DNA from: an uncultured Candidatus Saccharibacteria bacterium
GTDB lineage: Bacteria > Patescibacteriota > WWE3 > UBA101185 > UBA10185
Assembly (NCBI GenBank): GCA_964612565.1
Contig: CAZTDP010000006.1
Span: forward strand, 1-60,307
Length of the DNA stretch: 60,307 bases
Direction of reading: 5' to 3'
Position numbers and translations under genes: made by a program. Below, piece by piece: positions 1 to 60,307 of the stretch. The stretch's first letter is position 1, and each line of letters starts with the position of its first letter. The notes below the pieces were generated by a model. It had not been told where the DNA came from and did not search any database. It was given only the letters and a program-made list of their open reading frames with translations.

Positions 1-275
1 GAGCCAGCCTCGTCGGAGCCAGCCTCGACGGAGCCCGCCTCGACGGAGCCCGCCTACCGATCTGGTCCAAATGGTCAATCACGTGGAGCTCTACAGGAGA
101 TGCCATCAGCGTCTCGATCGGTTGCAAAACAAAGTCCATCGTCGAGTGGGACTCGTGGTTCGCCTCGTCCGAGGAATACGACACTCCACGCGACAGTGAT
201 GATTTTCGCAGAATACGAGCGAACTACCTAGCAGTCAGGGCGTACCTGGTGGACATGGGGATTGCTAGTGTCTAG
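1..275 (+). CDS. pentapeptide-repeat protein, C-terminal part (5' end not in this end of the window)
   Basis: Frame 3 is open from nt 3 to TAG 273-275. It begins [18 protein letters not shown], the same 15-nt A-x-L-x-G unit as 60050-60307. A non-repeat tail follows (PIWSKWSITW...IGCKTKSIVEWDSWF...). Confidence 0.7.
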   Translation, partial: ASLVGASLDGARLDGARLPIWSKWSITWSSTGDAISVSIGCKTKSIVEWDSWFASSEEYDTPRDSDDFRRIRANYLAVRAYLVDMGIASV

Positions 276-588
276 CCTCACCGAACGCCTAAGCGCCCAC
301 GGAATGGACGCCATCGCGATGATCATCGAGTCGCACGCCAGCGGCGGGCACCCGGAGTTGTGCGCGGCCAAGTACCTGATCTCGGAGTTCCGTCAGTTGC
401 TCGTCGAAGCACAGGATGCGGTCGCCGGAATCGAGACTGGCACGCTATCCATTGAGGACGCCGAGCGACTGTGCTGGTCAGAGACGGAGCCGACGCGCGA
501 CACGCTGCGGTCTATTCCGTGCGCCACGATTGCGCCTCCTGATAAGACGCTGCCGTGTGCACCGGACCCCGAACTGCTCGCGGTCTAG
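262..588 (+). CDS. hypothetical protein
   Basis: ORF track, 108 aa. TTG 262 overlaps the preceding gene end; an alternative ATG is at 304. No motif recognised. Confidence 0.45.
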   Translation: MLVSSLTERLSAHGMDAIAMIIESHASGGHPELCAAKYLISEFRQLLVEAQDAVAGIETGTLSIEDAERLCWSETEPTRDTLRSIPCATIAPPDKTLPCAPDPELLAV

Positions 589-942
589 GGGTGCCGTGCC
601 CCGCGACACTCTCAGCTGTCTGTTATGCAGCGCTCGGTGTGTCACGGGGCCCAACAGCCCACCGTGCCGGCGAGGTTTCCACCGGTTGTTTCGATGAGTC
701 TAGGACTGGTCTCTTTTTCGAGCTTCGTGGACTCCCTGGTAATGGTGCTGGGGAGTCAATTAGGGCTTCGCAGGTTAGCGGCTTCGGCGAGACGTCACCG
801 AGGCGCAGGTCGTTCAAATCGGCCGAGGTCCACTGAGCTAGCGCGGCGTCCAATACCACGCCCAACCGCAGCCGTGGAGACACGGCGCGCCGCGCGCCGC
901 GCGCTCACCTACTCACCCCGCAAAGCAATCAGCGGAGGAACC

Positions 943-1116
943 ATGCAAAACGTTACAGTGTGTGTGATTTTCGACGACTCGAAACCGAAGCCCAGGCGCC
1001 GCGTTGCTGTTGGCGTCGCTGGACCTGGATTTGCGACCATTGTCTGCGTTGAGCCGATGCCAGAGTCAGTGCGCCAGGTGGCAATTGTGCCGAGTTTGGA
1101 GGCGTCAAATGGTTGA
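943..1116 (+). CDS. hypothetical small protein (57 aa)
   Basis: 3' part of track ORF 625..1116. ATG 943 lies 6 nt after GGAGGA, and the stop overlaps the next start (ATGGTTGA). The upstream part of the track ORF looks non-coding. Confidence 0.5.
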   Translation: MQNVTVCVIFDDSKPKPRRRVAVGVAGPGFATIVCVEPMPESVRQVAIVPSLEASNG

Positions 1117-1507
1117 CGTGGACAGAATGCAGAGCGCCAACGACGCGCGGCTGATTGGGCTGCTCGTCAACGCAGGCCTAGCGAGCTTCGCGTCGAAGCT
1201 GCAGGACGCAATGACGTTTGAGGTGACGGCTCGCGAGTTGCGCGACAGGTCTCCGGAGCACGCCGCGGCGCACACCAGGCGCTCTGATTCCCTCGAGTCC
1301 CTACGACGCCTCGCAGTCGACACGCTCTACGAGCTCAGCATGACGCGTGTCAGCCACACGCACGACAAGGTTCGCGTCCACCTGCACGGTGACTTTTCGC
1401 CGAAGCGCCTTGCTGAGCTCCTCACGGAGATTCAGGGGCACGCTACGGCGGTCAAGATCCAGCAGGGGCTGCTCTGCGAGCGTCACGCGATCGAGGCTGT
1501 GTCGTGA
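1109..1507 (+). CDS. hypothetical protein (132 aa)
   Basis: In-frame ATG 1109 of track ORF 1004..1507 overlaps the previous stop. The stop is coupled to the next GTG. Confidence 0.55.
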   Translation: MVDVDRMQSANDARLIGLLVNAGLASFASKLQDAMTFEVTARELRDRSPEHAAAHTRRSDSLESLRRLAVDTLYELSMTRVSHTHDKVRVHLHGDFSPKRLAELLTEIQGHATAVKIQQGLLCERHAIEAVS

Positions 1508-1857
1508 AGTTCCCAATCGAAACTTGGAAGTGGTTTGGGATGCCTGGCCATTTCATCGGAGCGAGTGACTGTCGATTCCACATGGCAACGAGGATCGGAC
1601 CGTGGATCGTTAGCTCAGTCGGGGCATACGCACCAAGCCATTCTCGAGACACATTGATCGAGATAGGTTTCGATCGGACTTACGAGACAATGGTTTTCAA
1701 GGCCGCTGAGTGCGATTGCCCAGGAGACCTATGCGAGGGGCACGCGCTCGAAGATACTACCGAGCTCGACATGCTGCCAGCGAAGGACCCAAAGACCGCA
1801 AACGCCAACCACATGGCAATGTGCCTCAAGTGGGCCGACATCGAGGTAGCACCGTGA
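1504..1857 (+). CDS. conserved small phage protein, function unknown
   Basis: GTG 1504 overlaps the previous stop (GTGA). Contains GMPGHFIGASDCRFHMAT ... YETMVF, a pattern I recall from a widespread phage family. From memory only. Confidence 0.6.
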   Translation: MKFPIETWKWFGMPGHFIGASDCRFHMATRIGPWIVSSVGAYAPSHSRDTLIEIGFDRTYETMVFKAAECDCPGDLCEGHALEDTTELDMLPAKDPKTANANHMAMCLKWADIEVAP

Positions 1858-2087
1858 CCTCTTTCCCTGTAAAATGCCTCAAGTGCGGAGCAACGTACGA
1901 TCGTAAATCGTGGCAAAGACTTCCTCCGCGTGGCGTGTTTCTCGATTGCCTCGAGGTGCGCGTTTGCTCATGTGGAGAGGATGTGGCCGCCGAGGTTGAC
2001 GGCTACGGAGGGGCGAACGATCACGCGGGAGCGACGAGGAACATAGAAGACGCTACCGGTCTGCTGGGCTGCTGCGCTGGCACGTGA
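1854..2087 (+). CDS. small zinc-ribbon-like protein (77 aa)
   Basis: GTG 1854 overlaps the previous stop. KCLKCG ... VCSCGED gives two Cys pairs. Confidence 0.5.
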   Translation: MTSFPVKCLKCGATYDRKSWQRLPPRGVFLDCLEVRVCSCGEDVAAEVDGYGGANDHAGATRNIEDATGLLGCCAGT

Positions 2088-2240
2088 CGCGCGGATCTAG
2101 GTGCACACCGGGTCGGAGTACCGCGACGCCGCTAGGCAAACGGGGGTACCGGAGCAGGCGAGAGAACTCGCCCGCGACCGTGAGGGCCTGAGTGGGACGC
2201 CTTACCGCTCGGACTCTCACGGTTGCGAAAGGATCAAGCA

Positions 2241-2816
2241 ATGTTTTCTTCCGAGCGAAAGGTCTGGTGCGCAATGAAACTGCGATGTTTCAAGAAAGAC
2301 TCGCGCGACTATCGCCTATATGGAGGCCGCGGAATCAGCGTTTGCGATCGCTGGCTATCGTTCGACAACTTCATTTCAGACATGGGTCAGCGTCCAACGA
2401 GCAAACACATGCTCGACAGAATCGACAACAACGGCGACTACTCTCCAGAAAACTGCCGATGGGCAACACCGGTTGAGCAAGCGCGAAACAAGAGGAACAA
2501 TCACCTTGTGCCAGTAAACGGGAGACTTGTGACGCTCGCGGAGGCGCAAGAGCTAACCGGCGTGGAGCAAACAACGATACGCCAGCGCATCAATCTAGGT
2601 TGGGACGCTGAGAAAGCGGCGACGGTCAAGGTTCGCCGTGAGAAGATCAGCGTTGACGGAGAGAAGATATCGGTTCACGAGGCAGCGAGAAGGTTTGGTA
2701 TTCATCCAAACACGCTGCTCAACAGACTAATGAAGGGGTGGCCTATGCACGAGGCGCTGCATCGTACCCCACTGAAAGGTCAGCGCCCATCAAAGGAGCC
2801 AGCGCAATGCCTGTAG
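2241..2816 (+). CDS. phage DNA-binding / homing-endonuclease-like protein (family often annotated HNH endonuclease)
   Basis: ATG 2241 follows AAAGGA. Motif YGGRGISVCDRW..F..F..DMG.RP....LDRIDNNGDY.PENCRWAT..EQ..N. Two HTH-like repeats follow (VTLAEAQELTGVEQTTIRQRINLGW and ISVHEAARRFGIHPNTLLNRLMKGW). Confidence 0.5.
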   Translation: MFSSERKVWCAMKLRCFKKDSRDYRLYGGRGISVCDRWLSFDNFISDMGQRPTSKHMLDRIDNNGDYSPENCRWATPVEQARNKRNNHLVPVNGRLVTLAEAQELTGVEQTTIRQRINLGWDAEKAATVKVRREKISVDGEKISVHEAARRFGIHPNTLLNRLMKGWPMHEALHRTPLKGQRPSKEPAQCL

Positions 2817-4348
2817 GAATAAGCATCAAGGATCTTGGGCCAGTAACTGAATTCGAGTACCAGCTAGACAGTCCTGGTCTTCACGTTCTGAAGGGGCGCA
2901 ACGGCTGCGGGAAGACAACTACCCTGCGCACAGTTCAGCTCGCGACAGACGGCAACACCGACGTTAGGCCTGGAAAACGTGACGGCGCGCCACGCGGTGA
3001 AGCGACCATCGCCGGAAAGACGCTTCGGGTAGTGAAGCAGATACGCGAAGAGGGTGAGTTGACAATAGAGGGCCTTGGAGACCTGTCGATCGCCGACCTT
3101 CACTCGCCGTCTTTCGAGAAGGCCACCACGCGCGACCGCCACCGGATCAAGACGCTCACGCGATTGGCAGGTGTCAAGGCTGACGCGACGCTGTTTCATG
3201 GTCTGCTTGGGGGGCAAGAGCAGTTCGAAGCGGTCGTCCCGCACGATTCTCTGACCACGGACGATCTTGTGGACATGGCCCAGCGAGTCAAGCGCGCCAT
3301 CGAGCGCGAAGCTCAACGCGTCGAGGAACGCGAAAAGACTGCCCTTGCGGACGCTCGGGCGCAAGCCTCGATCGCTGAGTCCGTCGACATGTCGCTCGAG
3401 CACGACGACGCGAAGCTCCAGGCGCTGCTCGAGTCGGCAATCAAGTTCCACTCGCTCGAGAAAGGGAAGCTCGATGCTCTACTGACCAAGCGAGAAGCGG
3501 CGAGTGATTCGATCGCCAAGGCCGACGCGGCCCGCGCCAGGCTATCCGAGCTCGGCCAGGGCAAGACCGTGACCGAGGCTACCGCAGACCGAGCGCGCGC
3601 CAAGGCCGCTCTGGATGACGCCGAGGCGAAGGTCAAGCGGATCGAGCTCGAACTAGACGCAGCCAAGGCCACGGCTCGCGCCGCCGGAACGGCATACGAC
3701 GCGGCACGGTCAGCAGTCGAGCAAGCGAAGCGCGAGGAAGCGCTACACGCCGAGCTTCACTCGGCCATCAACGCGGCTGGGATCGAGGCTCCGTCGGAGG
3801 AATCAATCATCGACCAGCAGAACGACGTGGACTACGCCGCTCGGAGCGTCGCCAGCGCGAAGGAAGCGGTCACGCTCGGCGTCAAGATCCGCGGGGCAAT
3901 CGAGGCACAGCGACGATCGGAGCGCGCAAACGAGGCCTCAAAGGAACTTCACCGAAAGGCAAAGGCGCTCCGCGATGCCGCTTCCGATACAGCCGACGTT
4001 CTCACTGGCGCTATTGCTCGACTGAATGATTGTCCGCTTCGAATCAAGCTCAACGAGGACGGTGAACCGCGCCTCGTCGTCGCAACAGACCGCAGCGAAA
4101 GCGAGCCGTTCGACGAATTGTCTGATGGGGAACGCTGGATCCACGTGGTCCAGATCGCGGCGCAACAGAACCGACTAATCGTGCTCCCGCAAGCGGCGTT
4201 CGGAGAGCTGTCGCCATCGTCGAAAACACAACTACATCGCCTCGCAATCGAGAATCAGTGCTATATTCTCACGGCGGTCGCGGATGACTGCGAGCTCCAC
4301 GGTGAGAGCTACGCGGATGCGATTCGCACGGAGGCGGCTGCCGAATGA
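2807..4348 (+). CDS. SMC/Rad50/SbcC-like recombination ATPase
   Basis: ATG 2807 follows AAGGAG. Walker A is GRNGCGKTT. A long Ala/Glu/Arg coiled-coil sits in the middle, followed by ABC signature-like LSDGER and Walker B-like RLIVL. Confidence 0.7.
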   Translation: MPVGISIKDLGPVTEFEYQLDSPGLHVLKGRNGCGKTTTLRTVQLATDGNTDVRPGKRDGAPRGEATIAGKTLRVVKQIREEGELTIEGLGDLSIADLHSPSFEKATTRDRHRIKTLTRLAGVKADATLFHGLLGGQEQFEAVVPHDSLTTDDLVDMAQRVKRAIEREAQRVEEREKTALADARAQASIAESVDMSLEHDDAKLQALLESAIKFHSLEKGKLDALLTKREAASDSIAKADAARARLSELGQGKTVTEATADRARAKAALDDAEAKVKRIELELDAAKATARAAGTAYDAARSAVEQAKREEALHAELHSAINAAGIEAPSEESIIDQQNDVDYAARSVASAKEAVTLGVKIRGAIEAQRRSERANEASKELHRKAKALRDAASDTADVLTGAIARLNDCPLRIKLNEDGEPRLVVATDRSESEPFDELSDGERWIHVVQIAAQQNRLIVLPQAAFGELSPSSKTQLHRLAIENQCYILTAVADDCELHGESYADAIRTEAAAE

Positions 4349-5487
4349 ACGCTCCACTAGCAACTCACCAGCTCATCAAGCTTCGCGCATCGGCGATGCC
4401 AACCGCCTTCAAGTGTGGCGGATCGGTGCAACCTTGCGACCTCGAGGCGGAGGAAGTGAACGAGGCCGCCGAGAACGGCACCGCCGCCCACAAGTGCCTA
4501 GAGCCTCTAGCGACGAAAGGAGCCGTCGAGTGGGATAACATCGACAACGTGTGCGACGAGCTCGACGGCAACTCGGAAGAAGTCCGGATGCTCTGCAGCA
4601 AGGCCACCAAGCTTTGGAGCAAGATCCGCGATACGTTCCCGGCCGCTCTAACTGAGATCGCTGTCAGCTACGAGCTGCCTGATCTCGAGGTAGCTGGCCT
4701 GAAACTCACCGGGCACATAGACGTCATCTCGATCGTTGGTAACCTGGTCCGGATCCTCGACTGGAAGACTGGGCGACTCGATGCGAACTACGCGCACCAG
4801 ATGAAAGCGTACTTGGCAATGGTCATCCTGGCCTATCCCGAGCTCGAAGGTGGCACAGCAACGATCGCCTGGGTCCGCTCAGGCGACGTGGAGAACTACA
4901 CCATGACGCGTCAGGACGCACTGAAGTGGGTTCACGACTTCGAGGAACGCGTCGTCAACTGGGATGGGGTCTACCGCACTGGCGACCACTGCGTCCACTG
5001 CCGGCGCTTCCACGAGTGCCAAGCGGGGAACGTGTTGGCTCGGTCGTATGTTGCGGCAATCGGTGACGTGGGCCTCGATTCTGTTGAATCGCAGGTGTTG
5101 ACGCTCGAGCCAGACGCATGCGTCGACCTGTACCACAAGGCGCGGCTCGTCGCCCAGATCGCCGACAAGGCGCTCAAGGCAATCAAGGGGCGCGCGGAGA
5201 AGCAAGGGGAGATCATCGGCAAAGAGTCAAAGCTCTACCTTGACAGTGAAGGCAGGCGCGAGATTGACCCGGAGAAGGCGTGGGGAGTCCTTAGCGATCT
5301 TGGTTTCCAGGACGCAGACTTCGCTCAGGTCATCAAGATGCCGATCAGCAAGGTCGAGAAGCGTGTGGCCGAGCTAGCCGGGAAAGGCAATGGCACGGCC
5401 GCAAAGCGGGATCTGAACCAGAAGCTTGAGCTTGCTGGAGCGGTAGAGATTCGTGAGGTTTTCAAGTTGGAAGAACGGAGGATTTGA
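4345..5487 (+). CDS. PD-(D/E)XK exonuclease, Cas4/RecB-like with C-terminal Cys cluster
   Basis: ATGA overlap with the ATPase gene. Motifs GHIDVISIV, ILDWKTG and QMKAY match the D..(D/E)xK..QxxxY pattern. CVHCRRFHEC is a C-x2-C-x5-C cluster, and there is an N-terminal Cys (FKCGG). Confidence 0.7.
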   Translation: MNAPLATHQLIKLRASAMPTAFKCGGSVQPCDLEAEEVNEAAENGTAAHKCLEPLATKGAVEWDNIDNVCDELDGNSEEVRMLCSKATKLWSKIRDTFPAALTEIAVSYELPDLEVAGLKLTGHIDVISIVGNLVRILDWKTGRLDANYAHQMKAYLAMVILAYPELEGGTATIAWVRSGDVENYTMTRQDALKWVHDFEERVVNWDGVYRTGDHCVHCRRFHECQAGNVLARSYVAAIGDVGLDSVESQVLTLEPDACVDLYHKARLVAQIADKALKAIKGRAEKQGEIIGKESKLYLDSEGRREIDPEKAWGVLSDLGFQDADFAQVIKMPISKVEKRVAELAGKGNGTAAKRDLNQKLELAGAVEIREVFKLEERRI

Positions 5488-5489
5488 GG

Positions 5490-6296
5490 ATGTCATCAAC
5501 AGCAATCGAAGTGGCAACAACCGATATCGAGGCAGTGGTCCAGCAGTGCAACGCGGCGAAACTGCGCGAGATGCCAATCCTGGCCCAGACAGTAACGCTG
5601 GCGTCAGGAATGCAGAAGCTTCGCAACGTGCTGACGAAAGAACTGGTGGAGCAAGTGTTCATGCCGCTCCAGGGGACAGCGCTAGGGTTTGTCACAGACA
5701 AGGATCGTGACGGCGGGTACCAAGCGTCCGTCGTGCGCGACTGCATGGTTGAGGCCATGATCTTTGGTCTGCGCCCAATCGGGAACGAGATCAACATCAT
5801 CGCCGGGCGCATGTACGCCGCGAAGAATGGACTGATCCGACTCGTGAACGAGTTCCCTGGGATCTCGGACGTGGTTGTGACGCCTGGCGCCCCAGCACAG
5901 AACGAGAAGGAAGCACGTGTCTCAGTGCGAGCAAGCTGGAAGCTTCAAGGTGTACCGATGCAGATGATTCGAGACGCCACAAAGCGCGAAGATGGGAGCA
6001 TGTGCGACGAGCGGTTCGTGATTCGCGTGAACGCTGGCATGGGAGCAGACGCGATCATCGGAAAGGCGCTGCGCAAGGCATACAAGGCCATCTACGACAT
6101 CTTGGTTGGTGGGCGACTTACCCTCAACGACGGAGACGTAACGGATACGGTTGGAGTTGAGATCGCCAGCGAGTCCAAACCCATCGCTCCGCCCGAGCAA
6201 GACGGAAAGCGGATGCACCTCGGGAGCAAGAAGCCTGAGCACAAGCCCGCCCCCTCACCCGAAGTCGACCGCGGCGACGACCCGAACAACTACTGA
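5490..6296 (+). CDS. putative single-strand annealing protein (RecT-like)
   Basis: ATG 5490 follows GGAGGA. GLRPIGNEINIIAGRMYAAKNGLIRL and GKALRKAYKAIY resemble RecT-family blocks. The gene sits directly after the exonuclease. Confidence 0.4.
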   Translation: MSSTAIEVATTDIEAVVQQCNAAKLREMPILAQTVTLASGMQKLRNVLTKELVEQVFMPLQGTALGFVTDKDRDGGYQASVVRDCMVEAMIFGLRPIGNEINIIAGRMYAAKNGLIRLVNEFPGISDVVVTPGAPAQNEKEARVSVRASWKLQGVPMQMIRDATKREDGSMCDERFVIRVNAGMGADAIIGKALRKAYKAIYDILVGGRLTLNDGDVTDTVGVEIASESKPIAPPEQDGKRMHLGSKKPEHKPAPSPEVDRGDDPNNY

Positions 6297-6330
6297 TGGA
6301 AACGACATCAAACCGCCCCAGGGATAGACC

Positions 6331-6525
6331 ATGCCGAAGAACCTAAACACACCACGCTCGGAGCTCGTCTGCGGGAAGCTGGACGAGCTCTTCGAGGCGA
6401 TCGTCAACGGTGAGACGGTGCGAGCTTGTGACTTGTTGGAATCAATCAGGCTGGACTGCGAGCGGATGGAAGCGAAGCTCATTTCGCGAAAGCTCGAAGT
6501 CGAGCGGCTTAGGAGTGGAGGTTAG
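6331..6525 (+). CDS. hypothetical protein (64 aa)
   Basis: ORF track; ATG start; helical and charged sequence. Confidence 0.5.
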   Translation: MPKNLNTPRSELVCGKLDELFEAIVNGETVRACDLLESIRLDCERMEAKLISRKLEVERLRSGG

Positions 6526-6526
6526 C

Positions 6527-6682
6527 GTGACTCGGAAAGAGACTCTTGAACTGGACAAAGAGTGTCGTGCGCTTTGGTGCCGCGTCTACGCGGTGGCGAA
6601 GCGTCGCGGGTGCTCGTGTGGAATCGCGCAGCAGGACGCGGATGAGGCGGTCCGACGGTACAGGCGGAGGTGGCCGCGATGA
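6527..6682 (+). CDS. hypothetical protein (51 aa)
   Basis: In-frame GTG 6527 of track ORF 6410..6682, 2 nt after the previous stop and preceded by GGAGTGGAGG. Confidence 0.4.
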   Translation: MTRKETLELDKECRALWCRVYAVAKRRGCSCGIAQQDADEAVRRYRRRWPR

Positions 6683-6945
6683 CCCGCGACGAACACGAGC
6701 GCGAACGACGGGCGTTTTGGGATGCGTGTTGTGCTGCAACGCTCGCCATAACCGAAGCCGACGCAGCCGCTGACCCAACGGACCAGCACATATACGAGGC
6801 GGCATATTGCGCAAGGCTCGCCGACGCGAAACTAGCCGAACGCGATAAGCGATGGCCGGCGCCGGAAGTGCCACGTGTGCCATGCGTGCCGCGCGGTGGA
6901 TGGCGCGAGAAGCAAATCGCTGAACGCGCAGGAAGAAACCCATGA
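6679..6945 (+). CDS. hypothetical protein (88 aa)
   Basis: ATG 6679 forms an ATGA overlap with the previous stop. Confidence 0.5.
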   Translation: MTRDEHERERRAFWDACCAATLAITEADAAADPTDQHIYEAAYCARLADAKLAERDKRWPAPEVPRVPCVPRGGWREKQIAERAGRNP

Positions 6946-7238
6946 CCGACCGCGAGCTCCAAATGCAGACCTTCATTCGGAGGGCGTCAGAGGTTCCTGG
7001 GCTCTCCGCAGAGCTTGACCAGGTGACTTGGGAGCGCGACCAGCTGCGCAAGACACTCGCCGACCGCGAGGACGCAATCAGGCGGATGCAAGAGGAGTTG
7101 AACGAGCTCAGGAACGAGAGCGACGGACTGCGCGAAGGTCTCGAGGACGTCCGTTCGCTGCGTAGAATAGATGACCTTTCCGACGTAGCCAAGGAATGCG
7201 ACTTCTACCTGTCGAGAGCACTGGAGTCCAAACCATGA
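6942..7238 (+). CDS. coiled-coil protein, short paralogue of the C-terminus of 7962..8816
   Basis: ATGA overlap with the previous gene. The stretch QMQTFIRRASEVPGLSAELDQVTWERDQLRKTLADREDAIRR... is nearly identical to residues about 190-250 of 7962..8816. Both proteins end in ALESKP. Confidence 0.65.
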   Translation: MTDRELQMQTFIRRASEVPGLSAELDQVTWERDQLRKTLADREDAIRRMQEELNELRNESDGLREGLEDVRSLRRIDDLSDVAKECDFYLSRALESKP

Positions 7239-7462
7239 CCGCCACCTGCGCAACCCCAGGCAAGACGGCGCGCGTCGTAGACAATATCCACTATGGTGCA
7301 GTATTCGTGCTGTGCGAATGCGGCCCAGGATTCCCCGTCGACGAGGACGGCTGTTGCCTCATGTGCGGCGAGGTCGCGTTCAGGGTCGCGTTCGAAGCAT
7401 CCATGAGCGGGCTGCGCGCATATCACGCAGCACTGGAGGATTCATGTCGCGAGAATTGCTAG
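7235..7462 (+). CDS. small Cys-rich protein (75 aa)
   Basis: ATG 7235 forms an ATGA overlap. Contains CECGPGFPVDEDGCCLMCG. Confidence 0.5.
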   Translation: MTATCATPGKTARVVDNIHYGAVFVLCECGPGFPVDEDGCCLMCGEVAFRVAFEASMSGLRAYHAALEDSCRENC

Positions 7463-7773
7463 AGCTGGCGCCTGGCGGGTATTGGGGCGAGTTCGGCGAC
7501 GGTAGACCAATCGCTACCTCTGGGTCGACGAGCGTGCATACGACATATGACGGCGGGATGACGGTTATCGATTTTGACAACATAAGCCTGGCGGCAAGCA
7601 CGCAAGATGTCATCGCCCTCCTCCACCGCGCCGGCCTGCTCGATGAGTTGCTGGCGGAGGCGTGGGATGATGGCGCATCAGAAGCGTTTGACAAGGCAGA
7701 CGGGATAGGGTGGTCAGCGGTTGCGTTGGACAAATTCTACGCGGGCAACCCCTACCGAAAGGCTGGCAAGTGA
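7444..7773 (+). CDS. hypothetical acidic protein (109 aa)
   Basis: ATG 7444 follows GGAGGA; in frame within track ORF 7312..7773. Confidence 0.55.
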   Translation: MSRELLELAPGGYWGEFGDGRPIATSGSTSVHTTYDGGMTVIDFDNISLAASTQDVIALLHRAGLLDELLAEAWDDGASEAFDKADGIGWSAVALDKFYAGNPYRKAGK

Positions 7774-7961
7774 TGGCAAAGCTCCTCGCCCCCAAAGACA
7801 TCGCTGGCCAGTATTGCGAGACCTGCTCCGTACAATGCCGGTATCTTGGCGCTAGCACGGACTGGTGCAGGCTGTATAAACGGAGCGCGGCGCGAGACGG
7901 CGAACTGCACGCGAAACACGACCAGTGCGCGGACGCACTGGCGGAATTGGAGGATAGGTAA
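7773..7961 (+). CDS. small Cys-containing protein (62 aa)
   Basis: ATG 7773 shares one nt with the previous TGA. Contains CETCSVQC ... C ... C. Confidence 0.5.
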   Translation: MAKLLAPKDIAGQYCETCSVQCRYLGASTDWCRLYKRSAARDGELHAKHDQCADALAELEDR

Positions 7962-8816
7962 ATGGCAAGGGATGAGACGAGGGATGTTTTTGTTCTAACC
8001 GAGGACGGCTGCCCAGAAATGTCCGACTGCTGCATCAGTGTTGTGGAGGGAACAATTCGCGACGAGGTGGCCAGCGATGGACAAGCAGAAACGCGCTACG
8101 CCCCGCACTCCGACTTGGTCGACCTCGAGCGCCAATTTGCCGAGGTAAAAGCAGAGCGTGACTACTGGCGCAAGAAACACCAAGAAGACAACGAGGGTTT
8201 GGTGTTTCATCTCGGTAGAAACCTTGAGTTTGCCCAAGAAGTAGCATTCAGACATGGCGCTACAGAACCGCATCCGACAATCAAGTGCATCCAAATCATC
8301 GATAAGCATGCGGAGTCGCTGCGGCACCAACTCGCCAACCGCGACGCAACGATAGAAGCTCAGCGAAGCATGTTGGCCGGGTCTGTCGATAGCGCATTTG
8401 GGCTGCAACCGGTAATGACGCACGAGGAACTCTGCCTAACGGTTGAGCGGGAGACGAGTGACAGGAAACGGGAATACGCGAACGAGCTGACAAGGCTGCA
8501 GGGCCATATCGCAGAGCGCGACAACCAAATGCAGGCCTTCATTCGGAAGGCGTCAGAGGTTCCTGGGCTCTCCGCAACGCTCGACCAGGTGACTTGGGAG
8601 CGCGACCAGCTGCGCAAGACACTCGCCGACCGCGAGGACGCAATCAGGAAGCTGCAGGAGGCGATGAATGAGCTCAGAAGCGAGAGCGACTCCATGTGCG
8701 CGCTGCTGGTCCGCGTCGTGAAGTACTCGACGGAAGACGAGGTGAAGTCGAGACGTGCAACTAGGTTCGAGCGCTTGCTCGATGAAATCACCAGAGCACT
8801 GGAGTCAAAACCATGA
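7962..8816 (+). CDS. coiled-coil protein (284 aa)
   Basis: ORF track; ATG directly follows the previous TAA. The C-terminal third is paralogous to 6942..7238. Confidence 0.65.
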   Translation: MARDETRDVFVLTEDGCPEMSDCCISVVEGTIRDEVASDGQAETRYAPHSDLVDLERQFAEVKAERDYWRKKHQEDNEGLVFHLGRNLEFAQEVAFRHGATEPHPTIKCIQIIDKHAESLRHQLANRDATIEAQRSMLAGSVDSAFGLQPVMTHEELCLTVERETSDRKREYANELTRLQGHIAERDNQMQAFIRKASEVPGLSATLDQVTWERDQLRKTLADREDAIRKLQEAMNELRSESDSMCALLVRVVKYSTEDEVKSRRATRFERLLDEITRALESKP

Positions 8817-9220
8817 AATGCATCACCGTGCGCTACCCGTGGCCGTGGGCAATGTTCGAGTTGCCCGAAGAGCTCGCGAAAGACGTCGAGAACCGTTCGA
8901 GGAACAGTAGCTATCGAGGACCGCTCGCGATCCACGTGAGCCTGTTCCACAAGTGGCACGACATTGAGACGGATTTGACGATTGTGGCTTTGCGTGCGCC
9001 AGGAATCGCGATGCCGACGCGCAAGCGTCTAGAATGCTCGCTCGGGTGCATCGTTGGAATGGTCGATGTCGTTGACTGCGTGCAGGACAGTCCGTCGCGG
9101 TGGGCCAACCCTGGGATGTGGCACCGCGTGCTCCGGAACCGTCGAAAGGTGCGCCCGGTTCCAATCATCGGGCGGCTCGGACTCTTTGATTGTCAGGTCG
9201 AGTTGGAGGTTGTGCCGTGA
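8813..9220 (+). CDS. ASCH-domain protein, copy 1
   Basis: ATGA overlap with the previous gene. MKCITVRYPWPWAMF..E..AKDVENRS....YRGPLAIHVS ... GCIVGMVDVVDC is typical of the ASCH/PUA-like fold. Paralogue of 10411..10818. Confidence 0.65.
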   Translation: MKCITVRYPWPWAMFELPEELAKDVENRSRNSSYRGPLAIHVSLFHKWHDIETDLTIVALRAPGIAMPTRKRLECSLGCIVGMVDVVDCVQDSPSRWANPGMWHRVLRNRRKVRPVPIIGRLGLFDCQVELEVVP

Positions 9221-9864
9221 CGCCAATGTCTTCCATGGGCGACGCGTCGCCAGGCCGGTTGCGTCCCGTGACCGCCAAGGTCGCCGCCCTCTTCGTCCAG
9301 ACGAACGGAGTCTACTTCGGTCTTCCTGGTGTCGATCCATGGGACGAGCAGCGCAACGCCAAGCGCTACCGCGGCCGAAGTCCGGTAGTCGCTCACCCGC
9401 CGTGCAACCGTTGGTGCAGGCACGCCTACCTAGTCCAGGCCGTCCACTGGTATCGCGTTGGCGAAGATGGTGGGCTGTTCGCGTTTGCCTTACGGGCACT
9501 CCGTCGTTGCGGTGGCGTGCTTGAGCATCCGGCGTGGTCGTTGGCTTGGGCAGCGCACGGGCTGATTGTTCCAGCCAAGCGCGGTTGGTCTCGCTGCATC
9601 GATGGGACCTGGGTATGCGAGGTGGCGCAGGCCGCCTACGGGCATCGGGCGCAGAAACTGACCTGGTTGGCGTACGTCGGGCGCAACCCTCCGCAACCGC
9701 TCGACTGGTCGCGCCCCCAAGCCGACGCCGTCGTGAGCGGGCTCCGTAACAACTGCGGTCGTCCGCTCTCGCAACGGGTCTGGCCAGCGGAAGCGTCACG
9801 CACTCCGGAGCGGTTCCGCGACGCGCTGATCCAGTTGTCGCGGACCTGCGGAGGTGCTCCGTGA
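9217..9864 (+). CDS. compact cytosine-C5-methyltransferase-like protein, paralogue A
   Basis: GTG 9217 (GTGA overlap) or ATG 9226. Motifs VVAHPPCNRW, GGVLEHPAWS, VAQAAYGHRAQKLTWL and EASRTPERFRDALI have the order and spacing of C5-MTase motifs IV, VI, VIII and X. No clear FxGxG motif or target-recognition domain. Paralogue of 56847..57545. Confidence 0.45.
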   Translation: MTPMSSMGDASPGRLRPVTAKVAALFVQTNGVYFGLPGVDPWDEQRNAKRYRGRSPVVAHPPCNRWCRHAYLVQAVHWYRVGEDGGLFAFALRALRRCGGVLEHPAWSLAWAAHGLIVPAKRGWSRCIDGTWVCEVAQAAYGHRAQKLTWLAYVGRNPPQPLDWSRPQADAVVSGLRNNCGRPLSQRVWPAEASRTPERFRDALIQLSRTCGGAP

Positions 9865-10073
9865 AAGACAACTGTTGCAAGGTCGCATGCTTTGCGATTG
9901 ACAGATTCGAACCGGTCTTCGACCGGAAGAACCGTCTAGTCGGTGAGCTGCGCTTTCCTGAAGGTGCCGCGGTGTGCGGTGGGCCGCTCTGCGTCGTCGA
10001 TTGGTGCGTTGAACGCCCGGGCGCGCGACGCGTGATCGAGGATGCTTGCAGGATGCGCGGAGGTTTACCGTGA
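9861..10073 (+). CDS. small Cys-rich protein (70 aa)
   Basis: GTG 9861 forms a GTGA overlap. Eight Cys residues (NCCKVAC ... CGGPLCVVDWC ... C). Confidence 0.5.
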   Translation: MKDNCCKVACFAIDRFEPVFDRKNRLVGELRFPEGAAVCGGPLCVVDWCVERPGARRVIEDACRMRGGLP

Positions 10074-10414
10074 TGATTCCAAACCTGACCAAGATCATTG
10101 GCATGTCCGAGCCGCATCTACGCCGTCCAATACCCGGAGACTGGAATCAAGCATCCTTCAACGGGTGGCGCTTTTGGTTCATTCACAAGGGTGGACTTCG
10201 AGCGATGCTCAGCACGGACACGCTAGACAATGGATCTACGTGGCTTCACCTATCGATAAGCCACGAGAACCGTCTTCCAACATGGGACGAGCTGAAGATG
10301 GCAAAGGACGCTTTCATCGGTCGCAACCATGAGGCGGTGCAAGTCCTTCCGAAGGACGAGGATTTCGTGAACCTGCACAAGTTCTGTCTGCATCTGTGGA
10401 GTCCAGAGCCATGA
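10073..10414 (+). CDS. conserved phage protein, function unknown
   Basis: ATG 10073 shares one nt with the previous TGA (GTG 10070 is also possible). STWLHLSISHENRLPTWDEL...F.G...AVQVLP......VN...CLHLW is a pattern I recall from many prophages. Confidence 0.6.
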   Translation: MIPNLTKIIGMSEPHLRRPIPGDWNQASFNGWRFWFIHKGGLRAMLSTDTLDNGSTWLHLSISHENRLPTWDELKMAKDAFIGRNHEAVQVLPKDEDFVNLHKFCLHLWSPEP

Positions 10415-10818
10415 AGTGCCTCACCGTCCGCTCGCCGTGGCCGTGGGCAATGTTCGAGTTGCCCGAAGAGCTCGCGAAAGACGTCGAGAACCGTTCGCGT
10501 CGTTGCAACTACCGCGGGCCACTCGCGATCCACGTCAGCAGGTTCCACAGGTGGCACGAGATCGGTGCCGATTTGTCGATAGTGTCGCTGCGAGCTCCCG
10601 GAATCGTGATGCCATCGCGGCAGATGCTCGAGGCGTCGCTCGGGTGCATCGTCGGCATTGTCGACGTCGTGGACTGCGTGCAGGACAGCCTGTCGCGATG
10701 GGCGATCCCTGGAAAGTGGCATCTCGTGCTCCGGAACCGTCGCAAGGTGCGGCCGGTGCCGATTCTCGGTCGAGAGTCGATGTTTGAGTGTCCTGTGGAG
10801 TTGGAGGTTACTGCGTGA
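10411..10818 (+). CDS. ASCH-domain protein, copy 2
   Basis: ATGA overlap with the previous gene. Colinear with 8813..9220, and shares a 63-nt perfectly identical block (10435-10497 = 8837-8899). Confidence 0.65.
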   Translation: MKCLTVRSPWPWAMFELPEELAKDVENRSRRCNYRGPLAIHVSRFHRWHEIGADLSIVSLRAPGIVMPSRQMLEASLGCIVGIVDVVDCVQDSLSRWAIPGKWHLVLRNRRKVRPVPILGRESMFECPVELEVTA

Positions 10819-11018
10819 CCGACTGGCAACGTGTCGCCTATGGAATGGCAGATGTCGCTCGAGAGCGCGAGATCGCGGAGGCGACACTCCGGAACCGGCG
10901 CGCTGCTCTTGGGTGCCGCGTCGAATGCGCGGAATGCAAGGTCTACATGTGCCCGAGCCACGCCCTCTATCTATTCGCTACCGCGATCAACGAGCCGCCG
11001 AAGGAGCCGGTGAAGTGA
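10815..11018 (+). CDS. hypothetical small protein (67 aa)
   Basis: GTG 10815 forms a GTGA overlap. Contains CRVECAECKVYMC. Confidence 0.45.
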   Translation: MTDWQRVAYGMADVAREREIAEATLRNRRAALGCRVECAECKVYMCPSHALYLFATAINEPPKEPVK

Positions 11019-11168
11019 TCGTCGAGCAACCAAGAGCACCGCGCCACAAGCGACCTGACCATTGAGCTCGTTACGCCAGGAGGAGAGAAACGAGTGGTTT
11101 CGGCGGAGGGGAGTGGCTGTAAATCCGCCACTTTCCGAAAATCGACCATCCACCTCAAAATAGTCCTG

Positions 11169-11244
11169 GCGTACCGGTACGCGATAGTCCATGCTGTCTC
11201 TTGTCAGCCGGCGATGACGCCTGGCAGACAGAGGAGAGATTCCG
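11169..11244 (+). promoter_or_regulatory. conserved leader, copy 1: 14-bp palindrome, hairpin and RBS
   Basis: Perfect palindrome GCGTACCGGTACGC (11169-11182) is followed by GATAGT. An imperfect hairpin at 11194-11231 (CTGTCT...AGACAG with inner GGCG-ATGA-CGCC) abuts the RBS GAGGAGAGA. Identical base for base to 12609-12684. Confidence 0.6.
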
Positions 11245-11547
11245 ATGACCAAATCAATCAACGTATCCAGCCGCATCGCCTCAACCCGAGTCTCGGACCG
11301 CATCGTTGTCGACAGCTACACCGGCGAATGGCAAGCGGCGCTGTGCCCGCGCAGACTTCCGTCGGTCGGTGACGTGGTTGCGCTGGCCGAAGACGCTGAC
11401 GCGAGAGAGTTTCACGACTTCTCGTCAGCGCTCTCAGAGGCCGGACTGGTTGTTCGCATGGGCTCATCACTCGACCGCGACAAGCGCAACCTCGGCGTCG
11501 TGACTGAGCGGCCCAAGAGCTACGACGGAGAGCTGATCATCTGGTAG
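11245..11547 (+). CDS. hypothetical 100-aa protein, paralogue 1
   Basis: ORF track. About 88 percent aa identity to 12685..12987. The first 61 nt of the coding sequence are identical between copies. Confidence 0.7.
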   Translation: MTKSINVSSRIASTRVSDRIVVDSYTGEWQAALCPRRLPSVGDVVALAEDADAREFHDFSSALSEAGLVVRMGSSLDRDKRNLGVVTERPKSYDGELIIW

Positions 11548-11555
11548 TCGATCAG

Positions 11556-11597
11556 CCCAAGCCTCGCCCCGGTAGGCTTCGAGCCCCGGGGCTTGGG
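11556..11597 (+). terminator. GC-rich hairpin after paralogue 1 (possible terminator, no U-tract)
   Basis: CCCAAGCC (11556-11563) pairs with GGCTTGGG (11590-11597). There is inner CCCCGG/CCGGGG pairing as well. Confidence 0.35.
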
Positions 11598-11642
11598 GCG
11601 TTGAGAGCCGCCGAGGTGGCTGGCTCAAGAAGGAGAGATTCC

Positions 11643-11912
11643 GTGGAAATTTCAAAAGAGCTCGAGGCTGGCATCGCTCGTTTTGCGTCCGCAATTGCGC
11701 CGATAGTTGGCGAGACGGTTGCGGTCACTATGCGCGACGGATCTGTACGTGTCGGCAAGCTGTCACACGACACGCCGTGCCAACCGATCGTCACTACCGA
11801 CGAGGGCAAACGATACGCTGTCCCTACCAGCGAGATAGCCAAGCTGTTCGCCGAGCACCCAACTGAGTCCGGCGCTGAGTGGCTGGCTCTGTACGAGCAG
11901 GGGCAACGGTGA
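11643..11912 (+). CDS. small protein with Sm/LSm-like motif
   Basis: GTG 11643 is preceded by AAGGAGAGATTCC, the same initiation context as the 100-aa paralogues. GETVAVTMRDGSVRVGKLSHD....IVTTDEGKRYAVPTSEIAKL resembles Sm1/Sm2 spacing. Confidence 0.4.
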   Translation: MEISKELEAGIARFASAIAPIVGETVAVTMRDGSVRVGKLSHDTPCQPIVTTDEGKRYAVPTSEIAKLFAEHPTESGAEWLALYEQGQR

Positions 11913-12409
11913 CACTAGCCACTCTATCCCCCCGCGAACTCGAGGCCCGGATCGCGGGGGATCCAGTTGCATCACGTCGTCTGCTCCGGTACCTGGACGA
12001 CCTGGGATTTTGCATCCGCCGCCCGACGACGTTGGCGTTTGCCGCGCTCTGCTGGGGCGAGCCAGGCTGGTCAGAGTCCGAGGCCAAAACCGCGTCGAAA
12101 CGGTGGCGAGACGCCCGCGCGACGGGTGAGCTCTCGACGGCGGCGAGACGGCTGATTGTCGCGGTGTGCTGGCCGCTGGTACCCACTGAGGTAGAGTACC
12201 GCAAAACCACGCACAACGGGCCACTGCGCCGCGCCCTGCTCGAGGTCGACGAGGGATGGAGACTAAGCAACGTGGCACGCGTCGCCGACCACGCTGGGAG
12301 CCTGCGCCACTACTCCGACGGGTGGGAGTTCGGCGACAAAACCTACGACCGCCGCGAGGACGCGGAGCGAAACCTGACTGCCAATGGCTGGGAGAAATGG
12401 GAACCGTGA
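11909..12409 (+). CDS. hypothetical protein (166 aa)
   Basis: GTG 11909 forms a GTGA overlap; in frame within track ORF 11879..12409. Confidence 0.5.
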   Translation: MTLATLSPRELEARIAGDPVASRRLLRYLDDLGFCIRRPTTLAFAALCWGEPGWSESEAKTASKRWRDARATGELSTAARRLIVAVCWPLVPTEVEYRKTTHNGPLRRALLEVDEGWRLSNVARVADHAGSLRHYSDGWEFGDKTYDRREDAERNLTANGWEKWEP

Positions 12410-12603
12410 GAAACAGGACCAGAGCAGAGCGCGCAGCCGCCGGGATAGTCGACCTGTCCGTTTCGATTCGCTCCGAGCTGCGAGACGCGATTGACACCGA
12501 GGCGGCCGCGCAAGGGCTGTCGAGGGCGGGGCTGATTGCCAAGTGGGCGCAAAGTATCGATAAAAAGCGCGTCAGGAAAAATCGACAGGGCGACGCTAAA
12601 TAG
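12406..12603 (+). CDS. ribbon-helix-helix (CopG/Arc-like) DNA-binding protein
   Basis: GTG 12406 forms a GTGA overlap. VDLSVSIRSELRDAIDTEAAAQGLSRAGLIAKW fits the beta-strand, helix, helix pattern of RHH repressors. The stop lies 5 nt before palindrome copy 2. Confidence 0.5.
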   Translation: MRNRTRAERAAAGIVDLSVSIRSELRDAIDTEAAAQGLSRAGLIAKWAQSIDKKRVRKNRQGDAK

Positions 12604-12608
12604 GCGTT

Positions 12609-12684
12609 GCGTACCGGTACGCGATAGTCCATGCTGTCTCTTGTCAGCCGGCGATGACGCCTGGCAGACAGAGGAGAGATTCCG
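12609..12684 (+). promoter_or_regulatory. conserved leader, copy 2: palindrome, hairpin and RBS
   Basis: Identical to 11169-11244, at an offset of exactly 1440 nt. Confidence 0.6.
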
Positions 12685-12987
12685 ATGACCAAATCAATCA
12701 ACGTATCCAGCCGCATCGCCTCAACCCGAGTCTCGGACCGCATCGCGGTCGATAGCTACACTGGTGAATGGCAAGAGGCGATGTGCCCGCGCAAGCTCCC
12801 AGCTGTTGGCGATGTGGTTGCGCTAGCTGAGGATGCCGACGCGAGAGAGTTCCACGATTTCTCGAGCGCTCTCTCGGAGGCTGGGCTTGTCGTCCGTATG
12901 GGATCGTCACTCGACCGCGAAAAGCGCAGCCTCGGCGTCGTGACGGAGCGACCCAAGAGTGACGACGGAGAGCTGATCATCTGGTAG
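12685..12987 (+). CDS. hypothetical 100-aa protein, paralogue 2
   Basis: ORF track. Last gene of the + arm, convergent with the lysis block. Confidence 0.7.
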   Translation: MTKSINVSSRIASTRVSDRIAVDSYTGEWQEAMCPRKLPAVGDVVALAEDADAREFHDFSSALSEAGLVVRMGSSLDREKRSLGVVTERPKSDDGELIIW

Positions 12988-13052
12988 CCACCACAAGACA
13001 AGTCCCGCCCCGGTAGGTCGACTACTTGGGGCTAGCCAACAAAACGGCAAAA

Positions 13053-13076
13053 CGCCCCAGGCCGTGACCTGGGGCG
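13053..13076 (-). terminator. intrinsic terminator of the leftward late/lysis operon
   Basis: Perfect 9-bp stem CGCCCCAGG / CCTGGGGCG with a 6-nt loop. On the - strand it is followed by TTTTGCCGTTTTG. Lies between the convergent genes 12987 and 13103. Confidence 0.7.
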
Positions 13077-13102
13077 AACTGTCCGGGAATTCCGGATGGT
13101 TG

Positions 13103-13543
13103 CTACTTCGCTGCAGCCTTCGCCGGTCGCCATACCTCGGCCGCGACGTAGGCGCCGGCCGCGACGAAGATGGCAATCAGCAGCACCGCGGTGGGACCTC
13201 GCCACGAAACTGGGCCAGCCTTGAGCGACGGCCAATTGCGCGGCGTGGTTTGCTCGATGTCGCGTCCGGAGCGTGTTGCGGAGGCCACCTGCAGCCCGGA
13301 CTTGATCTCGTGTCTCAGGCTGTCCTTGAGCTCGGAGAGCAGTGCCGGGATTTGCCCGACTCCACCCTCGAGTCGAGCGAGCGCCATCCGTGTCTCAGCG
13401 GAGTCGACCTGCAGCGCCGTCACGTCGTCCCTCGCCTCGTCGAGTAGGAGAGCCAGGCGCGAGATAGCCGGACACGAATGGCACTCTTTGCGGGTGCCTG
13501 GAAGCGTCTTGGAGAGCGTGTCACGCATGCGGTCATTGCCCAT
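13103..13543 (-). CDS. coiled-coil protein with C-terminal transmembrane anchor (lysis-associated?)
   Basis: ATG 13543 (MGNDRMRDTL...) within track ORF 13103..13609. The C-terminus AVLLIAIFVAAGAYVAAEVW is hydrophobic. Last gene of the lysis block. Confidence 0.5.
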   Translation of the reverse strand: MGNDRMRDTLSKTLPGTRKECHSCPAISRLALLLDEARDDVTALQVDSAETRMALARLEGGVGQIPALLSELKDSLRHEIKSGLQVASATRSGRDIEQTTPRNWPSLKAGPVSWRGPTAVLLIAIFVAAGAYVAAEVWRPAKAAAK

Positions 13544-13679
13544 CCTCGCCCCCCACGTCGTCAGTCGGCGGAGGTGCCGGGATTGTCTGTTGGTCTTCGT
13601 AGTGCGCAAGGCGCGCGCGGAGGGCGGCGTTTTCCTGCTCGAGGCGGTCGGCTAGCGCTCGGAGGGAGACGGCGTCCAT
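13533..13679 (-). CDS. small ORF (48 aa), below the ORF-track size cutoff
   Basis: ATG 13679-13677 shares one nt with the endolysin TAA. Reads MDAVSLRALADRLEQENAALRARLAHYEDQQTIPAPPPTDDVGGEDGQ. Its stop overlaps the next ATG by 8 nt. Coupling on both sides supports it as a real gene. Confidence 0.4.
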   Translation of the reverse strand: MDAVSLRALADRLEQENAALRARLAHYEDQQTIPAPPPTDDVGGEDGQ

Positions 13680-14383
13680 TAGGCAACGACCTCCGCGAAG
13701 TCGCTACCGGCGGACGTCTCAACGAGTTCCGCTAGGTCGAACTGCATCCCCGGCACCGCGCGGATCAATCGCTCCCACTCGAGATCAACGAAAGGCGTAG
13801 GCTCTTCGCTTCGGATGCGCGCAAGCATCTCCTTGTGGAGGGCTACCACGCCGCGCGCGTATAGCGCCTCGTCGGCTGTGAAATACCCGGCCACCTTGAG
13901 AGCGCGCACGTAGCCGAGCGCGTCTCCGACGAGGAGCTTTGCCCACGCTGCCTTGTAGCGCCCCCCGGCGACGAAATCGACGTAGGAGTCGGCTCCATCG
14001 TACTCGTTCGCGTAGGCCCGCATGCGCGTCTGCGGATGACCGTCTGGCACTGGCAATGGAGCACCAACCAGCTTCCCGCCATTCGAAGGCGCCGCGCTCA
14101 GCTGCCCTTCGGGAGCGAACCACACGATCTTCCCGTTGAGCACTTCGTTGAGCGTGATGCAGGTGAACATTCCGGAGTACTCGGATCCCGCTTTGATGTT
14201 GCCCCAGTTCGCCTGCCAGATTTGCGTCCAGCGACCGGTCTCGAGGGCTGTCTTCGCCAGCGCAAGCGCGACAACTTCGTCGGTGAGATGGTCAACGCGC
14301 GACTTGAGCGCCCACTTCATCGCGTGCAGCGCTTGGGCGAAGGTCAGCGGTGTGCGTTTTGGTTCTACGTAGACGGCTCGCAT
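13679..14383 (-). CDS. endolysin, GH73-like N-acetylglucosaminidase
   Basis: LAKTALETGRW...NWGNIKA ... MRAYANEYDGADSYVDFV..GRY..AW...L.......YV.AL..AGYFTADEALY matches the glucosaminidase (FlgJ/GH73) block order. Confidence 0.7.
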   Translation of the reverse strand: MRAVYVEPKRTPLTFAQALHAMKWALKSRVDHLTDEVVALALAKTALETGRWTQIWQANWGNIKAGSEYSGMFTCITLNEVLNGKIVWFAPEGQLSAAPSNGGKLVGAPLPVPDGHPQTRMRAYANEYDGADSYVDFVAGGRYKAAWAKLLVGDALGYVRALKVAGYFTADEALYARGVVALHKEMLARIRSEEPTPFVDLEWERLIRAVPGMQFDLAELVETSAGSDFAEVVA

Positions 14384-14386
14384 GGC

Positions 14387-14821
14387 TCATCCTCCTTCGG
14401 TAGCCGGGCGCATGAAGAACGGGCGAACGTAGAAGTGTCCCGGGTCGTCAAGCTTGAGGCGACCCTCGTTACTCAACTCGACGAATCTCTTCATCTGCTC
14501 GACGCTCAAGTGGTAGAAGTAGAATTTGGCGTGAGTATCGACCTCGGTCGTCCAATGCACGCAGTCTTTCGGACCGGTGCATTGGGCGTCACGAGGACAG
14601 CGGCGAACGCTCCGGAGAAACGGTGCGCCGCCGTCGTTGTCCACGTAGACCTTGTAGCCCTTGTCTGTTGGTCCAAGCTTGACGTCCCCGGCTTCGAGCC
14701 GAGCCATGAAGTCATCGGGGTGCAAGCTCCCGCAGTACTCGCACGTATGGTCGGACTCACGGAAGCCGAATTTGGCGGCTTCCGTGGGCCCACGGTCGGC
14801 GACGGCTTGCCGGCAAGTCAC
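14387..14821 (-). CDS. hypothetical protein (144 aa) with Cys/His motif
   Basis: GTG 14821 forms a GTGA overlap with the upstream stop; in frame within track ORF 14387..14950. Contains HTCEYCGSLHPDDF. No TM segment. Confidence 0.45.
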   Translation of the reverse strand: MTCRQAVADRGPTEAAKFGFRESDHTCEYCGSLHPDDFMARLEAGDVKLGPTDKGYKVYVDNDGGAPFLRSVRRCPRDAQCTGPKDCVHWTTEVDTHAKFYFYHLSVEQMKRFVELSNEGRLKLDDPGHFYVRPFFMRPATEGG

Positions 14822-15141
14822 TTCCCGCACTCCGTTGCTCGATCGACATCCGCGCACGACGTCTGCTGCGCTGCAAGGGCGGGGCAGAGCCCCGGTGAGG
14901 CGGTCTCGCAGAGGTCGAGGCAAGCCCCGTCCTCGGCGTCGATCCCCCACTCAGCGGCACACCCTAGGCGCACCACGGTATCACAGAGGGCAGGGCAGTC
15001 CGCGACCGTCCCGCACTGCTCCTCGCCAGTGCAAGCGCCGTCTGAGGGCACGTCGGAGCCCTCCCCGTCGCCGAAGCAGCTGGCGGCGGAGCATAGGTAG
15101 GCGAGGGCGACGAGGGAGAGTAGTTTGCGAGCGGTGGTCAT
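14818..15141 (-). CDS. Cys-rich secreted protein / lipoprotein (107 aa)
   Basis: ATG 15141 forms an ATGA overlap. MTTARKLLSLVALAYLCSAASC is a signal peptide with a lipobox-compatible SAASC. The mature part has 12 Cys. Confidence 0.55.
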   Translation of the reverse strand: MTTARKLLSLVALAYLCSAASCFGDGEGSDVPSDGACTGEEQCGTVADCPALCDTVVRLGCAAEWGIDAEDGACLDLCETASPGLCPALAAQQTSCADVDRATECGK

Positions 15142-15947
15142 TGGACGGCCTCCTGTGGGTCGACGACGACGATGGACGAGGTTTGTGCGAGGTAGTCGGG
15201 CTCGAGCCACACCTGACCCGAAACTCCGTGATTGGGCCCCCAGTGGTTGAGAGCGTGCACGACTCCGTCACCCGAGCAACCAAGGCCGGTGAGCATGTGG
15301 TAGCCGCGAATCTCCGCCCTCGTGTCGAGGCGCACCGGCGCAGCCGAGTGGCACTCGTCGAAGTCGGCGGTGACGGGGATCGAGATCCCGAAGGCCCGCC
15401 CCGAGGCCACGGCGGCCCGTACGGCGTCGATTCGGTCCTGGAGGGTCCCCGCGTAGACCATGAAGCTCCCGCGCCGTCCTACGTGGTCGCGTGAGTCCCA
15501 GCGAGCGCTCAGCGGCGGGCGTTGGTTGATGCGCGCCTCGCTCCAAGGGAACGCGGTCTCGGGCGGGAGCCCATTCGACGCGACAGCCTTGAGCAATAGC
15601 GACGGCCGGCAGCCATCGTCGACGACTCGAGCTGATTCAGCGAACCGTCCCCAGTAGTAGGCAGCGCGTCGAGACGAGAGCGGCGAGTCGACGCCGTAGC
15701 GCGCGGCCATGGTGAGCACCTCGGCCTCGGCCCAGAATTGCGCGACGCAGCTACCCGTGCCGCCCTGGTTTAGCGGCATGTAGTCGGGGAGGTACTGCGC
15801 GAGGTCGGGGTCACCAAAGGCCGACGCTCGCGGAGCGGATGGCAGCCCGAGCCGCTCGAAGTCGTGCATCGGGCGACGCTCGACCTCGGGCTTCACGCCG
15901 CCAATGCGCCGCCCCGCGTAGGAGCGCAGCAGAGTTGTGAGGCTCAC
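15138..15947 (-). CDS. papain-like (C1 family) cysteine peptidase
   Basis: GTG 15947 forms a GTGA overlap. NQGGTGSCVAQFW resembles Q..GSCWAF. RGYHMLTGLG carries the catalytic His context. LNHWGPNHGVSGQVWL resembles the N-SWG..WG..G block. Confidence 0.7.
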   Translation of the reverse strand: MSLTTLLRSYAGRRIGGVKPEVERRPMHDFERLGLPSAPRASAFGDPDLAQYLPDYMPLNQGGTGSCVAQFWAEAEVLTMAARYGVDSPLSSRRAAYYWGRFAESARVVDDGCRPSLLLKAVASNGLPPETAFPWSEARINQRPPLSARWDSRDHVGRRGSFMVYAGTLQDRIDAVRAAVASGRAFGISIPVTADFDECHSAAPVRLDTRAEIRGYHMLTGLGCSGDGVVHALNHWGPNHGVSGQVWLEPDYLAQTSSIVVVDPQEAVQ

Positions 15948-16342
15948 TGCGTCCCCGCCTCCGTGGCGCACCGCTCCACAATGTACTGCTGCGCCGCCTT
16001 GCGCGTCACGTAGATTGCAGCGCCCGTGCCGATGGCAACGACCACGGTCGACCCGATGATGACGCGCCGAATGCTCTCGTTGTCGATGGGCAGCGTAGCG
16101 AGCCCTCCGGAGCCGGTCGCGATGGCGCCCGCTTCAGCGATTGCTCCCCACAGCGTTTCGCGGTCACTGAGCTGTTCGCACCGTCGAGCTGACGCGGCCG
16201 CCTTGGGCGCTCCCAAGGCCGGCTTGATTTGCCCGCGGGCGTTGTCGAGGGTGCCGGCGCAGCCGGAGAGCAGGGCAGCCAGAGCCGCGACAATCAGCAC
16301 CGGAATCGTCTCGCGAAGCTTCGCCGGGAGCTTCCCGATCAC
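15944..16342 (-). CDS. possible nested in-frame product: lipoprotein with C-terminal TMD (unimolecular-spanin-like)
   Basis: In-frame GTG 16342 would give (M)IGKLPAKLRETIPVLIVAALAALLSGC. That is a charged n-region, an h-region and a perfect lipobox LSGC, with Cys at position 28. About 100 aa later comes a C-terminal TMD (VIIGSTVVVAIGTGAAIYV). The RBS is weak. Confidence 0.25.
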   Translation of the reverse strand: MIGKLPAKLRETIPVLIVAALAALLSGCAGTLDNARGQIKPALGAPKAAASARRCEQLSDRETLWGAIAEAGAIATGSGGLATLPIDNESIRRVIIGSTVVVAIGTGAAIYVTRKAAQQYIVERCATEAGTQ

Positions 16343-16567
16343 GATAAGCGAAAGCCCTTGGATTAGTAGCCACGGATCGAATCCGAAAGCTCGACAGATC
16401 TTGAGCACGGCCGCGATCCGCGGACGCTTCTCGCACCACGCGTCGACCTGCGATCGTCGAGCGACGAGGTTCACGAGGCAGGTGGCGAGCAGCCACCACA
16501 GAATGATTGGGAGCGCAAACTTTAGCGCGATCCAGGCCTGATTTAGCTGATTTTGAATAGTCTCCAC
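15944..16567 (-). CDS. multi-pass membrane protein, holin candidate
   Basis: ORF track, 207 aa. Hydrophobic segments at about residues 11-36, 61-78, 89-103 and 168-186. First gene of the lysis block. Confidence 0.55.
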   Translation of the reverse strand: METIQNQLNQAWIALKFALPIILWWLLATCLVNLVARRSQVDAWCEKRPRIAAVLKICRAFGFDPWLLIQGLSLIVIGKLPAKLRETIPVLIVAALAALLSGCAGTLDNARGQIKPALGAPKAAASARRCEQLSDRETLWGAIAEAGAIATGSGGLATLPIDNESIRRVIIGSTVVVAIGTGAAIYVTRKAAQQYIVERCATEAGTQ

Positions 16568-16576
16568 GATGTCTCC

Positions 16577-19500
16577 TTACGGTCTTACGTACTTGCCCAA
16601 CCGCCCCTGATGCAGCCCGATCATCGCCTGCACGGCGGCGCGAGCCACGAGACGCTTTCCTGTCAGTGCAGAGCCAACAGGCTCGGCAAGGTGCGGGCCG
16701 TACGTCTCCGGCTGTCCTGGTGTGCCCTGGTCGTAGAAGTTCGCCGCAGGGTCCGCCTGAAGCGCTGCGTTGACGTAGAGGATCTGGCAGTCGGGGCGGA
16801 CCGAGATCCAGTCTTCGAGCTGATCTGCTCGAGCATCGGGCCCGTACGTCACGCCACCAAGCACGCAGCTCGACACCTGCGGAATGATGAGCGTACAACC
16901 AGCCACGCGAAGCCTGTCGAGTTGCGCTGTGATCATCGTGCGCGCAGTCGCTCTCGATGTCCCGTAGACGACCTGCTCGTTGACCATCGCCATGTAGTCG
17001 ACGAATACGAGTGCACCGCGGTGGAACCGCTCATCGAGCAACAGTCGATTGATCTGACTCTGAAGGTTCGCGTTGACACTGCTCGGCGTAGACACGCCCT
17101 GTGCGCCGTAGGCGAAGTCCGCAACAACGGTCACGGTGACACCGAGCTCGGTTCCTTGCTCGACGACGTAGTGGGCCATCCGATTCGTCTGCCCGCTCTC
17201 AACCGTCATGTACGAGGACCCGAGAATAAAGCAGCGGATCGCGTAGTCGGCAGTCGCTGTGAGCGTGCCTTGTGTCTCGCGGTAGTACGCCGCGATTTCT
17301 GCCGCGCTCATGGCGCGAGGGCACACCGCTGGATCCGAGAAAAACATCTCAGCGTTGCGGAACTGCGTGCCATTGCGCTCTGCGCCAAACAAGATCCCTT
17401 CAGGGGCGTCGGCGACGGTTCCGCCAAACGACTCAGTGATCGCAGTCATGCCGTTGATGCGACGCGTGTACGCGTTGCTCGACAGCGAGGTCGCGATCGT
17501 GAGCCAGCGTCCTCGCAGGTTCGGGAACGCCTGCACAGAGTTGTCTGCGTTCCAACCAGAGAACGAAATGCGAGACGTGCTGTTGTTGTCTTCCCATCCA
17601 CCCTGCCAACGAGGGGCGTTCGGGTTCGACACGTAGATCCCTTGCGCCGGGAACCCGCACCACATTTCGAGCGTGTCGCCCGAGTTCGCCATTTCAAAAT
17701 CGCCGAATCCGATTTGCGACGTGGAGTTGTCGCTCTCGTACGAGCCAGCGAAAAACGCAATGCTTGGGCTTCCTGAGGTGACCAGCGTTCGAACGTTCGC
17801 GAGCACGGTAACGGCCGTCGACGTGACAGCGAGAGGAATCACTAGCGCACCTGAACCACCTTGGCGCACGTTGCCGCGTGATACTCCGTATGTTGCGGCC
17901 ATTGGATCTGTGACGCTTGTCCATGTACCGATCACGGTCCCGCCGACTACCGAGTCGCGCTGCAACCACACGAGGTCAGCGGGCGCCACGTAGGTCCATC
18001 GCGCCGAAGCTAGGATTCTCGAGTGTTCGGTATCGAGCTGCAGCAGTACCTCCCAGGTGCCGCCATCGGACCAAGGCACAAGGCCGTGGAGCGCGGCCCC
18101 GCTCACGGGCACGATCGGTGTTGTCCAATCGATCGAGTAGCCAGCGGGTGGGACGATATTTGCCCCCGTCACCCCAGCGGGGAACGTTGCCCGCAGCTGC
18201 GCCCCGTTGGTTGCCACCGTAGCCGACAGGGTCAGTGTCTGCGCTCCACTCGAGGGGGACGACGTCGTCGCGTAGGCTCGACCGAACGCGTAAGAACCCG
18301 TCCACGCGACGGCGTACGAATGCACGACCGTGATCGGTGTGGCTGTCGTGACGGTGCCACCGACGTCAGTGGCGTCCGCGTTGATCGTCCACGTCCCCTC
18401 AGTTCCTGGAGTGGTCACCGTGTAGGCCCAGACGTCGCTGCTGCCGACGCGAGTGGCCGCAACTCGCGATTGCCCAGAGCGCCAAACGGCGACCGCAGCG
18501 ATTTCACCGGCGCCACCCGGGTGGGTGACGTAGAGCGATCCAGAGACTGTTGCCGCTGGAACGGTAGTGGCTCCAGAGGTTGGACTCGTGATCGCAATGG
18601 TTGGCGCCTGCGCAACGGCGGTGACCTGGACGGCCGTGGATGTTACCGCGCCGATCGACGTCACGATGCGCACCGAAAGGTTATGCACTCCGGCAGACAA
18701 CGATGACGTTGTGACCCCGCTGCCAAGCGTTCCGGTGCCGACAACCGTCTCACCATCAAGCGCCACCAGCGCCGTGTTTGCCGGCATCGCCAGGTCGGTA
18801 GTAGCCGTGATGTGCCGCGGCCCCTCATCGACGGTGGCGCCAGTCTGGGGAGACGTGATCGTGAGCGTCGGTTGGGCCACAGTGATCGCCCTCGGCGTCG
18901 TCGTCTGCCCGCCAATCGCGTCAGTGCACCGTACGCTGATCGTGTGGGCGCCAGCGGATGTCACAGCGACGGAGACCGTGCCGGCAACGTTGCTCGTTCC
19001 CGCGCCGCTCGTGAGCGCTAGAGTCCCAGCAACGACAGAGCCGTCGAGCAGAGATTCAAAGCTTTCTGCCGATAGCACGCCATCCGCGTCCGTAGCGGAA
19101 AACGCCACCGTTACCGCTCCCGGGGCAACGGTCGCGCCGTTCGCCGGGCTCGTGATCGTGACAACCGGGAGCAGGTTGACGGGCTTTCCCGACTCGACAA
19201 ACGTGGCCGAGGCGACCTGGTGGGCCGCCATATCAACGCCGTTCGTCGGGCGCACGAAGGCGAGGATCCCCACGGTGTCGCCGACGGAAATCAGGGCTTG
19301 TTCGACTTGACCGATTGTCCCAGTGAACACGCCCGCCGGACCATGCGTCATCGCGATTGGCGTGCATACGGGCTGGCCATTGCGTGCAACGGTCAATGTG
19401 CCGACGGCTCCAGGATCAGCCCCTGCACCCTGCAACTGCGCGACGGTCACGACCACCCGCAGCGGAGCCGCGTGGTACGCTCGGCACGCGGGAACCGTCG

Positions 19501-19987
19501 GGAAGATTGTCGTCTGTGAAGTGCCAGGCAGGTCGAGAACGCCAGCGATTTCGATTGTGGACTGGAGAGGGAGCGAGTCTGTTGCCGACGGTGCCGCATC
19601 AACCGCGTTTAGCGGGTCGCCATTCACTGGCCCGACGCCACGCTCAAGAATGAGTACAGACGTCTCCCCTGCTCGCTCACGTGCGCCACTCGCCGGGTAG
19701 TACCAGGCGTCGTGCTGGTAGTTGCCGTCGAGTAGGGCAGCGTCGCGCTCAGTCAGGGTGAGGACGTGGATTCCTGTCGCTTCGCCGTCTACCTCGAGAT
19801 AGCCGGTCAGTTGCGATGAGCCTCGGCGCCCGAAGCACCAGGAAACAACTCCCCCTGTGCAATTGCGCGCGGTCCCGTCGGCGTTTCGAAGCGTGATCGT
19901 CAGTGTGATTGCCTCGCCGACAACGGAACGGATCTCGGTTGACGGCGGAGCGCTTCCGCGCGTGTAGGTGATTGAGGTGGTGGTCAT
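16577..19987 (-). CDS. large tail fibre/spike protein with Ig-like repeats and C-terminal SGNH-like esterase domain
   Basis: ATG 19987, 1136 aa. Three ITSP..GAT modules (VTITSPANGATV, LTITSPQTGATV, IAITSPTSGATT). The C-terminus has FILGSSY ... YGAQG ... MVNEQ ... YGPHL, loosely matching SGNH blocks I, II, III and V. Confidence 0.6.
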   Translation of the reverse strand: MTTTSITYTRGSAPPSTEIRSVVGEAITLTITLRNADGTARNCTGGVVSWCFGRRGSSQLTGYLEVDGEATGIHVLTLTERDAALLDGNYQHDAWYYPASGARERAGETSVLILERGVGPVNGDPLNAVDAAPSATDSLPLQSTIEIAGVLDLPGTSQTTIFPTVPACRAYHAAPLRVVVTVAQLQGAGADPGAVGTLTVARNGQPVCTPIAMTHGPAGVFTGTIGQVEQALISVGDTVGILAFVRPTNGVDMAAHQVASATFVESGKPVNLLPVVTITSPANGATVAPGAVTVAFSATDADGVLSAESFESLLDGSVVAGTLALTSGAGTSNVAGTVSVAVTSAGAHTISVRCTDAIGGQTTTPRAITVAQPTLTITSPQTGATVDEGPRHITATTDLAMPANTALVALDGETVVGTGTLGSGVTTSSLSAGVHNLSVRIVTSIGAVTSTAVQVTAVAQAPTIAITSPTSGATTVPAATVSGSLYVTHPGGAGEIAAVAVWRSGQSRVAATRVGSSDVWAYTVTTPGTEGTWTINADATDVGGTVTTATPITVVHSYAVAWTGSYAFGRAYATTSSPSSGAQTLTLSATVATNGAQLRATFPAGVTGANIVPPAGYSIDWTTPIVPVSGAALHGLVPWSDGGTWEVLLQLDTEHSRILASARWTYVAPADLVWLQRDSVVGGTVIGTWTSVTDPMAATYGVSRGNVRQGGSGALVIPLAVTSTAVTVLANVRTLVTSGSPSIAFFAGSYESDNSTSQIGFGDFEMANSGDTLEMWCGFPAQGIYVSNPNAPRWQGGWEDNNSTSRISFSGWNADNSVQAFPNLRGRWLTIATSLSSNAYTRRINGMTAITESFGGTVADAPEGILFGAERNGTQFRNAEMFFSDPAVCPRAMSAAEIAAYYRETQGTLTATADYAIRCFILGSSYMTVESGQTNRMAHYVVEQGTELGVTVTVVADFAYGAQGVSTPSSVNANLQSQINRLLLDERFHRGALVFVDYMAMVNEQVVYGTSRATARTMITAQLDRLRVAGCTLIIPQVSSCVLGGVTYGPDARADQLEDWISVRPDCQILYVNAALQADPAANFYDQGTPGQPETYGPHLAEPVGSALTGKRLVARAAVQAMIGLHQGRLGKYVRP

Positions 19988-19989
19988 TG

Positions 19990-21651
19990 TTACGCCATTG
20001 AGTCGAGCTGCACGCGGACAGCCGCGCAAATTATTCCCGCGATCACGTCGTGAGCTGTCTGCGAGAAATGCGTCCCATCAGGGTAGAGCGCGGTGTTTGA
20101 GGTGTGCGCGGAGTTGGCGAACATTGGATGCGCGCAAACGTCTGCGATCCCGTGCGCATGCGAAGACCACCCAGCACGTAGCAGGCGGTTTAGTTCGTCA
20201 ATACACGCGTCACCGATCGCCTTGCTTGCAAGGTAGCCTCCGCCCAATAGCATGTACCCCGTTGCCTCGCGGTAGGTCGCAGTGACAACCACGACCCGGA
20301 ATCCAGTAGCGCGCGCCATGTCGCATAGGTCCCAGAATCGCTGCACCACGGCGGCACACCTCGCCACCGCTTGCGCCTGATTGTCACTCGCGGATGCCAC
20401 GGCCAGCAGATGATTGGACAGCTCCCACGCGACATAGACGCAATCGGACCCGGACGAGAACAGCGGGGCCGCATACGTTGGGTAACGCGTGATCATGCCC
20501 TCCGTCGTCTGTCCGCCGACGCCGAGATTGTACACGCGACAGTACCCGAGCGCCGCGGCGCCGAGCTTCGCCTGCAATGGGATCGTGTAGCACCCCTGTC
20601 CGCCGCCGGTCCGATCTGATGTGAGCGAGTTGCCGTCGCAGACGATCCGCAAGTGGTGCGTCCCGAGCAGGCGACGATAGATTTCACGGATGTCTGAAAC
20701 GCCCGCTAGCCCGCTGTAAATCGACAGGTGCCGCATTGCCGCGGTGATGTATTGTGAGGGCGCGTACGACCCATTGGCGAGGTGCGCACCAATCGTCGAG
20801 TGCACAACTGTCGCAGGCGTGCCGCTCATCGCGTCTGCTGAGTAGTTGTACCGTTTTCCGTCGACCCATACGTGTGACGTTCCGGCACCATTGCCATGCA
20901 CCCAGATGACCAGCTTGTCCTCGGTCGTTGTAAAAACCGAGTCGCTCGAGTTGTTCCACGCGGTGTCGAAAATCGACGCATAGCCGGCGTAGCAGTCGTA
21001 GAGAACAGTGTTGTCCGCGCCTGAAACGTTGAATAGGCAATTTGCACCAAGGTAGACACCAAGTCTCGCTAGGCAGACAACGGTGCGCGGTTGGTTCGCC
21101 CCGAGCTTCCCTGAGATCCCATCGCACGCGAGGTAGTGCGCGCCACCAAACGTGATGCATGGACCACCGTCGCTCCAGCCAGTCGCCGATAGTGTCGGGC
21201 GCAGCGTCGACGTTTGCGTGGCGTTGCTACCACACCCAGACTGATCGGCGACGGAGTCGACTAGGCCACCTGTGGCTGAGACACCGAAGCGAGCATCGTA
21301 CACCCCGATCGGGAACACGGACAGGTCATTCCAAAAACGATCGCCCGATGTCCTACTAGCAGTCGTGGTCCGTTGCCGCCGATACCTACCCGTCGCGACC
21401 CCCGTGACCTGCAAGCACGTCTGCCCGTCGTCTGCCGCGGTTGAGGAGGCGTCCCAGGCGAAGAGGACGTATGATCCGTTGAGCAACACCAGGTACGTGT
21501 CAGCCTGCGCCACAATGCCAGCGCGAAGCTCAGCGACGGTGGCCACCTGGACGTTCCCCGGGCTGTACCCGGCGCCGTGCTGTCTGGCGGTGTAGACGGG
21601 GGCGACGCCCGGTTGTGAGCGATGGGCGCCTCGAATTGAATAGTCTACCAT
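19990..21651 (-). CDS. tail fibre protein with C-terminal SGNH/GDSL hydrolase domain
   Basis: ATG 21651. The C-terminal 220 aa contain IVCDGNSLTS (block I), LGVGGQT (block II), WELSNH (block III) and YPDGTHFS (block V, DxxH). The middle region is beta-rich and lectin-like. Confidence 0.65.
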   Translation of the reverse strand: MVDYSIRGAHRSQPGVAPVYTARQHGAGYSPGNVQVATVAELRAGIVAQADTYLVLLNGSYVLFAWDASSTAADDGQTCLQVTGVATGRYRRQRTTTASRTSGDRFWNDLSVFPIGVYDARFGVSATGGLVDSVADQSGCGSNATQTSTLRPTLSATGWSDGGPCITFGGAHYLACDGISGKLGANQPRTVVCLARLGVYLGANCLFNVSGADNTVLYDCYAGYASIFDTAWNNSSDSVFTTTEDKLVIWVHGNGAGTSHVWVDGKRYNYSADAMSGTPATVVHSTIGAHLANGSYAPSQYITAAMRHLSIYSGLAGVSDIREIYRRLLGTHHLRIVCDGNSLTSDRTGGGQGCYTIPLQAKLGAAALGYCRVYNLGVGGQTTEGMITRYPTYAAPLFSSGSDCVYVAWELSNHLLAVASASDNQAQAVARCAAVVQRFWDLCDMARATGFRVVVVTATYREATGYMLLGGGYLASKAIGDACIDELNRLLRAGWSSHAHGIADVCAHPMFANSAHTSNTALYPDGTHFSQTAHDVIAGIICAAVRVQLDSMA

Positions 21652-21746
21652 AGCGAAATCCTTATGGTTTCGTAGAAGTTGACGCGCGGGCATTGCGAAG
21701 GGGCAACGCGATGCGCATGCTGTTCGGTCAGCGGAGGAACTGAAGA

Positions 21747-22298
21747 ATGTGCAACCGAACCCGATTGATCTTGCTTGGGCTGGCTACTGGAGTGCTTTGC
21801 GTGGGATGCGGTGCGGACAGCAGCGGCTACCCCGAGGATTTTGGAGCTGGCGGCAGCGATGTCGCGAGCGGTGGATCGTCCGTGAAAACGGTGAGCGAGT
21901 CTTCGAGCGGGAGCAATGGTGGGAGCCAGTCTTCGTACGCTACTGAGTGCCAGGCTGTCGAGGCAAAGGCGTGCGTGCCAGGAGCGTCCGTCTCGTGCGC
22001 TTGCCCCGACGGCTCGACGAGCTCGCAGGTGTGTGCGGCAGATGGGCAGAGTTTCGGTGCTTGCCAGTGCGAGGTGGAGCCTGTAGAGGTGACTCCAGAC
22101 GGCTACTCCGGCGAGTGCCTCGTTGTCGGGATCAACGACACGCTTACCGGGTGTTACTCGCCAGCAATCGCGCTTGTGAATTGCCCGGGAGACGTAGCCG
22201 GCGGGTTCGTGCCAGACGGTTACAAGAGCTGCTTTTTGCCGCGGATGACGAGCGGGACGCTCTACGGTGTGCCCGGCGCAATGTGTTGCTCGAAGTAA
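21747..22298 (+). CDS. Cys-rich secreted/lipoprotein-like protein, opposite-strand moron
   Basis: ATG 21747 follows GGAGGA. MCNRTRLILLGLATGVLCVGCGAD is a signal peptide with a Cys-containing cleavage region. A Gly/Ser linker is followed by a domain with about 14 Cys. It is the only + strand gene inside the - strand structural arm. Confidence 0.65.
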   Translation: MCNRTRLILLGLATGVLCVGCGADSSGYPEDFGAGGSDVASGGSSVKTVSESSSGSNGGSQSSYATECQAVEAKACVPGASVSCACPDGSTSSQVCAADGQSFGACQCEVEPVEVTPDGYSGECLVVGINDTLTGCYSPAIALVNCPGDVAGGFVPDGYKSCFLPRMTSGTLYGVPGAMCCSK

Positions 22299-22299
22299 G

Positions 22300-23187
22300 T
22301 CAGAACCAACGACTCGACGAGGATACAACCGTGCACTCTTGGCCAGGCTGCAGATCCGCAAGCACAAAGCAGGTCGCCTGATCTACGACGCGGAACGATT
22401 GCGTCGCTGTGTATGGGTTCTTGATGACCTTCGAGCGGTTCGCGGAGTTCGCGTCTGGCGTCGCGAGCAGGACAATACTGCCGGACGCCGACATCGTGAT
22501 CACGCTGATGTGATGGCTCGTGTGCGTGATAACCGTGGCCGTGGCATCGCCCATCGAGATCTCTTGGTGTGTGTCACGAATAGCGTCCGTGGCGAAGTAA
22601 ACGGCGCCGTTGTGCGTCTCGGTTCCGTTGTGCGTCTCGGTTCCGTTGTGCGTCTCGGCCGCATTGAACGTCGAGGTTGCCCCAACCGTCAGCGTTTGGG
22701 TCGGGCTGTTGCCTAGGGTCGTGTTACCAAGCGATGATAACCCACCTGCCGCGCCGAGTGGAGCGTAAGGGCTCAGAATGACAGTATTGCGGAATTCAAC
22801 TTCACCATTGTGCGTCTCGGCCGCATTGAACGTCGAGGTTGCGCCAACCGTCAACGTGTTAGATGGACTGGTGCCTAGTACCGTGTTTTCTAACGACGTA
22901 AGCCCACCAGCTGCGGTTACGGTCCCAACGAACCGAGCCGCATCACCGAAGTATGACTCGCAGTAGACCACGAACTCGCCGCTAGGGTCCACTGATAGCT
23001 TGGATCCAGAGAATTGCATTCCGGTTCCGCCAATAGTAATCACAGCGCTCGGGGCCCACGTGCCGCCTTCGTCGCCGTTGATGGCCGCAAACAGGTTGGC
23101 GTCGAACTTCTCGAACTCGGCAGCGCTAACGCCTGTGCCAATCGCCCATTCGGCGTAGTCTGCGCGGACTCTTGTGTTGTGAGACAT
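22300..23187 (-). CDS. tail fibre protein
   Basis: ORF track, 295 aa. Internal repeated module TLTVGATSTFNAAETHNG occurs twice. Sits downstream of the baseplate genes. Confidence 0.6.
   Translation of the reverse strand: MSHNTRVRADYAEWAIGTGVSAAEFEKFDANLFAAINGDEGGTWAPSAVITIGGTGMQFSGSKLSVDPSGEFVVYCESYFGDAARFVGTVTAAGGLTSLENTVLGTSPSNTLTVGATSTFNAAETHNGEVEFRNTVILSPYAPLGAAGGLSSLGNTTLGNSPTQTLTVGATSTFNAAETHNGTETHNGTETHNGAVYFATDAIRDTHQEISMGDATATVITHTSHHISVITMSASGSIVLLATPDANSANRSKVIKNPYTATQSFRVVDQATCFVLADLQPGQECTVVSSSSRWF
22609..22660. repeat. 18-nt tandem repeat, about 3 copies, inside the tail fibre gene
   Basis: GTTGTGCGTCTCGGTTCC occurs twice, followed by a partial third copy. Encodes ETHNGT ETHNGT ETHNGA on the - strand. 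Confidence 0.85.
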
Positions 23188-24107
23188 TACGGTTCCAGTC
23201 CCTGGATCGGCGCGTAGCCAATCGCTCTATCGGATGCGATTTGGAAATAGGTCGGGTATTCGAGCGTGCCCGCGCAAAACACCCACGTGGAAACGCCCGT
23301 CATGGTGCGGCGCATGAACCATTCGATCCGCGAGAGCAGACGGCGATTGAAGAGGACCGAGCTGTCGACGACGACAACCGTGTGCCGTTTCGTTGAACCC
23401 CAGTGGGGCCACGGCGCCGTTGTGGCGCGCGCCCCGGGCTCGTGTACGTTCGCGTAGCTCGCGGTGAACGTCGTCGCGGTCGCGGCCCGCACATCAATCC
23501 GCTCTTCGAGGCCGTACTGACCAGGGTCAACAACCAGCCAGTCGCCTACCTTGAGCGGGATCCCATCTGTCAGGATTGGCGTGTAGCTGACGGTGCGCGA
23601 ACCAGGCAGGATCCTATCGGTGATTCGCACGTGCCGAATTGGGTTGCTCGGGGGCACGAAGTAGCCGCGCATCGTGGGAAACGTGACGACTTCCGGATAC
23701 GCGTCGAGCCATCGGCACCCCACAAATAGGTCACCCAGGATGGCGGACAATCCGGATTCTATCTCGGTGCGTGTTGCCCCTCGACCAACATCCATCACGG
23801 CCGTGAGAGCGGCGCGGCGCTGATTCACCGAATCGGTCGGGAGCGGCTTCAGCTGGTAGTCGCGCTCAAGGTCTTCTAGCAGGTACGTCGTCTGCTGCGG
23901 GTCGCGTTGGGCGGCAGCAGCCTCAAGCTGAAGCTGTGCCACACCGAAGGCCACGCCCAAGGCATAGTTCAGCGCCTCTTGCACTGGACCACGTAGAGCA
24001 GGGCCCAGCGACGTCTGGAGCTCGTCGTAGCGCTGCTTGCACGGCGACGGCTTCGCGCTGAAGCGAAATACGCCAAACGGCGCGAATGCTGAGAATTGGC
24101 CGGACAT
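23187..24107 (-). CDS. baseplate/tail protein, Mu gp48 / DUF2313-like
   Basis: Sits after the baseplate J-like gene. The N-terminal half (...DPQQTTYLLEDLERDYQLKP....QRRAALTAVM...) resembles the DUF2313 pattern. Confidence 0.5.
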   Translation of the reverse strand: MSGQFSAFAPFGVFRFSAKPSPCKQRYDELQTSLGPALRGPVQEALNYALGVAFGVAQLQLEAAAAQRDPQQTTYLLEDLERDYQLKPLPTDSVNQRRAALTAVMDVGRGATRTEIESGLSAILGDLFVGCRWLDAYPEVVTFPTMRGYFVPPSNPIRHVRITDRILPGSRTVSYTPILTDGIPLKVGDWLVVDPGQYGLEERIDVRAATATTFTASYANVHEPGARATTAPWPHWGSTKRHTVVVVDSSVLFNRRLLSRIEWFMRRTMTGVSTWVFCAGTLEYPTYFQIASDRAIGYAPIQGLEP

Positions 24108-24112
24108 GGCGC

Positions 24113-24652
24113 TTAGAACACGTCAACGCGAACGGTTGCCCCGACTCCAGTGAGCGCCCCGGTGAAGTCGCGGACGCGTATCACGATCGAGGTCGCCGTG
24201 TACGAGTAGACAGTCACATCGGCAGCATCTCCGCTGTTCGCGTAGTTGTCGGCGCTACCGAGTTTCGCGACTGGTCTCCGATTTGAAACAGGCAGAACGT
24301 TTGCTGGCAGCGTGATTGTGTACTCGCCAGTTGTACCAGTCGGCGCAGCCGTGATGCTCGAGGTCGTCACCGTCGAGTGGCCGCATGCAACGGCAGATGG
24401 GTTCACGGTCCCCATTCCAGTCGCGACGTGCAGGTCAATGGACAGCGTTGGCATCATCCTCGCCAACCGCTGCACAAGCATCTCTACTTGCTTGAAGTCC
24501 TTCGCGGACATGTGCTCATTCGGGCGCGGCGGTTCGTTTGGATCGTCCTGAAATTGCAGGCCGCCCATGTCCTCGCAGAGAGCATCGGGGCGACGAGGGG
24601 CAATGCCGTTGGCGGGATCGCCCTCGAGAACGCAGTAGCTAGGTGCCGTCAT
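24113..24652 (-). CDS. hypothetical baseplate-module protein (179 aa)
   Basis: ORF track. ATGA-type overlap with the upstream baseplate J-like gene. Confidence 0.5.
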   Translation of the reverse strand: MTAPSYCVLEGDPANGIAPRRPDALCEDMGGLQFQDDPNEPPRPNEHMSAKDFKQVEMLVQRLARMMPTLSIDLHVATGMGTVNPSAVACGHSTVTTSSITAAPTGTTGEYTITLPANVLPVSNRRPVAKLGSADNYANSGDAADVTVYSYTATSIVIRVRDFTGALTGVGATVRVDVF

Positions 24653-26193
24653 GACTTGTAGATCCCAACGTCAGTGAGGAGAAACGCGTAGACGAGATCG
24701 GGCGCGCCGACCGCAAGTGTCGAGTACGGGATGGTCTCAAGGAATGTCGCACCAGCAACAGACGAAACGGCTGCCGGAATCCCGTTCGCGATGCGTGAGC
24801 CAATGTTTTGCGGCCATTTCGTCGCGGTTGGAGCTGGGCAGCGCACCTGCCGCTTGCCGTCCCCCGGTGGATACTCGACGGCCTCGCCGACCCCGGTGGT
24901 CGCGACCTGCTTGCCAATCTCGTCAACGATTCCCTGGAGAGCATCACTCCAGGGGCTCACGGATTGGCCAGCGATCGGAACGTATGACGTGTCGGAGAGG
25001 CCGGACCCGGCGTTGACTGTGATGTCCCAGGGACCGGTTCCGCTCACGGTGAGGATGGTCTTGCGGACCATCTTGCCGGTGGTTCTATCGAGTAGACCGA
25101 TCGTCGTTCCTGGCGACGGCTGCGTCTCTCCAGTGTAGACGCCGGACGCCTTCGAAATGCGAAAGCTCGTCGCGGTTGTAGCCGGCGACGCGGCGATGAC
25201 CTTGCGCGCGGTGCCTGCTCCGTACGTGGGCCACGGAGCGAAGTCGTTCCAACCTGCTCCGGTCGTGTCGAGCTCGACGCTGACCGCTACCGAGGTTGAC
25301 GCGTCTACGACCGTCATTGGCAGCAGTGAAAAATCACCAGGGAACCCCGACGGTGCCATGCCGTTGACCGCGTACTGGTAGAGCGCCGAGAGCTCGAGCG
25401 CTGACGGGGCGCGTGACTTCCACCACTGGTCGCTCTTCATGAGCGCGGTGATTCCGCACGTCCCAGGACCCAAGAGCGCCGGGTAGCAGAAGCCCTTTGC
25501 GACTGCGAGGCCGTGACCAGTCGTCTTCGCGCCATTCGAGAGCGTGCGCCCAGTCGAGTCCTTGAGAAGGGCCAGGATGTCTGCCTCATTCCCGTGGCTC
25601 GCTGGATTCGCTAGCATGTCCGAGATGCGAGCCTTCCACTCGTCGAGTGTTTCCTTTGCGCGCCCGCCGTAGATGCCGGTTCCATCGACAGACTCGGACA
25701 CCTCAGCCATCGCGTAGCAGCCTGGTCTCAACACAGACCAGTTGAGCTTCTTGCCGGCAGCGACGATGGTCCCGCTTCCGTAGTCGACGCTCGAAACGGG
25801 AACCAAATCGCCAGTGGCGTAGGCGGTCGCGGTCGCGTTCGTCGTCTCGAAGATCTGCTTCGTGTCGGGATCCGTGAGGCGATCGCCTGGTTGAATCGTG
25901 GAGCTCCCAGCCGCGTCCATGATGACGTAGCCTGTCGACTTCGACTCGAGTTGACGCGGGCATAGGTCACCGTACTGCGCCCTCGTCTCTTCCTCGGTGA
26001 GGTCTTTGAGCGGGATCTTGCGAGCGATCGCTACCGCGTTTGCGCTGTCGATTGCCAGCATTTCACCGACAGCCGAGGCGATGACGTACGGGTACGAGCC
26101 TTCGCCAACGTCGATGTCGTCGTTGCGATTCGACGCGTTTCGAAGGATCATGTCGCGCCACTGCGTGGCGTTGTAGGCGGTAGGATCAGGCAT
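24649..26193 (-). CDS. baseplate J-like protein (Mu gp47 / P2 gpJ type)
   Basis: 514 aa. Position between the gp25/W-like and gp48-like genes. The N-terminal region is typical of the family by eye. Confidence 0.6.
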   Translation of the reverse strand: MPDPTAYNATQWRDMILRNASNRNDDIDVGEGSYPYVIASAVGEMLAIDSANAVAIARKIPLKDLTEEETRAQYGDLCPRQLESKSTGYVIMDAAGSSTIQPGDRLTDPDTKQIFETTNATATAYATGDLVPVSSVDYGSGTIVAAGKKLNWSVLRPGCYAMAEVSESVDGTGIYGGRAKETLDEWKARISDMLANPASHGNEADILALLKDSTGRTLSNGAKTTGHGLAVAKGFCYPALLGPGTCGITALMKSDQWWKSRAPSALELSALYQYAVNGMAPSGFPGDFSLLPMTVVDASTSVAVSVELDTTGAGWNDFAPWPTYGAGTARKVIAASPATTATSFRISKASGVYTGETQPSPGTTIGLLDRTTGKMVRKTILTVSGTGPWDITVNAGSGLSDTSYVPIAGQSVSPWSDALQGIVDEIGKQVATTGVGEAVEYPPGDGKRQVRCPAPTATKWPQNIGSRIANGIPAAVSSVAGATFLETIPYSTLAVGAPDLVYAFLLTDVGIYKS

Positions 26194-26611
26194 ACCACTC
26201 CAAGCGCTGCTCGTGCTGCATCACGTTGCGCGGGTCTGCGGTGACGAGGTTGACGTACGAGACCGTCACCTCGAGCCCGCTATTGCGGATTCGGTGCTCG
26301 ATCTTCGTGACAGTCGCTTTTCCTTCGGCGACGAGCCGAGAGAGCGGGAACGCACTCAGGACAGCCGAGCGCACATCGTCCGCGAGCGAAGGCGATCCGA
26401 GGTAACGGATCTGGCGAAGCTTGTTCCCCGTGGTTGGCGAAGTCGGAATCGATCCGGCGTCGACCGATAGTGAGAGCGCCATGCCCTCGTCGACGGGATG
26501 CACGCCAGCGATCTGGCCGTCGGCATTGAGGCGCAGATCTTTGGTCGCGCCGTCGTAGTAGACGCCGCCGGCAAGGTACGGGCGGCGCCCTGAGGGGAGT
26601 GTGGTCGTCAT
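26186..26611 (-). CDS. baseplate wedge protein, gp25/GPW-like (by position)
   Basis: 141 aa. Immediately upstream of and overlapping the J-like gene, with Mu gp46-like synteny. Confidence 0.45.
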   Translation of the reverse strand: MTTTLPSGRRPYLAGGVYYDGATKDLRLNADGQIAGVHPVDEGMALSLSVDAGSIPTSPTTGNKLRQIRYLGSPSLADDVRSAVLSAFPLSRLVAEGKATVTKIEHRIRNSGLEVTVSYVNLVTADPRNVMQHEQRLEWYA

Positions 26612-26614
26612 GGG

Positions 26615-26950
26615 TCAAACCTGGGCGTCGAGCGGGCAGGCCACGGCGGGCGGCTCGGGGATCGCGGGGACCTTCGGGAGGGCGGGAACGGGGGCAACCA
26701 AGGCGGGCACCGGCACCGTCGGGCACTTGAGCGTCATTCCCGGCACGCTGGGCGGCTGTGGAGGCGTCGGCGGCGCGGGAACCTTGGGCAGGGCAGGCGT
26801 CGGGACAACGACGCTAGGAGCGCTCATGGACGGGCATCCTGGCCACGGCGGAGCGGGAGGGGTAGGCGGCGTCGGGAGCTTGGGGACAGCTGGCACAGGG
26901 GCAACCAGTCCGGGAGGGACAGGCAGCGGGTAGGCGCAGCGGGAGGCCAT
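26615..26950 (-). CDS. proline-rich repeat protein (111 aa)
   Basis: ATG 26950 forms an ATGA overlap with the upstream stop. The stop lies 3 nt before the next ATG. Reads MASRCAYPLPVPPGLVAPVPAVPKLPTPPTPPAPPWPGC... with three VPA(L/V)PK(L/V)P-type units. Confidence 0.5.
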   Translation of the reverse strand: MASRCAYPLPVPPGLVAPVPAVPKLPTPPTPPAPPWPGCPSMSAPSVVVPTPALPKVPAPPTPPQPPSVPGMTLKCPTVPVPALVAPVPALPKVPAIPEPPAVACPLDAQV

Positions 26951-27690
26951 CAGATGGCTTTGAGCATTTGGGTAGCGCAGGCTGGCGTTTGGAGGGCAGC
27001 AGCGAGCGCCGTAAGCGCCGCCATGACCTGCGCTTGGGTTGCTGGCGCACCGCCACCAGCGAACGCAGCAGATGCGGCGGTGATGGCCAGAGCGAACCCC
27101 GTAGCGTTGACGACGGATTGCCCACCAGCCCCACCAACACTGAGGCTCGTGTTGATCGTCAGCGCTCCGTTCACCGTCACCTCGGTGCCGTTGATCTGAA
27201 TGTACCCGCCGCCAGGCACGGAGATCATCCACCCGGTGTCGGTTTTGCAGTAGAGCAACGATCCGCCAGCGTGGCGCAACTCGATCAGATCTGCGTCATT
27301 CGCGTCGGCCCCCACCGTGATGGCGTGCGCCGAACTCCCGCGGGGGACGTACCAAAGTGTAGAGTGCTTGACCGCATCGAGCAGAACGAACGCGCCGTCG
27401 CTATTCCACTGCGCCGAGCTTCCCTGTGTGAGTGGCGGGCACTTGTCGTTGAAGCGCGGATCGTGCCCGAGCCAGGCGAACCCGCCGGCATTGGAGACGA
27501 GGCAGTTGCATCCGATCCCGTCGGCGAAGTCCACCGGGCGCGAAGCGAAACCGAATGGCGGCTGAAACTCGCGGCTCGAGAGCCCCGCGTTGTCCCCGAA
27601 CCCGATCGGGTTGATCCCGTACCAGGACTTGGCGTCCATGGCCGACGTCGAAACGACAGCCATGCGCAGCGAGTAGCCTTCGAACCTCAT
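26950..27690 (-). CDS. baseplate spike/assembly protein, Mu gp45-like
   Basis: FQPPFGFASRPVDFADGIGCNCLVSNAGG resembles the Mu Gp45 block. Sits after the gp44-like gene. Confidence 0.55.
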   Translation of the reverse strand: MRFEGYSLRMAVVSTSAMDAKSWYGINPIGFGDNAGLSSREFQPPFGFASRPVDFADGIGCNCLVSNAGGFAWLGHDPRFNDKCPPLTQGSSAQWNSDGAFVLLDAVKHSTLWYVPRGSSAHAITVGADANDADLIELRHAGGSLLYCKTDTGWMISVPGGGYIQINGTEVTVNGALTINTSLSVGGAGGQSVVNATGFALAITAASAAFAGGGAPATQAQVMAALTALAAALQTPACATQMLKAI

Positions 27691-28982
27691 AGCGGATCAA
27701 CCAGCAGTGGAACAGATTCGCGTTTGACTTCGGACTCGCCAAGCACTTCGGTGTCTTCGCCGAGGTACATCAGGTCGGTCTGGCGCAAGAGGTGGAGCTT
27801 CGTCACGGTGCCGGATGCATCCCGCGAAAACTCGACCTTCTCGATGTACATGTCCTCGTGAATTCCAGGATCCATGAGGCGGTTGTCGTATTTCTCGAGG
27901 TACGGGAACGCGAGTTCGTCGTCGTCAACACGGACAACGGTGTCAGGCGTCCAGATGGCGCGTTCCGATGAGTTCCAGAGCACCGGGACCGTGTGCCCCG
28001 ACACCGTGTAGACCAGCGTGCGGTTCGCTCTACGTTCTTCGGCAAGCGTTCGGCGGGCCTTGTGCTGGCAGTCTTGCACCGTCTTGCAGTCGTTGTCATG
28101 CAGGATGAGGCAATCCGGGAACCCCATCGCGAACATCTCGAAGTCGTTCCACTCGCCATAGAGCGCGATCTGTCCGTTTTTGTCGGGCCGCCCCTTGCCG
28201 TAGACTCGGCACCAGGCGTGACGCGCCGATGTGCGATTCTGGAACGCGTGCGAGACGACGTTGCCGGTCGTACGATCCTGCCCGCGGTAGCGGTAGATCG
28301 AGTAGATCGGCTCCATGAACGCGGTGGGGCGCGCGAGGATGAGATCCCCGTCTGCCCCGCACCAGAGATAGAGACCGATTCGCTTGTACTGCGCGACGAG
28401 GAAATCCCACCACGACTGGCCGATTTCACAGTCAACCTTCTGGTATTCGATCTTGGCTCCGCTCGGCGTCGATAGGTTGGTCTCGATGACCTCGATCGAC
28501 TTCTGGCCGCCCTTGAGCTTCGACTTTACGCGGCTGGCGGCGTTGCGGTTCGCCACGTTGCCGGCGACCAGCTTCGTGTTCTGGTACCCGACGATCCTCA
28601 AGACCTCCTTCGTTAGGTCGAAGTACGTCGGAGTTCCCCAGGCCTTTTCCTCAATGACGTAGTTTTTCGTGAGCGGCGCCAGCAAGTCGCGGCCCTCGAC
28701 GCTCACTTCGGTAGCCCCTGATCCTGGGCTTGCTGTCGTGTCCTCGATCAGCCCAGTGAAGATTTTGGTGTTGCCCAAGAAAAGCGTCACGCGTTGGCGC
28801 GGCCGCATCGCCGAGAGCAACTCCCTCGACAGGTCACCGCTCCCAACAGTGAACGAGAACGTCGACGGCTGCTGAAGGATCCCGCGCGTGAACGAGTAGC
28901 GGGTCGCGTTCGAGATGCAGCGCCCGTCGACCTGAAGCGTCAACTGGTCGTCGAGGCCCCCGAGGGCTTCCTTCGTAGCCAT
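27687..28982 (-). CDS. baseplate hub protein, Mu gp44 / P2 gpD-like
   Basis: 431 aa. Follows the DNA-circulation-like gene, with overlapping start and stop. Confidence 0.55.
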   Translation of the reverse strand: MATKEALGGLDDQLTLQVDGRCISNATRYSFTRGILQQPSTFSFTVGSGDLSRELLSAMRPRQRVTLFLGNTKIFTGLIEDTTASPGSGATEVSVEGRDLLAPLTKNYVIEEKAWGTPTYFDLTKEVLRIVGYQNTKLVAGNVANRNAASRVKSKLKGGQKSIEVIETNLSTPSGAKIEYQKVDCEIGQSWWDFLVAQYKRIGLYLWCGADGDLILARPTAFMEPIYSIYRYRGQDRTTGNVVSHAFQNRTSARHAWCRVYGKGRPDKNGQIALYGEWNDFEMFAMGFPDCLILHDNDCKTVQDCQHKARRTLAEERRANRTLVYTVSGHTVPVLWNSSERAIWTPDTVVRVDDDELAFPYLEKYDNRLMDPGIHEDMYIEKVEFSRDASGTVTKLHLLRQTDLMYLGEDTEVLGESEVKRESVPLLVDPL

Positions 28983-29884
28983 CAGGCGGCGTCCTTGTAG
29001 TAACGGATCGCGGTGCCCTGCGGAATCGAGAGCGGGTCGTTGATGCTGTTCAGGGAGAGCAGTTCAGCGCTTCTGGCTGTCGTGCCGTAGATCTGAACCG
29101 AGACCTCCGAGAGCGTCGACAGGTGCCGCACGTTGTAGAGCGAGGTCGAGATCCCGATCGATTGCTGGTCGTCGCGGACCCGCCGAACCTCTGACAGCAA
29201 CTGGTGAAGAGAATCACAGAGCGTGAAGTTTGCCGGATCGCCGATGAAGTCAGCCGTTGCGAACAGCTCCCGCAGCATGTTGATCGCGGCGCCGCACTTC
29301 GCTTCCAACAGGTTGTTGTAGAGGTCAAACTGGTCCTTGTAGGCCAGAACGTCCGAGCACGCGCGCATGACGCGGTCGAAGAGGTTTTGCTTCGAGCCCG
29401 GCAGCTTCCGAATCTCGCTCTCGGCTGCCAGCTTCGCGTTCGTTATCCCGCGCGACTTCTGTGCGATGGCGCTCTCGATGAGGCGTAGCCGCTCTTGGTC
29501 TTCGCGAAACTTGAGCGTGACGGCCTCGCCACTCGTGACGGAGCTTCGGAGCGTGCGCTGCCAGTTGGTGCAGTAGGCGCGGATCGGGGTGCCGATCTGC
29601 GGGAGCACCAGGTCTTTCGTCTCGCCGGCATCGAACAGAGCCATGAGCTTGTTCAGGTTTCCGGGCCACAGATCCGCGTACTGCTTCGGCACGAAATCGC
29701 CGTGGAACTTGGACGTGACGTTGAAGACGTAAAGCTTGCGCCCAAGCTTCTCAGGCGCACCACCAGGGCTGTGCGGGTACTCGTGCACGTGGTCCCGCAT
29801 CTCGCCGTCAATCGTGATCTCGACGTAGGGAAACGAGATGCCGTCGAACGACAGCTGGACGAGTTTTCGCGTGAGGTTCGGCAT
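28982..29884 (-). CDS. Mu gp43-like DNA circulation protein with C-terminal LysM-like motif
   Basis: SFDGISFPYVEITIDGEMRDHVHEYPHSPGGAPEKLGRKLYVFNV matches the DNA_circ_N pattern (F.G..F......G.R...HEYP......E.LGR). The C-terminus reads LYNVRHLSTLSEVSVQIYG......LLSLNSINDPLSIPQGTAIRY. Confidence 0.7.
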   Translation of the reverse strand: MPNLTRKLVQLSFDGISFPYVEITIDGEMRDHVHEYPHSPGGAPEKLGRKLYVFNVTSKFHGDFVPKQYADLWPGNLNKLMALFDAGETKDLVLPQIGTPIRAYCTNWQRTLRSSVTSGEAVTLKFREDQERLRLIESAIAQKSRGITNAKLAAESEIRKLPGSKQNLFDRVMRACSDVLAYKDQFDLYNNLLEAKCGAAINMLRELFATADFIGDPANFTLCDSLHQLLSEVRRVRDDQQSIGISTSLYNVRHLSTLSEVSVQIYGTTARSAELLSLNSINDPLSIPQGTAIRYYKDAA

Positions 29885-32286
29885 TACTGCGTGACCGTGG
29901 GCGGGCCGCCGAGGCTAGGTGTCCCCATCTCGGAAAAGAGCTTGAAGTCTTCGGTGTTTGTGACGCGGACCTGGAGGGTCTTCGAGAGCTGTCCGGTTAG
30001 CTCACGGGCAACGACGGCTGTGATGTCGGTGACACTCACCTGTTTCCCGTTTGCGTCGACCTGTGATCCTCGCGCATTGTCGAGTGTCGCCTTGTCGGAG
30101 GCGAATTGACGGCGCGCGTCCATGTCGCGGGCTGAGCTATCGATGGCGGCAAGCGTGTTGAAGTAGATGTCGGAGTTTCCGAATAGCCTATCAACGAAGC
30201 CTCTTGACCCTTCGTCCTGCTCGAGGTTCGTCTTTGCCCGCTTCACTGCCGCGGCTCGCTCCTCGTCGGTCTTCGCGTTCCCGTACTCCTCTTGGAAGTC
30301 GAATAAGATTCCGTTCCCGGATTTCGCTTGACGCGCCTTTGCTTCATTCACAACCGTGCTTGCAGAGTTGAGGACAGCAGTAGTGATCATGAATGTGGCA
30401 GCGCCAAGCGCGAGCGCCCCCATTGAGTTCGCAACGACACCCATGCCGCCGCTCAAGGCACCACCAACCGAGGCCCCGCCGCTGGAAAGCAGACCAGCGA
30501 CACCGCTACCAACCCCGGTAGCGCCTCCGCCACCACCAACCGCCCCACCAATCAACCCATGGATCCCGCGCTCCAAGATGAGCCGCCCGAAGGACTCGGT
30601 AGCCGCCCGCGCGACGCTTGCACCGAGCAGCACCATGACGGCCTGCCACGGGTTCCCTGCTGCCCACGCAACCGCGTCCGAGAACGTGTTGGCGAGCTCG
30701 AGAGCCTTGGGCGCAAGCTGCTCGAGCGCCGGCAAGAGCCGGTTTGCCATCGAGGTCGTGATGACATCGAGCTTGTTCTGGAACTCTGCCGCTCGTGCCG
30801 CGGTGGTCTTGTTGTAGTCTTCGAGGTTCGCCTTCTCGACGTCCTTCGTCATCTGCGCCGACATGAACGGCTTGATCTTCTCGAGCGCCGCCTGCCAGCC
30901 CTTCTCGCCACCTCCGGCCGCGTTGAACGCGTTCGTGAGACCGCGGATCGGTTTCTGCCCAAGCGTGTCGGCCCACATCTGCGTCATGGCGGGGATGTTC
31001 CCCTTTGACGCGATGAGCGAGTCCTTGATGATGTCCAGGATCGGGCGCTTCTGCGTACCGGACTCATTGAACAGGTTGACGCCGTGGCGCTTGAACGAGT
31101 TGATGCGAGCGCCCTTCGACGTCGTGTTCGCGAATGCCGCGATAGACCGCGCCGCGTCTGCGCCGGAAGTTGCGCCGCCCTCTGCAATCGAGAGCTGGGT
31201 GAGTGCCGAGAGCTCCAATATGTTCTTCGAAACGTCGCCCTGGAACATCTTCGCGTTGGCCGCGATTCGCCCCATTTGAGAGGCGTACTCTTCCATTTCA
31301 ACGGCGCCAACCGCAGTCTGTCCGACAATGCCGCGCATCACGTCAAGCGTGCGCTCGGCTGCGTCGGGCATGCCATTGAGCTGGTTGTAGACGAAGCCAG
31401 CCGCGCTGCCCATCTCGCCCATGTTCGCCCCCGACGCGAGGGTCATTGCGGCAAGGTCCTGCGCGTACTTCGATGCCGCCTCAAAGTCACCAGTCTTGCC
31501 GGTGAACGCGCGCATCATCTCGGTGATTTGCTCAGGGTCTGTCTTGAGCGCGGTCCCAACTTCGAGGGACTTTCCAGTCCAGAACGCTCCGCCTTGGCTC
31601 TTGCCGGTGGCGATCCGCTCTTGCTGGGCGAGACCCATGCCTGCGGTCTCACGCTCGCGAGCTCGAGCCACGCCCCCAGATAGGGACATGTCGATACCGG
31701 CGCCCCGCATGAGGTCGCCAGCCACGCGCTTCGAATAGCCAAGGGCCCCTTCTGGACGCGGGAAAAAGAACCGCGTCGCACGGTGGCTTGTGCGCGTCGC
31801 AAACCGGTCAATCTCGCGCGCCTGCTTGTATTCCTCGCGATAGCGCTCCCGGGCAGCCTGGCGCTGCACGCGGTTCATTTCGCGCTGGACGGCCTGCTGG
31901 GCCTTGACCATGCGCGCCTGGGACTCGCGCTCTGCCTTCTCCTCCTGGGAGATGGTAGCGAGGCGATCCCGTGTGCGCTCACGATTCAATCGGGCCTGGG
32001 CAAGCGCGGTAGCCCGCTCGGTTCGCAGTTGCTCGACAGCGATCGCGCGATTCAGTCGCGATTTCTCGCGGTACATGTCGCGCTCGATCTTCAGTTGCAT
32101 CGATGCGACCTGCTTGGCGGACAGCATCAGCTGTGAGTTCTGCTTCTGCTGGTCGCTCGTGGCTTTCCCGGATTCCCGCCTGGTCGTCTCGAAGGCACGC
32201 TTCGACCGCTTCTCGATGTCCGTGAACACGGAGTCGATGGAGCGGTCTTGGGCAGCTCCGATTCTGACGATGATGTCGGCGGGCAT
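29884..32286 (-). CDS. tape measure protein
   Basis: 800 aa with a long helical N-terminal region and a Gly/Ala-rich hydrophobic segment. Lies between the chaperone genes and the baseplate genes. Confidence 0.8.
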   Translation of the reverse strand: MPADIIVRIGAAQDRSIDSVFTDIEKRSKRAFETTRRESGKATSDQQKQNSQLMLSAKQVASMQLKIERDMYREKSRLNRAIAVEQLRTERATALAQARLNRERTRDRLATISQEEKAERESQARMVKAQQAVQREMNRVQRQAARERYREEYKQAREIDRFATRTSHRATRFFFPRPEGALGYSKRVAGDLMRGAGIDMSLSGGVARARERETAGMGLAQQERIATGKSQGGAFWTGKSLEVGTALKTDPEQITEMMRAFTGKTGDFEAASKYAQDLAAMTLASGANMGEMGSAAGFVYNQLNGMPDAAERTLDVMRGIVGQTAVGAVEMEEYASQMGRIAANAKMFQGDVSKNILELSALTQLSIAEGGATSGADAARSIAAFANTTSKGARINSFKRHGVNLFNESGTQKRPILDIIKDSLIASKGNIPAMTQMWADTLGQKPIRGLTNAFNAAGGGEKGWQAALEKIKPFMSAQMTKDVEKANLEDYNKTTAARAAEFQNKLDVITTSMANRLLPALEQLAPKALELANTFSDAVAWAAGNPWQAVMVLLGASVARAATESFGRLILERGIHGLIGGAVGGGGGATGVGSGVAGLLSSGGASVGGALSGGMGVVANSMGALALGAATFMITTAVLNSASTVVNEAKARQAKSGNGILFDFQEEYGNAKTDEERAAAVKRAKTNLEQDEGSRGFVDRLFGNSDIYFNTLAAIDSSARDMDARRQFASDKATLDNARGSQVDANGKQVSVTDITAVVARELTGQLSKTLQVRVTNTEDFKLFSEMGTPSLGGPPTVTQ

Positions 32287-32292
32287 GGGTCG

Positions 32293-32814
32293 TTACGGCT
32301 TCAGTTCGTCGAGCAGGAAACGGGAGAGTCGTCGAAAGCGAGCGGCGCGGTTCGGTGAGGTGGCTTCGAGGATCCCGACGGTCCCCTCGGAGATGGCCTC
32401 GGCTAGGTCGTAGAGCTCGTCGTCGTTCGCCTCGGGGGAGATGGGCGACGTCTCGATCATCAACCGCTCGAGCTCGTCGTAGATGGCCTGGATGGCCTCG
32501 GGACGCAGCGCGGTCGGGATCTGAGTGTCTGGCGCAGGGAACAGCTCGGGAGGCTGCGACGCATCCTCGGGATCGCACAGGGCAACCGCAGCGGCGCACG
32601 TGATGAGCTCCCGCTTGTAGTTCTCGGGGGACTTCTCCGAACGCTCCTTCGCGATCGCCTGCGCGTACGTGAGGTCTCCGTCGGACAAGAAGCGGAGCCC
32701 AAGCTTGACCGAGGTAAGCGGGCGGTCCTTGCTGGCGCTCGCCCAGTGCTCAGGCTTCAGCAGGAAGTGCCCAGCTGGCAGCGGCTTCTGCTCGGTCTGC
32801 TGCGCGTAGTTCAC
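32293..32814 (-). CDS. tail assembly chaperone-like protein (173 aa)
   Basis: GTG 32814 forms a GTGA overlap. Acidic. Located directly upstream of the tape measure gene. Confidence 0.45.
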   Translation of the reverse strand: MNYAQQTEQKPLPAGHFLLKPEHWASASKDRPLTSVKLGLRFLSDGDLTYAQAIAKERSEKSPENYKRELITCAAAVALCDPEDASQPPELFPAPDTQIPTALRPEAIQAIYDELERLMIETSPISPEANDDELYDLAEAISEGTVGILEATSPNRAARFRRLSRFLLDELKP

Positions 32815-33557
32815 CGCCGCTTACCCTTCGTCGTCTTCTTGCTTCTGGCCGCCGAACTTCCAGCTTTCGAGGGTGACCGATTTGCCCTTGGCAGCGAGGC
32901 GTCCAAGCTGCTCGGCTCGGTACTTGAGAGCCCGGAAGCGATGGAGCTCCAAGCGGGGGACGCGACTAGCAGCGCAGCCAAAGTATGCGTGAATTTCAAC
33001 CGCAGACCCGGCCGCATATAGGCTAAAAAATCAGCGTCGTCCGCTGCCTTCTCAGCCGCTTCGGCAAGGCGATAGTCCTGCAGCGTGTTCGCTTGCGGGT
33101 TTACCTTGTCGCGCCAGATCTCGTAACGCTCGTAGAGGTAAGCAACCGTGTCCGCCGTGATGTTGCGCTTCGGATCGTTACGCAGCGTCTCGGCCGCTTC
33201 CTCGATCGTGTCCCCGAAAAACAACAGCGGCGCACGTGGATCAGTATCCGGATCCACGCACGCCGTAGCGAGCAGGTACACCCGGAGCGCCTTGACGCAG
33301 ATCGGGTGCACGTCGTCGTATTTCTCCACCCCTTGGCTGCGCGCGTAGGCCTCGGCGAGTCGATGACACGTGTCCTCTTCGCCGTCCGTTAGGGCACGAA
33401 TGCCGCACACGGGAGCCGTCGAAACCGAGTCGCGAGACGCTTGCGCGCGCTGCTCGTCGGTACCTTGCTGCAGCCCGTGAGGCAGGTTCGCCAACGGCAC
33501 GACGACGCGCTCGAAGGCCCAGCCACTCGCGGGGATCTTGTTGTCTGAGTAACGCAT
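32811..33557 (-). CDS. tail assembly chaperone with candidate -1 frameshift site
   Basis: The zero-frame ORF is 248 aa. After codon 178 the zero frame turns Ser/Ala/Pro/Arg-rich and uses rare codons. The -1 frame opens exactly at the slip site and reads FSLYAAGSAVEIHAYFGCAASRVPRLELHRFRALKYRAEQLGRLAAKGKSVTLESWKFGGQKQEDDEG, ending at TAA 32823-32821. Confidence 0.6.
   Translation of the reverse strand: MRYSDNKIPASGWAFERVVVPLANLPHGLQQGTDEQRAQASRDSVSTAPVCGIRALTDGEEDTCHRLAEAYARSQGVEKYDDVHPICVKALRVYLLATACVDPDTDPRAPLLFFGDTIEEAAETLRNDPKRNITADTVAYLYERYEIWRDKVNPQANTLQDYRLAEAAEKAADDADFLAYMRPGLRLKFTHTLAALLVASPAWSSIASGLSSTEPSSLDASLPRANRSPSKAGSSAARSKKTTKGKRR
33024..33030 (-). other. slippery heptamer T TTT TTA in zero-frame register
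   Basis: The - strand reads GAT TTT TTA (codons 176-178). In the -1 frame a TGA (33033-33031) lies immediately 5' of the heptamer. Confidence 0.55.
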
Positions 33558-33626
33558 GCGAACCTCCCAGAACGCTTGCAGTAGAGTGCCTTGGTGGGTT
33601 TCCCCTCATTCCGCCCAGGCGCGGAC

Positions 33627-33668
33627 GCGGCGACGGCGGGAGGGTTGCCTTGTGGGCACCGTCGCCGC
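33627..33668 (-). other. 10-bp GC hairpin between the tube and chaperone genes (possible attenuator)
   Basis: GCGGCGACGG (33627-33636) pairs with CCGTCGCCGC (33659-33668) around a 22-nt loop. No U-tract. Confidence 0.35.
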
Positions 33669-33678
33669 CAGGAATGCC

Positions 33679-34059
33679 TTAGGTTCTACGAGGTGAGCCA
33701 CCAGTGAGCTGGAACGACCCGCTCATGGTGCCAGCCTTGTGGTCCCATTCGACATCATCACCGGTCACGTAGTAGTCGCCGGTTTCGATCTTGCCGTCGA
33801 TGATTCCAAGCTGAATTTTGACAGCTTCACCAGAGTCGAGCGATTCCGCGAAACGCTGTGTTTCTGGGTTGCCCTCGAACAAGACTACGTGATCGAAGCT
33901 CAGATCAGAGATAAGAGCGCCAACCGCGTACCCAAGGACGACACCACTGTCACCAGTTTCGAGTGTTCCATTGTTCTTCCTTGAACGCTTGCCGCGGTTT
34001 GCTGTGGCAACTTTCTTGCCGTTGATATAGAGCGATGCCGCGCGAATATGCTTCGCCAT
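33679..34059 (-). CDS. tail tube protein
   Basis: 126 aa, immediately after the sheath gene. Beta-rich. Confidence 0.65.
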   Translation of the reverse strand: MAKHIRAASLYINGKKVATANRGKRSRKNNGTLETGDSGVVLGYAVGALISDLSFDHVVLFEGNPETQRFAESLDSGEAVKIQLGIIDGKIETGDYYVTGDDVEWDHKAGTMSGSFQLTGGSPRRT

Positions 34060-34088
34060 TGTGAGTTGCTCCTGTTACGCGCGGCCCG

Positions 34089-35588
34089 TTAGGACGCGGC
34101 TACCTGTTGCGTGACTCCGCCACACTGTAGGTTTTGGCTCTGCACCTCGATGTTGGCCTGGTACATGATGCACTTGCGATCATGGTTGAAGACCGTGTAG
34201 ATCGTGTTGTCGTCGACGTCCTGAATCCAGAGCGCGGACTCGGCGTTCTTCGCGACGGTCGTGAATGCTGCCTTGAGCGCGCGAGGCGTTTCGACTCCTG
34301 GCTGAGCTGAGGCTTCGCCCTCAGCCGGATCGTCGCGGCACACGGGATTCTGTGCGCGTCGAGCCATCCACTCGGCGCCGAACTCCTTGCGCATCCGATC
34401 CGGAACATCCGCGTCGGGCCAACCGTAGGTGTTGTAGTTCGGCGTTGCTCCAGTGAGGCACTTGCTCACGCAGTCGCGCACGATTCGAACGTACCCGTCC
34501 TTGTAGTAGAGCGGGGTCAAGCCATGGTTGAGCGCGGCCATCAGGGTCGCGTGACTGGGAGCGTCTTCCTTGTACCGCTGCGGGGCGACAGCCAAGAGCG
34601 CTTCGTCCGTGTAGATGTGGTTCGGGTTTCCGCCAACTACGCTCGAGCGAAGAGCGGCCGCGTTCGCCGCAATGACGGCCGGGTGCGTTTCGCAGTTCTC
34701 GTACCAGAGGCACGCGCACCGAACGTAGTTGAGCGTCGAGCTCGAGAATGTCGAGGCCGCCGAGTAGGTGTCGGTGCTCGCAAAGATTGCGTGCTCGAGG
34801 TGAGCGATCGTCGGTTGCGCCTCTTGGAGTAGGTGCGCCTTGACCAGACCCGCGTTCGTTGCGTCGGTCTGCGCAATCGCCCAGTAGTCGATGACCTCGG
34901 ATTCAGCGAGGGCGAGCACATTGGTGAGGCTCTCGGTGCCGCTACCGCCCGAGCAGGGGACAAGGCGCGGATGCAGAGCAGTCCCACCCGACACCGACAC
35001 AGTGAGGCCGGCGGGGGCCTGCGAGAGGTCCCACCCGAACAGGTAGCTGTTCCCTTGGGTCCCGGCGCTTGCCACGGTCAGTGTCAGGACGCCGAGTGCG
35101 GACGTGGCCACGCAGGGCATCGTCTGGTTCTCGCCGGCAGCAAGCACGCCGTTCGAGGCGACGTTCGTCGCGCTGTCCGATGCGCCCACGGCGATGTCGA
35201 AGCGCTTGCCGCCGAACCAACACATGATGGTTCCTGCGGTGCTCCACGAGCCAGCGAACGTGATCTCAATGTCAGCCGCAACAGCGCCGCTTGCTTCAGC
35301 TGGAGGCAGGTGGATAACGTTGGTGTTCGGCACCATAAACGCCGCTTCCGCCTGCTGAACAGCAGTGGAGCTAGCGCCACAGAGCGCGATCGATTGGTCG
35401 AGCGAGAACGACTGTTCCATCGAGGAATCAGCCGTCATCGAGCCAGCGGAGGTCTTGGTGCCGGTGAGCGCGCACACGATCGGGAAGCTCCCTACGCTCA
35501 TGCGGCCGCCACCAAAGCGCGTCTCTCCGTAGTGCCCAGGAACCTTGTCCGCTGTACTCCACAGCGGCATATCGACAGTCGAAGTCAT
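34089..35588 (-). CDS. contractile tail sheath protein
   Basis: 499 aa. Its position relative to the tube gene, its size and its composition are typical of Mu gp39/P2 FI-like sheaths. Confidence 0.7.
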   Translation of the reverse strand: MTSTVDMPLWSTADKVPGHYGETRFGGGRMSVGSFPIVCALTGTKTSAGSMTADSSMEQSFSLDQSIALCGASSTAVQQAEAAFMVPNTNVIHLPPAEASGAVAADIEITFAGSWSTAGTIMCWFGGKRFDIAVGASDSATNVASNGVLAAGENQTMPCVATSALGVLTLTVASAGTQGNSYLFGWDLSQAPAGLTVSVSGGTALHPRLVPCSGGSGTESLTNVLALAESEVIDYWAIAQTDATNAGLVKAHLLQEAQPTIAHLEHAIFASTDTYSAASTFSSSTLNYVRCACLWYENCETHPAVIAANAAALRSSVVGGNPNHIYTDEALLAVAPQRYKEDAPSHATLMAALNHGLTPLYYKDGYVRIVRDCVSKCLTGATPNYNTYGWPDADVPDRMRKEFGAEWMARRAQNPVCRDDPAEGEASAQPGVETPRALKAAFTTVAKNAESALWIQDVDDNTIYTVFNHDRKCIMYQANIEVQSQNLQCGGVTQQVAAS

Positions 35589-35607
35589 GTTGCTTTACCT
35601 CGTGGCG

Positions 35608-36075
35608 TTAGGATTTCCGCGAGGTCTTCGCGGGTTGGTCTGCAGTTTTCTTTGCCTCTGCTTCTGCCTTGGCCGCGGCCTCTTCGGCTGCTTTCTTCGC
35701 TGTAGCGCGGTCGGCTTCCGCTCTCGCGAATGCTCCGGTCCCGTGCTGCGCGTCGTAGGTCTCGGCGGCTTGCGCGCGGAATCCCTCGAGCAGCTTCATG
35801 GGCTCGATGAAGTTGATCCCGAGCTCGTTCGCGAGCTTCGCAGTGCCGGCAATCAGCTCACCACGCCAGATCCGCTCTTTGATATAGCGGGAGTAGCAGC
35901 AGCGGACGGGCTCACTCGAGATCGTGAACTTGCCGGTCTCGACGCTGTACGTCGCGCCGTACCATCCGCGCCCATCGTTGGGCCCCTTCGGTACGACGCA
36001 TTGCGGCTCCCCGCTCGCGTCAACGTGCAGGTATGGGTTCGCGTAAACCTCGACGATTTCGCCGTCTCTTGGCAT
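35608..36075 (-). CDS. hypothetical protein (155 aa) with Ala/Lys/Glu-rich tail
   Basis: ATG 36075 shares one nt with the upstream TAA. Confidence 0.5.
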   Translation of the reverse strand: MPRDGEIVEVYANPYLHVDASGEPQCVVPKGPNDGRGWYGATYSVETGKFTISSEPVRCCYSRYIKERIWRGELIAGTAKLANELGINFIEPMKLLEGFRAQAAETYDAQHGTGAFARAEADRATAKKAAEEAAAKAEAEAKKTADQPAKTSRKS

Positions 36076-36632
36076 TAGTGTGTGCTCCAAACGGCTTCGA
36101 GGTTCGGAAACCCGCCGCCTAGTGAATTGAGTAGGACCGCGTGCGCGTGATTCTCCGCAGCGCGCATGAAGAAGAAACCCTCGGTCCCCGGGTGATAGGC
36201 GCTACGACGGAAGATGCTTTCGCCGTTCGCTCCCTTCCACCGGAGAGCGATACCGCGGCCTACAACGTGCTCGTGTTGGCCCTTGCCTCGAGCGCGGCGC
36301 GACTGCCCGGGGTAGAGTCCGGAGAGCGGCGCGTTGTAGCCAGCCTTGGGGAAGATCCAGTGCGGCTTGGTTGGTTCCTCGACGAAGAGCGCGTAAGGCG
36401 CGTTCGACGTCTTGAACTCCCACACGTACGTGTTGCCGGACCACCCGACTACGCGGGCCATGATGCCGCGCCGGAGGTTGCCGCTCTTGTCCTTGAATCC
36501 GCCCTGTTTCGCCTTCTCCGCGCCTGCCTTTGCAGCGCGCGCGACGGCGATCATCGTGTCGTTTTCGATCGCCTTAGCTGACGACCTCACACGCTGGTGA
36601 AACTGGGTCATGTCGAATGTCGCTGACAGCAT
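36075..36632 (-). CDS. tail completion / neck protein, HK97 gp10-like
   Basis: Start uncertain (ATG 36632 or 36611, TTG 36662). AAKAGAEKAKQGGFKDKSGNLRRGI fits the gp10-family pattern (A..AK......TG.LR.SI). Confidence 0.45.
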   Translation of the reverse strand: MLSATFDMTQFHQRVRSSAKAIENDTMIAVARAAKAGAEKAKQGGFKDKSGNLRRGIMARVVGWSGNTYVWEFKTSNAPYALFVEEPTKPHWIFPKAGYNAPLSGLYPGQSRRARGKGQHEHVVGRGIALRWKGANGESIFRRSAYHPGTEGFFFMRAAENHAHAVLLNSLGGGFPNLEAVWSTH

Positions 36633-36846
36633 GGAACATCGCCCGGTGAACGTAGCCACCAACGTGCGTTTGGATCGTGATGTGACGGCGAAGAGCCTCT
36701 GGATTGGTCCCGTCGTAGAGGTCCTTGTTCGGTTGCTCCACGGCGAGGCGTCGGAAGATTCGCGAGTCTCTTGCGCCTACCGCTCCCTTCGCGGACATCT
36801 CTGGGGAAACTTCGCGGAGGCGGTCGGGGGCTATGTCGAGGCTCAT
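36574..36846 (-). CDS. hypothetical head-tail protein (90 aa)
   Basis: ORF track; ATGA overlap with the upstream gene. Confidence 0.45.
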   Translation of the reverse strand: MSLDIAPDRLREVSPEMSAKGAVGARDSRIFRRLAVEQPNKDLYDGTNPEALRRHITIQTHVGGYVHRAMFHAVSDIRHDPVSPACEVVS

Positions 36847-37553
36847 GCTTCGTCCTGGTAGTTGACGGTCGTGTCGGTTGTCGCGTCGCCGTTGGTTCGG
36901 TAGGTGGCGATCGCGGTGTTGGGGTAAGCGCCCAGCGACGGGTCGAGCTCAAGGTGCTCCGTCACGTCGATCGAGAACGCGAACCCGTAGTAGGGGAGCG
37001 GTTTGCCGTCGCCATCGACAGCCTCGAACGTGAGCGACTTTGCAGCCGCCTCAGCGAGCTCGATCGTGTCAGCTCCGACGTAGCGGTTGATGAGCGAGCC
37101 CATCGCCGCAGAGTGGACGTCGGTGTCGCCAGGCACGACCCACTCCGGAGTACGCTGCATCATCAGCGCCTCGTCGACCGCATCAAGCACCGCGTTCGAC
37201 ACGGTGTCTCGAGCGATCATGTGCTCTTCTTGGGCGGGCTCAGTGATCCAGGCGACTTCGATCCGGGACTGCTTGGTGCCCATCCCGTCGGCGAGCTTCG
37301 AGCGAGTGCGCCGTCCGCGCCACAGGTAGAGAGCCGGTAGACGCTCCTCCTCGAAGAGCTTGGTCGGGTCCCGGAAGAAGACGTGAGCGACAGTCTCGCG
37401 ACCCGGGCAAACAGCGTCCCAGAGCTCGCGACACGCGCGATTGATGGCCGCCTGCAGGAACTGCCCGAGGTAGCCCAGCGCCACGTCACCAGCAGGCAGG
37501 ATGCCGTCTGGAGCGGCATACGGGATCGCCTGAGCACCGAGCTGGTTGGGCAT
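36843..37553 (-). CDS. hypothetical head-tail joining protein (236 aa)
   Basis: ORF track. The ATG shares one nt with the upstream stop. Confidence 0.5.
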   Translation of the reverse strand: MPNQLGAQAIPYAAPDGILPAGDVALGYLGQFLQAAINRACRELWDAVCPGRETVAHVFFRDPTKLFEEERLPALYLWRGRRTRSKLADGMGTKQSRIEVAWITEPAQEEHMIARDTVSNAVLDAVDEALMMQRTPEWVVPGDTDVHSAAMGSLINRYVGADTIELAEAAAKSLTFEAVDGDGKPLPYYGFAFSIDVTEHLELDPSLGAYPNTAIATYRTNGDATTDTTVNYQDEA

Positions 37554-38017
37554 CAGAACAGGCCTGTCCCGTTGACGGCGAAGAACGTGGGCTCGTCGAG
37601 AACACTCACGACCTCGTCACCAGCGTAGACGGCCCCTCCGGTGTTGGCGGCTGGGTTCGGTGAGCCTTGGATCGGCAGCTGGATCTCTCCGCGCCGAAGC
37701 CTCATCAGCTGCTTGTCCGTGTACTCCCACAACTGCGTCCACTCGCGCTTGACAGCGTGGGGAAAGCGCCGAGCAAACAGTGCCTCAATACAGTCGAGGA
37801 CCATCGTCTGGGCAACTACGCCACCGTCACGACGAAGCGCGGTTTGGTCCGGGTAGACGCAGAGCGCCACCGACTCAAACCACGCCTCACCGTCGGTGAT
37901 TACGCGGGAAAGTGGACCGTTGTCTGCAAATCCGTCGTTGTTGTCGTCGAATGTTCGACGCACGACGGCAGCAGACAGGCGGTCCTCAACCTGCGCTTGT
38001 GAGACGTAGATGCCCAT
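37553..38017 (-). CDS. head-tail adaptor, Mu gp36 / DUF1320-like
   Basis: ATG 38017 (MGIYVSQAQVEDRLS...). The family pattern Y.....v..rl.......d.......d...l...I.d.e..... is recognisable by eye. Confidence 0.5.
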   Translation of the reverse strand: MGIYVSQAQVEDRLSAAVVRRTFDDNNDGFADNGPLSRVITDGEAWFESVALCVYPDQTALRRDGGVVAQTMVLDCIEALFARRFPHAVKREWTQLWEYTDKQLMRLRRGEIQLPIQGSPNPAANTGGAVYAGDEVVSVLDEPTFFAVNGTGLF

Positions 38018-38021
38018 TCGA

Positions 38022-38351
38022 CTACGCTTGCTCGACGGTCTCACCCAAGAGGCGAGCATCTTGCGTCGACAACTCGATCACTTCTCCGATCTGTCGCTCG
38101 CTGCCGCCGCACCAAACGGTGCCGGGGCCCACGATGCGATACTTGCCATCTTGACGCTTCGAAACGTCGAGCTTGGGCGCTGGAGCTGCGCCATTGGCAA
38201 CGAGCTCACCGAGTTCCTTCGCCTCATCGGCGGTCAGCTCGAGTGATTGACCAGCCTTCACCTGCGTCTTTCCGCGGGTGACAGAGCCGGGGCCCACGAC
38301 GTGAAACGTCTCAGTCGTGGGCTTTTGGGTGCCCTTCTGCGGCTCGCTCAT
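38022..38351 (-). CDS. hypothetical protein with internal two-fold repeat
   Basis: HVVGPGSVTRGKTQVKAGQSLELTADEAKELGELV aligns with YRIVGPGTVWCGGSERQIGEVIELSTQDARLLGETV. Confidence 0.55.
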   Translation of the reverse strand: MSEPQKGTQKPTTETFHVVGPGSVTRGKTQVKAGQSLELTADEAKELGELVANGAAPAPKLDVSKRQDGKYRIVGPGTVWCGGSERQIGEVIELSTQDARLLGETVEQA

Positions 38352-38353
38352 GG

Positions 38354-39460
38354 TTAGCCGATCGGGGTGGTGACGAGGTAGCCGGCGTCCGCGGCGATGA
38401 TGACGCTCGCGTCCGCGAAGGCGATCTGCGTGTGGAATCCACCACGACCGCCAACGCCGTTCTCGAACCAGGACGACTGGAAACGAGGCGTCTCGATCGT
38501 CGCTCCGAAGCCGACGGTATCGATCCCCTGGAGCGTCGAAACTCGGTAGACGCCGAGGCTGTTCGCCCAGATGTTGGTGTAGACGGCGGTCGCTCCCTCG
38601 CGGGCGCTGTTGTACTTCGCTGAGCCAACGAGAACCTCGTCAACCTCGAAGTAATTCGCGAGCTGCTCACGAGTGACGCGGCCACCGCCGGACGTGTACT
38701 TGAACGCGTCCAGAATCACCGGGTGACGGACGAGGACGTTGTAGACCGGAAGCGACGTCGCGATAACGACGCGGCTCGGGCCACCGTGGAAGAGGGCGGC
38801 CTTCGCGGTCTGGATGACGCCGAGCGGGTCACCACCACCGTTCAGCCACCGGTCGGATCCGGTGAGCGCGGTCGTGTTGGATCCGAAGTTCCCGGAGGTC
38901 TGAGCCACCGCCGCGATGCGTCGCTCCTGCTTCAGAGCAAGCCGATCGGCAATGCTCATCAGCGGGTTGACCATTCGGCGAACAACCGAGTCCATGGCCT
39001 TGTCGGTCCATGCGTCGACGAAGCGCTTCTTGGCTCGGCGCTGCAGGGAAACGCTCGTGAGCGAGAACCCCTCTTCGATCTCCGAAACGGCGCCGCGGGT
39101 TCCGATCGTGTCGTCGCCGTCCTCGGCGAAGCTGTCGGCCTTGGCCTTCGTCCAGTACTCGGCGGACAGATCGCCATCGTCGAGACCGAGATCGCTCACG
39201 GTGTTGACAGACGGCATGATTCCGAGGCCGATGTACTCGTCGTTCTTGTACTGGACCGCGAGGTTCTGCAGCACAGGAGTGGTCGAGACGGATCCGGGCG
39301 TTAGGGCGCACTGTCGAAGCGCGTCGGTCATCGCCTGAACATCGCTCTTGAGTTCCTCGGGAGGATTCTCAAGATTACTGATCAGCGCAGACTTGAAACG
39401 GTCCCACTGGAGACCCTTCTCAGAGCGCGCAACATGGCTAGTGTCTTTGTCGAAAGACAT
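38354..39460 (-). CDS. major capsid protein (capsid protein E-like by size and position)
   Basis: 368 aa. Follows the decoration-like and protease-scaffold genes. Confidence 0.7.
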   Translation of the reverse strand: MSFDKDTSHVARSEKGLQWDRFKSALISNLENPPEELKSDVQAMTDALRQCALTPGSVSTTPVLQNLAVQYKNDEYIGLGIMPSVNTVSDLGLDDGDLSAEYWTKAKADSFAEDGDDTIGTRGAVSEIEEGFSLTSVSLQRRAKKRFVDAWTDKAMDSVVRRMVNPLMSIADRLALKQERRIAAVAQTSGNFGSNTTALTGSDRWLNGGGDPLGVIQTAKAALFHGGPSRVVIATSLPVYNVLVRHPVILDAFKYTSGGGRVTREQLANYFEVDEVLVGSAKYNSAREGATAVYTNIWANSLGVYRVSTLQGIDTVGFGATIETPRFQSSWFENGVGGRGGFHTQIAFADASVIIAADAGYLVTTPIG

Positions 39461-39492
39461 AGGTCTTTTACCTCAAAGTGTGTGTGGTGCGG

Positions 39493-39921
39493 TTAGCTGA
39501 CGGTGCGCGAAACACCGAGCCACCCGCCGACGAAAGTGCCGGCCGTTGCGCTCGTTTCGCGGAAACAGCAGATGGGAACGATCAGGGTGGTTCCGCCGCC
39601 GACAGCCTCGTCGGTGACACCATCCGTCGTTGCGACGCCATAGGCGCCACAGGTTGCGCCGCCAGTGCCGACCAAGATCGGAATGGTGACGGGGGAGCCG
39701 ATCGGAACAACGCCGATCTTGTCTCCGGCTGTTGCAGGCCAGGTGCCGTCCTCGGTCGAGTAGGCGACGTGGGTCGCGAGAGACGTCGATGCGGTGCACG
39801 GAGTGGCCGCGCCGTTTGCGTCGACGATGACGGGAACGCCCTTGCCGACAGATTGCCCGGTAGCGACCGAAGCCGCGTCCAGGAACAACTCAACAGGGCC
39901 CTTGCGCAATGCAGTGGTCAT
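39493..39921 (-). CDS. head decoration / DUF2190-like protein
   Basis: 142 aa, Gly/Ala/Val/Thr-rich beta protein between the protease-scaffold and capsid genes. Confidence 0.5.
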   Translation of the reverse strand: MTTALRKGPVELFLDAASVATGQSVGKGVPVIVDANGAATPCTASTSLATHVAYSTEDGTWPATAGDKIGVVPIGSPVTIPILVGTGGATCGAYGVATTDGVTDEAVGGGTTLIVPICCFRETSATAGTFVGGWLGVSRTVS

Positions 39922-39927
39922 GAGCTC

Positions 39928-40350
39928 TTACTTCGCTTTCTGCGTGACGGCTGCGTTGAATCGCTCGCCGGGATTGCCGTTTGCGAGCGACGAACCTGGG
40001 CCGCTCGTGGGGGTCTTGTTCTGGAGGAGCATCAGATCGGCGCGCTTCTCCATGCGCTTCGCGAACGCCGCCTTGCCCTCGCGCTTGCGATCGGCGATAG
40101 CGTCGTCGACCTCGGCAGCTGTGATGCGCTTGCCTACGTAGGACTCGACCTCGAGCTTGATGAGCTCGCCTTCGGAGTCGTCTGCGCGCTTGGTTTCAGC
40201 AGCGAGCTTCGTTGCGAGATCGGCGCGCTCGGCTTCGAGTGCAGTGAACTTCGCTTCGAGCTCTGCGCTCTTGGTATTGGCAAGCTCGAGTTCGCTCGCC
40301 ATCTTCTCAGCGCGGGCCGTAACTTCGGCCAGCATCTTCTCTAGATCCAT
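39928..40350 (-). CDS. nested in-frame scaffold protein (140 aa)
   Basis: In-frame ATG 40350 (MDLEKMLAEV...) is preceded by CAGGAGGTCCAGACA, a strong SD 8 nt upstream. Confidence 0.5.
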   Translation of the reverse strand: MDLEKMLAEVTARAEKMASELELANTKSAELEAKFTALEAERADLATKLAAETKRADDSEGELIKLEVESYVGKRITAAEVDDAIADRKREGKAAFAKRMEKRADLMLLQNKTPTSGPGSSLANGNPGERFNAAVTQKAK

Positions 40351-40944
40351 TGTCTGGACCTCCTGTGGTTGCGTTGCGGAGCGCGTGGCGAGCTTGTGCA
40401 GCAACGCGCGGTGGCTTGTGATGTCGTCTGCGCTCAGCGAAACCGCGTCTGGGTTTGCGCCCATTGGGCAGATCGAAAACTCATAAAGCTCGTTCTTCGA
40501 CAGAACGTAGACCTCGACGTCGTTGCGCACTTCGCGCCGCACATCGTGAGGGTTGAAGCCAACCGATCCGCCCTTGAGGAACCCGCTCTTGATGAGCCCA
40601 AAGATGCGATCGGCGAACGGGTTAAGGTCTGCCGGGGCGAACTGCACCTTGATGTGCAGAGCTGGGCGCCCCTCGTGGATCACTACCCCATGTTCGATGC
40701 TGCGACCGATCGGAAGTGTTGCTTCTGGAGGCAGCGAACCGCCACCAAAGAAGCCACCGCCCACCGATCGGTTGTGGTGGTACAGGATGACCGGGTTCTT
40801 GTCGAACCGCGATAGGTCCCAATCCTGCTCAACGATCTCACCGTACGAATCAATCGCCTCTGTCGAAGCGATGTAGTCGACAGTGCGCGCTTCTTCGTCG
40901 ATGCTGCGAGCAACGAGGCCCGAGCTAAAGCTCTTGTCTGACAT
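39928..40944 (-). CDS. prohead protease (HK97/S78-like) fused to a coiled-coil scaffold
   Basis: The N-terminal 190 aa are protease-like (...YHHN....LPIG...GGSVGF...). The C-terminal 140 aa form an Ala/Glu/Lys coiled coil. Confidence 0.65.
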   Translation of the reverse strand: MSDKSFSSGLVARSIDEEARTVDYIASTEAIDSYGEIVEQDWDLSRFDKNPVILYHHNRSVGGGFFGGGSLPPEATLPIGRSIEHGVVIHEGRPALHIKVQFAPADLNPFADRIFGLIKSGFLKGGSVGFNPHDVRREVRNDVEVYVLSKNELYEFSICPMGANPDAVSLSADDITSHRALLHKLATRSATQPQEVQTMDLEKMLAEVTARAEKMASELELANTKSAELEAKFTALEAERADLATKLAAETKRADDSEGELIKLEVESYVGKRITAAEVDDAIADRKREGKAAFAKRMEKRADLMLLQNKTPTSGPGSSLANGNPGERFNAAVTQKAK

Positions 40945-40953
40945 GTTAAAAAC

Positions 40954-42354
40954 TCACGCCGCAGCGTTGTCGTCGTCTTGCTTCGAGCCGTCGTCGTTTG
41001 CTGGTGGAGGCTCAGCAGATGGCGCAGCGCCAACCACGAGCAACTCACCAGGCTTCGGCTCGCGAATGCCGCCCTGGTTGCGAACCCACTCTTGCGGGAT
41101 ATCGATCTTGCCAGCGAGCAGGCTGATGGCCTTCGCTAGCTTCTCGATGTCGACGGTCTCGCGGATGTTCAAGCGGAAGCGCCCAGGAATCAGCGTTGCC
41201 CCGCCGTTGTACATGGCAAACGGCTTGCACACGTACTGCGTCATGAACGAGTCAACGCCACGCGCATCGAAGTCTCGATTGATGAGGCGCATCCGGTCGT
41301 GGACTTCACCCAATGACCGAGCGCCCTTGACGCCTGAGTCACTGCTGAGAGTCCCGCCAAGCACGCCCTTGGCCATCTCTTGACCAAGGAACGCCGCGAG
41401 CTCTGCATGCGTTGACTGCATGCTCGACGCGGTTCCCTTGGGCCACTCGATAATGAACTTTGCCGTCTCAGGGAGGAGTGCTGCGCCGGTTGCCGCAAGC
41501 GTCTTGATCGCCTGCTGCAGGATGCTCTTGTCTCCGGGGCTCGCGCCCCTGAGGTAGGTGCCGATTCGCCACGGCTTCCACCCGAGCTCACCGAGCTGGA
41601 TCCAATCGCGGATGTCCCAATTGCGGAACAGTGCCATCCACGAGAGCATTCGCCCGTAGCCCTCGCGGGCCATGGCGTCTCCGTTGATGCGCGGGAAGTT
41701 GCCGAGAAAGTTCCCGGGAGCGTAAGCGTCGAACAGGTCAACGCCGTCTCGGTCTGGAGAGCTTCCTGGAGTCGGTAGAAACAAGAGCCTGCCGTCGGAT
41801 TGACGGTAGCCGAAGCGCCGTGAATGGATCGGCGCGAACCGCTTCGGGATGAGGTAGCCATTCTGGTAATCCCAGACGGCCTCACTGAACGCAAACCCGA
41901 ACGCGTTGCCCTCGCCGACCATGTGAGCGATCAGGAGCGGGAGCGTGTCGCTGGCCTTGAGGGCCTCAGTGAGCACCTCAACAGCTTTCTTGTCCCGCTT
42001 CTTGGCGCTCTCCGGGAGTTCTATGGTCCAGTCGAGCGCGGCCACCGCTAGCTCACGCAGTGACATCACCTCTTGCAGCGTACCGTCCTTCTGACGGCAC
42101 TCGTGCAACAGGTCAACGAGGCGCGATGGCGCCCCGCTGTCAGCCTCGAGAATGATCTGGCTCACTCCCTGCGGTGACAGGTTCCCGCCGATGCGCGAGA
42201 ACTGAGACCACAGGGGAGTTTCGGCTGTGTTTGGCGTAGCCGGAGGCGGACCGCTTCGGTCTTCGCTGTCCGATGACTTTGCCTCGACAGGTTGCTCGAG
42301 GTAGCCATCGATCAGCGAGCGCGCGGTCGCAAGTGCGCTCGAGATGAATCCCAT
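40954..42354 (-). CDS. portal protein, Mu gp29 / DUF935-like
   Basis: 466 aa. Sits upstream of the protease-scaffold gene. The N-terminal region pattern is compatible with DUF935. Confidence 0.6.
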   Translation of the reverse strand: MGFISSALATARSLIDGYLEQPVEAKSSDSEDRSGPPPATPNTAETPLWSQFSRIGGNLSPQGVSQIILEADSGAPSRLVDLLHECRQKDGTLQEVMSLRELAVAALDWTIELPESAKKRDKKAVEVLTEALKASDTLPLLIAHMVGEGNAFGFAFSEAVWDYQNGYLIPKRFAPIHSRRFGYRQSDGRLLFLPTPGSSPDRDGVDLFDAYAPGNFLGNFPRINGDAMAREGYGRMLSWMALFRNWDIRDWIQLGELGWKPWRIGTYLRGASPGDKSILQQAIKTLAATGAALLPETAKFIIEWPKGTASSMQSTHAELAAFLGQEMAKGVLGGTLSSDSGVKGARSLGEVHDRMRLINRDFDARGVDSFMTQYVCKPFAMYNGGATLIPGRFRLNIRETVDIEKLAKAISLLAGKIDIPQEWVRNQGGIREPKPGELLVVGAAPSAEPPPANDDGSKQDDDNAAA

Positions 42355-42357
42355 GGT

Positions 42358-42975
42358 CTACTCGTAGAGGGTGATGGGCGTTGCCGCTGTGGTGGACGTG
42401 CGGATCCGAGGAATCAGCGTCGTGTGCTTCTCGCCGGCTGTGCAGGGGAGAATGTCAGCCTCTCCGTTGGTGCGATAGAAGCCAACGTTTGCTGCAGATC
42501 CACCGCGAACAGCGTGGAATGGCTCCTGCTGAGCGTCGAACGAGCGCCGTGGGCACTCGAGGTCAACCCACCCGAACGTCCACGCGCCCGAGGTGTTCGC
42601 TTGCGCGCCAACGGCAACACTGGTCACGGCGCCGTCTAGCGGACCGTCTGCGACGAATGTCGCGTTGCCGTCAGTTCCAACAACAGTGGCTGTGCGGGTG
42701 ACCGCGACGCCCTTGTAGGTGCCGGTGAAGACGATGGTCGAGCCGTTCGTGTAGCTGCCGGCGGAGCTCGAGGCGGTAGCCGATGGCCACTGCGCCCATC
42801 CGGACTTGCCGTCTGGGCTCGGGGTCTTCGCTGCGCCGTTGAGGTTCGCTCCGGTGTACGTCTGGTCGGTTGCCGCAGTCGCGATTGTGGTCTTGATCGC
42901 GTCGGCGTCGGCGATGTTCGCCGTCACAAACGTCCACGCGTTAGGTGACGCGCCTGTGTAGCCTGGCTGGCTCAT
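42358..42975 (-). CDS. hypothetical beta-rich protein (205 aa)
   Basis: ORF track. Thr/Ala/Gly-rich. Lies between the terminase and portal genes. Confidence 0.5.
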   Translation of the reverse strand: MSQPGYTGASPNAWTFVTANIADADAIKTTIATAATDQTYTGANLNGAAKTPSPDGKSGWAQWPSATASSSAGSYTNGSTIVFTGTYKGVAVTRTATVVGTDGNATFVADGPLDGAVTSVAVGAQANTSGAWTFGWVDLECPRRSFDAQQEPFHAVRGGSAANVGFYRTNGEADILPCTAGEKHTTLIPRIRTSTTAATPITLYE

Positions 42976-43598
42976 TAGGGCACCGCGTAGAGGACTTCGA
43001 CCGTGACAGAGCCCGCGGTAAGCGCGGCGAGGTTGTGGCTCGCGTCAGGCGTGAACGTCGCGAGGACCTGCGCCTCGGAGAAGTTTCCGTAAGGCCGCGT
43101 TGCTGTGCCGCCTCCAACGGAGTACCAAGCGGCAGCGGTCCCGCCGAGAACGTTCAAGGCGTTCATCAGCGCGGTAGTCGCACCGGAGATTCCGAGCGAC
43201 ATGGTACAGGTCGACACCGATCCACCGGTAAACTGCGTGGTCAGATACGCCTGGGCGAACAGCACATTCGCGCCGGCTGGGAGAGCTGCGCCAACGTTGA
43301 TCGCTTGCGCGGTGTTGTTGGTGTCCTCGGTCAGATCAGCGTGAGTGATCGTGAGCACGCGCTTCTTGACCCCGCTCGGGATCATGCGCCCGCCAGCCGT
43401 GACGGCGATTCCGCCCTCGGACGCTGCGGCAGCCGAGCGGTATTGGTAGACCGTCTCAGTCGTCGAACAGAAGTAGAGTTGCCCCTCGACGAGTACATAT
43501 AGCGGAAGCGCGGCGAGTTCCGCAGAAGTGCCGACGCCGCCGATTCGTTCGCTGACCTGGCGCGCAGCTAGGTCGCCGTGGATGATCTTTCCAGTCAT
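42975..43598 (-). CDS. hypothetical beta-rich protein (207 aa)
   Basis: ATG 43598 follows AAGGA. Lies between the terminase and portal genes. Confidence 0.5.
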   Translation of the reverse strand: MTGKIIHGDLAARQVSERIGGVGTSAELAALPLYVLVEGQLYFCSTTETVYQYRSAAAASEGGIAVTAGGRMIPSGVKKRVLTITHADLTEDTNNTAQAINVGAALPAGANVLFAQAYLTTQFTGGSVSTCTMSLGISGATTALMNALNVLGGTAAAWYSVGGGTATRPYGNFSEAQVLATFTPDASHNLAALTAGSVTVEVLYAVP

Positions 43599-43628
43599 GG
43601 AGTTTTTCCTTACGGCGCCGAGCGCCAA

Positions 43629-45248
43629 TCAACCGAATCCGCCAGGGGCATCGTAGCCTCCCCAGCGGGACATGTCTTCGAAGAGGCCGTCGTTGTCGAC
43701 TGGCCTTGCATCTTCCTTGATCTGGTCCAGCGACAACACGAACGCGCTCACCAAGTCACCGTGGGCCCAGTTGACCTCGGGCGAGAAGATGCGAACGCCA
43801 CCACCGCTCGTAGGCTTCTTCACGACGTCACGAAGCTGGTTAGCTAGTCGCTGGAACTGTGGCGGGATGTCGATCTTGTTTGCGTGGAGCAGGTCCCTGA
43901 CTCGCGTGTATGAGTCGATCTTCCCCTGCTGGCCGCCTACACACGGAGTGAGCCAAACACCATCCGGGAGATGCTCCCGAGCGGCTTCTAGCTCGTGGTG
44001 GTCGACTTCGATTTCATTCGCCCCATGGCGCTGAGCCACAGACGAAAAGTCCTTGATGACCTCGGAGAGCTTGAGCGGGGCGCCCTTGGTTGGCTTCTTC
44101 TCGACGACCTCGGCGACCAGGTATCTGCCGTCTTTCTCGTGAACCACAACGACGGCCGCGGAGTTGCGAACAAGAGCAAGATCGCCGCCAACGCCAACCC
44201 GAACGCCTCGCGGGGCATCTGTTCGCGGCTCGACGTCTACATTGACACGGCACGCGTCGCGGTCGAAGAAGTTCGATCCGCCCACCACCATGAACTGGGC
44301 CCCGAACTCTCGGAGCGCGTTGTCAGGGTCGCGGGATTCCTCGCGGGCAACCGCGTCGATGTTCCGCTGTGTCGGAAGCATCAACAGCGTCGGCGCCGTG
44401 ACGGCTATTGCTGTTACTGGGTGGCCGAAGTTGAGCTTGAACTCGTCGAATAGCAGTCCAGCCTCTGCCCATGGCGTCGAAGCGACGACGACCATGCCGC
44501 CGGGGAGAACGCGTGCGGTAACGGCCTGGAACACGTCCCGGTCGTTGACAACATAGGACTGGTCACGAAAGAACGCACACTCGTCGAGGACAGCCGAAAC
44601 GAGCGACTTGCCACGAAGACCAGCGCCGCCGCGCCCAGCTGCTCGACAGAGGATTGAAACCGTCTGTCCGTCTGGTCGCCGCAGAACGATTGAGTCGGCG
44701 TTGTCAGCAACAACCAACCCGGATAGCTCCTGGTCTGCGTTGATTGCCCCCTTGGCGTAGTTGAGCGTCTGGTGTGCGAGACCAAGATCGGGTGCCACCA
44801 CGAGGGCCACCGCAACCTCACCAGGGGCGAGGGTAGATAGGTCCGCGTAGATCGCCCGGTAAACCGAGTACAGCGCCGAGAGCAGGTATGACTTGCCACC
44901 GCGGGCGCCGCAGACTGCCACCAGAATGGCGCGGGTAACCGGAGGGAACCTGTCGACGTCGCCGAATAGCTTGCGTGCTATCTCCAGGTCGCCAGGCGGC
45001 AGATCTATCGGGTCAACGCCGTCGAAGACGACCGTGACCATGACGCGCTGTGCCTCAGAGAGGGAGCGCGTGGAATCTTGGAGGCGGACCAGGCGGGAGG
45101 CGAAGTCGACGAAGCGTGGCTGGTCGACGATGACCTGCTTGGCATCAGTGAACCGCCGCGGACTCGTCTGCGTCCTCTTGGCTCGCTCTTGGTCCGCCCA
45201 GGCCTTCATCGCCTGGAGCTGCTTCACCGTCTGAATCAGGTCTGACAC
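43629..45248 (-). CDS. terL: terminase large subunit
   Basis: GTG 45248 follows AGGTGA. Walker A-like VCGARGGKSY. 539 aa. The C-terminal region looks nuclease-like. Confidence 0.7.
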   Translation of the reverse strand: MSDLIQTVKQLQAMKAWADQERAKRTQTSPRRFTDAKQVIVDQPRFVDFASRLVRLQDSTRSLSEAQRVMVTVVFDGVDPIDLPPGDLEIARKLFGDVDRFPPVTRAILVAVCGARGGKSYLLSALYSVYRAIYADLSTLAPGEVAVALVVAPDLGLAHQTLNYAKGAINADQELSGLVVADNADSIVLRRPDGQTVSILCRAAGRGGAGLRGKSLVSAVLDECAFFRDQSYVVNDRDVFQAVTARVLPGGMVVVASTPWAEAGLLFDEFKLNFGHPVTAIAVTAPTLLMLPTQRNIDAVAREESRDPDNALREFGAQFMVVGGSNFFDRDACRVNVDVEPRTDAPRGVRVGVGGDLALVRNSAAVVVVHEKDGRYLVAEVVEKKPTKGAPLKLSEVIKDFSSVAQRHGANEIEVDHHELEAAREHLPDGVWLTPCVGGQQGKIDSYTRVRDLLHANKIDIPPQFQRLANQLRDVVKKPTSGGGVRIFSPEVNWAHGDLVSAFVLSLDQIKEDARPVDNDGLFEDMSRWGGYDAPGGFG

Positions 45249-45627
45249 CCATCACCTGCCAGGATCCGAACAGGGTCCCAACCTTCTCCAGTGAGCCGGT
45301 CGCCTCGGTAATGGTTGCCTTTGGCCCGGTCTCTATGATCCTGTCCAGGAGCACGTCGATCGCTCGCTGCATCCGGCTTCGGTTGCGGCTGGCGGCCCGC
45401 TCTTTCTCCCCCGCGATCAGCTGCGACAACTCCGGACTTGCGCCCGAGTTTACCTGCGCCTGGTAGCGTTGGATCGTTCTGCGATTTACGCCAAATTCTT
45501 TCGCTGTCGCACTGACACCGAATGTCGCAGCATGCGACAACATAATCGCGATCTCGGTGTCGTCTCGGAAGGCCTTGCGGGACTTCGGAGACTGGCGCTT
45601 GCCGGTGGTCTTAGGCCTCTTGGCCAT
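45145..45627 (-). CDS. terminase small subunit-like HTH protein
   Basis: Basic N-terminus. HTH motif VSATAKEFGVNRRTIQRY. Overlaps the terL start by about 100 nt. Confidence 0.5.
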   Translation of the reverse strand: MAKRPKTTGKRQSPKSRKAFRDDTEIAIMLSHAATFGVSATAKEFGVNRRTIQRYQAQVNSGASPELSQLIAGEKERAASRNRSRMQRAIDVLLDRIIETGPKATITEATGSLEKVGTLFGSWQVMGVRPDSDGEAAPGDEGLGGPRASQEDADESAAVH

Positions 45628-45952
45628 CTCTCAACCTGTCCAACTGCCTCGCCAGGCACCGCTCCCCGACGGAGGCGGTCAGTACGCCAGCTCTTGCCAC
45701 CAGCTTGGCCCGTGGACGCGCTTTCGCGGTTCGTCTGTGGCGTTGGAGCCAGGTGGGCGGGACGTCTATCGTGACGCGGCGTGGCATCGGGGAAAGTCAA
45801 CTCGCCCACCACAAGCGGGGGCGGGCAGGCGAGTTGGGGAAAGCTGCCAGTGGCCGGGGCCGGTCTGGCTGTTGTAGGTGTCACGGGCTTCGCGCTTCCG
45901 CCTCTCCTGGTTTGAGTAGCGTGCGCGTGTGCACCTATATATTGCTGCATTC

Positions 45953-45970
45953 TACCGGACATACCGGACA
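45953..45970. repeat. perfect tandem 9-mer x2 in a promoter-like AT-richer segment
   Basis: TACCGGACA TACCGGACA on the + strand, which is TGTCCGGTA x2 on the - strand. It runs into TAGAAT and then CAATATATAGG. Confidence 0.8.
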
Positions 45971-45978
45971 AACTATTT

Positions 45979-46275
45979 TCAGGCACTGCGACGTTCGAGC
46001 CTTGAAAGCCGCTCTTCGACGGTCAAAACGTCTGACTCGAGCATCCCAACTCTGTCCGTCAGGTCTTCGACGGCCGCACTCGAACCGCCACGGAGAATCT
46101 CTCGGAGGGCCCGCGCGTCTACCCGCAGTCGCCCGCGTTCGGCTCCACTTGGGCGAGTCAGCAGCCCCAGCTCTGGCCGCGCCTTATGCCGCTTCGTTAG
46201 CAGCTCATGGGCCCACGATCGCTTGATCCCCATGAGCTCAGCAGCTGCCACGAGGGAGATGGTAGCGTCCTTCAC
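45979..46275 (-). CDS. HTH DNA-binding protein (excisionase/MerR-like) with C-terminal coiled coil
   Basis: GTG 46275 forms a GTGA overlap. ISLVAAAELMGIKRSWAHELL is the HTH motif. Confidence 0.5.
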   Translation of the reverse strand: MKDATISLVAAAELMGIKRSWAHELLTKRHKARPELGLLTRPSGAERGRLRVDARALREILRGGSSAAVEDLTDRVGMLESDVLTVEERLSRLERRSA

Positions 46276-46835
46276 GCTGCACCCCCGATCGCCGCCTGTG
46301 CCCGAAGCAGTCCCCACATGGTGTGCGCTTGCTCGAGCTCCCGGGCTGCCAGGTTCTCGGCCCACCGGTTGCCGCCCTTCTTTGGGGCGCCGTCGAGTAG
46401 CCGCGCCACTTGGCATCGGTGGGACTCGTCTTGCCGGTGCGTCTCGTCAACATTGGCCGCTGCCACCATGGCCACTACAGCCAGGTCACCTAGCTGCCCA
46501 TGGAGGCCCGGCGGTAGCTTCTCGCGGCTGTAGCAGTACCGCGCCGCCAAGAGCCACCGGTGATAGAGCGAGAGCGCTTCCCAGGTGGCCTCGCATCGGC
46601 GCGCGCGCCCGAAGTTCCGATGTAGCAGAACGAGCTCGGGCCCGTTCTCGAACGGCTCAATCCGGATGATGCCGCAGCCCTTCGTGCCCTTGCACCCGCC
46701 TGTCCCGCCGCGCTCAATGACGGCGACGAGCCCGCCGAAGTTCGAGCGCTCGCCCATCAGTCGCGCCACTTCGGTCAGGTACCACTCGACCTCTCTGTTG
46801 TATCCGCCACGCTGAGTCGTTGACTTTCCCGTCAT
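46272..46835 (-). CDS. hypothetical protein
   Basis: ATG 46835 (GTG 46859 is also possible). No motif recognised. Confidence 0.5.
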   Translation of the reverse strand: MTGKSTTQRGGYNREVEWYLTEVARLMGERSNFGGLVAVIERGGTGGCKGTKGCGIIRIEPFENGPELVLLHRNFGRARRCEATWEALSLYHRWLLAARYCYSREKLPPGLHGQLGDLAVVAMVAAANVDETHRQDESHRCQVARLLDGAPKKGGNRWAENLAARELEQAHTMWGLLRAQAAIGGAA

Positions 46836-46890
46836 TCCGTGACAAGTCCTCTCTGTCACGGAGCAGCATCGGAGTTCCTTCTCGAATCAG

Positions 46891-46926
46891 CCGCCTCGGT
46901 CGCAAGCCGGGGCGGTTGGCTTTTTG
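46891..46926 (+). terminator. hairpin plus T-run oriented on the + strand inside the - strand arm
   Basis: CCGCCTCGG (46891-46899) pairs with CCGGGGCGG within 46906-46915 (one G.U pair). TTGGCTTTTTG follows. Confidence 0.35.
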
Positions 46927-46932
46927 TGGGAG

Positions 46933-48285
46933 CTAGGCGGCGGTTTTTCGCTCGGGCCACAGAGCGAACGCACAACGGATCGCAAGCTCAAGATGTCCGT
47001 TTTGCTCGATCCAGTCGAGGTAATCGATCTGCTCACCGTGGAGCAACTGGTAGTCCGCAACGCTCGCTAGGACACTGACACCGTGACGCTCCATCTCAGC
47101 GTAGAGCCCGTGCCACAGGGTCCGGATCGTCTTCGAGTAGTCATCGACGTCGGCAGGAATCTGCGCCTTGATCTTCTTCACGAGACCCATTCGGCGATTG
47201 ACAGGAAACCGAAAGCGCTCTTGGCGAGTTGGCTTTGGCTCCTGAGTTCGACGAGGGGCCGGAGCGGTTGCCACTGGATGCGTTGGGTCGTTCTGTGGAG
47301 CTGGCTTAGCTGCCACCAGCAAACCCTTGAGCCCCTCGAGCAGTAGCGCGTCCCTTCGCTCGTTCGCTCGTTCCGTTGCCGCCTGTTGCTCGCGCATGAA
47401 CGCCAGGATCGTCGAGGTTGGGTCAACCAGTGGGGAGGCGACTAGCTGGTTCTCGAAGCGCTCCTGCAACGAGTCGAGGGCGGCAATAAACTCGACCGTT
47501 AGGTCATTGGCGATAGCCGTCCCCGACTTCGCAATCAGGTACATGGCCTGGCGCTTGTTATAGAGGGGCTCGTCGACCGTTCGGAAGCCATTCCCGCACG
47601 CAACGCTCTTCCGTGATACGCGGATGTGCCCGGATTTGTTCAATTGTTCGGCATGAACCGGCTTCTCAGCAAGCTCCTTCAGTGTGCTCGATCGCTCATA
47701 CCCCAACCGATCCGCCAGGTCCGTAAGCGAGACAACGGCAGCCTTGGCCGCCTGTGCGGTCTTGGCCTCAATCCGAAAGCGCCAGTCGCCCTCGTGGACC
47801 ACGATCCCGGTTTCTGACTGCGTGATGTCACTTCCGGCATTGACAGGCGACTGAACTACCTGGCTGACCGGAGCCGCCTCGACCTCGACGGTGGCCGACA
47901 CCACTCGGACGGTCTCCTCGCCCTGTGGCTTCCCCAGGTCGCGCACGAGAAGCGCCAGCTGGTCGCGCGCAACCTGGTTGTGTGGCTCGTCCGGCTTGAG
48001 AAGGGACCGGATCGTGCACTTCGCGTAGTTGATCGCTGCGGCCTTGTCCGGGTACTTCACCCGCACAAGCGGAGTCGTGGTCAGCCACTTCGCGGCGGCC
48101 TCTTCTCCGCCGAACGCCTCGATCTTGTCACTGAGCTCCCTAAGCTGGTGCATCGATAAAGCTCGGACGGTTGATGGTTTTTGCTTGTTCTTCTTGCCCA
48201 TGCTCTGCCTTTCGTAGATACGCTGCGCTCTTCGCAGCTCAAGAACCTTTGCTTGCTTGTGTGTTGTGTGTGTTATTGGTTTCAC
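46933..48285 (-). CDS. phage regulatory / antirepressor-like protein (Rha/AntA-like central region)
   Basis: VVSLTDLADRLGYERSSTLKELAEK ... EPLYNKRQAMYLIAKSGTAIANDLTVEFIAALDSLQE resembles Rha-type domains. Start uncertain (GTG 48285 or the ATG for MGKKNKQ). Confidence 0.4.
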   Translation of the reverse strand: MKPITHTTHKQAKVLELRRAQRIYERQSMGKKNKQKPSTVRALSMHQLRELSDKIEAFGGEEAAAKWLTTTPLVRVKYPDKAAAINYAKCTIRSLLKPDEPHNQVARDQLALLVRDLGKPQGEETVRVVSATVEVEAAPVSQVVQSPVNAGSDITQSETGIVVHEGDWRFRIEAKTAQAAKAAVVSLTDLADRLGYERSSTLKELAEKPVHAEQLNKSGHIRVSRKSVACGNGFRTVDEPLYNKRQAMYLIAKSGTAIANDLTVEFIAALDSLQERFENQLVASPLVDPTSTILAFMREQQAATERANERRDALLLEGLKGLLVAAKPAPQNDPTHPVATAPAPRRTQEPKPTRQERFRFPVNRRMGLVKKIKAQIPADVDDYSKTIRTLWHGLYAEMERHGVSVLASVADYQLLHGEQIDYLDWIEQNGHLELAIRCAFALWPERKTAA

Positions 48286-48289
48286 ATTT

Positions 48290-48466
48290 TCACCTCAACC
48301 CCGCCAGCCACCTCTCGCCCTTCGCCGTGAGCCTCCGCTGCCTCGTACCCGTGACCTCGGCGCGACCATCGGCAATCATCCGGTCGATAGCGTTCGCCTT
48401 GTCGTGGGGCTTCACGTCGAGGTTGTCGGCGATGGCGGCGAGCTCGTGAAGTTGGGTGGGGGTCAT
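48290..48466 (-). CDS. small winged-helix-like protein (58 aa), below the ORF-track cutoff
   Basis: ATG 48466 forms an ATGA overlap. Reads MTPTQLHELAAIADNLDVKPHDKANAIDRMIADGRAEVTGTRQRRLTAKGERWLAGLR. Confidence 0.45.
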   Translation of the reverse strand: MTPTQLHELAAIADNLDVKPHDKANAIDRMIADGRAEVTGTRQRRLTAKGERWLAGLR

Positions 48467-48774
48467 GGAGAAACCCTCGTCATGTAGTTTCTAAGTGGCA
48501 GAACGATCGGTTTCTTCTTCAGCGCCTCTCTGTTCTGCTCGAAGTAGCTACCATCCTCGAAGCTCTTGGCGAGCTTTTCGCTTACTGGAGTGACGAAAGA
48601 CACGGACATCGCTGGAAACGGAATGCCGCAAAACGTCATAACAGGAAGCGCTCCGCGGCTCACGGTTCCGCTGGCAAACACCGTCTCGCGGTACTGTCCA
48701 CGGACGCGACGGATGGACCCTGGTGGTCGCCGCCGCGCTTGGCGCAGTGCCTTGACAGCTTGGTGTAGGTTCAC
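48463..48774 (-). CDS. hypothetical protein (103 aa)
   Basis: ORF track. The N-terminus MNLHQAVKALRQARR is similar to that of the upstream gene. Confidence 0.5.
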   Translation of the reverse strand: MNLHQAVKALRQARRRPPGSIRRVRGQYRETVFASGTVSRGALPVMTFCGIPFPAMSVSFVTPVSEKLAKSFEDGSYFEQNREALKKKPIVLPLRNYMTRVSP

Positions 48775-49058
48775 GCCTTCCTCACTTCCAAAACCTCAAC
48801 CTTCGCGTCACCTGGAATCAACACGTACCCTTTCGCGTTGAGCTCCTCAACCATCTTCGAGAACATGCCTCGCAGCTTGTTCGCTGCATCCGGGCACGGG
48901 CGCCGCATCCCACGAAACGGATCGATTCTCCTGGCCTCTCGCCGACCAAACCTGTAGGCCTCGCGTTTGATCTCGGACGCAACCTGACCCTTGAGCGTCG
49001 CGAGCTTGTGACGTCGAGCGAGTAGCGTTAGGCGGCGGATGGCTTGGCGGAGGTTCAT
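48771..49058 (-). CDS. hypothetical basic protein (95 aa)
   Basis: ORF track. N-terminus MNLRQAIRRLTLLARR. Confidence 0.5.
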   Translation of the reverse strand: MNLRQAIRRLTLLARRHKLATLKGQVASEIKREAYRFGRREARRIDPFRGMRRPCPDAANKLRGMFSKMVEELNAKGYVLIPGDAKVEVLEVRKA

Positions 49059-49249
49059 GGTTCAGCGCCTGGTTCCTTCGGCGACTCAAACGCCAGGCAT
49101 TTGCACAGCTGGCGCCCGTTAGAAACGAGGCACTTACCTCCAAACTCTCCTTCGTTGTGGATGCATAGGCACTCATCATCGCAGCAATGCTCGTACCTCT
49201 TGTGACCGCATACGCACACGTCGTCAGGGTCGCACATGTACTCGCTCAT
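49055..49249 (-). CDS. small Cys-rich protein (64 aa)
   Basis: 11 Cys in 64 aa (CDPDDVCVCGHKRYEHCCDDECLC...). Confidence 0.55.
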   Translation of the reverse strand: MSEYMCDPDDVCVCGHKRYEHCCDDECLCIHNEGEFGGKCLVSNGRQLCKCLAFESPKEPGAEP

Positions 49250-49251
49250 TG

Positions 49252-49539
49252 TCAGTCACCAATCCTCTCGAGCAAGACGCGATAGGTTCCGGTTCTTGGT
49301 GGAATAACCTCAACCGGGTCGTCCTTGTCGTGGTCAAAGAACTCGGTTCCGCAGTCGATGACGTTCACGCCGTCTGGTTCAATCACCCACGGACCGCTGC
49401 CTTTCTTCCTAGCCACAACACGACCGCCATCGTTGTAGATGACCATCTCTCCAGGAAACAAACCGTCAGCGTTGAATGAACGCGATTCGCAAGTCACAGA
49501 AAAACGGCTCGCCTCTTCTTGCTTGGTTTCTTCCGTCAC
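49252..49539 (-). CDS. hypothetical protein (95 aa)
   Basis: GTG 49539 follows AAGGAGGAAGC; in frame within track ORF 49252..49680. Confidence 0.5.
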   Translation of the reverse strand: MTEETKQEEASRFSVTCESRSFNADGLFPGEMVIYNDGGRVVARKKGSGPWVIEPDGVNVIDCGTEFFDHDKDDPVEVIPPRTGTYRVLLERIGD

Positions 49540-49549
49540 GCTTCCTCCT

Positions 49550-49795
49550 TCACCAGCACTTCGCGAGGCCTTTGCGCCTCCATGGCTTGCACCGCGAGGC
49601 GCCTTCCACCAGTTCCCTGCGCCTCTCTTGCCGACACGCTTTGCAGTCGTTTCGGTGTCCGTCCGGGTTGTGCGCGTCACGCTGGAAGCACGAGATTGGC
49701 CACCATTCGAGGCACTGAGTACACTGCTTGCGCCTGCCCTCGTTCGGGACTGCGCGCGGAACGAACTTGCCTTTGGTGCTGACCGGTTTTTCCAT
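49550..49795 (-). CDS. zinc-ribbon protein (81 aa)
   Basis: ATG 49795. CTQCLEWWPISCFQRDAHNPDGHRNDCKACR is a C..C...p...F......dG....CK.C motif seen N-terminal in some phage endonucleases. Confidence 0.5.
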   Translation of the reverse strand: MEKPVSTKGKFVPRAVPNEGRRKQCTQCLEWWPISCFQRDAHNPDGHRNDCKACRQERRRELVEGASRCKPWRRKGLAKCW

Positions 49796-49867
49796 GGACC
49801 TCACCTGTCGGAATCGCTTGTAGCTCTGTTGTGACAGAGGCTCGGGGAGGGGCAAGGGGAATTGATG

Positions 49868-50494
49868 TCATATCCACCCGCCACCAAAACTCGTCTGCTC
49901 GCGCCTCGGCTGTGGCCTTCCGTATTGCGCGGCACCGATCGCGTCGTCCATATCAGCCACGCTCCTTCGTTGCTCCGCTTCACGCCTGAGATCGGCGGCC
50001 AACCTAGGCCTGTTCACCTGCATCCCGCTTGCGATCTTCTTCGCATAACGGTGCATCTTCTCCCAGTCGCGAAGGTCGTCGTCACTGCAGTGTTCCGGGG
50101 ACTGCCTGAGGTACGTCTGGGCAGTCGCTCGAGCGTCGTCGCATTGCTCGCGAGTGTCACCAAGTTTCCCGTCTAAAGCCTGCTTTCCTAGCCGAACAAG
50201 ACGAGCGCGCTCCTTCTGCCACTCGACCTCCCGATCCTGACGCTTCGCCTCCGCAATCTCGTCTCCGTGCTCGAAGATTCGCCACCATTGGGCGGCAAGT
50301 AGCGCTGCCGTGGTGCGATCTTCGATCCCCCGTAGGTCGTCCAGTGATGCTGGAGATCCTTCGCGCGGCCGCTCCGAAGGCTTTCGACGAAGCAGATGAT
50401 CGCGCCATTCAGTATCGAACGGGTAGTTCGCGTTGACCCAGCGCAACCAGCCAATGTCTGTTGTGTCGGTCGGTTTTGGTGTGTACTCGGTCAA
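49868..50494 (-). CDS. hypothetical protein (208 aa)
   Basis: TTG 50494 follows AAGGAG and forms a TTGA overlap with the upstream stop. Confidence 0.45.
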   Translation of the reverse strand: MTEYTPKPTDTTDIGWLRWVNANYPFDTEWRDHLLRRKPSERPREGSPASLDDLRGIEDRTTAALLAAQWWRIFEHGDEIAEAKRQDREVEWQKERARLVRLGKQALDGKLGDTREQCDDARATAQTYLRQSPEHCSDDDLRDWEKMHRYAKKIASGMQVNRPRLAADLRREAEQRRSVADMDDAIGAAQYGRPQPRREQTSFGGGWI

Positions 50495-51657
50495 GTTCCG
50501 CTCCTTCTTCGCTCTTCCTCCGCAAGCATCGCAGCCACCCGCGGGTTGATGTTCGTTGGTCTCATCTCTGCAGCTGAATCCAGCAGCCGTCTGAGCACCG
50601 TTTGCGACAGGCAACCGATGTCGCGTTTTCGCGCCTGATCTCTGTCGCTTCCCTTGCGCCCACAGCACCAGTCGTCGCGCGCCGCGGCCTCACAAGCGCG
50701 CAGCAACTCTTCCTCGGTCGCCACCTCGAACGCCTCGAGCAGCGCCGTCAGCGGTCTGTTCCGGTCCCCGTAACTTCCGAGCGGGCGCACCTGTAGTCCA
50801 ACCGCGCGCGCCCATGCCTCGTTGACCCTCACGAGCTCTGGTCGATCGCCGAGCGGAGCGAACGCCGCGTCGTGCTGGTTCAACCTGCAACGCTTGGCCA
50901 GCTCGCCGACAGGGCAGCTCATCAGGTCGTCAGTCGCCCGGACGCGCCTCGTCGCCAATGGCACGCATTTGGGTTCTGACGGGGGGATAGGTCTCGAGGG
51001 CTCCGAGTGCGCGGGCTGGGGTGCGTTCGGCTGTCCTTGCTCCGGCTGCGCCCCGGCGTTGGCTGGTCTCGCCTCAGACCGGACCCGAGTCACTGACGGC
51101 GGTGGCGGCGGGAGCGTAGCGCTATCGCGCTGGGTAGCTGTCAGGTCTTTAGATCCCACCTCCGGGTTAAGATCTGATCTGGTAGGAAGCAAAGAAGGGG
51201 AGTTAAGAGTGACCAAAACGGTCGGATTTTCGACATCCTTGACATCGCGTGACTCAAACGGGACGTTTCGTCCCGAATCGGTCACGTTTCGTGACGCTTT
51301 GGTCACGAAACGTGACCGCGCCCGATGTCGCTCGCGTTGCTCACGCTTGCGCTGCTGGTCGGTCATGGCGACCTCTTGGGCCTCGATGTAGTTCGGCATA
51401 ACCAGTCCACAATCCGAGAGCTCGACCACTTCGCGCTTGAGGAGCCTAGACAGGCCGGCCGCTACGATTTCAACCGGCATCCCGTTTGCGAATATCAACG
51501 CCAGGTCCTCCCCGTCGAAGACACCAGCCAGCACACCGGCTCGATCGAGCTTCCTGAGCATCAGAGCGAGGACGCATTGCCCCTCCCAACCGAGCAGCAT
51601 CCAGGTCTTGGTGTCGCGCACGTAGAGACGTGCGTAGTTCTCGTTTGCCCAATCCAT
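50491..51657 (-). CDS. replisome organiser / replication initiator-like protein
   Basis: The N-terminus MDWANENYARLYVRDTKTWMLLGWEGQCVLALMLRKLDRAG fits the phage replisome-organiser N-domain pattern. A Pro-rich linker follows. Iterons lie inside the gene. Confidence 0.5.
   Translation of the reverse strand: MDWANENYARLYVRDTKTWMLLGWEGQCVLALMLRKLDRAGVLAGVFDGEDLALIFANGMPVEIVAAGLSRLLKREVVELSDCGLVMPNYIEAQEVAMTDQQRKREQRERHRARSRFVTKASRNVTDSGRNVPFESRDVKDVENPTVLVTLNSPSLLPTRSDLNPEVGSKDLTATQRDSATLPPPPPSVTRVRSEARPANAGAQPEQGQPNAPQPAHSEPSRPIPPSEPKCVPLATRRVRATDDLMSCPVGELAKRCRLNQHDAAFAPLGDRPELVRVNEAWARAVGLQVRPLGSYGDRNRPLTALLEAFEVATEEELLRACEAAARDDWCCGRKGSDRDQARKRDIGCLSQTVLRRLLDSAAEMRPTNINPRVAAMLAEEERRRSGT
51247..51317. 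promoter_or_regulatory. candidate replication origin iterons
   Basis: Three 15-17-bp palindromes: GGGACGTTTCGTCCC (51260-51274), GTCACGTTTCGTGAC (51281-51295) and GGTCACGAAACGTGACC (51301-51317). An extra CGTGAC half-site lies at 51248-51253. An AT-richer stretch (51186-51246) is adjacent. Confidence 0.55.
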
Positions 51658-51659
51658 CG

Positions 51660-53363
51660 CTACGCCGCCGCCTTTCCCGCCAAGTACATCTGCGCCAGCG
51701 CCTTGATGTTCGCTCCGCTTGAATCGAGTACGTCGCTGCGCTCGCCCATGACTCCGTCGGACTGCGCCTTCTTGAGCCCGAGCACGTCGGAAACGATGGG
51801 GTCGCTGCCCTCTTCAGCGATTAGGAAGTACAGGAACGTCGGGTTTTGCTGCCCGTCGCGGTGGATGCGTCCGCCGCACTGATCGTGAACCCCTGGGCTC
51901 CAGTCGAGCTCGCCGAATACACCGGTGTCGCACACGCCCTGCAACCCATCGAGACCAGCACCGGAGCGCAGGGACATCACGAGTACCTTCGCGTCACCGT
52001 CGATAAATGCCGAGCGCGCTGCTTCCTTCTGTGCCGAACTCTCGCTTCCCGTGTAGAGGACCGGCTTCAGGTCCTTGAGCGCGTCCATCCACAGGTCATA
52101 GACGGCTCGGTGCCATCCCCACAGGACAACCTTCTTTCCGCTCTCGACGAGCATCCGGACGAAGGCCGCTACGTAGGGCGCCTTGGCGATCCCGGTGGCC
52201 TGCCGTACGAGACCGGAGAGCTCCTCGGACGCTTGCATCTTCTGTCCGCGCTTCTCCTCGCTGTCACCCATGATGATTCGCGCGAGTTCGCCAGCGGCGC
52301 CCTCGATTGCCTCGAGCGCCTTCGTGTTGCACTCGATTGGCATCGGGATCTTGGTCAGGGACGGGAGTTCGCGGCCTACGTCCGCGCGCGTGCGCTGCAG
52401 CATGATCCCCGTGTCACGGGCGTAGCAGCCAAACGCCTTAGGATCGGCGATCGAGTACGAGCGCGCGTTCGCCTCCTTGCACCACTCCTCGAGAAACTCC
52501 TCTTTCGTCCCGAGTCGCCCCGGCATGAGGCAGTTCGTGATGTGAAATAGCTCGTCGCCGTAGTTGTAAATCGGCGTAGCGGTGAGCCCCATTCGCCAGC
52601 GTGTGTGGCCGCTAATGTGGTCGGCGGCCTTGTATTTCGCGCTATCGGAATGACGTAGCTCCTGCGCCTCGTCGTAGATGACGGTCTTGACCATTGGCGC
52701 CAAAACGTCAGCCCATCCCGAGAGCTTGTGGTAGTTCGTGATGATGACGTCCGGGGTGTCAGGACACAGCAGCAGCTGCCCGGGCTTCGTGCGCTTCGTC
52801 ACTCGCAAGTCGTATGGGGTGCCCTTCTTGAGTACGTGGGTGCGCATCCCAGGGCAGAACCTCTGGATCTCGCGCTCCCACTGGTGGGTGAGGTGAGTCA
52901 TGGTCACCACGAGGGCGGGGCGGCATTCGGCGCGCGACAGGAGGCAGATCCCCGAGCACGTCTTGCCGAGCCCGAGGTCATCCGCGAGCAGCAGTCCGCC
53001 TTGCGCAAAGGCCATGTCCGCAGCGATCCGCTGGTAGGAGCGAGGCTGAAGGGCTAGTTTGTACTCTGACGGCGGGCGAATGCCTGACAGTAATTCGTGG
53101 ACGATGCTCTCTTGCTCTTTATGCTTCGCAGACTGCCCGGCAAGCGCTCCGCGGTCGGAATCGGTTATATCGAGCGGGTAGCGTTCCGTGAACCAGTCGA
53201 GATCCCGACACGTGTCAATCGTGTTCGTTAGCCGGATTGCCCCATGCTGCCGTCGCGAGATCTTGGGGAAGAACCGCTTCAGCCGCATCACAATATGGGG
53301 TTCGCACTCGACGACCCACGACTTGCGATCTTTTGAAAGCTTGAGAGAACCGAACGTTTTCAT
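51660..53363 (-). CDS. SNF2-family helicase
   Basis: ATG 53363. Motif I LLADDLGLGKT, motif II VIYDEAQELRH, then LTATPIYN. The C-terminal helicase lobe has ELDWSPGVHDQCGGRIHRDGQ. Confidence 0.8.
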   Translation of the reverse strand: MKTFGSLKLSKDRKSWVVECEPHIVMRLKRFFPKISRRQHGAIRLTNTIDTCRDLDWFTERYPLDITDSDRGALAGQSAKHKEQESIVHELLSGIRPPSEYKLALQPRSYQRIAADMAFAQGGLLLADDLGLGKTCSGICLLSRAECRPALVVTMTHLTHQWEREIQRFCPGMRTHVLKKGTPYDLRVTKRTKPGQLLLCPDTPDVIITNYHKLSGWADVLAPMVKTVIYDEAQELRHSDSAKYKAADHISGHTRWRMGLTATPIYNYGDELFHITNCLMPGRLGTKEEFLEEWCKEANARSYSIADPKAFGCYARDTGIMLQRTRADVGRELPSLTKIPMPIECNTKALEAIEGAAGELARIIMGDSEEKRGQKMQASEELSGLVRQATGIAKAPYVAAFVRMLVESGKKVVLWGWHRAVYDLWMDALKDLKPVLYTGSESSAQKEAARSAFIDGDAKVLVMSLRSGAGLDGLQGVCDTGVFGELDWSPGVHDQCGGRIHRDGQQNPTFLYFLIAEEGSDPIVSDVLGLKKAQSDGVMGERSDVLDSSGANIKALAQMYLAGKAAA

Positions 53364-53364
53364 G

Positions 53365-54078
53365 TCAAAACGCACTCCCGATATGTAGACCACGAACCGG
53401 CTTACCGTTGAGCGTTGGCGGTAAGTTTTGCAGAGCTGCGCGCGTGACCGAGATCAGTAGAATCTCCCTCACCTCGTCATGTTGCGCGTAGCGCGCGAGC
53501 TGACGCAGGATCTCGTTTGCTGGACACTTGACCTTCAGCTCGACGGCGATTCCATCGACGAGGAAGTCCACGCGGTCGGTTTTGGACAGTACCACCTCTC
53601 GAAGGAAGAACTCGCGCGTCGTCTTCAGCCACGATTCAAGCTGGTCCTGATACCCGTACTCATCCGAGCATGGAGAAAAGCGCAACTCTTCGCTGATGCG
53701 CTGACGGAGCATGTCGGCCGTCAGAACCTCAAACGCGCCATGTTCCTTCATCTGTCGCCGCACCGTAGGCACCAGATCGTCCGGTGAGTCACAGACGATG
53801 TGCGGGACACCGTGCTCTTTCGCCCACGACTGCCACTCGAGTTGTGCCGGAGAGAGCTCCTCTCCCGGCTTCTTCATCTCGACCCACAGATTCAGCGAGG
53901 GGACCACGAGATCGGGGGTCCCCTCGGGTGCGAGATGGATCGTGTACCCGCCGTGGAGCGCTTTGGCCAAGCCGGAGTTGAGGCGGATGATCTTCAGTTC
54001 AGGAAACGCCTTCTCGAAAAGCTCCTTCGCGCGCGACTGCAGGTCGGACTCGCGAACGCTACGGCGGGTGGGTGGCAT
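53365..54078 (-). CDS. VRR-NUC nuclease fused to a second PD-(D/E)XK-like domain
   Basis: ATG 54078 forms an ATGA overlap. The N-terminal half has ESDLQ......EGTPDLVV....LWVEMKKPGEELSPAQ..W (VRR-NUC pattern). The C-terminal half has DRVDFLVDGIAVELKVK, a D...ELK core. Confidence 0.55.
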   Translation of the reverse strand: MPPTRRSVRESDLQSRAKELFEKAFPELKIIRLNSGLAKALHGGYTIHLAPEGTPDLVVPSLNLWVEMKKPGEELSPAQLEWQSWAKEHGVPHIVCDSPDDLVPTVRRQMKEHGAFEVLTADMLRQRISEELRFSPCSDEYGYQDQLESWLKTTREFFLREVVLSKTDRVDFLVDGIAVELKVKCPANEILRQLARYAQHDEVREILLISVTRAALQNLPPTLNGKPVRGLHIGSAF

Positions 54079-54761
54079 CAGGCCGCGTCCTCCGCTGGCT
54101 CGTCCGCTTCCGCGGCAGCAGCCAACTTGAGCGGCATCAGGACGCATACCCAACGCGGCTGTTCCTCGTCATAGAGACGCGACGGTTTGTCCACCTCGAC
54201 GTAGATCGGTTGGTGCGGATCCGACGGGATGAAGAACCGTGACGACTCCGAGTCGGCCGCCTTGCACACCTTCGCAAGCAGCGAGATTACCGAGAACGAA
54301 AGCGCGATCTGGTCGGATGGAACCTCACCGGTTCTTCTGCCTGGGCGCGTCGGAAGTAGCGACGGCATATCGAACTCGAGCTGCTCGGAGACGAACCCGC
54401 TCAGGTCGATTGATGGCTTCTTGTTCCCCGTCTCGATGTCGCGGATGTCGGCGCTCAGGATGTCGAGCTTCTTGCCGACGGTGAAGATCACTTCGTCGCC
54501 CTTGGCCATGCCGCGACGGACCATCGCGAGGGCGTCGGATGAAATCTGCCAGTTGTGCTCTAGGCGCGACGCCTTTCCCTTGCCGTCCCACGCTTCGCCG
54601 TGGTTGTAGACAGCAGCGATCCCGCTGGTGGCGAAGGAAAGCAACTTACCACCACCAATCTTGACCGAGACCTTTGCCTCGTCGTCGTCCTTGCAGAACG
54701 ACAGGAGCGCCGCGATCTCGGTTGATGTTGCCTGAATTCCGATTCCGTCTGTGTATTGCAC
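54078..54761 (-). CDS. hypothetical protein (227 aa)
   Basis: GTG 54761 follows TGGAGGAAG. KLLSFATSGIAAV is faintly reminiscent of the clamp ATDG.R.A motif. No firm call. Confidence 0.5.
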   Translation of the reverse strand: MQYTDGIGIQATSTEIAALLSFCKDDDEAKVSVKIGGGKLLSFATSGIAAVYNHGEAWDGKGKASRLEHNWQISSDALAMVRRGMAKGDEVIFTVGKKLDILSADIRDIETGNKKPSIDLSGFVSEQLEFDMPSLLPTRPGRRTGEVPSDQIALSFSVISLLAKVCKAADSESSRFFIPSDPHQPIYVEVDKPSRLYDEEQPRWVCVLMPLKLAAAAEADEPAEDAA

Positions 54762-54784
54762 TATCTTCCTCCACTATTCCGCGG

Positions 54785-55333
54785 CTACGCCGCCAGTAAC
54801 TCACGCACCTTCTTTGCTCTCGGCTTGCGGTCGCAGGCCTTCTTTCGCGCTTTGTCCCAGTGCCACGGGGCGCGCCCAACGACGCCGAACCCGAAGCAGC
54901 ACAAGATCATGTCTTTGGGATACGGATCTTTCGATCCTACGAACTTGATGCGGTCCGTCAGCTCGAGCACGAACGCGTACGGCGCAACATGCTCATGGAA
55001 CCAATTCGCGCCAACGGACGCCGGCACAAGGAACAGGGTCCACCGGTTGTCGTTTCGTCGCTCCGCGCACTTGCGCGCCCACGGGGCGATGTTTGCAAAC
55101 GGCGGGTTCAGCCAGAGATTCCCCGCCAGTGCTGCCCAGTTCTGTTGTAGCGAGTTCTGACGCTCGTCGAAGAAACACCCAGTCACCCGCGTGTTTTTCG
55201 CGTCAGCGGCGAGGTCAAAGGCCAACTCGCCGAAGCGCGACTCAACGGCCTCAATGAAGTTTGCCGGCGTAGCAACGCTTTGGTTGCTCCTATGCCGGGC
55301 GAGCCCGGCGCCTGTCTTTTTTGTGTTCGTCAC
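54785..55333 (-). CDS. phage-type DNA N6-adenine methyltransferase (Dam-like)
   Basis: ATPANFIEAVESRFGELAFDLAAD...N......F.........W...GNLWLNPPFANIAPW matches the phage Dam family, including the NPPF motif. Confidence 0.7.
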   Translation of the reverse strand: MTNTKKTGAGLARHRSNQSVATPANFIEAVESRFGELAFDLAADAKNTRVTGCFFDERQNSLQQNWAALAGNLWLNPPFANIAPWARKCAERRNDNRWTLFLVPASVGANWFHEHVAPYAFVLELTDRIKFVGSKDPYPKDMILCCFGFGVVGRAPWHWDKARKKACDRKPRAKKVRELLAA

Positions 55334-55650
55334 AACTCACCATCCTTTTCGTCAATCTTCCCTGATGCTGCGTCGTTGATGCACTCCAGCGGACGAAGAA
55401 ACGGCTTCTTGATCTCGTCACCGAACCATCCGCACTTCGAAGGAACGCAACCGCGACCGATTTCTAGGTGACAGCACTGTTGCGCGAACCTGCGACGCTG
55501 GCACGTGTTCCCGAGCTGCCGCGGGTGAACTGGTGATAGCTTTTGCTCGGCGCTGCGCATTGCAGCAAGTCGCTTCAATTGCAACCTGTCGCGACCGGAA
55601 AGCTTGCCTCCGTCATCAGAATGCATGCCGAGCCTGTGGTATGTGCTCAT
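55330..55650 (-). CDS. hypothetical Cys-containing protein (106 aa)
   Basis: ORF track; ATGA overlap with the upstream gene. Confidence 0.45.
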   Translation of the reverse strand: MSTYHRLGMHSDDGGKLSGRDRLQLKRLAAMRSAEQKLSPVHPRQLGNTCQRRRFAQQCCHLEIGRGCVPSKCGWFGDEIKKPFLRPLECINDAASGKIDEKDGEL

Positions 55651-55838
55651 CGCGCCGCCCTCGCCAAATCGATAGCTGTCAGCGTCACGTATCCAAGCGG
55701 CTCGTGATCATCTTCGCTCGAGTGGCGGATACCTCGCCGGGCGCACTTCTCACGCGACAGAGGGGCCAGGTCGCGGTCGATGTCTGCTCGCGGTACCTCG
55801 AAATCGACGACGACGGGGTCGTGGGGTAGGGGTCTCAC
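55647..55838 (-). CDS. hypothetical protein (63 aa)
   Basis: GTG 55838 forms a GTGA overlap. Confidence 0.4.
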   Translation of the reverse strand: MRPLPHDPVVVDFEVPRADIDRDLAPLSREKCARRGIRHSSEDDHEPLGYVTLTAIDLARAAR

Positions 55839-56032
55839 TTCCCACCTCCCTTCGCCCTCGCGATCGCCTCATCGAGTTGCTGCGCGTAGGGCTTTCCTGA
55901 GTCGTGCTTACGCCTTGGCGTCGGCTTCGACGTACGCTTCGGTGTTGGTGCAGGGGCGCCTACTGGATGAATTCCGCCGAGCTTGCCGAAGCCATACTGG
56001 TCACGGCGGCGCAGACGTTCTGCAAGATCCAT
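55835..56032 (-). CDS. hypothetical basic protein (65 aa), start uncertain
   Basis: In-frame ATG 56032 of track ORF 55835..56233. The longer form would overlap the methyltransferase gene. Confidence 0.35.
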   Translation of the reverse strand: MDLAERLRRRDQYGFGKLGGIHPVGAPAPTPKRTSKPTPRRKHDSGKPYAQQLDEAIARAKGGGK

Positions 56033-56100
56033 GTCGGCGACTGACGATGAGCCAGCCGTGCGAGGTCCGCGACTGCGGAAGGCTTCGCTGCCGGTGCCGG

Positions 56101-56850
56101 TCACGATGCACCTCCCGTCATCGACGGCGCCGAGCGACGCAACTCGTCGAAGCACCGACCAAACACTCCAGAGCCCGGGAACAGGTCGTCGAGAGAGTCG
56201 ACGTGCGACGCGCCCAACAGCCCGAACGTCCACTGGACGACCTTCAGCGGCTTGCGCCCCATCAGGCTGCTGTCACCGCCGCGGGCGACCGCGGTCCTAA
56301 TCGCGTCGGGCACACCTGGGAACCGCTGTCGCGCCGGTACCACGATGACGCTTTCCGAGATGCAGACGATCCCGCGCCCCTTGGGCTGGCAATGCGTCTT
56401 GAGCCAGGTGCACACCCGTGGCTCGACTCCTCGAGGAACCAGCGACAGCACGTCGCGCAAGGCCTTCGGCGACGTGAAGAGGGCCCACCCGTCATACCCA
56501 CCCGTCGTCAGCTGCTCGAGCAGACGGGCGTGGTCGACCTCACCGGCGAAGGTCGGTTCGTCGCGGTAGTACTTCCGCGACATCCCTGGGAACGGTGGGT
56601 CAGCGACGCAGAGCCGCTTCGGTGTGTCGGCGAGGTCCTCCACGGCGGCGAGTCGGCGGAAGCGGTACGCGGTCTGCCGGCATCTCTTCGAGCACCACTT
56701 CTCTTGCGTCACCTCGAGGGGAGAGCGACACCATCGGCACCGTCGCTCGGCGCCGCACTCGACGACTAGAGCTGCTCCTGGCGACACCAGAGCGTCACCT
56801 CGATGGGAGAGCGACACGTCGCCGTCTACTCGAGCCGACAGCGACATCAC
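56101..56850 (-). CDS. DNA methyltransferase (N6/N4 type, DPPF motif) with N-terminal zinc ribbon
   Basis: CRWCRSPL......WCSKRCRQTAYRFRR is the zinc ribbon. Motif IV is CVADPPFPG. The C-terminus has GRKPLKVVQW...D.LDDLFPGSGV (motif I). This is the beta-class motif order. Confidence 0.65.
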   Translation of the reverse strand: MMSLSARVDGDVSLSHRGDALVSPGAALVVECGAERRCRWCRSPLEVTQEKWCSKRCRQTAYRFRRLAAVEDLADTPKRLCVADPPFPGMSRKYYRDEPTFAGEVDHARLLEQLTTGGYDGWALFTSPKALRDVLSLVPRGVEPRVCTWLKTHCQPKGRGIVCISESVIVVPARQRFPGVPDAIRTAVARGGDSSLMGRKPLKVVQWTFGLLGASHVDSLDDLFPGSGVFGRCFDELRRSAPSMTGGAS

Positions 56851-57545
56851 AGGGACACCTCCGCCCCGCAGTCGTCGCAGTTCCTTGCTAGCAAAATCAG
56901 CGCGTCGCGAAACTCAACAGGTGTCCTCGATGCTTCCTTCGCCCAAACCCGTTGTGATAGCGGCCTACCGCAGTTGTTTCGCATGCCGCTGACAACCCCT
57001 TCGCCGCGCGGTCTATCCCACCTCATTGGTGCCGGAGGATTGTTACCGACGTAGTAAAGCCACGTCGCTTTAGTTGCGCGGTGGCCGTAGGCGCTTTGTG
57101 CGACCTCGCACACCCAGCCGTTGCCACCTGGCCAGACATCGCAAGTAACCTTCGTCCAACCACAAAGGTCTGGAGCGATCAGATCGTGGGCGGCCCATGC
57201 CATTGACCAAGCTGGGTGCTCGAGCACTCCTCCGAATTCGCGAACAGCTGCGAGAGCAGACGAGAAGCAGCCACCGTCATCGCCGACGCGTAGATGCGGG
57301 TGCCTTGACGCGACCAACTTCGCGAGCCTGCACCAGCGCGCGCATGGTGGGTGCGCCACGACCGGATTGGGGCCGGAGTAGAGACGTGCGTCGCGCGCCT
57401 CATCCCATGTGTCAACGCCAGTGAGACCGAAATACGCGCCGTTGGTCTGGACGTAGAGAGCCGCGATTGGTCTGCGCGCGGCCGCCCTACAGTCGTCACA
57501 GAGCTCCGGGCGGTCGTCGGCCGCGCCTAGGACTACTTCGAGCAT
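56847..57545 (-). CDS. compact cytosine-C5-methyltransferase-like protein, paralogue B
   Basis: ATG 57545. Motifs VVAHPPCARW, GGVLEHPAWS, VAQSAYGHRATKATWLY and EASRTPVEFRDALI. Colinear with 9217..9864 on the other strand. Confidence 0.45.
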   Translation of the reverse strand: MLEVVLGAADDRPELCDDCRAAARRPIAALYVQTNGAYFGLTGVDTWDEARDARLYSGPNPVVAHPPCARWCRLAKLVASRHPHLRVGDDGGCFSSALAAVREFGGVLEHPAWSMAWAAHDLIAPDLCGWTKVTCDVWPGGNGWVCEVAQSAYGHRATKATWLYYVGNNPPAPMRWDRPRGEGVVSGMRNNCGRPLSQRVWAKEASRTPVEFRDALILLARNCDDCGAEVSL

Positions 57546-57814
57546 GGCTTCACCCCCATGTTTGCCCTGAAAACGCGGTAGAACTGGTCTCGGTGCTTCT
57601 TCGGGAGCGAGAAGCGGGCCTTCTTCAATGCCTCGCGCATCCGCTTGTTCTCGCGCAAGAGCTCTGTCGCCTCGCGGTTGAACTCTGCGAAGCGTTGCTC
57701 GTGCTCGCGGAAAAGCTTCATTTGCAATGCTTGCGTTCGCTCGCAGATGTTGATCAGGTTCTGCTGCCCTGCAATCACCTCGGCAAGTCTCGCGATTTGT
57801 TCGTCTTTGGTCAT
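57533..57814 (-). CDS. coiled-coil protein (93 aa)
   Basis: ORF track; heptad-like charged sequence. Confidence 0.55.
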   Translation of the reverse strand: MTKDEQIARLAEVIAGQQNLINICERTQALQMKLFREHEQRFAEFNREATELLRENKRMREALKKARFSLPKKHRDQFYRVFRANMGVKPCSK

Positions 57815-57817
57815 ACC

Positions 57818-58582
57818 TCACCACTCCACGTCAACCAATTCGCCGTAAGTGACCACGACGCGCTTCGGTTTCTCAAGCACGATCACGTGACCTGGTATCA
57901 CCCAGAGAGCGAATGCGGACTCAGCAAACGAGGCGAACGCCTCTAGTCGAGCGCGCTCGTCGTCGCCCACTGTCACGATCCCGGCTCGGATCGGGGCAAC
58001 GTAGAACGCGATCCACGTGGAGGCCCAGAGCGAGTCCCTGAGCGAGTCCCTGAGCGAGGCCCAGAGCGAGGCACAGAGCGAGTCACTGAGCGAGGCACAG
58101 AGCGAGTCACTGAGCGAGTCCCTGAGCGAGGCCCTGAGCGAGGCCCAGAGCGAGTCACTGAGCGAGGCCCTGAGCGAGGCCCAGAGCGAGGCCCAGAGCG
58201 AGTCCCTGAGCGAGGCCCTGAGCGAGTCACTGAGCGAGGCCCAGAGCGAGTCACTGAGCGAGTCACAGAGCGAGGCACAGAGCGAGTCCCTGAGCGAGTC
58301 CCTGAGCGAGGCCCAGAGCGAGTCACTGAGCGAGGCCCTGAGCGAGTCACTGAGCGAGTCACTGAGCGAGGCCCAGAGCGAGTCCCTGAGCGAGGTGGCC
58401 TCTTGCAACGTCGCCACAAAGTGCACCTCATACTGAACGAGAGCTGGGGCGACGATCACTGCTACGGCCTCCGCAGCCTTCTCTCGGTCTGTCTCGGTCG
58501 ATGTTGCAGCGCGGAACATTTGCTCCCGCGTCGCGGTCACAATTGCCTGCTGTTCTTCCGTTAGTGAATCAATCTTTGCCAT
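57818..58582 (-). CDS. tetrapeptide-repeat protein (about 31 x S-L-x-[DA])
   Basis: ATG 58582 ([12 protein letters not shown]...). The central 125 aa are [20 protein letters not shown] ... units, flanked by non-repeat N- and C-terminal domains. Confidence 0.65.
58031..58395. repeat. 12-nt tandem repeat array, about 31 units
   Basis: Unit GAGCGAG[GT]C[AC]C[TA]G on the + strand. All three reading frames on each strand stay open across it. Confidence 0.95.
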
Positions 58583-58598
58583 AATCACTCCACACTGT

Positions 58599-58640
58599 TC
58601 ACCCGCGCCAGGTGACCTTGATGTTGTTGTCTGCTGCCAT
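58599..58640 (-). CDS. possible 13-codon upstream ORF (MAADNNIKVTWRG)
   Basis: ATG 58640 lies 8 nt after GGTAGGAGGATAGG. The stop is 16 nt before the ATG of the repeat protein. Confidence 0.25.
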   Translation of the reverse strand: MAADNNIKVTWRG

Positions 58641-58660
58641 TGACCTATCCTCCTACCCGT

Positions 58661-58690
58661 GAGAAATCCCACACTGAACGTGTGTGGGGC
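58661..58690 (-). terminator. intrinsic terminator after the XRE / winged-helix gene pair
   Basis: The - strand reads CCCACAC-acgttca-GTGTGGG followed by ATTTCTC. Confidence 0.5.
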
Positions 58691-58765
58691 TTGCGCTTTC
58701 CGAAATCGTGTCGACGTTGCGACGCATGACGAGAGGACAGCGCCACTACCGGCACGCAAGAAGAG

Positions 58766-58999
58766 CTACTGCGTGCGCTTGTGCGCAGTCCAGATTTCGA
58801 CGCCTTGCGCGTTCTCGACACGAGACACGGCTCCGCGTTGTTCCATTGAGCCGAGCGCTCCGCCAACGTAGTCGAGCGTGAGAGCGCACTCGTGCACGAG
58901 TCCTGTCGCCGATGTTGGTCCGCTGCTGATTAGACGACGCCAGATGCGCTCGCACACGCGTCCGCGTTGCTCCTGGGTGAGTGAGGTCCAGGGCGTCAC
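58766..58999 (-). CDS. small winged-helix-like protein (77 aa)
   Basis: GTG 58999 forms a GTGA overlap with the XRE stop. ...ATGLVHECALTLDYVGGALGSMEQRGAVSRVEN..GVEIW. Confidence 0.45.
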   Translation of the reverse strand: MTPWTSLTQEQRGRVCERIWRRLISSGPTSATGLVHECALTLDYVGGALGSMEQRGAVSRVENAQGVEIWTAHKRTQ

Positions 59000-59337
59000 G
59001 CTGCGCCCTGCTCGCTGTCGGTAGATGGGACCGACGGGAGGACTGCGGCGACTACTCCGTGGGGGGTGGATTGTGCTGGATCTGCAGTATCTTGCGTGTC
59101 CGCAACGCACCCATCACCTTCCGATGCTTGTGCATTTTCGCCCTCTACCCAGTCACTCACAGACGGTGACCCACCGGTCACCTTTGCGAGCTTGGTTGCC
59201 GTACCAAGCTGAGGCTTCGACTTCCCTTGTTCGAGGCGATTGATCGTAGAAGGCTCTACGTCAACCATTCTAGCTAGTTCCGACTGCGTGATCCCCTCAC
59301 GCGCCCTGAACGCAACCAACATTTCGTTAGGTCCCAT
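58996..59337 (-). CDS. XRE-family HTH transcriptional regulator (Cro/CI-type)
   Basis: ATG 59337. MLVAFRAREGITQSELARMVDVEPSTINRLEQGKSKPQLGTATKLAKV is a classic HTH_3 pattern. No SD before the ATG. Confidence 0.7.
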   Translation of the reverse strand: MGPNEMLVAFRAREGITQSELARMVDVEPSTINRLEQGKSKPQLGTATKLAKVTGGSPSVSDWVEGENAQASEGDGCVADTQDTADPAQSTPHGVVAAVLPSVPSTDSEQGAA

Positions 59338-59347
59338 ACGAGAGGTG

Positions 59348-59376
59348 TTTATGCGCCGACGCAAAACAACGCGCAA
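59348..59376 (-). promoter_or_regulatory. candidate promoter of the XRE gene (near-leaderless)
   Basis: On the - strand: TTGCGC (59376-59371), a 17-nt spacer, then CATAAA (59353-59348). Only 10 nt separate the -10 element from the ATG. Confidence 0.35.
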
Positions 59377-59496
59377 GGAAAATCGTGCGTACGCGCAAAA
59401 CGAACTCTGGCAGGCGAACGGCAGGCATGTAAGGCGCTGTCGTTTTTTGTGCCACCTGTTTTGCGTGGGCGCACGAAAGACGTTGCGCGCGCGCAA
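59352..59496. promoter_or_regulatory. four TGCG-N4-CGCA operator-like sites
   Basis: Sites at 59352-59363, 59386-59397, 59462-59473 and 59484-59495. The last lies inside the perfect 14-bp palindrome TTGCGCGCGCGCAA (59483-59496). All sit in the divergent intergenic region. Confidence 0.45.
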
Positions 59497-59712
59497 AGGT
59501 CTGATAGCTTCGACGAGTCAGCACGGCACGCCGCGCGGACCTCGGACGGAGCAGCCGGAGGCAGGCAGCCTGGCTACTGGAAAGAACAGCGACGCGCAAC
59601 GGAAACCGCGGACAGGCACTCGCGGAACCCGAGCCTAGAGGCAGCAAGGCAACCCCCGCGGGAACACACGTAACGGTGTGGCCCGCTTTTGGGGTGTCAG
59701 CAGGAGGTCACC

Positions 59713-59949
59713 ATGCAAGGAAGACTGATCAGCTACGAGGGATTCAAGACGCTCAAAGCGGCGCGAGAGCTCGAGGGCGACGCAAGTGTCGCGAGGGCTC
59801 ACGCCGATGCGCTACGCCAGCTGAACCAGCGGCAGCGACTCGACAACTACACTCGGCGTCAGTTGCGCGAGGCAGAGCAGATCGCCGAGCGCACCTCCGA
59901 AACCTGCATCCGCGTCGCCCGCAGCTGTCGTGAGGTCGCCAATGGCTAA
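59713..59949 (+). CDS. hypothetical helical protein (78 aa), first rightward gene
   Basis: ATG 59713 follows CAGGAGG; in frame within track ORF 59689..59949. Confidence 0.55.
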
Positions 59950-60307
59950 GGTTGTGCGGTGGGACACCGGAGAGACTATCCACGAGCACGACGGGGAAAT
60001 TCGTGCCACCGTGGAGGCAGCGGCGAAGCTCGGGATATCGTGTTTCAGAGCCAGCCTCGACGGAGCCATCCTCGACGGAGCCAGCCTCGTCGGAGCCCGC
60101 CTCGACGGAGCCATCCTCGACGGAGCCAGCCTCGTCGGAGCCCGCCTCGACGGAGCCCGCCTCGACGGAGCCCGCCTCGACGGAGCCAGCCTCGACGGAG
60201 CCAGCCTCGTCAGAGCCCGCCTCGACGGAGCCAGCCTCGTCGGAGCCAGCCTCGACGGAGCCATCCTCGACGGAGCCAGCCTCGTCGGAGCCCGCCTCGA
60301 CGGAGCC
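59942..60307 (+). CDS. pentapeptide-repeat protein, N-terminal part (runs off the window end)
   Basis: ATG 59942 overlaps the previous stop (ATGGCTAA). A 36-aa leader is followed by at least 17 A-x-L-x-G units with no stop before nt 60307. Confidence 0.75.
60050..60307. repeat. 15-nt tandem coding repeat (pentapeptide array)
   Basis: Unit GCC-(AGC/CGC/ATC)-CTC-(GAC/GTC)-GGA. The same unit occupies nt 3-52. Confidence 0.95.

Follow-up and report, generated by a model that had tools for sequence, protein, structure and literature searches.

A phage carries, at positions 11,019-12,987 of the window (the whole stretch analysed here, 60,307 nt), two copies of a gene for a 100-aa protein (11245..11547 and 12685..12987, both on the + strand), which share a perfectly identical block of 137 nt covering the leader and the beginning of the coding sequence. 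The question raised by this locus is whether the block has been kept invariant because it acts as a special control element, or whether it is a trace of recombination within an otherwise regulated region. With a probability of roughly 0.6, the region represents two copies of a portable promoter-operator-leader-cargo cassette under the control of an adjacent ribbon-helix-helix (RHH) gene, the 137-nt block being a recent patch.

Divergence of the two 100-aa genes

Comparison at an offset of 1440 nt showed 0 mismatches over 137 nt between 11169-11305 and 12609-12745, in agreement with the initial annotation; a run of this length is not expected by chance (P<5e-5, permutation of mismatch positions). 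The block ends one nucleotide after codon 20 of the 100-aa gene and, as had been claimed, includes the first 20 codons, where about 8 changes would be expected at 15.7 synonymous sites and 0 were observed. Over the remaining part of the ORF (11306-11547 versus 12746-12987), a substitution count by alignment gave 42 differences in 242 nt, distributed over codon positions as 4/5/33 and causing 8 amino-acid changes, which is close to the earlier hand estimate of about 40 differences in about 240 nt, mostly at third positions (33 here). For codons 22-100 of the pair, the NG86 method gave dS of 0.94, dN of 0.053 and omega of 0.057. Judging by these substitution rates, the two genes are old paralogues that have been maintained separately (dS ~0.9, dN/dS 0.06). 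Beyond the block, homology persists at lower identity as far as ~11138 on the upstream side and, past the stop codon, ~11576/13017 on the downstream side.

The 100-aa protein is a member of an uncharacterised family whose core spans ~75 aa. It gave no match in Pfam, PHROG or PDB sequences, and a Foldseek search of its AlphaFold2 model (pLDDT 83) against PDB and BFVD returned nothing better than E 0.09. Protein-guided locus searches with this family and with the RHH family found none in IMG/VR, JGI metagenomes and GTDB genomes.

Three further genes lie between the two copies on the + strand. Copy 1 is followed by a linker (11552..11626, +) with two stem-loops (11552-11604 and 11605-11626) and then the ribosome-binding site (RBS) of the next gene; it is conserved in the related contigs L001 and L216, folds at -46.6 kcal/mol (z -1.9) and carries no U-tract, and may act by partial termination or by stabilisation. 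The next ORF (11643..11912) starts with GTG and encodes 89 aa. Its earlier label as Sm-like was not upheld, the Pfam SM-ATX match having E=0.079 and 13.6 bits against a cut-off of 29.8, while the best PDB sequence match was unrelated (E=1.5) and PHROG gave no match. This slot is variable, being occupied by an unrelated 68-aa gene in L001. The start of a ~166-aa ORF with unassigned function (11909..12409) overlaps the preceding stop, and its homologues were found in L001, L216, L218 and L220. The last of the three encodes the 65-aa RHH protein (12406..12603), a candidate repressor. Downstream of copy 2, between the convergent arms, a stem-loop (13007-13032) and a strong terminator-like hairpin (13053-13076) form a structured region (13007..13076; -43.7 kcal/mol, z -4.7) that is conserved in L218 and L220.

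Promoter-like module and leader hairpin

The perfect 14-bp palindrome GCGTACCGGTACGC, already seen in the block by the initial annotation, is located at 11169..11182 (candidate operator O1) and at 12609..12622 (candidate operator O2, 5 nt past the RHH stop codon), is conserved beside RHH genes in relatives and occurs exactly twice within the 60-kb window. Perfect 14-bp palindromes as a class are not rare (7 in the window versus 5.6 in shuffles). An intrinsic terminator was also considered for this element and rejected, its RNA fold reaching only -7.7 kcal/mol (z -0.85) without a U-tract. An inverted repeat, 11069-11081 / 11164-11176, considered as an auxiliary half-operator, was discarded as it is not conserved in L001.

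Each palindrome overlaps a putative promoter on the + strand. The predicted promoter P1 has the -35-like hexamer TGGCGT (11167..11172) and the -10-like hexamer CATGCT (11190..11195), and the predicted promoter P2 has TTGCGT (12607..12612) and CATGCT (12630..12635). The register of the two hexamers is fixed in 12 sites, and the -10-like one is conserved in position as CAnnnT/TATACy, 16-17 nt past the -35-like box, at all of them. The hexamers in the window match the E. coli consensus at 3 of 6 positions each, a poor match, and a consensus promoter scan of 10000-13700 called no promoter. The hexamer GATAGT, singled out earlier, is indeed present in the block (11183-11188) but is not conserved across leader types and was for this reason rejected as the -10 box; the conserved CATGCT is located 7 nt downstream.

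At the predicted transcription start of P1 begins a 5'-UTR hairpin (TGTCAGCC...GGCAGACA; 11202..11230, +), and the same sequence is found at P2 (12642..12670). Folded from that start, it reaches -17.9 kcal/mol (z -3.9), and the homologous 7-bp stem is 95% paired over 9 leaders with 2 compensatory pairs, which was matched by only 8 of 500 shuffles. The hairpin stops 2 nt before GGAGAG, at the RBS, as had been noted. It is followed by the ribosome-binding context GAGGAGAGATTCCG (11231..11244, +); exact GGAGAGATTCCG copies were found at 11233, 11632 and 12673, the second of which (11632-11643) is the recurrence of the initiation context reported earlier, while the degenerate copy suggested at ~11068-11090 shows merely a weak resemblance. 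Support for the proposed RNA-level control element is limited to the conserved 7-bp 5' hairpin; the 151-nt leader with the 5' coding sequence as a whole folds no better than shuffles (z 0.00), and no Rfam match at E<=1 was obtained for 10900-13200 on both strands.

Immediately upstream of P1, a non-coding segment (GAAAATCGAC...AAATAG; 11138..11168, +) can be aligned to the 3' coding end of the RHH gene (12578-12608) and to the RHH tails of relatives. This vestige of an RHH 3' tail is also present in L001 and possibly doubles as an A-rich UP-like region.

Conservation of the module in related phages

The module was found at 12 sites in 10 related metagenomic contig groups. The earlier view that the + strand (early) arm ends in a regulated, self-contained cassette was supported. 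The order of the module is the RHH stop codon, 2-6 nt, the palindrome (G)CGTACCGGTACG overlapping TTGCGT, the -10-like hexamer 16-17 nt on, a hairpin (TGTCAGC...GCTGACA) at the predicted transcript start, the RBS and a cargo gene. The 12 sites align with a shift of at most 1 nt across ~33 nt, from the palindrome to TGTSAG, and the bases between differ. In P1 of L001, for example, CATGCT is replaced by CAGACT, keeping positions 1, 2 and 6. The cargo genes are unrelated between phages (at least 7 unrelated ones), and the upstream genes differ too. The module adjoins RHH homologues of 52-97% identity (L001, L002, L216, L217, L219, L221, L222-L227, L228 and L229). Two contigs, L218 and L220, contain the RHH gene and the convergent terminator and lack the P2 cassette.

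A scan of the metagenome collection with the DNA pattern gave L221 as the only match, with an RHH gene directly upstream; the longer pattern had no match in genomes or IMG/VR, and the bare 14-mer gave only chance matches in IMG/VR, among them L015, rejected as an unrelated phage of low GC content that has TTTTGCGTACCGGTACGCAAA sites of its own. With the region and the first 25 kb as queries, Megablast and blastn returned no match among 50,697 phage records, and the portal protein had only matches of <30% identity, which left no annotated relative for comparison. The phage is high-GC, and its lineage is without close cultured relatives.

The RHH protein and its candidate operator

The window protein matches Pfam RHH_10 with E=1.4e-3, below the gathering score. 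Among 10 members of its family, RHH_5 was matched by 8, RHH_10 by 6 and RHH_1 by 5, with a best E of 4.8e-6, and an invariant GLSRAG turn and an IVDLSVSI stretch fit, at the sequence level, the pattern of beta-strand, helix, G-x-S/T turn and helix. By these profile matches the protein is assigned to the ribbon-helix-helix (CopG/Arc/MetJ) superfamily. The best, weak PDB matches of the RHH profile are the mycobacterial antitoxins Rv0298, MazE6 and MazE7 (E 0.17-0.55).

As previously noted, the RHH gene ends 5 nt before the second palindrome (stop codon at 12601-12603). In the 10 contig groups the palindrome follows the RHH stop within 2-6 nt regardless of the downstream gene, and in L228 the palindrome next to a divergent RHH gene is a symmetric variant, GCGTGCCGGCACGC, with changes in both half-sites; the variant would keep the RNA hairpin pairing equally well. 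The adjacency and the symmetric variant make the proposed link between the RHH protein and the palindrome a strong one, and suggest, indirectly, that the 14-bp palindrome is probably bound by the neighbouring RHH protein. The RHH variants in L218 and L220, which share the same N-terminal half, have no palindrome downstream, and these contigs are too short to show whether a P1-type site precedes the gene. Autoregulation of the RHH gene is not general, since no palindrome precedes it within 5-10 kb in L216, L217 and L222.

Origin of the 137-nt identity

Perfect runs are not restricted to the leader. Two other paralogue pairs contain runs of 63 and 66 nt inside plain coding sequence, the window and L218 share 137 nt within the ~166-aa gene, and the window and L216 share 148 nt that cover the 3' half of the RHH gene and the leader, the 5' half of the same gene having a dS of 1.55. 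In L001 the leader diverges much as the coding sequence does (6 of 76 nt versus 33 of 242; Fisher p=0.23), which is largely the pattern that the initial annotation had associated with a gene-conversion patch; the same leader differs by 2 indels in L216, and the leaders of other relatives are quite different. Invariance, which had been taken as the sign of a special leader, is thus no evidence for a special RNA element, because perfect runs of 63-148 nt occur in plain coding sequence and between relatives. From these comparisons, the 137-nt identity is best explained by a recent patch of gene conversion or recombination, the left end of which would be anchored at the shared palindrome and the right end inside shared coding sequence. 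Genes with recombination functions are present in the phage, for an AAA_23 ATPase and for a PD-(D/E)XK/DUF2800 nuclease. One detail requires more than this: the first 61 nt of the coding sequence are identical in copy 1, copy 2 and the separate phage L001 (0 of 61 versus 33 of 242, p=8e-4), so that a second patch or a nucleotide-level constraint on the translation-initiation region is needed.

This detail also speaks for the explanation that selection on an RNA-level control element maintains the identity of the block; in this case the leader and the first 20 codons would act as structured or protein-bound RNA, for example as a translational operator bound by the RHH or the 89-aa protein, or as an antisense or sRNA target. 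Both copies and L001 are identical over the 83 nt at 11223-11305, of which 61 nt are coding, the rest of the gene having diverged by 13-17%; different leader types share the sequence and the structure of the 5' hairpin, and binding of hairpins just past the transcription start has a precedent among Aca proteins (PMC13551039). Against it stand the ordinary stability of the whole 151-nt element and its lack of an Rfam family, the 6 substitutions and 2 indels in the leaders of L001 and L216, and the comparable patches in ordinary coding sequence. The homologues P0002 and P0003 differ in their N-terminal coding sequence, P0002 also having a different leader, and the 89-aa protein has lost its Sm-like assignment. 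Nor is help provided by antisense ORFs from 11303 and 12743, considered as a source of dual-coding constraint: they were rejected because of their flat GC1/2/3 profile and lack of conservation, being broken in L001. Selection on such an element is therefore judged unlikely.

Also improbable, and to a similar degree, is that the block is purely an artefact of recombination with no dedicated regulation, the palindrome being a short homology for cassette shuffling, or a weak 3' RNA hairpin of the early transcript, instead of an RHH operator. The breakpoints between leader types do coincide exactly with the palindrome edges, perfect patches are pervasive, palindromes of this length are not rare in the window, and the L228 variant preserves RNA pairing. 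A role as an RNA hairpin is opposed by the weak fold and missing U-tract described above, and by the L217 variant GCGTTCCGGTACG, which breaks the closing pair of a 5-bp stem, yet the module is retained. The spacing of the palindrome, the -10-like hexamer and the hairpin, fixed to within 1 nt over 12 otherwise divergent sites, points to DNA geometry, and the linkage to one RHH family is strict even where the genes on either side differ.

A type II toxin-antitoxin pair of an RHH antitoxin and a 100-aa toxin, suggested by the weak resemblance to mycobacterial antitoxins, is very improbable, as an 81-nt leader carrying a promoter-like module of its own lies between the genes, the downstream gene is unrelated in nearly every relative and absent in L218, the palindrome lies 3' of the RHH gene and not ahead of an antitoxin-toxin operon, and the 100-aa protein matches no toxin family.

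Proposed mechanism and comparison with known systems

In the preferred reading of an RHH-controlled cassette, P2 would be the canonical copy, starting within the 3' tail of the RHH gene, with a weak sigma-A/70-like promoter (-35 TTGCGT, 17 nt, -10 CATGCT) in which the palindrome would cover positions from about -34 to -21. Host RNA polymerase would fire this promoter upon infection, giving a transcript that starts with the stable hairpin (TGTCAGC...) followed by the RBS and the small cargo gene. The RHH protein, produced from the long early transcript, might then bind the palindrome as a dimer or tetramer and occlude the -35 box and the spacer; we propose that the cargo would consequently be expressed as an early pulse. 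In the window phage and L001, a duplicate of the module, P1, was inserted upstream of the three genes ending with the RHH gene, the ~30 nt of RHH tail that it carries marking it as a copy of the RHH-proximal P2. Should transcription continue past the linker hairpins, the RHH protein would repress its own supply, as in acr-aca operons.

By arrangement, the closest known architecture appears to be that of the anti-CRISPR-associated RHH regulator Aca14 of Pasteurella multocida, which represses its own operon and the next one via similar inverted repeats in both promoters (PMC13551039). In both cases a small RHH protein ends an operon of small, variable accessory genes, and here identical palindromes are found at the predicted promoters of the RHH operon (P1) and of the following one (P2), together with variable cargo. 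Aca1 and Aca2 bind 5'-UTR hairpins, and the conserved hairpin of our module is placed just past the predicted transcription start, as reported for their leaders (PMC13551039). The candidate operator differs from that of Aca14 in being GC-rich and in overlapping the -35 box and the spacer instead of the -10 box, and in most relatives the RHH gene lies in a long early operon with the operator only at the downstream promoter. No known anti-defence gene was recognised among the cargo, as no cargo protein matched Pfam or PHROG.

Three further known phenomena resemble parts of the locus. CopG of plasmid pMV158 and Arc and Mnt of phage P22 are classical RHH transcriptional repressors; the genes for CopG and Arc lie 3' to the promoter under their control, and Mnt and its target are divergently encoded. 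Common features are an RHH protein of ~45-80 aa, a short (pseudo)palindromic operator overlapping the core promoter and, as the expected mechanism, steric exclusion of RNA polymerase, although the profile similarity is weak and sub-threshold and the canonical target promoter here begins within the regulator's own 3' coding tail.

Phage morons, described by Hendrix and colleagues, are promoter-gene-terminator units located between conserved genes. The cassette resembles them in that its cargo is accompanied by a predicted promoter-like module and by predicted terminator-like hairpins and is present, absent (as the P2 cassette in L218 and L220) or swapped between conserved flanks; it differs in that a regulator gene and an operator are dedicated to the slot and physically joined to it, and in being duplicated within one genome. 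Finally, gene conversion and short-patch mosaicism occur between phage paralogues and between relatives. Perfect tracts of 60-150 nt in sequences of 80-92% identity, with ends in pre-existing homology, agree with this. Three separate paralogue pairs within one 7-kb stretch each show a perfect patch, and nothing else in the tracts is unusual.

A broader scheme is tentative and at present doubtful. The RHH gene with its fused operator-promoter might constitute a hot-swap slot dedicated to genes for counter-defence or host takeover, in an undescribed lineage of high-GC, myovirus-like phages, the RHH 3' tail serving as the upstream part of the promoter. The unit would duplicate and move, as with P1, recombination at the module would drive the exchange of cargo, and the 100-aa protein would be a new anti-defence or takeover effector present in two diverged copies.

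Implications

As an instance of phage regulation, the cassette is clear-cut but rather ordinary, and of a kind already known. As long perfect identities between diverged paralogues are common patches here, invariance alone is no evidence for a functional RNA or DNA element. The locus offers a concrete candidate pair of regulator and operator, the 65-aa RHH protein and GCGTACCGGTACGC, in a lineage without close cultured relatives. The combined signature of promoter, operator and 5' hairpin may be used as bait for variable accessory phage genes, in the same way as aca genes are used to find anti-CRISPRs.

Duplicated gene and perfect block

From its sequence and from its relatives, the region appears to be a duplicated accessory-gene cassette gated by a ribbon-helix-helix (RHH) protein of 65 aa (12406-12603, + strand). 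Two copies of a 100-aa gene, c1 (11245-11547, +) and c2 (12685-12987, +), bracket an 89-aa ORF (11643-11912), a gene of ~166 aa (11909-12409) and the RHH gene. The initial annotation proved right in each detail that could be checked: 11169-11305 and 12609-12745 are identical (0 mismatches in 137 nt); the remaining ~240 nt, for which about 40 mostly third-position differences had been estimated, differ at 42 of 242 nt, 33 of them at third codon positions; the RHH gene ends 5 nt before palindrome 2; and the palindrome, GATAGT, the hairpin and the repeated GGAGAGATTCCG context (11632-11643) are all as described. Its interpretation, a palindrome-binding repressor combined with an RNA-level element in an invariant leader, is partly supported.

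Outside the identical block, c1 and c2 differ by eight amino-acid changes, and over codons 22-100 dS is 0.94, dN 0.053 and omega 0.057, so that both copies are old and strong purifying selection acts on each. Codons 1-20 include 15.7 synonymous sites and show zero changes, and a perfect run of 137 nt was never attained on permuting the mismatch positions (P<5e-5). Long ORFs antisense to the 100-aa genes are not coding-like and were rejected as a source of dual-coding constraint.

Genomic setting

The window is a 60.3-kb phage-like genome of 61-62% G+C, which encodes a Mu-type portal, a baseplate-J protein, an SNF2 helicase and a Dam methylase, as well as the recombination genes for an AAA_23 ATPase and a PD-(D/E)XK/DUF2800 nuclease. 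A nucleotide search against 50,697 deposited phage records gave zero matches and all database matches of the portal are below 30% identity; NCBI records exist for the window proteins. Between about 250 and 13,000 the genes read along the + strand, and beyond 13,100 along the - strand. The cassette is thus the last part of the + arm, with lysis-type genes facing it across a strong terminator-like hairpin (13053-13076).

Just 5' of the P1 cassette (P1 being the promoter-like module ahead of c1), a 20-nt inverted repeat (10897-10916 / 11026-11045, 90% complementary) brackets the 3' end of a 76-aa gene (10788-11018) and may form an RNA structure or terminate the long early operon. A 15-nt tandem repeat (GAGCCAGCCTCGACG-like) occupies 59988-60307, exits the window end and restarts at 1-70, suggesting circular permutation or terminal redundancy of the record. 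Within an ORF at 57818-58759 (-), a 12-nt unit is repeated ~40 times in a separate array (57936-58466). The stretch 9281-9830 (+) is similar in inverted orientation to 56896-57466 (-) over 570 nt (66% identity). Two ORFs, one of 224 aa in the + arm and one of 325 aa near the other extremity of the genome, are thus distantly related paralogues encoded on opposite strands.

The RHH protein and the predicted promoter, operator and hairpin module

The predicted RHH assignment is supported at the family level, with RHH_5, RHH_10 and RHH_1 matching 8, 6 and 5 of 10 family members (best E 4.8e-6) and the GLSRAG turn found in the family; the profile match of the window protein by itself is below threshold.

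Twelve sites could be aligned with shifts of at most 1 nt over about 33 nt. The end of the RHH gene, Lys-stop (AAATAG or AAATAA), is followed by the hexamer TTGCGT (TGGCGT at P1), overlapped by the palindrome core CGTACCGGTACG. A -10-like hexamer (CATGCT, CAGACT, CACTAT, CATATT, CAATCT, CATTGT, TATACT or TATACC) stands 16-17 nt past the first one, and 5-6 nt past it comes TGTCAGC, which is the hairpin 5' arm in every case. The GATAGT motif highlighted initially is not conserved across these sites. At P1 of L001, a related metagenomic contig, CATGCT has become CAGACT, with positions 1, 2 and 6 retained and the inner ones changed, as would be expected of a -10 element.

Perfect 14-bp palindromes are not rare in themselves (7 in the window vs 5.6 in shuffles), and the significance of this one comes from the comparison with relatives. 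The RHH protein of contig L228 has a different beta-strand region, and its palindrome is GCGTGCCGGCACGC, in which both half-sites are changed and the dyad is intact. With transcription starting near 11202 or 12642, as predicted, the palindrome would lie at about -34 to -21, which is a repressor position. An unrelated phage contig of low GC content, L015 (IMGVR_UViG_2828901765_000004), has the same 14-mer twice (1793-1806 and 2214-2227), inside TTTTGCGTACCGGTACGCAAA sites that are separated by 421 nt and enclose a small gene; these appear to be an independent operator pair of a different regulator. Two other perfect 14-bp palindromes of the window, ACTCGTGCACGAGT (58888-58901) and TTGCGCGCGCGCAA (59483-59496), lie either side of an HTH_3 (Cro/CI-type) gene (58996-59496) and are candidate operators of that regulator.

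The 7-bp hairpin stem is 95% paired over nine leaders, with two compensatory pairs; this level was equalled in 8 of 500 shuffles, and pairing collapses to 17-46% when the partner is slid by 1-3 columns. Folding the 5' UTR from its predicted start gives -17.9 kcal/mol (z -3.9). The leader and 5' coding sequence taken as a whole are no more stable than shuffles (z 0.00), and no Rfam family matches the region.

Relatives of the cassette and origin of P1

Ten related contig groups were collected from the contigs of 100-aa and RHH homologues. L001 is arranged like the window. Its P1 has the same leader and precedes the 100-aa gene; the slot of the 89-aa ORF is taken by a 68-aa gene that is unrelated, and a homologue of the ~166-aa gene (called as 150 aa) and the RHH gene follow, after which come the palindrome again, a different leader and a different gene. 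In L002, the RHH gene and palindrome are followed by this second leader type of L001 and by a 100-aa gene homologue of 66% identity. L216 carries a 97%-identical RHH, then the palindrome and the window's own leader, identity ending at ATGACCAA, and then an unrelated 51-aa gene. RHH homologues (52-73% identity) also occur in L217, L219, L221, L222-L227, L228 and L229, each with the palindrome 2-6 nt past its stop codon and then yet other leaders and cargo genes; the genes upstream vary likewise. Scanning the metagenome collection with a DNA pattern returned L221 alone, which has an RHH gene at the predicted place. In L218 and L220, RHH variants with a different C-terminal tail directly abut a conserved convergent terminator, with no palindrome and no cassette downstream.

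The ~166-aa gene is split in L216 (pieces at 9714-10013 and 11804-12199): the C-terminal part lies just 5' of the RHH gene, and 1.6 kb downstream, past the cargo slot, is the N-terminal part, which matches window 11910-12192 at 84.5% identity. This indicates rearrangement around the RHH-operator module. A linker of two stem-loops followed by GGAGAGATTCCG (window 11552-11643, L001 467-552, L216 10538-10625; 84-88% identity) is kept in these three phages despite different genes on either side, and is a second portable non-coding module of the lineage.

In the window and L001, 30 nt of non-coding sequence 5' of palindrome 1 (11138-11168) resemble the RHH coding tail (GAAAATCGAC...AAATAG). This remnant shows P1 to be a duplicate of P2, the RHH-proximal module ahead of c2; the copy spans roughly 11138-11576 and was inserted before the three genes of which the RHH gene is the last. 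No palindrome is present 5' of the RHH gene within 5-10 kb in L216, L217 and L222, so that in the ancestral state the RHH protein would have controlled the promoter after its gene, and autoregulation via P1 would be a derived trait of the window and L001 lineage.

Probable recombination and the 137-nt identity

The comparative data argue for recombination over extra constraint as the cause of the 137-nt identity. The leader, initially taken as invariant, was found to diverge like coding sequence in L001 (6/76 nt vs 33/242 in the 3' coding sequence, p=0.23), and all six substitutions fall at non-critical positions: inner -10 positions, the hairpin loop, a bulge and the top pair. Perfect runs are also present in coding sequence of two further paralogue pairs of the same arm, each with members ~1.6 kb apart: 63 nt (8837-8899) in a PHROG 3193-type 135/140-aa protein (8813-9220 vs 10396-10818, 80% identity) and 66 nt (7017-7082) in a coiled-coil segment (6948-7124 vs 8514-8690, 90% identity). 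Counting the 100-aa pair, three bracketing duplications lie within 7 kb. Between the window and L218, a perfect 137-nt run lies inside the ~166-aa gene (12140-12276, P=2e-4); between the window and L216, a perfect 148-nt run comprises the RHH gene 3' half, palindrome and leader, and dS in the RHH gene 5' half is 1.55. On its left the c1/c2 tract begins exactly where the shared palindrome does, and on its right it stops within shared coding sequence, as would be expected of a conversion tract seeded in pre-existing homology.

Some doubt about pure recombination arises because the first 61 nt of the coding sequence are identical in c1, c2 and L001 (0/61 vs 33/242, p=8e-4). This A-rich stretch with rare codons encodes a lineage-specific N-terminal extension outside the ~75-aa core of the protein, and may, on the three sequences compared, represent either another patch or a translation-initiation region under constraint. 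Most likely, gene conversion produced the perfect block as a patch on top of a promoter, operator and leader that are predicted to be truly functional.

The 100-aa protein and cargo proteins

Only three close homologues of the 100-aa protein were found among 5.8 billion clusters; the RHH protein has about twenty homologues. Searching 1.84 billion representatives with a profile yielded 47 hits and placed residues 20-90 as the core of a wider family of small (~75-aa) uncharacterised proteins with the motif IDxYTGxWQxAL...DAREWDDF...AGL, some of the hits being C-terminal domains within 177-288-aa proteins. The family has no match in Pfam, PHROG or PDB sequences, and Foldseek gave nothing significant for a predicted AlphaFold2 model (pLDDT 83). 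The "Sm-like" label given to the 89-aa ORF found no support in profile and PDB sequence matching, and the cargo proteins of all relatives gave zero family matches.

Comparison with known systems

The closest described architecture is the acr-aca type operon, specifically that of Aca14, an RHH regulator that acts on similar inverted repeats in two promoters to repress its own operon and the one directly downstream; Aca1 and Aca2 also bind hairpins just 3' of the transcription start (PMC13551039). The window layout is alike in its predicted operator in P1, variable small genes, terminal RHH gene and same operator in the next promoter, but none of the associated genes is a recognised anti-defence gene. 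Other natural reference points are the classical RHH repressors (CopG, Arc, Mnt) and phage morons. A toxin-antitoxin reading of the RHH gene and the downstream gene was rejected. The cassette is valuable mainly for the clean regulator-operator prediction it offers and as bait with which to find accessory genes of a phage lineage not studied so far.

Follow-up and report, generated by a model that had tools for sequence, protein, structure and literature searches.

What kind of protein does a phage encode in a gene whose centre is a 12-nt tandem array, and why would such an array be kept? We examined this question for one tetrapeptide-repeat gene on the minus strand of a 60,307-nt stretch of DNA, the whole of which is referred to here as the window. 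A preliminary description of the locus, made from the letters of the sequence, had proposed a protein built from about 31 tandem tetrapeptide units. We re-read the array at the nucleotide level, placed the gene in its genome, collected relatives, compared the codons of their arrays, predicted structures and weighed several explanations of the repeat against each other.

The tetrapeptide-repeat gene and its 12-nt array

The gene and its parts, as read from the ORF, its translation and the adjoining sequence, are as follows.

57818..58582, minus strand: tetrapeptide-repeat gene encoding a 254-aa protein (P0001); ATG at 58582, stop TGA at 57818-57820
58588..58591, minus strand: GGAG, a Shine-Dalgarno-like motif 5 nt before the ATG (GGAG-N5-ATG)
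58394..58582, minus strand: N-terminal segment, residues 1-63, two helices and one strand
58022..58393, minus strand: in-frame array of 31 x 12 nt, TCGCTC[A/T]G[G/T]G[A/C]C, read as S-L-[R/W/S/C]-[D/A], residues 64-187
57821..58021, minus strand: C-terminal segment, residues 188-254, with the WIAFY helix, a second helix and a four-strand beta unit

Tandem Repeats Finder returned a single array at 58020-58394 (period 12, 31.2 copies, score 477). In the frame of the ORF this array consists of exactly 31 in-phase units at 58022-58393, with no indel, and is followed directly by a ...STWIAFY motif. The preliminary description was thus close in its unit count, as well as in the sizes of the flanks, for which it gave ~70 and ~60 aa and we found 63 (N) and 67 (C). 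Its reading of the repeat holds for all 31 units: Ser-Leu is invariant, the third residue is W, R, S or C, and the fourth is D or A. The units are of six types (SLWA x8, SLSD x8, SLRD x7, SLRA x4, SLCA x3 and SLCD x1), among which Trp is invariably followed by Ala (P = 8e-4) and third-position Ser by Asp (P = 2e-3). A two-unit pattern gave 30 matches in the array, compared with a chance expectation of ~1 for the window, and no second copy of the 12-nt unit was found elsewhere in the contig.

At the nucleotide level, nine of the 12 unit positions are invariant across the 31 copies. The remaining three are binary, with A or T at position 7 (19 and 12 units), G or T at position 9 (19 and 12) and A or C at position 11 (16 and 15), and all four combinations are present for each of the three pairs of variable sites. 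Without exception, these variants are non-synonymous. The order of the units is not blockier than in random shuffles (P = 0.92), and the array therefore carries no trace of very recent block duplication. The longest exact repeat inside it is 47 nt; since any assembler k-mer >47 would fix the order of the units uniquely, an assembly artefact is unlikely.

The GC3 of the gene is 0.73, and the ATG at 58582 agrees with the start points of homologues. The minus-strand frame had been put forward as the translated one, and it is confirmed by homologues that share both flanks. On this sequence evidence, the tetrapeptide-repeat gene is genuine and translated, an accessory gene in the genome of a tailed phage.

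The gene heads an operon in a phage genome that is foreign to its bin

The window is a whole contig of 62% G+C from a bin of 867 kb and 28 contigs, the rest of which is ~39% G+C. Because nearly all of the other contigs lie at 35-43%, the window contig is foreign to the bin and was mis-binned. Its PHROG matches include structural proteins (tail sheath, baseplate wedge and hub, tape measure, major head protein, protease, portal and large terminase) as well as non-structural ones (helicase, exonuclease, Dam methyltransferase and an XRE-type repressor), and the contig is a near-complete myovirus-like phage genome. One 15-nt unit is present at both contig ends and the reading frame runs on across them, which shows that the genome is circular or permuted and was broken inside a second repeat gene. 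This neighbour (59930-60307) encodes a pentapeptide-repeat protein and matches PF00805 at E 4e-25.

Downstream of the XRE gene, and transcribed in the same direction, the tetrapeptide-repeat gene heads a long leftward operon, in which it is followed by genes for a 93-aa protein, a phrog_12600 protein, a DPPF-motif protein, a Dam methyltransferase and a helicase. It had been described as the first gene after a terminator. The first place in the leftward operon stands; the terminator fared less well. The hairpin upstream of the gene (58668-58688) is formed by a 7-bp stem with a weak U tail, a terminator scan made no call there, and its folding is not better than that of shuffled sequences (z = -1.5). 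The terminator and early expression of the gene are no more than plausible.

P0001 and the DUF6745-related phage proteins

None of Pfam, PHROG, PADLOC and NCBIfam gave P0001 a credible match of its own. Library matches to DUF668, MADF, a type I specificity subunit and the SD-repeats of ClfA/Sdr were rejected as low-complexity only. Searches of a phage collection by tblastn and megablast, with P0001 and with window positions 50000-60307, gave no match under a low-complexity filter that masks the array. A word-indexed protein search with P0001 retrieved 239 relatives, all of them metagenomic proteins. The preliminary description had suggested a search for further arrays of this type, and an exhaustive profile search returned 4,519, 1,210 and 202 clusters at E <= 1e-3, 1e-10 and 1e-30, respectively. 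The family thus comprises at least 4,500 clusters, with clustering at 50% identity. Two MAG contigs were confirmed in a single-protein scan of genome contigs for relatives, and several IMG/VR and MAG contigs were seen to end exactly at tetrapeptide arrays.

The family layout consists of ~65 N-terminal residues, a central tetrapeptide array and a C-terminal region beginning W-I-A-F-Y. The N-terminal domain is marked by the motif LTxEQ...R..F..A.ST..DR..AE.A, and a homologous domain is present in P0001. The best representatives divide about equally into short proteins resembling P0001 and proteins of 340-500 aa with PF20530 (DUF6745). Using flank HMMs built with the repeats removed, we found that the short-form N-flank HMM matches 29 of 29 long forms (E about 1e-13 to 1e-20) and, in the reverse direction, that the long-form N HMM matches the P0001 gene at E 2.5e-8. 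The flank-only HMMs join the short forms, the long PF20530 forms, gp38 of the Mycobacterium prophage prophiGD102-1, which has about 46 units of Q-L-[G/R/W]-[D/G], and gp174 of the Microcystis phage Ma-LMM01, which has the same flanks as the family and a non-repetitive linker in place of the array. The PF20530 proteins resemble P0001 in a homologous N-terminal domain, a homologous proximal C-terminal segment and an array at the same point. These flank matches identify P0001 as a short-form member of a very large DUF6745-related phage protein family.

How the short form differs from the long form is apparent at the C-terminus. Of the 215 positions in the long-form C-flank HMM, the C flank of P0001 covers just 13-68 (E 3.9e-6), and P0001 has no PF20530 match at E <= 0.1 (gathering score 27 bits), whereas the long forms score 66-119 bits. 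P0001 falls below the PF20530 score because ~150 distal residues, present in the long forms, are missing; by this alignment, all that is left of the DUF6745 region is its proximal ~60 residues. A split gene for the distal part was considered and rejected, as the remainder is matched by no other frame of the near-complete phage genome. A further difference is a small His-rich partner gene (QGD...HxH...HEEHGA...Y..Q.E), which adjoins the long-form gene in all three loci checked (L006, L007 and L008; E 1e-48 to 1e-58 with a partner HMM). This HMM, built from the partners at those three loci, had no match anywhere in the window, nor at the remaining loci compared, short-form loci included (best E 0.44-0.81). 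From these comparisons, the short form is an architecture that has neither the distal DUF6745 domain nor the partner gene.

Across the family, the array cores are SL, SV, NL or QL and the number of units ranges from 0 to about 50; in the first set of relatives it was 4 to 36, with no preferred parity. Some members have a degenerate, non-repetitive linker instead of an array. Among the best 150 representatives, SV cores were found in 23 of 130 newly retrieved proteins, and the SVWDSVRDSV-type repeats mentioned in the preliminary description do therefore exist, in the family of P0001 itself. We considered the repeated Ser as an obligatory modification site, which is unlikely given that other members have Gln or Asn there. 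Compared with its relatives, the P0001 array is typical but long, within a truncated family member.

At all loci examined, family members lie in early or replication regions of phages. The family as a whole occurs in phages of mycobacteria and of cyanobacteria and in many uncultured phages. DUF6745 is not mentioned in any paper of the searched literature. The transcriptome paper on Ma-LMM01 assigns the neighbours of gp174 to a broad 'middle' class and does not mention gp174.

Arrays change by whole units

If the repeat is conserved, is it the DNA or the peptide that is kept? We compared the codons of 19 array segments in 14 loci. Inside almost every array, unit positions 1-6 are uniform, and the third codon positions usually are too; within-array variation in the 19 segments is concentrated at unit positions 7-11. 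Between arrays, Ser is encoded by TCG or AGC, Leu by CTC or CTG and Asp by GAC or GAT. TCG and AGC are not interconverted by any single synonymous step. Because Ser is kept through these unconnected codon families, the comparison indicates that the conserved entity of the arrays is the peptide and not a DNA motif, under protein-level selection together with concerted evolution. Within-array uniformity, as judged from these segments, reflects homogenisation through the gain and loss of units. The variation that persists is confined to the codons of repeat positions 3 and 4 and is always amino-acid-changing. The codon-family evidence for protein-level selection and the short partner-less architecture are two of the things that this case adds to the picture.

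The array had also been expected to be hypermutable in copy number. This was borne out in a relative 69% identical to P0001, and it is in this relative, not in the window phage, that the polymorphism was seen. Five independent assemblies (MEGAHIT k141 contigs from five samples) carry 29, 22, 22, 22 and 14 units between flanks of 1,900 and 2,000 nt that are 100% identical (3.9 kb). The array versions differ by clean in-phase block indels, and the internal exact repeats in these arrays are <= 99 nt, which is below the assembler k (141). Whole-unit gain or loss is thus far faster than point substitution in the array. Such clean natural copy-number polymorphism between identical flanks is the third thing that the case adds.

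A diversity-generating retroelement target was also considered as a source of the variable sites and rejected. There is no template copy in the contig, the variable sites (A/T, G/T and A/C) are not adenine-specific, and there was no reverse transcriptase among roughly 40 ORFs scanned in the window.

Predicted structure of the base and the array

As the preliminary description had suggested, the structure was predicted, and AlphaFold2 (AF2) gave confident flanks and a helical array of lower confidence. For P0001, with a 72-sequence alignment, the mean pLDDT was 80.5 and the pTM 0.64. Residues 1-58 and 190-254 had a block-mean pLDDT of ~82-98 (82-98 for the N segment and 89-97 for the C segment). 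The array was modelled as helices 59-112, 120-165 and 168-199, with breaks at residues 113-119 and 166-167 and a block-mean pLDDT of 46-86. For the long form P0104, both flanks had a pLDDT >90, the helical array <50, and the pTM was 0.65.

Because a pTM of 0.64-0.65 exceeds the expectation for independently placed domains, we infer that the N and C segments form one compact base, from which the array would project as a hairpin. This modifies the earlier description of the flanks as ordinary domains: they are folded (pLDDT >90), but they are probably two halves of one scaffold of truncated DUF6745 type. Whether the array itself is an extended helical-hairpin projection could, in our judgement, go either way; the low to moderate confidence of the array model in P0001 (46-86), and <50 in the long form, counts against the hairpin. 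For studying base and array together, the short form is the smallest construct.

When the P0001 and P0104 models were compared with the PDB using Foldseek, no match was found at E <= 0.001. The top PDB match of the short form, the helical-hairpin antifreeze protein Maxi (E 2.5), was set aside as a likeness in shape only. Among predicted viral structures, the short-form model matches the Ma-LMM01 protein (E 4e-3). A sequence-profile search of the PDB gave no match apart from the glycofibril TLP-4 (9ikm, E 1.4e-3). This match was also rejected: the alignment consists of nothing but the periodic Ser of a (TASX)n model, and the P0001 repeat is without Pro, whereas the TLP-4 core has dihydroxyproline and glycosylated Ser/Thr in each 4-residue unit.

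The preliminary description had noted that a period of four fits no common solenoid, in agreement with our finding of no Pfam pentapeptide or other repeat-family match. The pentapeptide repeat in particular (PF00805, five-residue A(D/N)LXX period) was rejected, as the P0001 period is exactly 4 and there is no PF00805 match. On an alpha helix, a 4.0-residue period would cause the Leu stripe to precess by ~40 degrees per unit. A strict 4.0 period would not fit canonical left-handed coiled coils and is reminiscent of small-xxx-small packing, which has been proposed for the GxxxG repeats of FliH (PMC2674601). It would pose a clean structural question. A far-reaching answer, to which we give little credence, would be that the period-4 motif (small/polar, Leu/Val, variable, D/A) builds an undescribed structure, such as a tightly wound right-handed two-helix 'Ser-Leu zipper' hairpin or a non-helical solenoid, which would act in thousands of phages as a probe, tuned in length and surface by slippage, that binds or blocks proteins of host defence, with the short form, a base and its antenna, as the minimal functional module.

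Comparison with known repeat systems

For tetrapeptide-repeat phage proteins, the single experimentally studied case is Tweety gp54. Its A-A-x-x repeats are encoded by a 12-bp unit present in 48, 26 and 15 copies in three related phages, its relatives include Che8 gp57 and PMC gp51, and defence-escape mutants that have gained or lost gp54 repeats overcome Phrann gp29/gp30 (PMC2884959, PMC9262239). As in P0001, unique N- and C-terminal parts surround tens of 12-bp-encoded tetrapeptides in which the first two residues are invariant, the first and second codon positions vary and the third is invariant, a pattern of non-synonymous-only variation that the Tweety authors read as selection for variation (PMC2884959). 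Both genes are non-structural genes of tailed phages, and in gp54, as in the P0001 family, the copy number varies between related phages. The repeats themselves differ (A-A-[G/W/Q]-[S/Y] in gp54 versus S-L-[R/W/S/C]-[D/A] in P0001), as do the N-terminal domains (~140 aa in gp54, unlike the 63 aa of P0001), and homology was rejected (BLASTP E = 50, hhalign probability 0.4%, no flank-HMM match). Because there is no homology, the counter-defence analogy is one of architecture only: counter-defence tuned by repeat number is known for Tweety gp54 alone, and the P0001 family is likened to it in its design. The P0001 gene shows a Tweety-like design in an unrelated and far larger family.

A second comparison is with the TAEL repeats of type IC HsdS proteins (EcoR124I/II and EcoDXXI), in which adding one 4-residue repeat moves the target spacing by 1 bp and unequal recombination changes the copy number, re-tuning the length of the target spacer (PMC3874165). 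In both cases a 12-bp unit encodes a 4-residue helical repeat, helical for P0001 in the model. Unlike P0001, HsdS has 2-3 repeats, in an antiparallel coiled coil between two DNA-recognition domains. P0001 has no homology to HsdS and no target-recognition domains; with PADLOC, its array was weakly matched (E 1e-4), on low-complexity sequence, to the central part of a type I specificity subunit.

The GxxxG/AxxxG repeats of FliH/YscL are predicted to be helical, with helix-helix packing, and vary in length between species (PMC2674601). They share with P0001 a strict 4-residue period and a small residue at every fourth position. In contrast to P0001, FliH is a bacterial type III export protein with glycine-based repeats, at most ~12 of them, and no homogenised DNA units. 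The FliH models match Tweety gp54 and not P0001.

A proposed function for the array and its alternatives

What, then, is the array for? The descriptive part of our answer is very probably right: P0001 is a short-form member of its family, in which a conserved scaffold is interrupted at one fixed point by a 12-nt array that evolves via whole units. Beyond this, we propose that the N and C segments pack as one compact base. The array would stand out from this base in extended form, probably as an alpha-helical hairpin that would reach ~90 Å with 31 units, with Ser-Leu as the stripe along which it packs and with repeat positions 3 and 4 exposed. By slippage or unequal recombination, a phage population could then quickly re-tune the length and the surface of the projection, and it would most likely use this to adapt rapidly how the protein interacts with a partner from the host or a prophage, for example in counter-defence. 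As a whole, this is the best explanation we have found, and we give it an even chance.

We favour a module for interaction with the host or a prophage because of the non-structural position of the gene, its early or replication context, the rapid turnover in copy number and the non-synonymous-only polymorphism. Counter-defence specifically, by analogy with Tweety gp54, is a tentative suggestion; no anti-defence or defence family match was found for P0001 beyond a low-complexity match. Should the array serve as an interaction surface that can evolve, phages would have in this family a widespread device for fast adaptation in the arms race with their hosts.

One alternative is that the array is a neutral runaway microsatellite, that is, a slippage-prone insert in a tolerant loop or helix, under selection only for frame and solubility. 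If arrays were neutral, one would not expect thousands of clusters to carry them at one and the same site and with a shared residue logic (invariant small/polar plus Leu/Val, then W/R/G/S, then D/A), nor Ser to be kept through two unconnected codon families. The polymorphism within the array, all non-synonymous with synonymous sites invariant, is the reverse of the neutral prediction. However, neutrality would account for a scaffold that works without an array in Ma-LMM01 gp174, for the degenerate linkers in some members and for copy numbers that range widely (4 to 36 among the first relatives, and as many as about 50 in the family) and show no preference for parity, and most of the residues found at positions 3 and 4 are a single mutational step away from TGG/NGG and GAC codons. 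Taken together, we consider a neutral origin unlikely.

Slightly less probable still is a molecular ruler, in which the array would set the distance and rotation between two binding modules of a DNA-metabolism protein, one that would act in replication, recombination or modification instead of counter-defence. The gene neighbourhoods are consistent with such a protein, with a RepA-like initiator near the prophiGD102-1 member, DNA polymerase, UDG and holB near the Ma-LMM01 member, pol III beta, helicase and methyltransferase near the L006 long form, and a Dam-type methyltransferase, the DPPF-motif gene and a helicase after the P0001 gene, but no DNA-binding or enzymatic domain was detected. Similarly, the TAEL repeats, with their 1-bp shift in spacing for one extra repeat (PMC3874165), are a precedent, and PADLOC weakly matched the array to a type I specificity subunit (E 1e-4), but this HsdS match is low-complexity and the target-recognition domains are absent. 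AF2 puts the N and C segments together and not at the ends of a rod (pTM 0.64-0.65); if so, the number of repeats would alter the length of the projection and not the spacing of domains. A range of 4 to about 50 units is also far wider than a fixed substrate geometry would tolerate.

We regard it as very improbable that the 12-bp units act as DNA, as iterons of an origin or as a packaging or recombination signal, with the coding frame incidental. Perfect periodicity, invariant third codon positions and the closeness of the gene to a regulatory region would suit a DNA element, and phage origins can lie inside the linker-coding part of initiator genes, as in lambda O. Yet synonymous sites change between lineages (TCG/AGC, CTC/CTG and GAC/GAT) with the peptide motif conserved, degenerate arrays retain the peptide periodicity, and the copy number extends from 0 to about 50. 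In addition, a 12-bp period keeps the sites off a single face of B-DNA, the genome holds no further copy of the unit, and the RNA fold of the array is only marginally better than that of shuffles (z = -2.5).

Finally, that short-read assembly created or distorted the array or its 31 copies is hardly credible, for even though several IMG/VR and MAG contigs stop exactly at such arrays and the window contig itself breaks inside a different 15-nt array, a longest internal exact repeat of 47 nt leaves the order unique for ordinary k-mers and read lengths, the ORF is in frame with conserved flanks on either side, and the same architecture is found in hundreds of independent assemblies.

A pentapeptide-repeat array spans the contig ends

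In addition to the tetrapeptide array, the window carries a second hyper-regular array, which reads in frame on the plus strand across the two contig ends:

59930-60307, then 1 to ~272, +, 15-nt array (PF00805 match, E 4e-25)

The unit, GAGCC[A/C]GCCTCG[A/T]CG, encodes the pentapeptide repeat G-A-[S/R/I]-L-[D/V] and is present in at least 21 copies, a lower bound given that the contig break falls within the array. A unique C-terminus of ~70 aa follows the repeats. Because the array runs over both ends, the contig is a circular or permuted genome broken within the 15-nt repeats. The pentapeptide-repeat gene is divergent from the tetrapeptide-repeat gene and lies ~1.3 kb from it, with regulator genes between them. 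The G+C content of the contig is 62%, compared to 35-43% for the majority of the remaining contigs in the 867-kb bin; the phage genome has been mis-binned, and its bin gives no information on the phage host.

Tetrapeptide arrays of relatives and their neighbors

For seven loci with relatives of the tetrapeptide-repeat gene (L009, L012, L013, L018, L019, L020 and L021, from IMG/VR and MAGs), the contig ends exactly at or inside the array. The tetrapeptide arrays are common breakpoints of short-read assemblies, and copy numbers in the databases are consequently skewed toward shorter, resolvable arrays. One single viral contig, L011, has two family-type arrays (1 to ~120 and 2191 to ~2350) with degenerate units and synonymous variation among them, which suggests that these arrays are older and are possibly paralogs within one phage. 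In the 183-aa database protein P0045 (NCBI/ENA), a C-terminal segment of a short-form repeat protein is fused with the beginning of the 331-aa gene that lies downstream in L004. This fusion probably reflects a frameshift or gene-calling artifact at the 4-nt gene overlap.

At three loci, the long-form DUF6745 gene is adjoined, upstream or downstream, by a small gene for a His-rich protein:

L006, 2894-3232
L007, 4541-4936
L008, 2078-2449

These three partners share the motifs QGD...HxH...HEEHGA...Y..Q.E, and the precomputed tables give no Pfam annotation for them.

Upstream region and other features of the phage genome

A short ORF with a strong AGGAGG-type ribosome-binding site precedes the tetrapeptide-repeat gene and stops 16 nt short of its ATG:

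58599-58640, -, upstream ORF of 13 codons, MAADNNIKVTWRG

Ahead of this ORF, a hairpin at 58668-58688 with a 7-bp stem (z = -1.5) is a weak terminator candidate.

We also noted two phrog_12600 paralogs on opposite genome arms, one of them two genes downstream of the tetrapeptide-repeat gene, and a perfect tandem repeat in the tail region:

9190-9864, +, phrog_12600 paralog 1 (E ~1e-54)
56850-57530, -, phrog_12600 paralog 2 (E ~1e-54)
22607-22658, 18 nt x 2.9, CCGTTGTGCGTCTCGGTT, within the ORF at 22300-23187 (-)
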